From an uncultured virus (IMG/VR IMGVR_UViG_3300028888_000068) (taxonomy: Duplodnaviria > Heunggongvirae > Uroviricota > Caudoviricetes): a stretch of 20,000 nucleotides of DNA. Shown piece after piece: positions 1 through 20,000 of this stretch. The position numbers and the translations under genes were made by a program. Under the pieces are notes generated by a model that did no database searches, had not been told where the DNA came from, and saw only the letters and a list, made by a program, of their open reading frames with translations. Location: IMG/VR virus record IMGVR_UViG_3300028888_000068. One strand, written 5' to 3'. Each line of letters begins with the position of its first letter. The first letter of the stretch is position 1.

Positions 1-415
1 CGATTGTCTCAACACGAGCTCTGTTTTCAGCTTCAACAGCTTCTTTCTCTTTTTGAGCTCTAGTAAACTGAAGCTTTAAAACTCTCAGTTCCTCCTCCTG
101 CAGGTAAATAAGATTTTTTCTTACAATTGCCTGCTGGACTGTCATTTCTTTGCCTCCAATCTTAACTATTGTCGTTAAGTTGGATTTATCTATCTCTTCT
201 TTTAATCTGGTTATTCGATTTCTTATGGCTTCAACGCTCTGAAATTGAGCAATGGCCTTTCCTTCGAATACTTCTTTTGTGAATTGAGAGTTTGGCTGAC
301 GGAGAGCCTGACCTTTTCTAACTGCAATAAAGCTAGAACGGTTTAGCTCAGAGCCATACCGATTTTTCAACAGTTTTAATTCTGCTAATGCTCTGGTAAT
401 TGTTATCTTTGCCAT
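1..415 (-). CDS. Coiled-coil protein, resembles DIP1984/DUF6847-like family (3' end beyond window)
   Basis: Translated by hand from ATG at 415 (minus): MAKITITRALAELKLLKNRY...IDKSNLTTIVKIGGKEMTVQQAIVRK...; open to the window edge, with an A-rich leader. The family assignment is from recalled motif resemblance only. Confidence 0.8.
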   Translation of the reverse strand, partial: MAKITITRALAELKLLKNRYGSELNRSSFIAVRKGQALRQPNSQFTKEVFEGKAIAQFQSVEAIRNRITRLKEEIDKSNLTTIVKIGGKEMTVQQAIVRKNLIYLQEEELRVLKLQFTRAQKEKEAVEAENRARVETI

Positions 416-455
416 AAACTTATAAATTTTAAAGTGTTGAAATAAAATAAACGCC

Positions 456-554
456 GCCTAATTATTAAGCTTCCGATTCAAACGGAATATTGAATATACT
501 AGTAGTAGTATATCCCGGTTTGTCCCTCTTAAGCCTAGTCCATAATAATTAAGC
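456..554 (-). ncRNA. tRNA-like structured RNA or degenerate tRNA
   Basis: 12-bp terminal stem (456-467/543-554; the mismatch becomes G-U on the minus strand), T-arm-like TTCCG-TTTGAAT-CGGAA (471-487), and an 8-bp hairpin at 494-513. Confidence 0.45.
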
Positions 555-761
555 GAAAATCTAATTTATTATGGTTTTTGTTTGTCTAGAAAATAGTTAA
601 TTTAAAATGCACCTTATGAATCAGAACTTCGGCCCTATAATAACGACCTACTTTCTCCCGAAGATATCTCTTCTCGGTTCTAGTATTCTGGGATACATTA
701 CGTATACCAGAAGGGTTCATAATGTATATAATATATGAATTTTAATGTCTTGAAAAGAATG

Positions 762-860
762 GGAGCGAATGGGCTGGCCGGGAGTTGGTTCCCTACATAC
801 TTTGCCGTTGGCGAGGAGAAAGGTATGTTTAAGGTTGGGACCAGCCCAAGTTATCGCTCC
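762..860 (-). ncRNA. GC-rich multi-stem putative small RNA
   Basis: Nested stems GGAGCGA/TCGCTCC (762-768/854-860), TGGGCTGG/CCAGCCCA (770-777/841-848) and ACATACTTT/AAAGGTATGT (795-803/819-828); minus-strand promoter motif at 889-898. Confidence 0.55.
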
Positions 861-942
861 TTAGGTTTTGTGTTGAAAGTTTTTAATTCATTTATAAGAG
901 TATGAGGGCCGTGAAGTCTGCTCCTGTTTTTAGGGGGTACCA

Positions 943-1035
943 AGCGGATATAGCAGGCTTGGCCAAGACGATGATGATTCCCACAAAGGCCGCAACGATG
1001 ATGATGAGCCTGCTAGAAACCAATACTGTTCCGCT
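943..1035 (-). ncRNA. Putative small RNA with two AUCAUCAUCGU loop repeats
   Basis: Stems AGCGGA/TCCGCT (943-948/1030-1035) and TAGCAGGCT/AGCCTGCTA (951-959/1007-1015); 11-nt direct repeats at 968-978 and 995-1005; minus-strand promoter motif at 1069-1078. Confidence 0.5.
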
Positions 1036-1111
1036 AAAAATATCGCGGCCCTATTCATACTCAGTTCTCATTTATAAGAATTTGAGGGTTTCTTAGTTAC
1101 CCTCTTTTTTG

Positions 1112-1182
1112 TTGAGATGTAGCGATTCGAACGCTAACTAAGGGAACCAAAATCCCTGGTGCTACCATTACACCACATCTCA
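1112..1182 (-). tRNA. trnQ: tRNA-Gln(UUG)
   Basis: Cloverleaf TGAGATG-TG-GTGT-AATGGTA-GCAC-C-AGGGA-TTTTGGT-TCCCT-TAGT-TAGCG-TTCGAAT-CGCTA-CATCTCA-A; no encoded CCA. Confidence 0.95.
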
Positions 1183-1265
1183 ATTCCATTTATAAGAATT
1201 TAAGGGCCTCGTAGTTTCCCTTTTATTTCTCTTTAAAGCCTTATAGATGAAAACCAATACATGAT

Positions 1266-1475
1266 ATGAAAGAATTAATTTTAATGCGCCTTGCGGCTAC
1301 TAAAATTAAGCTTATAACGGCGCGGGAAAAGTTGGTTGCTGATTTCAATGAGATTGAAAAGCAACTAGAAGTTCTTGAAAAGAGAATTGCTAATGCTGAG
1401 AGCGCTGAGGAGATCTCCAACGCGCTTGGAACGGCTATTCAATTCTTAGATTCTTATGAAAAGAAGGGAAACTAG
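1266..1475 (+). CDS. Small hypothetical coiled-coil protein
   Basis: 69-aa ORF with promoter motif at 1240-1249 and a terminator hairpin overlapping the stop. Confidence 0.8.
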   Translation: MKELILMRLAATKIKLITAREKLVADFNEIEKQLEVLEKRIANAESAEEISNALGTAIQFLDSYEKKGN

Positions 1476-1487
1476 CCCTTCTTTTTT
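1462..1487 (+). terminator. Rho-independent terminator
   Basis: AAGAAGGG-aaactag-CCCTTCTT followed by a T tract. Confidence 0.7.
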
Positions 1488-1592
1488 ATTCCCTTCTATA
1501 TCCCTTCAAAACCTTATATATGTAGAAGATACCTAAAGACTAAGACTGACGCTTTGGGTATTTTATGTCTTTAGTCAGTCAAGAATTAAGAT

Positions 1593-1778
1593 ATGGAATT
1601 TTTTGCTATATTGGCATGGCTTGGGAAAGTCATTGCCATGTTCGCCGCATTGGCGATCCTGGTCCTGGTCATTATGGCCTGGGCTGGGAATACAATGAAA
1701 AAGTCCCGGGAAGCCCGGGAAAAGTCTAACTCCGTCCTGCAGAAGTGTGGGCGCGGTGACATCCGGATTCAGAAATGA
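1593..1778 (+). CDS. Small single-pass membrane protein
   Basis: 61 aa with hydrophobic N-terminus and basic tail; promoter motif at 1513-1522; ATCCGGAT hairpin plus T tract at the stop. Confidence 0.75.
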   Translation: MEFFAILAWLGKVIAMFAALAILVLVIMAWAGNTMKKSREAREKSNSVLQKCGRGDIRIQK

Positions 1779-1881
1779 TCCGGATTTTTATTTCCCCCAA
1801 AGCCTTATATATGTAGAGGAGCTAAATTTTATTATATAGCCAGGCCTCTACATTTTGTAAACTACTAAAACCAAACCTACT

Positions 1882-2016
1882 ATGAGCAACATAGAAACTG
1901 TTGTATTGGTGATTACTGGGTCTCTTGGACTTATGTACATCACCTACATATCTGGGCTCATTGTAATCTCTTTATTCAAGGGATTTTTGACGAGCCTGAA
2001 GAAATGGGGAAAGTGA
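1882..2016 (+). CDS. Small hydrophobic membrane peptide (44 aa)
   Basis: Translated by hand: MSNIETVVLVITGSLGLMYITYISGLIVISLFKGFLTSLKKWGK; A-rich leader; promoter motif at 1804-1813. Below the ORF-track size cutoff. Confidence 0.7.
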   Translation: MSNIETVVLVITGSLGLMYITYISGLIVISLFKGFLTSLKKWGK

Positions 2017-2048
2017 AAACTTTCTTCATTTTTTTATCCTCTCAAATT

Positions 2049-2128
2049 CTTATATATGACTTTTTAACGTCTTGTTTGACATCGGTGCTAGAGAATATCT
2101 GGGGAGGTATCTCTAGCACTATTTTCTT
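2049..2128 (+). ncRNA. ORF-less micro-transcription unit A (putative sRNA)
   Basis: Motif CTTATATATG at 2049-2058, about 26-nt body, hairpin GTGCTAGAGA...TCTCTAGCAC at 2085-2119, T-rich tail. Confidence 0.55.
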
Positions 2129-2144
2129 TGTCTCCTTCTAATTC

Positions 2145-2223
2145 CTTATAAATGAATTTAGCTTATTCATATTTGGTATTAGGAAGGGTAGTCCTCGGTT
2201 GCAAAACTGGGGGCTACTTTATT
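2145..2223 (+). ncRNA. ORF-less micro-transcription unit B (putative sRNA)
   Basis: Motif CTTATAAATG at 2145-2154, about 30-nt body, GCAA-capped hairpin at 2186-2219. Confidence 0.55.
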
Positions 2224-2265
2224 GATAATGATAAAAAAGAAGGAAAATAGCTTCCTTCTTTATTT

Positions 2266-2433
2266 TCATAGCGGGACAATTATATATTCTAATTCATTGA
2301 GGTCTCCGATATCAAAAGCTTCGGATTCTGCTTTTCTTTTTGCTCGTTCGGCCTCTCTTTTAGAATTATAAGTTCCTACCAACATGCCGTTTTCTAAAAG
2401 TCCCCACGGCTCATACTTTTCTTCTTTTGCCAT
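2266..2433 (-). CDS. Hypothetical protein (probable start MAKEEKYEPW at 2433)
   Basis: Part of the 2266..2496 ORF; the internal ATG gives only a short overlap with the upstream gene; terminator hairpin at about 2235-2262. Confidence 0.65.
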   Translation of the reverse strand: MAKEEKYEPWGLLENGMLVGTYNSKREAERAKRKAESEAFDIGDLNELEYIIVPL

Positions 2434-3043
2434 CTTCTTTATCTTTTCTAAAACTCGTCTTCTTGTCGAACCCATGACTCTCGGCCTTTTCTTCATCGGT
2501 TCTTGAATCTGTTATTACCGGCTCTTTCATTTTCAGGAGATAGTTATAAATTCCGTTCCATATTTCTTGAGCCGAGAGAAATCCGATGAGAGGGAGGCCG
2601 ACCAGGATAGGGTTCTTCACATAATCCCAAGAATCCCATCGTGAACCAGTCTCTCGATAAGCTAAGACGAGAGGAGCCTGTGGAGATATTAGTTCTTTAT
2701 CAACTCCATAATAAGGATCGGATACCCACCAAGGCATCCAACTCTTTTTCTTCTGATTCTTTAATTCTCCATCCATATCGTATTCCTCAACGGTGAATTT
2801 TATATTATCACCGTCATAATCTCTATTGACAAGGAACCTCTTTTTATAATCTTCGCCTGCCTGAATATATAAGTAGTAATTTCGGCTAGGCTCATTTTTA
2901 AGAGAGTTGAATGGCCTATGGTATCCGTCAAGCTCTTTTCTTGCTACAACGGAATTTCTTCTATCATATACTACATACTCATCTATGCCATTTATTCCGG
3001 CAAGATAATCGTAAAAATCTTTTTTGTTATCTATTATTTTCAT
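2411..3043 (-). CDS. Hypothetical phage protein (210 aa)
   Basis: Long ORF with protein-like composition; minus-strand motif variant CTTATTGATG (3046-3055) lies 2 nt before the ATG. Confidence 0.9.
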   Translation of the reverse strand: MKIIDNKKDFYDYLAGINGIDEYVVYDRRNSVVARKELDGYHRPFNSLKNEPSRNYYLYIQAGEDYKKRFLVNRDYDGDNIKFTVEEYDMDGELKNQKKKSWMPWWVSDPYYGVDKELISPQAPLVLAYRETGSRWDSWDYVKNPILVGLPLIGFLSAQEIWNGIYNYLLKMKEPVITDSRTDEEKAESHGFDKKTSFRKDKEDGKRRKV

Positions 3044-3065
3044 ATCATCAATAAGGCTTTAATCC

Positions 3066-3136
3066 CTTATATATAAGTTTCATATAATGATAGGTTTTAA
3101 GTCCGGCTATTGTGATAATACCCGGGCTTTTTTATT
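3066..3136 (+). ncRNA. ORF-less micro-transcription unit C (putative sRNA)
   Basis: Motif variant CTTATATATA at 3066-3075, 24-nt body, hairpin AGTCCGG...CCGGGCT at 3100-3128, T tract. Confidence 0.5.
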
Positions 3137-3161
3137 TATACCGCCCAGGAAGCCTTAATTC

Positions 3162-3272
3162 CTTATATATGTAGGTTTAGGTTTTAGTACACAACGGGCC
3201 GACAAACTATTAAAAAGATCTGATTTATGTCGGCCCTTAATTATTAACTAAAACCTAGGAAAACTATTTTTT
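3162..3272 (+). ncRNA. ORF-less long-hairpin unit D (putative sRNA)
   Basis: Motif at 3162-3171; stems TAGGTTTTAGT/ACTAAAACCTA and GGGCCGACA/TGTCGGCCC; T tract at about 3267-3273. Confidence 0.5.
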
Positions 3273-3287
3273 TCGTCCTATTAAATC

Positions 3288-3359
3288 CTTATATATGAAA
3301 TTTTCATGTAGTTACATTTGCCGGAGTCCAGTTGTTGCGAAACACCTGGGCTTTTATTT
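3288..3359 (+). ncRNA. ORF-less micro-transcription unit E (putative sRNA)
   Basis: Motif at 3288-3297, 27-nt body, GCGA-capped hairpin AGTCCAG...CTGGGCT at 3325-3352, T tract. Confidence 0.55.
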
Positions 3360-3379
3360 GTCCCTTTAAATTCTTATAT

Positions 3380-3622
3380 ATGAAAATGACAAATATTGAA
3401 AAAAGAACTTTAAAAAGAAATCGAAGAGTACGAAAAAAGTATTTTAAGATTTTTTATAAAGACGTAAAAAGAGCACTAGCAACAGATTATCCAAAAACTG
3501 AAAATGGAGACTTATTTAAAAGTCTAGAGATACTTGCAGATAACCCGGTGCTACTGTTCAAAGCGGACATGGAAGAGAAGCATCATGTTGCAGAGGTAGT
3601 TTTGGTAGATTCATTAAGTTGA
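3380..3622 (+). CDS. Hypothetical basic protein (start at 3380 or 3386)
   Basis: The ORF-track start at 3332 lies inside a terminator hairpin; the in-frame ATGs coincide with or follow the promoter motif at 3373-3382. Confidence 0.7.
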   Translation: MKMTNIEKRTLKRNRRVRKKYFKIFYKDVKRALATDYPKTENGDLFKSLEILADNPVLLFKADMEEKHHVAEVVLVDSLS

Positions 3623-3745
3623 AAAATCCAGAGACCTGTGTAAAATATAAAGTCAATCAAGCAGTTGCAGAATGGATTGACAGCTGTGATGACATGGCAA
3701 AACAAAATACAGTAAGTTTAACACTTTATTTAAATAGCATTTAAT

Positions 3746-4279
3746 ATGGATCCAACTGAAGCTACTGTAAATCAGTCTAAAACAGAAAACAAGTCTGACT
3801 GGTCTTTCCTGAAAGTACTTGTGGACAGAAATGAGCCGAAAGTTCATTTTGGCTCTCCTAAATTTACCCAATATTCTTACGTCGACAAAACAGACGGAAG
3901 AAAAAGAATCGTGGTAAAATGTGAAATGGAGTCTCAGCTAGTCCTTCCTGAGGGTTTTTTCAGGGATGATGAAATGGGAACAGAAGAGTTCATTCATTAT
4001 CCTTCGGTAAAAGTCATCAAGACTACTGGTAAGGCAATCTGCGACGAAAGAGACGAAGAAAATTTCAGCCTAACTCTTGGCATGAGAGTTTCTCGTGTTC
4101 GTGCAGAAAAGAGGGCGTTCGAAAGACATGCCAAAGCCCTTGAAGCTAGAATGACTAAACTTCTTGATTTCTATCACAACTCTCTAGACAGTTTCATGGC
4201 AAAAGCTGACAAAGTCCTAGCTGATGAGATTATCTGGGAAGAGAAGAAGAAAGAAGAAACGCCGTCAGAAGAGAAGTAA
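3746..4279 (+). CDS. Hypothetical phage protein (177 aa)
   Basis: Clean ORF; contains TGKAICDERDEENFSLTLGMRVSRVRA, similar to the G.A.C...D.F....G..IA..RA pattern seen in phage hypothetical proteins; followed by hairpin GGCTAGG...CCTAGCC. Confidence 0.88.
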   Translation: MDPTEATVNQSKTENKSDWSFLKVLVDRNEPKVHFGSPKFTQYSYVDKTDGRKRIVVKCEMESQLVLPEGFFRDDEMGTEEFIHYPSVKVIKTTGKAICDERDEENFSLTLGMRVSRVRAEKRAFERHAKALEARMTKLLDFYHNSLDSFMAKADKVLADEIIWEEKKKEETPSEEK

Positions 4280-4323
4280 AACTTGGGGCTAGGTAAAAAT
4301 TCCTAGCCTCTAATTTATAAAAT

Positions 4324-5076
4324 ATGAGAAAATTACTTCTTATTATAGACCCTCAATATGATTTTGTAAATCCTTACGGGTCTTTATTCGTTAATGGGGC
4401 TCCAGAAGCTATAAAGAATATTGCATCTTATATAAGAAAGCATGGAGAAGATCTTTCCGGAATAGCAGTAACTATGGATACTCACCATAAGTATCATATT
4501 GCTAATCCTGGATATTGGAGCCCTAGACCAAAGCCATTTACCAGAATAACTGCGGAAGACGTCGCTTCTGGAAAATTTAGGCCAATTAAGGAAGAGTATA
4601 GGGAGACTACTAAAAGTTATTTAGCCTCTATTGACGGAATAACAATCTGGCCAGAACATTGTCTGGAAGGTTCTCCTGGTTGGGCAATGCCTCGTGAGCT
4701 TTCTGAGGCTATTCATGAGTGGGAGCTTCAAACAGAGCCGGTAGAGTTTGCAGAATACTATCAAAAAGGAACAAATCCTACTTTTGAAGCATTCTCATTA
4801 TTCACAGAGGCTCCAGGAATGGAAGGTTACCGGCCCTATGCAGACATCAATGTATTCTCAGACTATGATAAAATTGTAGTTTGCGGTTTTGCAAAAGATG
4901 TCTGTGTAGCAAATACAGTTATGGATATGCTTAGAGATGGAGAAGAATATTACAGAGATAAGCTAATGTTCTTTGAAGATGGAATGGCTAGCATTGATCC
5001 AGAAAGTCCTATGAACCAGGTATTTCAGGATGCTATTCTGCAGTTTGGTGCTGAATTAGAAGTTGATATAAATTAA
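4324..5076 (+). CDS. pncA: Nicotinamidase (isochorismatase/cysteine hydrolase family)
   Basis: LLIIDPQYDF (catalytic Asp), DTH metal ligands, WPEHC, QKG (Lys), VCGFAKDVC (Cys nucleophile); neighbours pncB. Confidence 0.9.
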   Translation: MRKLLLIIDPQYDFVNPYGSLFVNGAPEAIKNIASYIRKHGEDLSGIAVTMDTHHKYHIANPGYWSPRPKPFTRITAEDVASGKFRPIKEEYRETTKSYLASIDGITIWPEHCLEGSPGWAMPRELSEAIHEWELQTEPVEFAEYYQKGTNPTFEAFSLFTEAPGMEGYRPYADINVFSDYDKIVVCGFAKDVCVANTVMDMLRDGEEYYRDKLMFFEDGMASIDPESPMNQVFQDAILQFGAELEVDIN

Positions 5077-5137
5077 AAACAATAAAGGCAGAAAAATAAA
5101 CTGCCTTTCTCTTTCCTCGCTTTTCCTTATATATGTT

Positions 5138-5575
5138 ATGTATATACTAGTAAATAAGAAACCAGTTGATGTATTTAAAATAGATGCCGTATCTTCAATT
5201 ATTCCGTTAGATATGAAAAGGTATAGAGCAGCGGTTAATTATCTTGAAGATCCTACTTTTGAAGGATTTCGTAAGAGGAAGATACAAGCAGATAAAAAGA
5301 AATCACAAAATATAGTAGAAAACATTATTAAATATATGATTAATGATGTTAGACACGAAGACTATAAAACGATGACAGGATATATTCCTACTAAATTTTC
5401 CGATGATTATGAGAAAAAGAATCTTGGATACTACTTTTGTATATCGCCGGGAAAGGATGAAGACTATATTTGTTCTAGAATATACAAAACAGAAGCAGAA
5501 GCAGAGAAAAACTTAAAAGATTTTCTTGAGCTTATAAATACCGTTAGAAGCATAGTATCTGAAATTACTATTTAG
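5138..5575 (+). CDS. Hypothetical protein (145 aa)
   Basis: ORF begins 2 nt after the promoter motif at 5126-5135. Confidence 0.85.
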   Translation: MYILVNKKPVDVFKIDAVSSIIPLDMKRYRAAVNYLEDPTFEGFRKRKIQADKKKSQNIVENIIKYMINDVRHEDYKTMTGYIPTKFSDDYEKKNLGYYFCISPGKDEDYICSRIYKTEAEAEKNLKDFLELINTVRSIVSEITI

Positions 5576-5638
5576 AGAGGACCTTAGAATCCTCTCTTTA
5601 AATCCTTATATATGAAAAATTATTAATTAAACACAAAA

Positions 5639-6826
5639 ATGGAAGGAATTATTAAATCAAAATTAGAAAATGACCTTTACAAATTTTCAATGAGTTATTT
5701 CTATATGATGAAATATCCCAAAGCACAAGGGATTTTTGCATTCCATGATAGAAATAATTCCACATATACGAAGGAATTTGTGGAAAGGCTTAAGAAGGAG
5801 ATACGGCTGTTTGCTGAACTAAGAATGACCAACGAAGAGTTCGAGTGGGCAGTTAAGAATATCCCGTATATCCCTAGATTTTTCTGGGAATGGTATCGTG
5901 GCTTCCAATTTGACCCTTCGGCTGTATCTATAAGCCTGGATTCCGAAAACCATCTTAAAATTTCGGCCTCTGGATATCTTTATCAGATTACTTTTTGGGA
6001 GGTTCCTATTCTCGCTATGGTGTCTGAGATTAAGAATGAACTTGAAGGAAATATCGAAAAGCTTGATGTTAACAAGTTTACTGATGCTCTAAAGAGAAAA
6101 ATCAAACTTTCTAATGACAATGGAATGAAATTTTCTCTCTTTGGAATGCGGCGGAGATTCAGTGGCCCACTGGAGGCTCAGGTAACGGATATTTGCAGTA
6201 GAGAGGCAAAATATTGTGTTGGAACATCCAACGTCTGGTTTGCTTATGTCTATCATATGAGACCAACTGGAACGCTCGCCCATGAACTTATTATGGCAGC
6301 AGGAAGTTGGTATGGTTACAGGATGGCTAACTGGAGAGTGATGGAAGATTGGTCTAGTGTCTTTGGAATTGACCTTGGAACTATGCTGATCGATACCTTT
6401 ACCTGTGATGTATTCTTCTGGAATTTCACAAGGGAACATGCTCATCTATTCTCTTCGTTGAGAATCGATTCTGGTGATGAGTATGAAATTGCTGATAAAG
6501 CTATTAAATCATATCAGAAACTTGGAATTGATCCAACTCAGAAAACTCTAATATTCTCAAACTCTCTTAATTTCCCTAAGGCACTTGCTATTCAGCAGTA
6601 TTGTGGAGATAGAATCAAGACTAGCTTTGGAATTGGAGGAAATCTTACAGCGGATGTTCCCGGAGTTAAGCCTAGCAATATCGTTATGAAGCTATCCCGC
6701 TGTAGATTGACAGAAGATATGGATTGGCGAGATTGCATTAAAATCTCAGACGATCTAGGCAAACACATGGGAAATGAGATTGAGCTAGAGAGAGCCTTAA
6801 TTGAGCTAGAAATAAAGAATCCTTAA
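5639..6826 (+). CDS. pncB: Nicotinate phosphoribosyltransferase
   Basis: ENDLYKFSM, FGMRRRFS, GTSNV, GTLAHE (phospho-His), RIDSGD, IFSNSL, FGIG, NIVMKL, KISDDLGKHMG; 395 aa. Confidence 0.96.
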   Translation: MEGIIKSKLENDLYKFSMSYFYMMKYPKAQGIFAFHDRNNSTYTKEFVERLKKEIRLFAELRMTNEEFEWAVKNIPYIPRFFWEWYRGFQFDPSAVSISLDSENHLKISASGYLYQITFWEVPILAMVSEIKNELEGNIEKLDVNKFTDALKRKIKLSNDNGMKFSLFGMRRRFSGPLEAQVTDICSREAKYCVGTSNVWFAYVYHMRPTGTLAHELIMAAGSWYGYRMANWRVMEDWSSVFGIDLGTMLIDTFTCDVFFWNFTREHAHLFSSLRIDSGDEYEIADKAIKSYQKLGIDPTQKTLIFSNSLNFPKALAIQQYCGDRIKTSFGIGGNLTADVPGVKPSNIVMKLSRCRLTEDMDWRDCIKISDDLGKHMGNEIELERALIELEIKNP

Positions 6827-6902
6827 TACAAATTCATCGTGAGCTAAGAACTAAAATTCTTAGCTCTTATTTCCTTATACATGAATTAAACATATAAAAA
6901 CA

Positions 6903-7598
6903 ATGGGAAAATTTAAAGATTTTTTGAAAAATGCTGTTTTCGAAGAAGAAAACGAGAAAGAGAAAACAGTTAAACAACAAGCCACTCCAGAACCTGAAAA
7001 GCAGACTAATTTTCGTTTAGTCGCGAGGGAGGAGAAGGCTAAGATTACAGAAACATCTTCTACTATAGAAGATGAAGATGAAGGGGAAGTTAGCGAAGCT
7101 ATTCTTGACATGCTAGAGAACGATCTAGAGCAAGAAAATATCCCCGGACCTGATTATCTTGAACTGAAAGCAGCTGCGGAAGATGAAGAAAGCATAAAGA
7201 CGGAGCCTGATGAAAGAAAAAGATATCGCCAGGCTTTCTCTAATATGAAAAGATTTTTCCCAGATGCAGGTGTCACTGAAGATCGTATTTTTGACTCTGT
7301 AGAGCACTACAAAAAGGTTCTGCAGGCCAAAGAAGCAGATGCGAAAGAAGAGCTTGAAAGAAAAATTCAGACTGAAGTTATCTCATTGCGTGACGGAATT
7401 AGCGCCGAGGAGAAAGAGCTTCAGCGTAGAGAAGAACAGATTCGTCTCGAAAGGCAAAAGCTGGAAGAGAGAAAAGCTACTATCGCAGAAAGAGAAAAGT
7501 CCCTTACTAAGAAAGGAAAAGACTTTATTAAGACTGCAGCATTTATGCAGCAAGCTCTTGACAGTGACCTCAAGAAAATCAAAGAATATCTTAAATAA
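6903..7598 (+). CDS. Acidic coiled-coil protein, first gene of the envelope/ABC operon
   Basis: 231 aa, PGPDYLE motif, long C-terminal coiled coil; promoter motif CTTATACATG at 6874-6883. Confidence 0.9.
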   Translation: MGKFKDFLKNAVFEEENEKEKTVKQQATPEPEKQTNFRLVAREEKAKITETSSTIEDEDEGEVSEAILDMLENDLEQENIPGPDYLELKAAAEDEESIKTEPDERKRYRQAFSNMKRFFPDAGVTEDRIFDSVEHYKKVLQAKEADAKEELERKIQTEVISLRDGISAEEKELQRREEQIRLERQKLEERKATIAEREKSLTKKGKDFIKTAAFMQQALDSDLKKIKEYLK

Positions 7599-7607
7599 TA
7601 AGATACT

Positions 7608-8639
7608 ATGGACAACAACAACGGTTTAGTTCCGATGGGATCTGAATTCTCATCGAAGAAGTCACCCTGGGAAAAACCCGGAGGGAAACTTGGAATGGTT
7701 GTAGCAGGATTGGGGATTGCAGGGGCAGGATATCTCCTCTATCTCCTACTGCCAATCATGATCTCACTCGCGTCAAATGTTCTTTACCTGATTCTGATGC
7801 TTTTTGGTATTGGAATCCTAGGATACATCTTGACGTCTAAGAAGTTCTGGAATACGTTCAAAGTTGCGTATTTCATCATCATGCGAAGAATCACTGGGTT
7901 CTTCATCAAGATTGACCCTGTTGCTATTCTCGAAGATTATATTAGAGATCTTCAGAAAAGAATCAGAGAAGTTTCGGACAACATCAATCAAGTCCGTGGA
8001 CTCATTAAGAAGAACGAAAGAAAACTTAATGAAGTAACGGATAAAAGAAACAACACTATTCTTGAGATTAAGCACTATCGTCAAAGCGGTCAGAATGCTT
8101 TTGCTCAACAGAAAGAAGGCCTCTTAGTACTTTATGAAAAATCTGTTAAGGATAGAACAGCAAGACTTGAGACCTCCAAAAAGTGGTTAGAAGCGTTGAC
8201 CAAGCTTCAGCAATATGCTACGTTCTCTGTCACTATCAATGAAGAAAAAGTTAAACTCTTTAAAGATGAGTACGAAGAACTTAAGGCACAGGGAAAAGCC
8301 TTTAGGTCTATCAAATCTGCTCTCAATGGTGATCCTGATATGATGGAAAACTTTGAGACCGCTGTAGAAATCATGGAGAATGAAATCTCTATGAATCTCG
8401 GTGAAATCGAAGATATGATCGATGAGACTAACGGTCTTCTCGGTCAGGCTGACATGGAAAATGCAGTTATTTCCGACAAGGCCACGGCTATCCTTCAGAA
8501 ATATGATAATCAGGAAGGAATTTTCAATGAAAATCGCTGGAAAGGTCTTCCTGAGCCTGAAGCTCAGCCAATTCAAAGACTCTCTAATGAAGAGCTTTCT
8601 AAGAGAGATGCTAAAGGTAGAAAAAGTTATTTTGACTAA
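7608..8639 (+). CDS. Membrane-anchored coiled-coil protein (possibly PspA/IM30-like)
   Basis: Two N-terminal TM helices, then DPVAILEDYIRDL and a long coiled coil, similar to the PspA 'DP..LE..I.D' helix start. The family assignment is inferred. Confidence 0.85.
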   Translation: MDNNNGLVPMGSEFSSKKSPWEKPGGKLGMVVAGLGIAGAGYLLYLLLPIMISLASNVLYLILMLFGIGILGYILTSKKFWNTFKVAYFIIMRRITGFFIKIDPVAILEDYIRDLQKRIREVSDNINQVRGLIKKNERKLNEVTDKRNNTILEIKHYRQSGQNAFAQQKEGLLVLYEKSVKDRTARLETSKKWLEALTKLQQYATFSVTINEEKVKLFKDEYEELKAQGKAFRSIKSALNGDPDMMENFETAVEIMENEISMNLGEIEDMIDETNGLLGQADMENAVISDKATAILQKYDNQEGIFNENRWKGLPEPEAQPIQRLSNEELSKRDAKGRKSYFD

Positions 8640-8661
8640 ACTCACATAAACAAAAACAATT

Positions 8662-10248
8662 ATGGCAAAAGTAAAACCCTGGGTGAAGATTGTAGGAATT
8701 GCACTCGTCGCCGCTGGCGTTGGACTTGGTCTTAACGCCGCTGGAGTCTTCAAGGGCTCTGAAAACAAAACCACTACTGAAAAAAGCAGTGGAGAGAAGA
8801 AACCCTCTGGAATTTTTGGAGGGAAAACTAAGAAAATTGACTACATAACTGTAGGAACCAACACCTATGCTGGCTTCTTGCCATTTATGTATCTCAACAA
8901 CGGCCTGGAACCGAACGAAGACTGTATTCTCTATAAGGAGTATGGCCTTAAGATGAAAGTTGTCATTCAAGACGACTTCCAGGCTGGACGTATGGCTTTC
9001 AAAAATGGAAACATTGACGTTATCTACTGTACTGTCGATGCTATTCCCGTCGAAATGGGCGAAGGTTCTGAAATGACGGACGCTAAGGTCTTCAACCTCA
9101 GTAACTGGAGCCGCGGAGCAGATGCTATCGTTGTCGGAAAAAATATTAAGAAGGTAGTAGACCTTATCGGCAAAGTAGTAGCCTGCTCTGAAGGAACGGC
9201 CAGCCATACATTACTTCTCAATACCCTTGAGACCTCTGGCATTGGTTACGATAGAGTTAATCTCAAATCCTCTATCGAACCTGACAAAGTTAATATTAAG
9301 GTAGTAGGCTCTGGGCTCGATGCTGCTGCTGCATTTAAGGCAGGTGCTTGTGATGCTGCTGTAGTGTTTTCACCGGACGACCAGGACCTTGTAAATTCTG
9401 GACTCGGTCATGTCCTAGTCTCTACCAAGCAAGCCTCTAGTATTATCTGTGATGGACTTATTGCAAAACAGGATTTCATTGACGCAAATCATGAAAATCT
9501 TGAAAAACTTATCGGCGCTCTCTTGTCTGCTAATGTCAAGATGAATACTGATATGTCCGCCGTCCGTCAGGCAGCACGATATTTTGCCAAAGCTTATGGA
9601 ACAGACGAAGATTTTGCCATCGAGGGTTCTAAAAACATTTACTACGTAACCCTTGAGGATGAAGCCAATTTCTTCGGACTTAGGTCAGACTATACTGGAA
9701 TGAAGGGAGACGAGCTTTATTCCAAGATGGCTAGAACTTATAGCGGTCTTGGTCTAGTTCGGAATCCCATTTCCTGGAGAAAAGCTTCTGATGATTCAGT
9801 TATTGAGGCTCTTCTCGGAAAGCCAGACTTAACTTCCGGAAATCAGGCTGCAGAAACTGGACCTGAATTTGAAGAAAGAGCCGGCCTAGAAACCGCTCCC
9901 GTATTCTCAAACAAGTCAGTTACCATTGAATTTCCGACAGGTTCTGCTACGCTCGATAACAATGGAAAAACAATTATCGATCGAGAGTTTAAGACTCTGG
10001 TTAAGCAGTTCTCTGGAGCTCGGTTTAGAGTTGAGGGAAATACTGACAACACTGGCTCGGCTGCAACTAATGAGGCACTGTCTAAGAGGCGTGCTCAGGC
10101 TGTTGTAGATTACCTAGTCAGAGAATGCGGTGCTGATAGAAATCAGTTTACTGTTGTAGGCAATGGTTCCAAGCATGCAATTGATGCTGGTTCCAAAGGC
10201 TCAGATAGTAGATACAGAACTACTGATCTTTTACTGATCAGTGAATAA
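8662..10248 (+). CDS. ABC substrate-binding protein (NMT1/SsuA/TauA-like) fused to a C-terminal OmpA-like peptidoglycan-binding domain
   Basis: N-terminal signal/anchor; SRGADAIV..DLIGKVVACSEGTASH PBP2 segment; C-terminal IEFPTGSATL..VEGNTDNTGS...NEALSKRRAQAV OmpA_C motif. Confidence 0.92.
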   Translation: MAKVKPWVKIVGIALVAAGVGLGLNAAGVFKGSENKTTTEKSSGEKKPSGIFGGKTKKIDYITVGTNTYAGFLPFMYLNNGLEPNEDCILYKEYGLKMKVVIQDDFQAGRMAFKNGNIDVIYCTVDAIPVEMGEGSEMTDAKVFNLSNWSRGADAIVVGKNIKKVVDLIGKVVACSEGTASHTLLLNTLETSGIGYDRVNLKSSIEPDKVNIKVVGSGLDAAAAFKAGACDAAVVFSPDDQDLVNSGLGHVLVSTKQASSIICDGLIAKQDFIDANHENLEKLIGALLSANVKMNTDMSAVRQAARYFAKAYGTDEDFAIEGSKNIYYVTLEDEANFFGLRSDYTGMKGDELYSKMARTYSGLGLVRNPISWRKASDDSVIEALLGKPDLTSGNQAAETGPEFEERAGLETAPVFSNKSVTIEFPTGSATLDNNGKTIIDREFKTLVKQFSGARFRVEGNTDNTGSAATNEALSKRRAQAVVDYLVRECGADRNQFTVVGNGSKHAIDAGSKGSDSRYRTTDLLLISE

Positions 10249-10313
10249 ACCGTCTTGTTGTTTTGTTGGGGTGGGCAGTTGAAATATATTGCTCACCCTT
10301 TATCTTAAACAAT

Positions 10314-10580
10314 ATGACTAAGAAAGCTGATTGGAAACTAAAAAGAGAAGCTCAAGCAGACATTCTTCTTCCGTGGGCACAAAACAAGATTAAGAAACTT
10401 GGATATAACGCCAAAATAGAAGGATATTCCGTTGTCTTTAGGGTTGGAGTCTGTAAAGTAAGATTCTATCCCTTTACTGGTGGAATTCAGTGGCAAGGAA
10501 CTCCAGGGATAAAAGAAAGAGGAATGAGCAATCTTATAAAACTCATCAATGAACATGAAAAAACTAAAGGGACTGTTTAA
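10314..10580 (+). CDS. Small hypothetical protein (probable start MTKKADWK)
   Basis: In-frame ATG at 10314 after the hairpin at about 10267-10299; contains V.FYPFTG; overlaps the start of the permease gene. Confidence 0.7.
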   Translation: MTKKADWKLKREAQADILLPWAQNKIKKLGYNAKIEGYSVVFRVGVCKVRFYPFTGGIQWQGTPGIKERGMSNLIKLINEHEKTKGTV

Positions 10581-11403
10581 GTTTGGAGGAAGCAGTGATT
10601 TTGGAAAGCTAACGCCGTTAGTCTCGGTGATAGGAATTCTTTTCCTTATTGGACTTTGGTGGTTAGAAGCTAAGTTTGAAGTTATACCAACTAAGATTCT
10701 TCCTGGACCATTCGATGTTTTAGGCTCTTATCCTGGTCTTATCACGGAGAATAGCCTCTTCGGAAATCTATGGTTCACGGTTAAACTGAATCTCTTGGCA
10801 TACTTCTGGGCAATATTAATATCTCTTGTAGTCGGATTTGCACTATCACTGATTCCTTTCCTTAACCTAGCGTTGGGAAAATATCTTAGTGCCCTTCGCT
10901 ATACCCCACTGCCGAGTATCTCTGGTGTCTTCATAGCCGTTGCAGGACTCACATTTGGAATGAAAGTGAGTTTCCTTGCGGCTGGCTTGATAATCTTTAT
11001 ACTTCCGGCAGTAGCAGCGAAGGTAAACGAGCTACAGAATCCAACCAATGACTCCAATATCTACTTAGAGACTATGGAAACTCTGGGTGGAACTAGTTGG
11101 CAGAAGTTTAGGTATGTCTATTTCCCATATGTAACCTCCACAGTCAGTCAGGAAATTATAACCCTAACTGGTGTATCATATTCCTACTGTGTTATCGCCG
11201 AACTTCTTTATAAATCCGGCGAAGGAATTAACGGCGTGGGAAGTTTAATCAATACCCTAATCAGACAATCTCATATGCCTGAAGCCTGGGCATGTTTGTT
11301 CCTGATTATTGCCGTCGGTGTACTTCAAGATTTTCTATTTAAGAAGCTTGATATTGCCCTATTCCCCTTTAAGTATAACAAGAAAAGCATCTGGAGGAAA
11401 TAA
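10549..11403 (+). CDS. ABC transporter permease (TauC/SsuC/NrtB-like)
   Basis: Multiple TM helices, LPGPFDV, RYTPLP, and an EAA-like loop YLETMETLGGTSWQKFRYVYFP. Confidence 0.93.
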   Translation: MNMKKLKGLFKFGGSSDFGKLTPLVSVIGILFLIGLWWLEAKFEVIPTKILPGPFDVLGSYPGLITENSLFGNLWFTVKLNLLAYFWAILISLVVGFALSLIPFLNLALGKYLSALRYTPLPSISGVFIAVAGLTFGMKVSFLAAGLIIFILPAVAAKVNELQNPTNDSNIYLETMETLGGTSWQKFRYVYFPYVTSTVSQEIITLTGVSYSYCVIAELLYKSGEGINGVGSLINTLIRQSHMPEAWACLFLIIAVGVLQDFLFKKLDIALFPFKYNKKSIWRK

Positions 11404-11405
11404 AG

Positions 11406-12377
11406 ATGGGAATATTTAAGAAAGAGCTTGAAGAAAAGAGAAGACAGGAGTTAGAGGCTGAACTTGAGAAAGAAGAAGTCCTCGATAAAACAAGTGTCAA
11501 AGTAGAAACTGTGCCTCAGGAAACATTTGACAAACCGGAGGAAGTAGAAAAAGAAGTTCTTGAAAATGTTAATGTGTTCGACCTTAAGAATATTAATGTT
11601 TCTTTCAAGGTAGGACAAGAAGTCAAACATCTTTTCCAGGACTTTAACCTAGAAATCCCTGATATTCCTGGAAAATCTCAGGTGATTGGGTTTGCTGGTC
11701 CGTCGGGTTGTGGAAAGTCTCAGCTCCTTAGAATTATCTCAGGGCTGTCTAAACCACAATCTGGAGAGGTCCTAGTCTATGGCCAACCCTATACAGACAA
11801 GACCCATTTTCCGCTGATTTTCCAAAGATACAGCAACTATGATTGGATGACCGTCTATGATAATCTTGCCCTTCCCCTTAAAATGAGAGGTATGAAGGAC
11901 GGCGATATAAAGGCGGCCGTAGAAGAGATGATTGATATCTTAGGACTTCGTGGACATGAGCAGAAGTGGGGATATCCGGGAGGTGGACTTTCTGGTGGTC
12001 AATGTCAGAGAATTTCCATCGGCCGTAGTATTCTCGCCGCTGCAGGAAATAAAGACTCTAGGGGAAATCAAATCCTTCTCCTAGACGAAGCCACTAGTGC
12101 TCTTGACATCGTATCTAAGCACGAAGTTCATGACACCCTAATGAATATCTTGTATGGGACCGAACTAGACCCGACTATGATAATCGTTAGTCATGATCCG
12201 TCTGAACTAGCTTTCCTGTGTGATAAAGTCTTCGTTCTTGCTCCCTGGCCCTGTCGTATTCATAAAGTTGTGGACATCGACTATGGGGTGGGAAAGAGAA
12301 CGAGAGAAATCAAAGAAAGTCAGAAATGTCAGGACTATGCAAAGGAAATTGAGCAGTCTATCCGAGAAATTGAATAG
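11406..12377 (+). CDS. ABC transporter ATP-binding protein (TauB/SsuB/NrtD-like)
   Basis: Walker A GPSGCGKS, Q-loop IFQ, signature LSGGQ, Walker B LLLDEATSALD, H-loop VSHD. Confidence 0.96.
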   Translation: MGIFKKELEEKRRQELEAELEKEEVLDKTSVKVETVPQETFDKPEEVEKEVLENVNVFDLKNINVSFKVGQEVKHLFQDFNLEIPDIPGKSQVIGFAGPSGCGKSQLLRIISGLSKPQSGEVLVYGQPYTDKTHFPLIFQRYSNYDWMTVYDNLALPLKMRGMKDGDIKAAVEEMIDILGLRGHEQKWGYPGGGLSGGQCQRISIGRSILAAAGNKDSRGNQILLLDEATSALDIVSKHEVHDTLMNILYGTELDPTMIIVSHDPSELAFLCDKVFVLAPWPCRIHKVVDIDYGVGKRTREIKESQKCQDYAKEIEQSIREIE

Positions 12378-12387
12378 ACCCCAAATC

Positions 12388-12465
12388 CTTATAAGTGACT
12401 GTTTTTAAATCATCGCTGTTAGTTGAGTTAGGCCAGAGTGTAATAGCTTTGGCCTTTCTCTTTTT
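12388..12465 (+). ncRNA. ORF-less micro-transcription unit F (putative sRNA; the hairpin may also terminate the ABC operon)
   Basis: Motif variant CTTATAAGTG at 12388-12397, 32-nt body, hairpin AGGCCAGAGT...GCTTTGGCCT at 12430-12455, T-rich tail. Confidence 0.45.
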
Positions 12466-12473
12466 CCTTATAT

Positions 12474-12773
12474 ATGATGGGATTCTGTTATATTAGTAAA
12501 GGTATATTTAAGTATAGAAAAACTTTAGGTCTATCTATATATCTACCAGGGCTTATTTGGTTAGATGAAGATAAAGTTAGTTCAGTACGGGTAAGTTGGA
12601 AAGAGAAATTGCTCTTTGTTGAGTGGAAAGATAGTTATGATATTGGTCTCTTATTTGAGAGTTCTTATGACTTAAATGATTGTAGACTTTCTGGACCAAA
12701 ATCAGTATTTGAATTATTTAGTGATGTAAGTTTAGACTACCTGGCTTCGGTTATGTCAGAGCTTCCTTTCTAA
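12474..12773 (+). CDS. Small hypothetical protein, divergent member of the local paralogue family
   Basis: ATG within/after the motif at 12467-12476; C-terminal GPKSVFELFSDV. Confidence 0.75.
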   Translation: MMGFCYISKGIFKYRKTLGLSIYLPGLIWLDEDKVSSVRVSWKEKLLFVEWKDSYDIGLLFESSYDLNDCRLSGPKSVFELFSDVSLDYLASVMSELPF

Positions 12774-12787
12774 TGACCGATAAATTC

Positions 12788-12907
12788 CTTATATGTGAAC
12801 ATATTAAATAACAAAAAAATAGACTCGATAGTATACACCAGGTTGTCGTGTATATTTATCGGTCTGGGATATGGACAGTCCGGGTGAGAGCTCCGACTGT
12901 TTTTTTG
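12788..12907 (+). ncRNA. ORF-less two-hairpin unit G (putative sRNA)
   Basis: Motif CTTATATGTG at 12788-12797; hairpin AGAC.CGATA.TATACAC/GTGTATA..TATCGGTCT; GAGA-capped terminator at about 12873-12907. Confidence 0.45.
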
Positions 12908-12921
12908 TCTTTTCCTTATAT

Positions 12922-13182
12922 ATGATGGAAAAGAAAGTTAGAGTTAGATTTAATTATAACTTATACGAAACCATTAAAGATTGTATACATGTAGAAGTAT
13001 ACGACTGGTCCTGTAGAGAAATTATAATTTTATCTAAAGAACAGGACCTAATCCGAGCGAAATTTAAACCTGTTGCTTGGACTGAAAGACCAGAGGGAGA
13101 ATATTTACATACCCCTGGAATGCTATTTATGTATATTCCAGAAGAACTTCTAGAAATATATAGTGATCTTGAAAGAATATAG
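12922..13182 (+). CDS. Small paralogue-family protein
   Basis: Start moved to the ATG in the motif at 12915-12924; VRFNYNLYETIK...MYIPEELLEIYSDLE. Confidence 0.85.
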   Translation: MMEKKVRVRFNYNLYETIKDCIHVEVYDWSCREIIILSKEQDLIRAKFKPVAWTERPEGEYLHTPGMLFMYIPEELLEIYSDLERI

Positions 13183-13185
13183 TCA

Positions 13186-13437
13186 ATGAGGCTTAGATTT
13201 GCGCTAGTAGAATTTGATAGATTTATTTTTGATAATTTTAAAGATGAAATTCAAGTATATATCAAAAAAGAAGGCACAGCTTTTTTAGATGTTGAAAAAA
13301 TTGGAACAAAATATATAGGACGATATCTTTCGGAAGATGGAGTATGGGAAGTTCGGACCCTTTCCAAAGAAGAGTTGTATTTGGGTATTCCTATATATTT
13401 ATCAGAGACTTTTACTAACCTAGTTCCCTATGCTTAA
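13186..13437 (+). CDS. Small paralogue-family protein
   Basis: VEFDRFIFDNFK...LGIPIYLSETFTNL; tightly packed with neighbours. Confidence 0.85.
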   Translation: MRLRFALVEFDRFIFDNFKDEIQVYIKKEGTAFLDVEKIGTKYIGRYLSEDGVWEVRTLSKEELYLGIPIYLSETFTNLVPYA

Positions 13438-13699
13438 AACAACCCCAGACCCAGGAACAGCAAGGGTAAAGTTTAATTATAATCTATATAAAATATTTAA
13501 ATCAGAAGTTCGTGTTCTTTATTATAAACGAGCTTGGGATGCGTACTGGTGCTACGATATAATTCCATTAGTTAAGAGTGGAATAACATACAGGGCATAT
13601 GCAAATAGAGACAATTATAAGTTGGTTATTGATACCAATCTTTATATGTATGTTCCAGATTATTTCTTAGAGCTTTTTGAAGACCTAGAAGTGACATGA
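13430..13699 (+). CDS. Small paralogue-family protein
   Basis: VKFNYNLYKIFK...MYVPDYFLELFEDLE; 8-nt overlap with the upstream gene. Confidence 0.85.
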   Translation: MLKTTPDPGTARVKFNYNLYKIFKSEVRVLYYKRAWDAYWCYDIIPLVKSGITYRAYANRDNYKLVIDTNLYMYVPDYFLELFEDLEVT

Positions 13700-13998
13700 T
13701 AGTAGAAGGAATTGCAGTAGAGTTTGATAAGCATATATTCGATACATTTTACACAGAAGATCATCAATGGCCACCTGAAGTAGAACTATATTCTAAGGAT
13801 GAAGGAAGACCATTAAGCTGTATCAAAAGAATAGGCTCAAGTTATTTGGCAGTAGAATTAAGATGGGAAAGCGACACTATACATACACGACAGCTAGAAG
13901 AAAAAGATATTATGATGGTAGTCCCTAGATATCTTATTGATATATTTGATAACTTGAAAATAATTGAAGGTCTTCCCATAACTAACTACAGTGTTTAA
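13696..13998 (+). CDS. Small paralogue-family protein
   Basis: VEFDKHIFDTF...MVVPRYLIDIFDNLK; ATGA overlap. Confidence 0.85.
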   Translation: MIVEGIAVEFDKHIFDTFYTEDHQWPPEVELYSKDEGRPLSCIKRIGSSYLAVELRWESDTIHTRQLEEKDIMMVVPRYLIDIFDNLKIIEGLPITNYSV

Positions 13999-14050
13999 TA
14001 TATTTTATTTTGCGCCTGAGAAGCCTTCAAATTCTTATATATGTTAAATT

Positions 14051-14122
14051 GCTGGGTTCGTATAACGGTTAGTACCCGAGATTTTCATTCTCGTAACAGG
14101 AGTTCGATTCTCCTACCCAGTA
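14051..14122 (+). tRNA. trnE: tRNA-Glu(UUC)
   Basis: GCTGGGT/ACCCAGT acceptor, CGAGA-TTTTCAT-TCTCG anticodon arm, AGGAG-TTCGATT-CTCCT T arm; promoter motif at 14034-14043. Confidence 0.95.
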
Positions 14123-14128
14123 CTACAT

Positions 14129-14201
14129 CGCGGCGTAGAGCAGTTGGTAGCTTGCAAGGCCCATAACCTTGAGGTCGTCGGTTCAAGTCCGTCCGCCGCT
14201 A
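14129..14201 (+). tRNA. trnfM: Initiator-type tRNA-fMet(CAU)
   Basis: C1xU72 mismatch, A11-U24, anticodon arm CAAGG-CCCATAA-CCTTG, T loop TTCAAGT. Confidence 0.92.
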
Positions 14202-14485
14202 CTATGAAATAGGATTAAAGTCCTATTTCTTTTTTTTTCTGAAATATATGTTTTTGCCGCTCTTAGGGAGGTAAAATCTTATATATGAAGTTAAAGATAT
14301 TATTTATTGAAGCGTAATGCAAATCTATAAATGATATCTTTCTTTTCAAATAGATGTTATCATGTTTTGATAGGGAGGGGAAGTAAAAGAATAGCTACCT
14401 TTGAAAACCCTCCTGATATTAAAATATGAATTGGTATAATATTAAAAACTAGGAAGCTACTAGGATAAAAGAGGCAATTAAAACA

Positions 14486-15760
14486 ATGATAACAATTGAT
14501 GATCTCCCAGAAGAAGGAGGAAATTATGCAAAAACCAAAAAAGAGTGGGAAGAAGTAGATCACCTGTATATTCATTATTTTTATAAGATAACCAACAATA
14601 TTAATAATAAATATTATTACGGTATTCATTCTATCCTAAAAGAAGATCCAAAATCAAATGACCTAGTAAATGATGGCTATTGGGGTTCTGGTACTGCTAT
14701 TCATGAGGCTGAAATAAAATATGGGCTTGAAAATTTTACTAAAACCGTTGAAGCAATTTTTTCTACACGAGCCGAAGTTAGAATTTATGAAGCAGAAATA
14801 GTAACGCAGGAATTAGTAGATGATAGAATGTGTTATAATATGGTTCTAGGAGGATGCGAGAGTCCTATATGGCAAGGAGGATGGATATTAGTTAATTATA
14901 GAGATGAAAGTCTAAGAAAAGAAAAAATGTTCAGTATTCCAACAGAAGAATATCAAAGTAACAAAGACAAATATATAACCTCTATGTCGGGGCTTATTTC
15001 TGTTAATTATCGAGATCCAGAAAAACGACTTCCTAAATTTTTTACAATAAGTTCTGAAGAATATTACAAAAATAAAGACCTATATATAACTTCGTTTTCT
15101 GATAAAGTAGCCTATAAGAATAAAGAAAACTGGGAAGACGTTAGGTGGCTTAGCTCTGATGATCCATTAGTATTATCTGGTCAGTTTATAGGGATAACTA
15201 AGGGTCTTAAGCAATCTCAAGAAACTATAAACAAAAAGATAGGAGAGAAAAATGGATCTTATGGTAGTTTTTGGGTTACTAATGGAAAAGAAAATAAGAA
15301 AATAAGCAATCAAGATATTCCTGAGGGTTGGTGGAAGGGGAGAATTATTGATGAGACAAAAATAAAATACTGTTATATAAATATAGAAACCGGCGAACAT
15401 AAATATTTCTTAAAAACTGAGAATCCTGGACATCCTTGGTTTAAAGATTTTATGGTAGACAAAAATTTAGAAGTAATAACCATAACCAGATTAGAGGGAT
15501 ATCTAAAGGATGGAAAAACAAAAAAGGAGTTATCAGAAATTTTTGGTATATGTATAAAGTCGGTGGCCAAACTAGTAAAATATTATATAGGTCTTGGGAA
15601 ACTTGATAATAAATATTATATACTTAAAAATTCAGTTCGTCATCAGGCTAGTACTAAGTATATGTTTATTAGAGATAAAAGTACTGGAAAGGTTCGCAGG
15701 GTGTTATCTGAACAAGCCAAAAAGTTCCTAAATAATACAGATGCATTTGAAAAGCTTTAA
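14486..15760 (+). CDS. Free-standing GIY-YIG (Seg-like) homing endonuclease
   Basis: HYFYKITNNINNKYYYGIH..YWGSG..IKYGLENF..YE..YNMVLGG catalytic domain; GEKNGSYGSFWVTNG..GWWKGR DNA-binding module; possible C-terminal HTH; located in a tRNA cluster. Confidence 0.88.
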   Translation: MITIDDLPEEGGNYAKTKKEWEEVDHLYIHYFYKITNNINNKYYYGIHSILKEDPKSNDLVNDGYWGSGTAIHEAEIKYGLENFTKTVEAIFSTRAEVRIYEAEIVTQELVDDRMCYNMVLGGCESPIWQGGWILVNYRDESLRKEKMFSIPTEEYQSNKDKYITSMSGLISVNYRDPEKRLPKFFTISSEEYYKNKDLYITSFSDKVAYKNKENWEDVRWLSSDDPLVLSGQFIGITKGLKQSQETINKKIGEKNGSYGSFWVTNGKENKKISNQDIPEGWWKGRIIDETKIKYCYINIETGEHKYFLKTENPGHPWFKDFMVDKNLEVITITRLEGYLKDGKTKKELSEIFGICIKSVAKLVKYYIGLGKLDNKYYILKNSVRHQASTKYMFIRDKSTGKVRRVLSEQAKKFLNNTDAFEKL

Positions 15761-15788
15761 ATTCCTTATATTTGAAAATCATCTTCGT

Positions 15789-16128
15789 GGCTCGATGGTG
15801 AAACTGGTAGAATTGTCTGCCTCTCTATAAAGAAATTTATAGAAGATAGGTCCCCTAAACGGTGAAGACTAAACAGAAATGCATGTTAATACCGTGGCAA
15901 ATCCTGAAAAGGATAGTCCGTAGAGAATATACAGGGACAGCCTAAGGGAAATCTAAGGCTAAGATTGATTCCAGACCACAAACAAATACGATAGTAAGAG
16001 TTGGAACATCTAACATAATACAAAATTTCATGTATTTGGTAGCGAAAACTATAGTGGTCCAAGACACGAGGGACTTAAAATCCCTTAGCCCGAAGGGGCT
16101 GTGGTGGGTTCGATTCCCCCTCGAGCTA
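15789..16128 (+). tRNA. trnL: tRNA-Leu(UAA) split by an intron in the D-loop (exons about 15789-15808 and 16062-16128)
   Basis: Joined exons give GGCTCGA-TG-GTG-AAACTGGTAGA-CAC-G-AGGGA-CTTAAAA-TCCCT, variable arm AGCCC-GAAG-GGGCT, T loop TTCGATT, TCGAGCT-A; promoter variant CTTATATTTG at 15765-15774. Confidence 0.92.
15809..16061 (+). mobile_element. Group I intron, 253 nt, no internal ORF (boundary ambiguous by up to 3 nt because of an AGA repeat)
   Basis: P1 GGT|AGA-ATTG-TCTGCC with U-G wobble; P2 15824-15843; P3 GTCCC/GGGAC; P4 ACGGT/ACCGT; P6 hairpin ATCCT-GAAA-AGGAT; P7 GAGAAT/ATTCC; P8 AGCCT/AGGCT; P9 GACCAC/GTGGTC and CAAATAC/GTATTTG. Confidence 0.9.
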
Positions 16129-16145
16129 CAATTCAACACAAAATC

Positions 16146-16229
16146 GGACCGGTGGCGAAATTGGCGAGACGCGCTAGTCTTAGGAACTAGTACATTGATA
16201 CACTGTGGGTTCAAATCCCACCCGGTCTA
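16146..16229 (+). tRNA. trnL: tRNA-Leu(UAG)
   Basis: GGACCGG/CCGGTCT acceptor, CTAGT-CTTAGGA-ACTAG anticodon arm, long variable region, GTGGG-TTCAAAT-CCCAC T arm. Confidence 0.94.
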
Positions 16230-16261
16230 CAGACCAACCAACTTAACAAAAAACTATTCAT

Positions 16262-16299
16262 GCTGCATACCTTTGGAGGGGTATGCAGCTGTTTTTTTT
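16262..16299 (+). terminator. Rho-independent terminator after the tRNA-Leu pair
   Basis: GCTGCATACC...GGTATGCAGC followed by a T8 tract. Confidence 0.8.
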
Positions 16300-16336
16300 A
16301 TTCTTCTTAAATTCTTATTAATAAAGAAAAAAAATT

Positions 16337-16567
16337 ATGCCACGAATTTATAGTAAAGATGTAAAACTGACTAGAACACAAAAAAGACGTCTACGATATG
16401 TTCTTTGTGATTTTATTTGGGGGGATGACCCTACACTAATTAATATAGAACATGATGCAGACAGTGTTAAGCTCACTATTCAGATGTCTAATGCAGACTG
16501 GGTTAAAACTATGGGAGAGTCGTGGCCCAAAGAAGATATGAGCATTGAAGTAAAACGCCGTAAGTGA
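16337..16567 (+). CDS. Small hypothetical protein
   Basis: 76-aa ORF with A-rich leader and a degenerate promoter motif at about 16314. Confidence 0.75.
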   Translation: MPRIYSKDVKLTRTQKRRLRYVLCDFIWGDDPTLINIEHDADSVKLTIQMSNADWVKTMGESWPKEDMSIEVKRRK

Positions 16568-16917
16568 TGAGAGTATTTTGGAATAAAGAGTTTTACGAAA
16601 AATACAGTAATGTCTTTAATATTCAAGTCTGGGCTATAAAAGAAATTCCAGAGAGCAACGGATATTATTATAATTACTATAACTATGGTGATACTACAAC
16701 TAGGTCTTATATTGTACTCTTAGACCTCTCTTTTAGTTGGTCAGAATCAGACGGAAAACTTACAGCGCTTAACTGGGAATCTGGAATTTATGAACACTTT
16801 CCAGTAAATACGGTATATATGGAGCTTCCTGATGAACTTAAAGACATATTTCCAGATCTTGAACCGTGGATAGACTATAACTTTTCCATGACATTTTCTT
16901 CAACTTCAGATATATAG
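16564..16917 (+). CDS. Small paralogue-family protein
   Basis: VFWNKEFYEKY...IQVW...YMELPDELKDIFPDLE. Confidence 0.82.
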   Translation: MMRVFWNKEFYEKYSNVFNIQVWAIKEIPESNGYYYNYYNYGDTTTRSYIVLLDLSFSWSESDGKLTALNWESGIYEHFPVNTVYMELPDELKDIFPDLEPWIDYNFSMTFSSTSDI

Positions 16918-16919
16918 TT

Positions 16920-17210
16920 GTGGAAAGAATCAAGTATATATATTGGAACCATGACTTATATAAAACATATAGAGGACTGTTTGATATTCAAGTATTTTAT
17001 AAGGATGGTCACTACGCTTTGTTGAGAATACCATCTAATCTCAAACAATCCTATAATGAAAAATATTTTAAGGTAGTGGATCCTAAGGGAATTAATAGAA
17101 TATATTTGAGTTCTGAAATAATTCTTGGGGTTCCTGAAGAATTATTTAATCTATTTTCTGATCTTAAGCTTATTGATTTTTCAATATTGATAATAAAAAA
17201 CAGTATATGA
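16920..17210 (+). CDS. Small paralogue-family protein
   Basis: IYWNHDLYKTY...IQVF...LGVPEELFNLFSDLK; GTG start. Confidence 0.8.
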   Translation: MERIKYIYWNHDLYKTYRGLFDIQVFYKDGHYALLRIPSNLKQSYNEKYFKVVDPKGINRIYLSSEIILGVPEELFNLFSDLKLIDFSILIIKNSI

Positions 17211-18340
17211 GCAAGATAATTGAATTTGACCCTGGACTTCGGAAGGATATTGAATCAGGTAAATACGAAGTACAGACTAGAAACGGAAGAAAAGTAAATA
17301 TCATTGACTGGGAATGTAAATGCTATGATAGAAATGATATTGTAGCTAAAGTTTCAAGTGGAAATGGAAAATCTGAGAATATCATGAAATATTATACTTC
17401 CGGCCATCTTATTTCAGACTCTACTTCTGGGCCGAGGGAAAAGGACTTGGTTTTAGTTATGAAAGAAGAAGAAAACAAAGAAGAGCCAGGACCACAAGAA
17501 ACTAGCTTTCTTCAATACCGGCCCGCTCTAGAGTCTGGAGAGTTAATGGCCGTTACAGAATTTGGTGAACCTGCAGAGATAGTAAAATGGGATTGTCAAG
17601 GTAAATATCCAATCCTTGCTGCAATCTATGACGGGGATACTACAGATGCTTGCTTTTATGATGAAAACGGAACTAGTTTTTCAGACGGAAGTAAGTTATT
17701 GGTGAAGAAAAAAGTATCTCCTGAAGACTATCCTGAGGGTTTCATTAAGACGGTATGCGAGGAGCTTAATGGTCTGGTGGAAGATCAATATTTTCCGCAA
17801 GAAGTTCTAGATGCTGCTAAAAAACTACTGGAGACATCTGGGAGACCTATAGAAAAAGAAACTCCTAAGACACCCAAAGAATTAGAGGATACTGCAATGT
17901 CATATCTCTATTCTTCAGCTACGTCCTATAGTCAAGATAAAGCAAAGGAAATGGCAAAGTCTCTGTGTGATATTTCTAGAAGATTACAGTTTAAGATAGA
18001 AGTATCCGACCAGAATGTGCCTCTAAGTGAAAATGAAAAACTAGTTAAAGACGCTATCTTAAGGAGTGTTGGAAATGGAAAACTGGGGAATGTTGAGGTA
18101 AAATCAATAACCACATATCTTACGGAGCTTCTAAAATCTCCTGAAGAACCACAAAAAGAAAGTGATAGGCCCTCTTGGTTAGTATCAGACAGAGACCAGT
18201 ACTTCTCTGGATATAAAGAAAGTCCGATACATGGGGCACTAGTATTAAGAAAGAGTCTCTTAGGTCGGGATAAAATAATAATAACTGACCGAGTCAAGAA
18301 AGGAGACATATACTTTCCGCTTACAAACATAAAAAGATAA
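17207..18340 (+). CDS. Hypothetical phage protein with a duplicated N-terminal domain
   Basis: 377 aa; IESGKYEVQTRNGRKVNIIDWEC is repeated as LESGELMAVTEFGEPAEIVKWDC. Confidence 0.9.
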   Translation: MSKIIEFDPGLRKDIESGKYEVQTRNGRKVNIIDWECKCYDRNDIVAKVSSGNGKSENIMKYYTSGHLISDSTSGPREKDLVLVMKEEENKEEPGPQETSFLQYRPALESGELMAVTEFGEPAEIVKWDCQGKYPILAAIYDGDTTDACFYDENGTSFSDGSKLLVKKKVSPEDYPEGFIKTVCEELNGLVEDQYFPQEVLDAAKKLLETSGRPIEKETPKTPKELEDTAMSYLYSSATSYSQDKAKEMAKSLCDISRRLQFKIEVSDQNVPLSENEKLVKDAILRSVGNGKLGNVEVKSITTYLTELLKSPEEPQKESDRPSWLVSDRDQYFSGYKESPIHGALVLRKSLLGRDKIIITDRVKKGDIYFPLTNIKR

Positions 18341-18468
18341 ACGAACAGTAACTGTTGTTAGTAAGTTGTTTTTGTTTAGTTTGGCATAATCTTATGACGA
18401 ATTTACTGTTCACGTCAATCCTATCCCTAGTCGTGAGATTCGGGATAGTCTTTTTTCCTTATATATGT

Positions 18469-18942
18469 ATGAATACGGAAACAAAAATGTGGCTTAAAAC
18501 ATTAGGATATATATTAATTTATACTATAGCATATATTATTCTTATATGCTTACTTAAACTTGATTTTAATCCAGGCTCATTTTCTATAGGTCTTTCTACA
18601 TTTGCTATATATCTTGGCTTTTGTGCAAAGAACGAAAAAGAAGAAAGAGCAAAAGAAGAAGAAAGACCAAGTCCACTATCTCATGAAATATCTGCTGATG
18701 ATGCTAGATTATTAATGGGAGGACGAGATAATGAAGTTCTTAGGAGAATCTATTATGAAATACAAATAAACGCCAGAGCCGGAAAAGAAAGTATAACAAC
18801 AAGCCTAGACCCCGGCGAATGTAATATTGGATACATTGGAGAAAGTCTAGAAAAGCGTGGATATACCGTCGAAATAGATAGATCAATTCCAGGTCCATTA
18901 TTCTACTTCATAATTTCATGGACAAAACAGCCCAGAACTTAA
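18469..18942 (+). CDS. Hypothetical membrane protein (2 TM helices plus soluble domain)
   Basis: Start moved to MNTETK, 1 nt after the motif at 18458-18467. Confidence 0.8.
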   Translation: MNTETKMWLKTLGYILIYTIAYIILICLLKLDFNPGSFSIGLSTFAIYLGFCAKNEKEERAKEEERPSPLSHEISADDARLLMGGRDNEVLRRIYYEIQINARAGKESITTSLDPGECNIGYIGESLEKRGYTVEIDRSIPGPLFYFIISWTKQPRT

Positions 18943-19038
18943 CGCTCTTGGCTTATTTTTTTTTATTCTGAAATACATGTTTTGGCGTTAGAGAGGGGTG
19001 GAATTCCTTAGTCTTGAATTAAAAACTAAATAATTATT

Positions 19039-20000
19039 ATGAGAAAAATTTTAAGTATTTTTGCTGCACTTGTAATGACAACAATGATTGCAAGCGCCCA
19101 GACCGTTGAAAAATCCGGTCTCTTTGAAAACACCTACGTTACTGTTTCAGGTGGAGTTGTAACTGGTACACAATTTGAGAACATGACTAAAGACAACTGG
19201 TATAAAGTCCGTCCTGTAGTTGGTCTTGAACTTGGTAAATATATAACTCCAGTCATTGGCTTTAGCGCTGAAGGTTTAGGTTTTATCGGTACAACAACTA
19301 GTCGCACTTTCTTTGATGAATCTGCAGTTCTCGCCAATGGAAAACTTAACTTCTCTAATTGGTTTGGTGGATATCCTGGTCAACCTAGACGAGTTGAAGT
19401 AGTTGGTGTTCTTGGCTATGGTTGGGGACATGACTACGTAGCAACTTCTTATGGTCAGCATAGAGGAAGTGAAGTTGGTGTTATTGTAAACGGTAGAAGT
19501 GATGAAGTTGTCGGGAAAAATGGAATTCCCACCGATAAAAACTATACTGTCTATAAAACCGGAGCTGAACTAAACTTTAACTTAGGAAAATCAAGGGCAT
19601 GGCAAATTAATCTAAAGCCTAGTGTTCTCTGGTTCCATAAAGTAGCTGGAAATTATGTTAGCACCCCATTCCTGACAACAAAGAGAGATGCCCGTGCTAA
19701 TGTAATGCTTGGTCTAACATATAAATTTGGAAACAAGAGTAAGGGACATAACTTCAGACTTTGCCCCTACAGCGTAACTCAGGCCGACTATGATGCTCTT
19801 AATGCAAAATATAATGAGCTTCTAAATCGTCCGGCCGAAGTTAGAGAGGTTGTTAAGACTGAAACTAAGGAAGTTCAGATTAAGGGAGACACCAGAGTTC
19901 TCGTTGGAAGTACCGTTATTACTTTCTCCATCGGAAGCTGCGCACTTTCAAATGTTGAGAGAGGTAAGGTTGACCTGTTTGCAAAGAGCCTAGATTCTGA
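19039..20000 (+). CDS. Bacteroidota-type OmpA-family outer membrane protein (3' end beyond window)
   Basis: Translated by hand: MRKILSIFAALVMTTMIASAQTVEKSGLFENTYVTVSGG...GLELGKYITPVIG...NFSNWFGGYPGQPRRVEVVGVLGYGWGH...GLTYKFG...VITFSIGS; signal peptide, beta-barrel, start of an OmpA_C domain. Confidence 0.9.
   Translation, partial: MRKILSIFAALVMTTMIASAQTVEKSGLFENTYVTVSGGVVTGTQFENMTKDNWYKVRPVVGLELGKYITPVIGFSAEGLGFIGTTTSRTFFDESAVLANGKLNFSNWFGGYPGQPRRVEVVGVLGYGWGHDYVATSYGQHRGSEVGVIVNGRSDEVVGKNGIPTDKNYTVYKTGAELNFNLGKSRAWQINLKPSVLWFHKVAGNYVSTPFLTTKRDARANVMLGLTYKFGNKSKGHNFRLCPYSVTQADYDALNAKYNELLNRPAEVREVVKTETKEVQIKGDTRVLVGSTVITFSIGSCALSNVERGKVDLFAKSLDS

Follow-up and report, generated by a model that had tools for sequence, protein, structure and literature searches.

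The short cassettes lined up between positions 2049 and 3360 of a 20,000-nucleotide stretch of viral DNA (the window, i.e., all of the sequence analysed here) are probably real small-RNA genes. Four of them, units A, B, C and E, combine a predicted promoter, a short non-coding body and a terminator hairpin, and we give a probability of about 0.45 to the whole explanation that they are independent short small-RNA units with 5′ segments acting as base-pairing seeds. A further cassette, unit D, which lies between C and E and was skipped in an earlier list of units, is, judged by its sequence, a copy of a conserved small-RNA-like gene of Bacteroidales. By analogy with unit D, antisense action of A, B, C and E at start codons is plausible.

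Phage context and promoter motif

The window is part of a distant Lak-like gut megaphage; the source is a roughly 0.5-Mb virulent-type megaphage of Bacteroidales. Searches found no DNA-level relatives of the window among GenBank phages and no relatives of two neighbouring proteins in IMG/VR, where a gapped DNA pattern gave 120 chance matches, none related to the window. Our comparison set consisted of four to five related metagenome lineages (loci L001–L005). GC skew tracks gene strand, and no sign of a replication origin was found within the 20 kb.

With 24 copies in the window, the motif YTTATAWAT is strongly over-represented (3.13 copies expected, sd 1.95, maximum 9; 0/200 shuffles reach 24), and 12 of these copies fall between 898 and 3373, a variable region of small genes. 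Its fuller form is aaaTYCTTATAWATG, with the recurrent core CTTATAWATG, and the copies reported in an earlier note at 2049, 2145, 3066 and 3288 are all present. Since copies lie 5 and 8 nt upstream of tRNA-Gln (minus strand) and tRNA-Glu, and many ORFs are directly preceded by one, it is reasonable to read the motif as a predicted promoter. Most copies have a hairpin and T tail directly upstream. The motif differs from the sigma-70 consensus, and sigma-70-type sites are not enriched in the window (62 vs. 59.5 expected). In Prevotella phage Lak-B4, the motif is not enriched (14 vs. 24 for the control) and the unit D seed was not found; the system is specific to the lineage studied here.

Architecture of units A, B, C and E

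The features of the four units and of the terminator following unit B are the following:

2049..2058, plus strand: promoter motif of unit A, CTTATATATG (motif enrichment)
2059..2083, plus strand: 5′ segment (body) of unit A, unpaired, with CAT (folding, sequence)
2084..2130, plus strand: terminator hairpin of unit A (2084–2120) and T-rich tail (folding)
2145..2154, plus strand: promoter motif of unit B, CTTATAAATG (motif enrichment)
2155..2184, plus strand: 5′ segment of unit B (comparison with relatives)
2185..2226, plus strand: terminator hairpin of unit B (2185–2220) and tail (folding)
2236..2261, no strand assigned: bidirectional terminator between the plus-strand cassettes and convergent minus-strand genes (2266–3043)
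3066..3075, plus strand: promoter motif of unit C, final letter A instead of G
3076..3098, plus strand: 5′ segment of unit C
3099..3138, plus strand: terminator hairpin of unit C (3099–3129) and T tail (folding)
3288..3297, plus strand: promoter motif of unit E
3298..3322, plus strand: 5′ segment of unit E
3323..3360, plus strand: terminator hairpin of unit E (3323–3354) and tail (folding)

Folding bore out the succession of promoter, short body, hairpin and T tail that had been claimed for A, B, C and E: in each of them, a mostly unpaired 5′ segment of 23–33 nt leads into a strong hairpin and a T tail. Units A (–24.8 kcal/mol, z –5.85) and B (–23.5 kcal/mol, z –4.19) fold better than every one of 200 shuffles, while C (–13.9 kcal/mol, z –2.0, 11/200 shuffles as good) and E (–15.9 kcal/mol, z –2.2, 5/200) are weak as single sequences. 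In the relatives, one pair of the unit C stem is altered on both sides in L002 and the unit E stem carries both-side changes in L001, with pairing kept in both cases. The 13 units examined, from the window and from relatives, all fold into an open 5′ segment and a terminal hairpin with a T tail. Including D, the units are non-coding and bounded by a promoter and an intrinsic terminator within the small-RNA size range of 50–300 nt, as predicted from these elements. Their positions are boundaries: they follow a 44-aa gene, precede the bidirectional terminator or lie between divergent promoters. The motif of unit C forms a palindrome together with a minus-strand copy at 3077–3069, which faces a 210-aa gene, and the 5′ segment of C holds TAGGTTTTA, a 9-mer common to the seed of unit D.

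A conserved ORF was found on neither strand at the units, in the window or in the relatives. The gene-start-like reverse complements of the bodies had been quoted correctly in the earlier note, but as ORFs they stop after 8–11 codons, and minus-strand genes at the units were rejected. Likewise discarded were a 42-aa minus-strand ORF (2042–2170), which needs TAG to be read as Q and crosses unit A, lacking in the relatives, and plus-strand mini-ORFs from the ATG of the motif, whose length and frame vary among the relatives. Nothing at the units reaches an Rfam gathering score, the best matches being Ref1C (29.4 bits vs. 90) and L20_leader (25.4 vs. 58.7).

A contig from an RNA library is identical to the window and bridges 1505–3025 with A and B inside, which speaks for presence only; contigs do not reveal transcript ends, and the library may contain DNA. 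Two RNA runs (X1 and X2) contained 0.81 and 0.50 of the words sampled from the phage. The interval 3026–3398, comprising C, D and E, is uncovered in 4/4 RNA runs with both flanks covered (contigs end at 3025–3038 and resume at 3399–3432). Libraries of this kind usually fail to retain such small RNAs, and the gap is consequently not evidence of absence. Mini-circle joints were not seen in the RNA-run data, which were available as contigs.

Unit D and its Bacteroidales counterpart

Two further features are needed here:

3162..3276, plus strand: unit D, with promoter at 3162–3171, seed GTTTAGGTTTTAGTACAC at 3175–3192, inner hairpin at 3196–3236 and an anti-seed at 3247–3258 that pairs back on the seed, followed by a T run
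1861..1884, plus strand: translation start region of the 44-aa membrane-protein gene (ATG at 1882), complementary to the unit D seed

According to folding, the T run of D follows the outer seed/anti-seed stem in Lak-like phages, and the seed is identical in the window, L002, L001 and L005. At least 120 Bacteroidales species carry, in one copy each, a small-RNA-like gene with promoter and terminator that opens with exactly the first 18 nt of D. In these species, a conserved upstream TGCAAC..TGCATCTAT (TGCAAC-N-TGCATCTAT) leads into the 18-mer, which is followed by a hairpin, variable and covarying, and then by a T run. D matches this design in its invariant 18–20 nt at the presumed 5′ end, its GC-rich hairpin and its T run; the host-type upstream element is absent from D and the phage promoter motif stands in its place. 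A 31-nt stretch of D, with its promoter-proximal part and ..CTTATATATGTAG, recurs in one host genome (G157). A MAFFT alignment of the host gene gave only 4 consensus pairs. The host gene matches no Rfam 15 family and the seed string is absent from the literature searched; SrcF, a small RNA of S. copri, is 272 nt long and unrelated.

The D seed appears to address translation start regions of both phage and host, at sites predicted by complementarity. In the phage, pairing with the start of the 44-aa gene reaches –19.1 kcal/mol, compared to –11.3 for the next best of 31 gene starts; shuffled seeds reach this value in 13/500 trials, and the pairing was noticed after the fact. At the same place it is kept, but weaker, in three relatives (–15.5, –15.1, and –12.9 kcal/mol), and its conservation is not independent evidence. 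On the host side, a 10-nt core of the anti-seed lies at a translation start in 6/12 non-self copies from five gene-carrying host genomes, vs. 2/25 for a control 10-mer of the same composition (Fisher p = 0.008). Start regions with ACTAAAACCT are candidate host targets. The only perfect or near-perfect complement of the seed in the five host genomes is the gene itself, complements with up to three mismatches number 44 vs. 146 for the control, and recurring ACTACAACCTSAA matches in host genomes lie inside ORFs. A BLAST search of 2040–3370 against 401 Bacteroidales genomes, with two candidates scored per genome, was dominated by A/T-rich noise, and what matched the C terminator turned out to be host terminators of the ordinary kind.

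Conservation and turnover in related lineages

Unit A is unique to the window and absent as a whole from L002/L003, L001 and L004. As an indel block bounded by T-tail/promoter repeats, with one hybrid repeat where it is missing, it confirms the modularity that had been proposed for the cassettes. By contrast to this, the slot of unit B is kept in 5/5 lineages and those of D and E in all four lineages covering them, and the B and E slots persist even in L005, where a neighbouring protein is only 46% identical. Unit C is present in 2/4 lineages, and a small membrane-protein gene occupies its slot in L001 and L005. An extra gene of ~100 aa also varies among the relatives. Three further such units stand in tandem in L005, and the unit type therefore recurs in this lineage.

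Within the units, bodies and terminators change at different rates. The start of the B body, GAATTT..CATA..T, is invariant in 5/5 lineages, though three unrelated terminators follow it: the B hairpin is 97% identical in L002, with unrelated hairpins instead in L001/L004 and in L005. Between the window and L002, the body of C is 44% identical and its hairpin 93%, and the body of E 69% (with indels) and its hairpin 79%; in C and E, the body is thus the least conserved part and diverges faster than its flanks. The terminators of the units form a paralogous family, and the apical TTGTGATAATA of the C hairpin is common to the terminators of L002-E, L005-E and L005-pre.

Target searches and the CAT in the bodies

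Targets of A, B, C and E were sought in the 20 kb of phage DNA and in the 7–10.6 kb loci of L001, L002 and L005; the whole window and the relatives were scanned by ungapped pairing score, and duplex energies were calculated on 31 start regions. On the 31 gene starts, with 400 shuffles per body, those at least equal to the body numbered 148 for A, 140 for B, 33 for C and 268 for E; over both strands of the 20 kb, with 300 shuffles per body, they numbered 124 for A, 134 for B, 286 for C and 94 for E. Seven of the eight complementarity tests on the relatives' own loci were unremarkable and only L002-E reached 3/300. This agrees with the earlier observation that no gene start in the window matches, as none of the 31 rises above shuffles, and enrichment of start-codon complementarity over shuffled controls was found neither in the 20-kb window nor in the relatives' loci. 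Of the proposal that the bodies are antisense small RNAs, the small-RNA-like, non-coding build stands, whereas complementarity to gene starts is no better than that of shuffles.

CAT is present in all four bodies, as had been noted, and twice in E; the chance of finding it in plus-strand stretches of the same length is 0.21–0.27 each. Across the relatives, it occurs in 6/8 body families (counted by eye), with a binomial chance of 0.002–0.011 for at least six, a significance that is overstated because the counting followed the discovery of the pattern. The CAT is kept at the homologous place of B in 5/5 lineages and present in E in 4/4, whereas the position corresponding to the CAT of unit C does not carry it in L002. 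For the CAT of B and E, the promoter offers a rival reason: ATTCAT of B forms a 6-bp inverted repeat with ATGAAT of the promoter, and TTCAT of E a 5-bp repeat with ATGAA. As the far arm of an inverted repeat with ATGAAW, the CAT of B and E can therefore be explained without a trans target. Such repeats of at least 5 bp including the ATG of the promoter occur at 13/57 promoter instances, B and E among them, and are absent from A and C. The 5-bp cases are individually not significant (shuffle fractions 0.09–0.22); longer repeats of the same kind (7–9 bp) close 5′ hairpins of neighbouring mRNAs.

Proposed function and alternative explanations

In the reading that we prefer, A, B, C and E would be very short transcription units without coding content, set in a hyperplastic region crowded with small genes that are transcribed one by one. 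Transcription would start from the CTTATAWATG promoter and stop ~55–75 nt later at the intrinsic terminator, yielding a small RNA in which 20–30 nt of free 5′ segment precede the terminator hairpin, the same build as in D. The 5′ segments could serve as seeds pairing with phage or host mRNAs, and the likeliest sites would be A/U-rich translation starts without Shine-Dalgarno sequence, as the D seed appears to use.

Trans-acting small RNAs of the sigmaE-dependent RybB/MicA type carry a conserved 5′ seed and an intrinsic terminator. The units resemble them in having their own promoter, a free 5′ end of ~20 nt, a terminator hairpin and a length of 55–100 nt, and D with its host relatives also in a 5′ end that does not vary and whose complementary sequence is over-represented where translation starts. 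Unlike these RNAs, A, B, C and E have no conserved seed, except for part of B, and no target was found for them in the DNA searched. Regulatory small RNAs encoded by phages or prophages and acting on host or phage transcripts have been reported (e.g., 10.1101/2024.10.31.621285; PMC13502914); the present case differs in that four to six mini-genes stand in a row in a Bacteroidales megaphage and D copies a host gene.

The PeSL (promoter-early stem-loop) cassettes of T4-like phages, in which a strong promoter is combined with a terminator stem-loop (PMC2839356; PMC4122927, as far as both texts were available), represent a further relevant comparison. According to the available part of PMC2839356, they share with the units the repeated composite of promoter and stable stem-loop, the clustering in a hyperplastic region whose small genes are non-essential, and gene-sized indels between relatives that are bounded by repeats. 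In contrast, the phage promoter described here is not of the sigma-70 consensus, and the stem-loop comes after a short transcribed body, so that promoter and hairpin make up a complete mini-gene. The accessible portions of both papers describe neither PeSL pairs around only ~25 nt nor small RNAs, and in that of PMC4122927 "sRNA", "small RNA" and "empty" occur 0 times.

This resemblance raises the option that the units are by-products of modular shuffling, as with PeSL, whose RNA would have no sequence-specific role and which would at most insulate neighbouring units. We consider this rather unlikely, albeit with several observations in its favour: unit A comes and goes as a block between repeats, a gene takes the place of C in two lineages, bodies diverge fastest and find no target above shuffles, the paralogous terminators imply frequent duplication or recombination, and PeSL cassettes mediate just such exchange (PMC2839356, in the part available). 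Against it stand the retention of the B and E slots in all lineages, however diverged the neighbouring protein, the invariant start of the B body despite two terminator swaps, and D as a conserved RNA gene of the same build. Moreover, recombination between promoter/stem-loop repeats leaves one hybrid repeat and does not obviously yield an empty unit, i.e., a promoter, 25 nt and a terminator. At the other extreme, the row from 2049 to 3360 could be a small-RNA battery of one design, in which D would be a captured Bacteroidales small RNA whose invariant seed acts on starts without Shine-Dalgarno sequence, and the other units would carry fast-evolving, cassette-swapped seeds that retarget host mRNAs, e.g., of defence or receptor genes, or the phage's own mRNAs; as a whole, we hold this broader scheme to be unlikely.

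Somewhat less probable again is the specific proposal that every body acts as an antisense RNA, its CAU pairing with the AUG of one given mRNA of host or phage and so preventing initiation. The recurrence of CAT (post hoc), its preservation in B and E and the start regions apparently addressed by the D seed and its host relatives would fit, but start regions of the window and relatives match no better than shuffles, the CAT of B and E is an arm of a promoter repeat, the D seed itself contains no CAT, and that of C is not kept in position in L002. If these short ATGAAW..WTTCAT palindromes, placed at the presumed transcription start, were instead operators or 5′ hairpins, the units could be cis elements, such as promoter-proximal attenuators, RNA polymerase decoys or insulators between convergent or tandem genes. 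The frequency of the repeats and the position of the units at gene boundaries are consistent with this; the genes downstream of the units, however, have their own promoter copy each, A and C lack the repeat and the 5-bp cases are not significant one by one; we consider a cis role improbable. RNA anti-CRISPRs, i.e., hairpins mimicking host CRISPR repeats as solitary repeat units, were considered as repeat-mimicking phage RNAs are known: the Racrs, as described in the available part of PMC10651486, are likewise short, non-coding and hairpin-dominated. The apex of the C/E-type hairpins is indeed conserved above variable stems, but a GUGA-type apical loop would explain this more simply, and a search of 401 Bacteroidales genomes for the 16-nt loop pattern with one mismatch allowed revealed no regularly spaced arrays; of the copies in hosts, 14 were inspected and found within coding or repeated (IS-like) genes instead of hairpins. 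In contrast to Racrs, no resemblance of the units to CRISPR repeats was found in the genomes searched, and we regard such a function as very improbable.

Relevance for Bacteroidales and their phages

To our knowledge, small-RNA regulation is poorly charted in Bacteroidales, which have neither Hfq nor Shine-Dalgarno-led initiation, and essentially uncharted in their phages. "Promoter" and "small RNA" each occur 0 times in the accessible parts of two papers on Lak phages (PMC6784885, PMC8346664). Unit D provides a concrete handle, being a phage copy of a host small-RNA-like gene outside the families of Rfam 15, with predicted sites at phage and host translation starts; this makes the mechanism accessible to reporter fusions combined with compensatory mutations. 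Should the cassettes prove to be genuine small-RNA genes, the megaphage would possess a modular set of riboregulators, and if the broader battery scheme is true, this might represent a reprogrammable RNA toolkit with which megaphages take over their hosts.

Architecture of the units and their promoter

In each of the four mini-cassettes described in the earlier note (units A, B, C and E), a promoter motif, a body (the 5' segment between motif and hairpin) and a terminator hairpin with T tail were confirmed, and the reverse-complement strings quoted there for the bodies are correct. We read these four as putative small-RNA genes of a seed-plus-terminator design, at a probability of slightly under one half (about 0.45); a fifth unit, D, had been omitted.

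Unit A: motif at 2049, + strand; motif, body, hairpin, T tail
Unit B: motif at 2145, + strand; motif, body, hairpin, T tail
Unit C: motif at 3066, + strand; motif, body, hairpin, T tail
Unit D: 3162-3276, promoter at 3162, + strand; between C and E
Unit E: motif at 3288, + strand; motif, body, hairpin, T tail

The bodies of A, B, C and E comprise 23-33 nt and are mostly unpaired in predicted folds. Compared with shuffles, A and B form much more stable hairpins (z -5.9 and -4.2), and those of C and E, taken singly, are marginal (z -2.0 and -2.2). Very small genes for two membrane proteins of 61 and 44 aa (window 1513-2016 and relatives) each possess a structured 5' leader, and in the related loci L001 and L005 a T run comes after the first leader hairpin, as in an attenuator.

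The motif YTTATAWAT occurs 24 times in the window (3.13 expected; 24 reached by 0/200 shuffles), with 12 copies within 898-3373, and its extended form aaaTYCTTATAWATG lies mostly directly 3' of a hairpin and T run. The genes for tRNA-Gln (1111-1182, - strand) and for tRNA-Glu with tRNA-Met (14051-14202, + strand) have their own copies 5-8 nt upstream (5 nt for tRNA-Gln, 8 nt for tRNA-Glu). Several ORFs open at the motif's own ATG or at an ATG 1-5 nt downstream (3380, 12474, 12922, 18469, 5138), which suggests leaderless or nearly leaderless mRNAs.

Parts of the cassette region are present in four animal-gut metatranscriptome runs, including one contig of run X1 that is identical to the window over 1505-3025 and bridges A and B; all four data sets consist of assembled contigs, in which transcript ends are not visible and some of the sequence may derive from DNA. 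The X1 and X2 contigs, from one sample, both stop at 3025, 18 nt inside the ORF of a 210-aa protein, with sequencing-adapter letters attached.

The phage and its relatives

An OmpA-domain protein of 528 aa (8662-10248) shares 64-65.5% identity with a protein found in all Prevotella phage Lak-A, Lak-B and Lak-C genomes, and no DNA-level similarity to GenBank phages was found outside the tRNAs; on these sequence comparisons, the window is a distant Lak-like megaphage. The motif is not enriched in the whole record of Prevotella phage Lak-B4 (14 copies vs 24 for the reversed control), which assigns the cassette system to the lineage of the window itself. The window further encodes a tail-fibre-like protein, four tRNAs, a homing-endonuclease-like ORF (14486-15760) next to the tRNA cluster, and adjoining NAD-salvage-like genes for an isochorismatase-domain protein and a nicotinate phosphoribosyltransferase (4324-6826), beyond which lie an ABC ATPase and the OmpA/NMT1-domain protein common to Lak phages.

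Metagenome contigs were scanned at the protein level with the 210-aa protein (2411-3043, - strand) as query, and of the 22 loci returned, six are syntenic with the window at the DNA level (protein identities 95, 92, 87, 87, 75, and 46%). These six are L001 and L006, which are identical over the compared cassette stretch, L002 and L003, which are identical to each other, and L004 and L005. Each locus was cut at the promoter motif and mapped slot by slot.

Table. Slots in the window and related loci
Slot A: present in the window; absent in L002/L003, L001 (L006), L004 and L005
Slot B: present in the window and L002/L003; present with another terminator in L001 (L006), with L001's terminator in L004 and with a third terminator in L005
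Extra gene (~100 aa) 3' of B: present in L001 (L006) and L004; absent in the window, L002/L003 and L005
Slot C: present in the window and L002/L003; small membrane-protein gene instead in L001 (L006) and L005; L004 not covered
Slot D: present in the window, L002/L003, L001 (L006) and L005; L004 not covered
Slot E: present in the window, L002/L003, L001 (L006) and L005; L004 not covered

Between the window and L002, body and hairpin identities are 81 and 97% for B, 44% (with an 11-nt indel) and 93% for C, and 69% (with indels) and 79% for E; promoters are 76-96% identical, and the seed of D (its first 18 nt) has zero substitutions. Stem pairing is retained despite two-sided changes in C (CCGG/CCCGG to CCAG/CCTGG) and in E (AGTCCAG/CCTGGACT to AGTCTAG/CCTAGACT). 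An apical TTGTGATAATA is common to the terminators of C, L002-E, L005-E and one more L005 unit, on very different stems. In 5/5 sequences the B body opens in the same, invariant way, with GAATTT followed by CATA and a T. L005 (reoriented) carries three extra tandem mini-units at 917-1200, upstream of the first small gene, with GTGAT at their hairpin tips.

Possible roles of the units

The earlier note had taken the bodies for antisense RNAs against translation starts, a claim that the pairing tests did not support: complementarity did not exceed that of shuffles in the window, at 31 likely gene starts or in the relatives' loci. When each body was scored antiparallel against both window strands (own locus excluded), dinucleotide shuffles matched the best score in 124/300 (A), 134/300 (B), 286/300 (C) and 94/300 (E) cases. 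Duplex energies against the 31 starts (-35 to +9) were equalled by 148 (A), 140 (B), 33 (C) and 268 (E) of 400 shuffles; for C, the best match was with the palindromic region of its own promoter. Of eight tests run on the loci of the relatives themselves, seven were unremarkable and L002-E reached 3/300, about chance level for eight tests. These tests cover a few percent of the phage genome (probably near 0.5 Mb), and phage DNA only. Minus-strand readings of the bodies as genes were likewise rejected.

The presence of CAT in the bodies held up: it occurs in 6/8 body families across window and relatives, with a chance of 0.21-0.27 in same-length + strand stretches (binomial 0.002-0.011, calculated post hoc). 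Its reading as start-codon antisense is weakened by an inverted repeat of 5-6 bp in B and E, in which CAT makes up the distal arm and the promoter's ATGAAW the proximal one. Similar but longer repeats (7-9 bp, ATGTAGAGG..CCTCTACAT) close the 5' hairpins of neighbouring mRNAs, and ATGAAW-type repeats recur at 13/57 promoter instances, so that a 5' hairpin or operator-like palindrome offers a candidate explanation in cis. Taken together with the pairing tests, this makes start-codon targeting an improbable special case of small-RNA genes, to which the analogy with unit D (see below) would lend some weight.

Unlikely, albeit less so, is an origin of the units as by-products of cassette shuffling. 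In the window, terminator, T tail and promoter form a composite that functions in the manner of the PeSL cassettes known from T4-like phages (PMC2839356), and this accounts for both the modular layout and the indel of A. In L002, the tail that ends the 44-aa gene joins directly to the B promoter, and the sequence at this joint resembles a hybrid of the two T-tail/promoter repeats flanking A in the window. However, complete mini-genes keeping their slots over deep divergence, the conserved B start and unit D are not obviously explained by such an action, and we therefore rank small-RNA genes first and shuffling second.

Unit D and its host counterpart

Unit D has a predicted structure of 100 nt (-31.5 kcal/mol, z -6.8). 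Its seed, GTTTAGGTTTTAGTACAC, is also present in five IMG/VR contigs (L023-L027) from three unrelated phage lineages, none of which matched the window in blastn; in L023 and L024 a GC-rich hairpin and then a tRNA gene come after it, and in L026 no tRNA was called. The same 18-mer occurs once per genome, as the start of a small-RNA-like gene with promoter and terminator, in at least 120 species genomes, nearly all labelled Bacteroidales, including Cryptobacteroides, Rikenellaceae, Alistipes, Muribaculaceae, Prevotellaceae and Alloprevotella; the host gene is patchy, as the exact seed was found in 4/301 evenly drawn Bacteroidales genomes. Across 76 host loci, a T-rich tract, TGCAAC, ~15 nt, TGCATCTAT, 5 nt and AG precede the 18-mer, and a variable hairpin and a T run follow it. 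When 63 loci were aligned, columns 1-20 proved invariant, and 4/4 consensus stem pairs change on both sides. Two carriers are complete chromosomes, and flanking genes vary between genomes; from N-terminal sequences, we take neighbours to be an FtsX/LolE-like permease (two genomes) and peptidyl-tRNA hydrolase with L25 (two). No Rfam 15 family matches D or the host gene, and no mention of the 18-mer string was found in the literature searched.

A second host transcript class (L324 in genome G001, L329 in G157), which starts ..GATTGGCAAATCAA.. and follows a terminator, has the same TGCAAC..TGCATCTAT element upstream; this element may define a small regulon. The D seed was not found in Lak-B4; in four Lak-like phages, it is followed by an inner hairpin and an anti-seed (..ACTAAAACCT..) predicted to pair back on it. 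A 9-mer of the D seed, TAGGTTTTA, recurs in the C body; C may have originated as a duplicate of D, now decayed or variant.

The D seed is predicted to pair with the start region of the phage's 44-aa membrane-protein gene (1861-1884; ATG 1882) at -19.1 kcal/mol, a value matched by 13/500 shuffled seeds, with -11.3 for the next best of 31 gene starts; the same site is weaker in L002, L001 and L004 (-15.5, -15.1 and -12.9 kcal/mol). In five carrier host genomes, 6/12 non-self copies of the anti-seed core ACTAAAACCT lie at a translation start (on the ATG of an open frame with 80 codons or more, or no further than 20 nt 5' of that ATG), vs 2/25 for a control 10-mer of equal composition (Fisher one-sided p = 0.008). 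In L304 (genome G326), a ferredoxin-like gene has directly before its ATG 22 nt identical to window 3235-3256, which belong to the 3' half of D and include the anti-seed, a match that may be chance (E-value 0.0019 for one genome among 401 Bacteroidales searched). From the seed identity together with the start-region pairing and enrichment, we infer that D is a phage copy of a host small-RNA-like gene, which probably addresses translation start regions. The phage RNA may either mimic the host RNA or sponge it via the anti-seed.

Follow-up and report, generated by a model that had tools for sequence, protein, structure and literature searches.

The tRNA-Leu(UAA) gene of an uncultured virus is very probably split in its D-loop by a group I intron. 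The gene lies in a 20,000-nucleotide stretch of DNA (IMG/VR record IMGVR_UViG_3300028888_000068), referred to here as the window, which was detected in gut sequencing runs from sheep and cattle (15 studies) and is probably part of a large phage from the sheep gut. From its structure and descent the insert is classed with the group I introns, and it is probably IC3-like, as bacterial tRNA introns are. The best overall explanation, held with reasonable rather than strong confidence, is a D-loop group I intron with the self-splicing and endonuclease-aided spread proposed below. The features of the locus are collected in Table 1.

Table 1 Features of the window (positions counted from its first nucleotide)
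Feature	Position	Strand	Basis or remark
Nicotinate phosphoribosyltransferase	5639-6826		side observation
Periplasmic-binding/OmpA-domain protein	8662-10248		side observation
Permease-like + ABC ATPase pair	10549-12377		side observation
Free-standing homing-endonuclease gene, GIY-YIG-like, 424 aa	14486..15760	+	phrog_314 'homing endonuclease' 1.3e-18
5' exon of tRNA-Leu(UAA)	15789..15808	+	sequence; ARAGORN cloverleaf after in-silico intron removal
Group I intron (very probable), 253 nt as set by the exons	15809..16061	+	fold, custom models, RNA contig joint 15808->16062
P1 hairpin GGUAGA/UCUGCC	15806-11/15816-21 (15806..15821)	+	read from sequence
P2 hairpin, GAAA loop	15822..15846	+	
P3	15850-54/15934-38 (15850..15938)	+	encloses P4, P5, P6 and the P7 5' strand
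P4	15859-63/15891-95	+	
P5	15867-69/15885-87	+	
P6	15896-97/15918-19 and 15901-05/15910-14	+	
P7	15923, 15925-28/15968-72 (15923..15972)	+	encloses P8 and J8/7
P8	15939-60	+	
J8/7, AAGAUUG	15961-67	+	
P9, GACCAC/GUGGUC	15974-79/16054-59 (15974..16059)	+	
Terminal intron base (omega position), A in place of G	16061	+	gapless sister alignment
3' exon of tRNA-Leu(UAA)	16062..16127	+	sequence; ARAGORN on spliced form
Intron-less tRNA-Leu(UAG), neighbour	16146..16230	+	ARAGORN, Rfam tRNA
Terminator-like hairpin + T-run, closing the tRNA pair	16262..16299	+	

The gene extends from 15789 to 16127 and, as read from the sequence, has 253 nt inserted after U15808. The 5' exon comprises the 7-nt acceptor strand, U8, G9, the D-stem GUG and the D-loop up to G18 G19 U20. 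The 3' exon provides the rest of the D-loop and D-stem, the anticodon arm, the long variable arm that marks a class II tRNA, the T-arm, the acceptor strand and the discriminator A16127, with no encoded CCA. The anticodon arm with UAA runs without interruption within the 3' exon, as had been described in the initial annotation of this DNA. When 15809-16061 was removed by script, the remainder was recognised by ARAGORN as a tRNA-Leu(taa) of 88 nt that folds into a normal cloverleaf. The split gene with its two exons 253 nt apart was borne out. The unspliced gene was called neither by ARAGORN nor by the Rfam tRNA model, though both pick up the window's remaining four (Gln, Glu, Met and Leu-UAG); the expectation that standard scanners would miss it was correct. 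The sole flaw of the spliced cloverleaf is a U.C mismatch at the second pair of the T-stem (window 16100-16126; ARAGORN drawing), found also in the related locus L015. The proteins of the neighbouring genes had no relatives in IMG/VR. Between 5639 and 12377 this phage-like window carries metabolic and transport genes that look host-type.

The insert folds into the complete group I core that had been claimed for it: every helix from P1 to P9 is present, the pocket pair in P7 is G-C, and a script check of the window found each of the 35 modelled core pairs to be a standard one. P1 places a U15808.G15819 wobble at the 5' splice site, and the same P1 is present in five further D-loop copies (L013, L033, L039 and both copies in L015). 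A P10 of 5 bp is possible between the first five bases of the 3' exon, 16062-66, and the guide strand 15814-18 (read from the sequence). The loop of P2 is of the GNRA type throughout the D-loop lineages (GAAA, GUAA or GCAA), and P5 bears a UAAA/CAU internal loop. P3 and P7 cross to form the pseudoknot found in every group I intron. In P7 the bulged A15924 is followed by the pair G15925-C15971, which we take to be the guanosine pocket by analogy with Tetrahymena G264-C311; it is G-C in all 11 distinct sequences compared. The segments flanking P7 resemble the classical R and S elements. Introns of the IC3 class have a small core without P5abc, and the GNRA loops of their P2 and P9 dock into helix receptors. 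P9 of the window contains a variable insert (approximately 15985-16036) and a conserved GAAA-type hairpin (16040-16051), the latter kept in the anticodon-loop sister introns described below. The 340-nt stretch with the whole locus folded better than 100 of 100 shuffled sequences (z = -4.5). As a side observation, the interior of P9 behaves as a swappable cassette: it holds two small hairpins at 15985-16036 of the window and a different insert of roughly 60 nt at 2690-2750 of L015, and is replaced by 4-11 nt loops in contigs of RNA runs.

The Rfam group I model RF00028 did not match 15700-16250 of the window at E<=10 or at the Rfam gathering threshold, nor did it match the other D-loop loci (L013, L015, L033 and L039) at E<=5. 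Cyanobacterial introns used as positive controls matched at about 72-74 bits, L153 among them at 71.6 bits. The silence of RF00028 was rejected as evidence against an intron, since the model also misses sister introns at the classical site (no match at E<=1 on any of the four, out of eight, that were scanned). Two models were therefore of interest beside it: R1, a model of the core (15847-15973, P4-P8 without P3) built solely from the window and L015a, its near-twin, and R2, built from five D-loop introns. The R1 scores were 85.8 bits for the second copy in L015, 43.6 bits for the intron of L013/L033, 16.4 bits for L152 and 30.6 bits for L153, which was matched over its full length, inside the RF00028 match and with an E-value of 6e-6, which is rough, as are all E-values of R1 and R2 owing to their short calibration. 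R2 matched L152 (54.8 bits) and L153 (51.0 bits), both over the full length and inside the RF00028 matches; this coincidence of placement at two separate loci is independent of the rough E-values. The absence of a covariance-model hit, which the initial annotation had named as a ground for refutation, thus applies to RF00028 in a formal sense only, as the family models match RF00028-positive cyanobacterial introns. The intron core is homologous to phage introns in the anticodon loop of tRNA-Leu and to RF00028-positive cyanobacterial introns.

Covariation was assessed in an alignment of 13 sequences, 11 of them distinct. Standard pairs made up 98.8 % of the alignment cells, the helices other than P3 having been aligned by fitting to a model, which favours pairing. 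Compensatory changes on both sides were found in 22 of the 35 core pairs, a count reached by none of 500 shuffles, and pairing fell to 42 % or less when the partners were slid. The alignment of P3 is unbiased because P3 is absent from the model; this helix was paired in 98.2 % of cases and all five of its pairs showed compensatory change. In the smaller set of D-loop copies alone 15 of the 35 pairs were compensatory.

A metagenome scan with a pattern that combined the 5' part of tRNA-Leu and the P1 hairpin returned 40 loci. In four of them (L013, L015, L033 and L039) a tRNA-Leu(UAA) is split at the same place as in the window; 13 carry an unrelated short hairpin, and the remainder are chance matches or ordinary tRNAs. 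The D-loop site is thus occupied in the window and in three other metagenome lineages, which makes at least four locus types. L015 is a relative of the window's genome (92 % identical) with the same intron and a different P9 insert. The intron of L039 was not recognised by R1 or R2 (12-13 bits), and it is its P1, the shared site and its terminal G that suggest a group I nature. L015 has a second D-loop intron (L015b, 2854-3170) in the adjacent tRNA-Leu(UAG), also ending in A before the exon; the window has at this position an unrelated, intron-less tRNA-Leu(UAG). In L015b, residing in a different tRNA, P3, P6 and P8 are rebuilt by compensatory changes.

No D-loop introns were found in IMG/VR with the exact P1 16-mer (5 loci), with P1 plus S element patterns (0 and 5 loci) or with a relaxed 5'-exon/P1 pattern (51 loci); what these scans returned were chance matches or ordinary tRNAs. 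None of the 49 loci from 185,579 species genomes was a D-loop group I intron, and the seven INPHARED records obtained by blastn matched in the tRNA only. The initial annotation had regarded the insertion at position 20/20a as independent and undescribed. The site is indeed absent from the literature searched; the insertion is not a one-off, being present in at least four locus types, and its core probably descends from anticodon-loop introns of phage tRNA-Leu.

A scan of IMG/VR with the R and S elements of the window gave eight loci, L157-L164, on viral contigs of 5-219 kb. All eight carry the same core (58-71 bits with R1), with R and S elements identical to those of the window, and interrupt tRNA-Leu(UAA) in the anticodon loop, the classical site; their 3' exon starts with AAAAUCCC in every case. 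The 5' exon and acceptor strand were located in four of the eight; the search pattern failed in the other four. L161, L163 and L164 (620-622 nt) contain an HNH-like ORF inside the intron, running into the ribozyme core, and the L157 intron (292 nt) is without such an ORF. These sisters are the nearest relatives of the window's intron, with a 3' region (P9/L9) that aligns to it without gaps, and they differ from it in the classical site, in the terminal G and, in three cases, in an intron-internal HNH-like ORF as opposed to the free-standing upstream gene of the window. The window's core is more closely related to these phage introns of the classical site than it is to the second D-loop lineage; its P1/P2 module, by contrast, resembles that of L013. 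From this combination we infer that the lineage left the anticodon loop for the D-loop by exchange of the guide module, both the direction and the mechanism of the move being part of the inference.

The initial annotation had overlooked the last base of the 253-nt stretch, which is A16061 and not G. The omega-G expected of a group I intron was not found at the exon-defined end, and the nearest downstream G is G16063, 2 nt inside the 3' exon. Since AGA stands at both borders of the insert, the splice point is in itself ambiguous by up to 3 nt. The last 24 nt of the intron align without gaps to all eight anticodon-loop sisters, which puts A16061 opposite their terminal G: after the shared string UAUAGU(G/A)GU the sisters end 3 nt on with A(C/A)G, and the window 3 nt on with CCA. 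Loss of two bases, AG, from the 3' junction was considered and rejected; a G-to-A substitution is preferred because the tail has the same length as in all eight sisters. The L013/L033 and L039 introns have the canonical terminal G right before the same exon start. The terminal A is common to the window, both L015 copies and two loose-end variants in RNA runs, and among the terminal-A copies are ones with compensatory differences in the P3, P6, P8 or L9 stems, which suggests that their fold stayed under selection. The window and L015a are uninformative on selection since the G-to-A change, because their cores differ by a single base.

RNA evidence came from four sheep-gut metatranscriptome runs (X5, X10, X11 and X12) of at most three samples, searched as contigs and not as raw reads, so that RNA ends and strand cannot be read from them. 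The intron was covered in all four runs, and in X5 the intron contigs had a depth of about 600 versus 44 for the upstream gene. One contig, with a depth of 13.8 and found in one of the four runs, joins 15808 to 16062, which is the exact 253-nt skip; its short side has 25 nt, 5 of which correspond to the window-type leader. No such joint was present among the contigs of X10, X11 and X12, and a 255-nt skip was absent from the contigs of all four runs. Contigs of all four runs break at 16062 and not at 16064. Some RNA-run variants have an altered L9 stem. In X12 the L015b-type tRNA next door was seen without an intron, and intron-less forms were seen solely as contigs of RNA runs. The joined contig suggests splicing; a contig of this kind could also arise from an intron-less allele, present as DNA or as RNA. 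The junction search in metatranscriptomes proposed earlier thus yielded the exact joint in a single contig, with three runs lacking it and an alternative source conceivable. The exons, P10, the sister alignment, the RNA joint and the contig breaks all place the end of the intron at A16061.

According to the proposed mechanism, the intron RNA would excise itself via two transesterifications, in the first of which free GTP would attack after U15808, and in the second of which the 5' exon would attack after A16061, with P10 as a guide, yielding a normal tRNA-Leu. The terminal A would probably slow the second step, as in the one published natural case, the intron Cbu.L1917 of Coxiella, which reportedly splices, and more slowly. 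The lineage would have arrived in the D-loop from the anticodon loop with a new P1/P2 guide module, and its spread at the DNA level may be aided by the free-standing endonuclease gene just upstream. That the window's intron still splices in vivo to a canonical tRNA is held to be somewhat more probable than not. The wider proposition, that the terminal-A D-loop introns of phages still splice in the rumen to normal tRNA-Leu and so constitute a working 'handicapped' ribozyme lineage, is advanced tentatively and with more doubt than conviction.

The insert could instead be a splice-dead relic, group I by descent, in which the terminal G-to-A change blocks exon ligation and the tRNA-Leu(UAA) gene is inactive; it would persist and spread only via the adjacent homing endonuclease, and the RNA join would derive from intron-less alleles. 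Work on Tetrahymena mutants implies that exon ligation should be poor when a terminal A meets an ordinary G-C pocket, and this is the situation in the window, where A16061 stands in the place of the G of all eight sisters and of L013, L033 and L039 and the pocket pair remains G-C. The joint being confined to a single contig of one run with a 25-nt short side, the occurrence of an intron-less L015b-type tRNA in X12, the U.C mismatch in the T-stem and the fact that phage tRNAs are often dispensable all count in the same direction. Against it, the A is shared by diverged copies in which P3, P6 and P8 (L015b) or the L9 stem (RNA-run variants) changed with compensation, and the 5 nt of window-type leader in the joined contig adjoin the endonuclease gene. 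Moreover, Cbu.L1917 is on record as a natural intron with a terminal A that reportedly still splices. On balance a dead relic is regarded as unlikely, though it deserves to be kept in mind.

Two further readings concern the borders and the nature of the insert. The ribozyme might use G16063 as its terminal G, so that the intron would have 255 nt and the spliced D-loop would be two bases shorter. The G-specificity of the pocket favours this, as do the AAG present here in the window, in L015b and in one RNA-run variant, with the same triplet at the true end of the sister L159, and the ARAGORN call of the shorter product as a tRNA-Leu. However, the RNA contigs contain the 253-nt skip and in none of the four runs the 255-nt one, their breaks fall at 16062 in all four, only 1 bp of the 5 bp of P10 would be left, the eight sisters align without gaps to an end at 16061, and the resulting tRNA would be missing two bases that every other tRNA-Leu form examined has; use of G16063 is thus improbable. 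A small transposable element or another insertion that broke the tRNA gene with an AGA target duplication could explain the AGA at both ends and the silence of RF00028. The AGA repeat is, however, predicted by the P1/P10 logic, no terminal inverted repeats were seen by eye in the 253-nt insert, and an element of this kind would leave unexplained a full group I core with covariation support whose custom models give reciprocal matches to RF00028-positive introns. An origin other than an intron is therefore scarcely credible, and self-splicing with the end at A16061 remains the preferred reading.

The 424-aa endonuclease gene ends 28 nt before the split tRNA. Its match to Pfam SegE_GIY-YIG (0.0021) is below the Pfam cut-off, and one distant relative was found, in L006. 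In L015 the same upstream slot is taken by an HNH endonuclease gene (331 aa), and in L039 an endonuclease gene of the same PHROG as that of L015 (phrog_10822, about 1e-46) lies two genes upstream. Free-standing endonuclease genes are thus present upstream in three of the four D-loop locus types (window, L015 and L039); in L033 the three ORFs flanking the tRNA (553-1026, 1010-1288 and 1946-2281) gave no endonuclease-family match. The endonuclease would help the intron to spread because the intron would disrupt the target of the enzyme, which intron-less alleles retain.

The combination of an intron with a free-standing nuclease gene is known from T4-like phages and cyanophages. Under the name 'collaborative homing' such a partnership of intron and free-standing homing endonuclease is said to have been described in 2009 by Bonocora and Shub and by Zeng et al. 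The layout in the window fits this arrangement by analogy, with an ORF-less group I intron whose host gene has a free-standing endonuclease gene as its immediate neighbour, a slot taken by two unrelated nuclease families (GIY-YIG-like and HNH) in related genomes. It differs in that the putative target is here a tRNA D-loop. The two unrelated genes in one slot offer a case in which co-mobility of intron and endonuclease may be studied.

Classical anticodon-loop introns of tRNA-Leu share with the window the host tRNA, the ribozyme core, the small size, the lack of an ORF and the U.G at the 5' splice site. They sit after U34 (L153 splits the anticodon loop after CUU), whereas the window's intron sits in the D-loop after U20, pairs its P1/guide with D-loop bases, ends in A and escapes RF00028. 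The 343 T-loop group I introns of tmRNA genes reported by Williams (2020) also interrupt a tRNA-like molecule outside the anticodon loop, and are set apart, by description, by the other molecule and the other loop. In the same survey, the largest one, only eight anticodon-loop positions were tested, and the tmRNA T-loop is the sole other site listed. PMC5733544 states that cyanobacterial tRNAs have no introns outside the anticodon loop. Archaeal bulge-helix-bulge introns, according to PMC4090602, occur at non-canonical positions of tRNA genes, the D-loop included, and so likewise interrupt the gene outside the anticodon loop; unlike the phage or bacterial setting of the window, they have no ribozyme core and are removed by a protein endonuclease and a ligase. 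The nearest parallel for the terminal base is Cbu.L1917 in Coxiella burnetii's gene for 23S rRNA, which 'lacks the canonical omegaG' (Raghavan et al. 2007, J Bacteriol 189:6572). It is a naturally occurring group I intron that ends in a base other than G, and, compared by description only, it is unrelated to the window's intron and hosted by a bacterial rRNA gene. No D-loop group I intron in a tRNA was found in the full-text literature searched, which is largely open-access. The D-loop is accordingly a new site for a group I intron, and the terminal base is a rare one.

The D-loop site implies that retargeting of the ribozyme to another loop of a single tRNA is possible. If the move by guide-module swap is true, this would be the first group I intron to have exchanged the anticodon loop of a tRNA for its D-loop, and if the terminal-A introns splice, they would form, as far as known, the second natural group I lineage without a terminal G. 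A slow second step could then serve as a timer or gate on the supply of phage tRNA-Leu. With one core, two sites and a terminal G or A, the family is a natural series for the study of splice-site choice, and it supplies compact ribozymes with new guide sequences. As tRNA finders and the Rfam intron model are blind to such genes, the tRNA sets of phages are undercounted.

A short hairpin was observed at the identical D-loop point (after GGUAGA) in tRNA-Leu 5' parts of 13 of the 40 metagenome loci (L017, L018, L020, L024, L025, L027, L029, L031, L038, L042, L044, L050 and L051) and 19 of the 49 genome loci (L105, L109, L111, L115, L117, L120, L121, L123, L125, L131, L134, L136, L137, L138, L142, L146, L147, L148 and L150). 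The genome loci are mostly from Bacteroidota, and L150 is titled Candidatus Saccharibacteria. One and the same 20-nt insert is present in 10 of the 13 and 17 of the 19 loci, respectively, and the hairpin starts with a P1-like pairing. The unit often ends after the D-arm or the anticodon arm, with a complete tRNA-Leu about 100-200 nt downstream; an intron scar, a leader RNA and a decoy are all conceivable identities of the hairpin.
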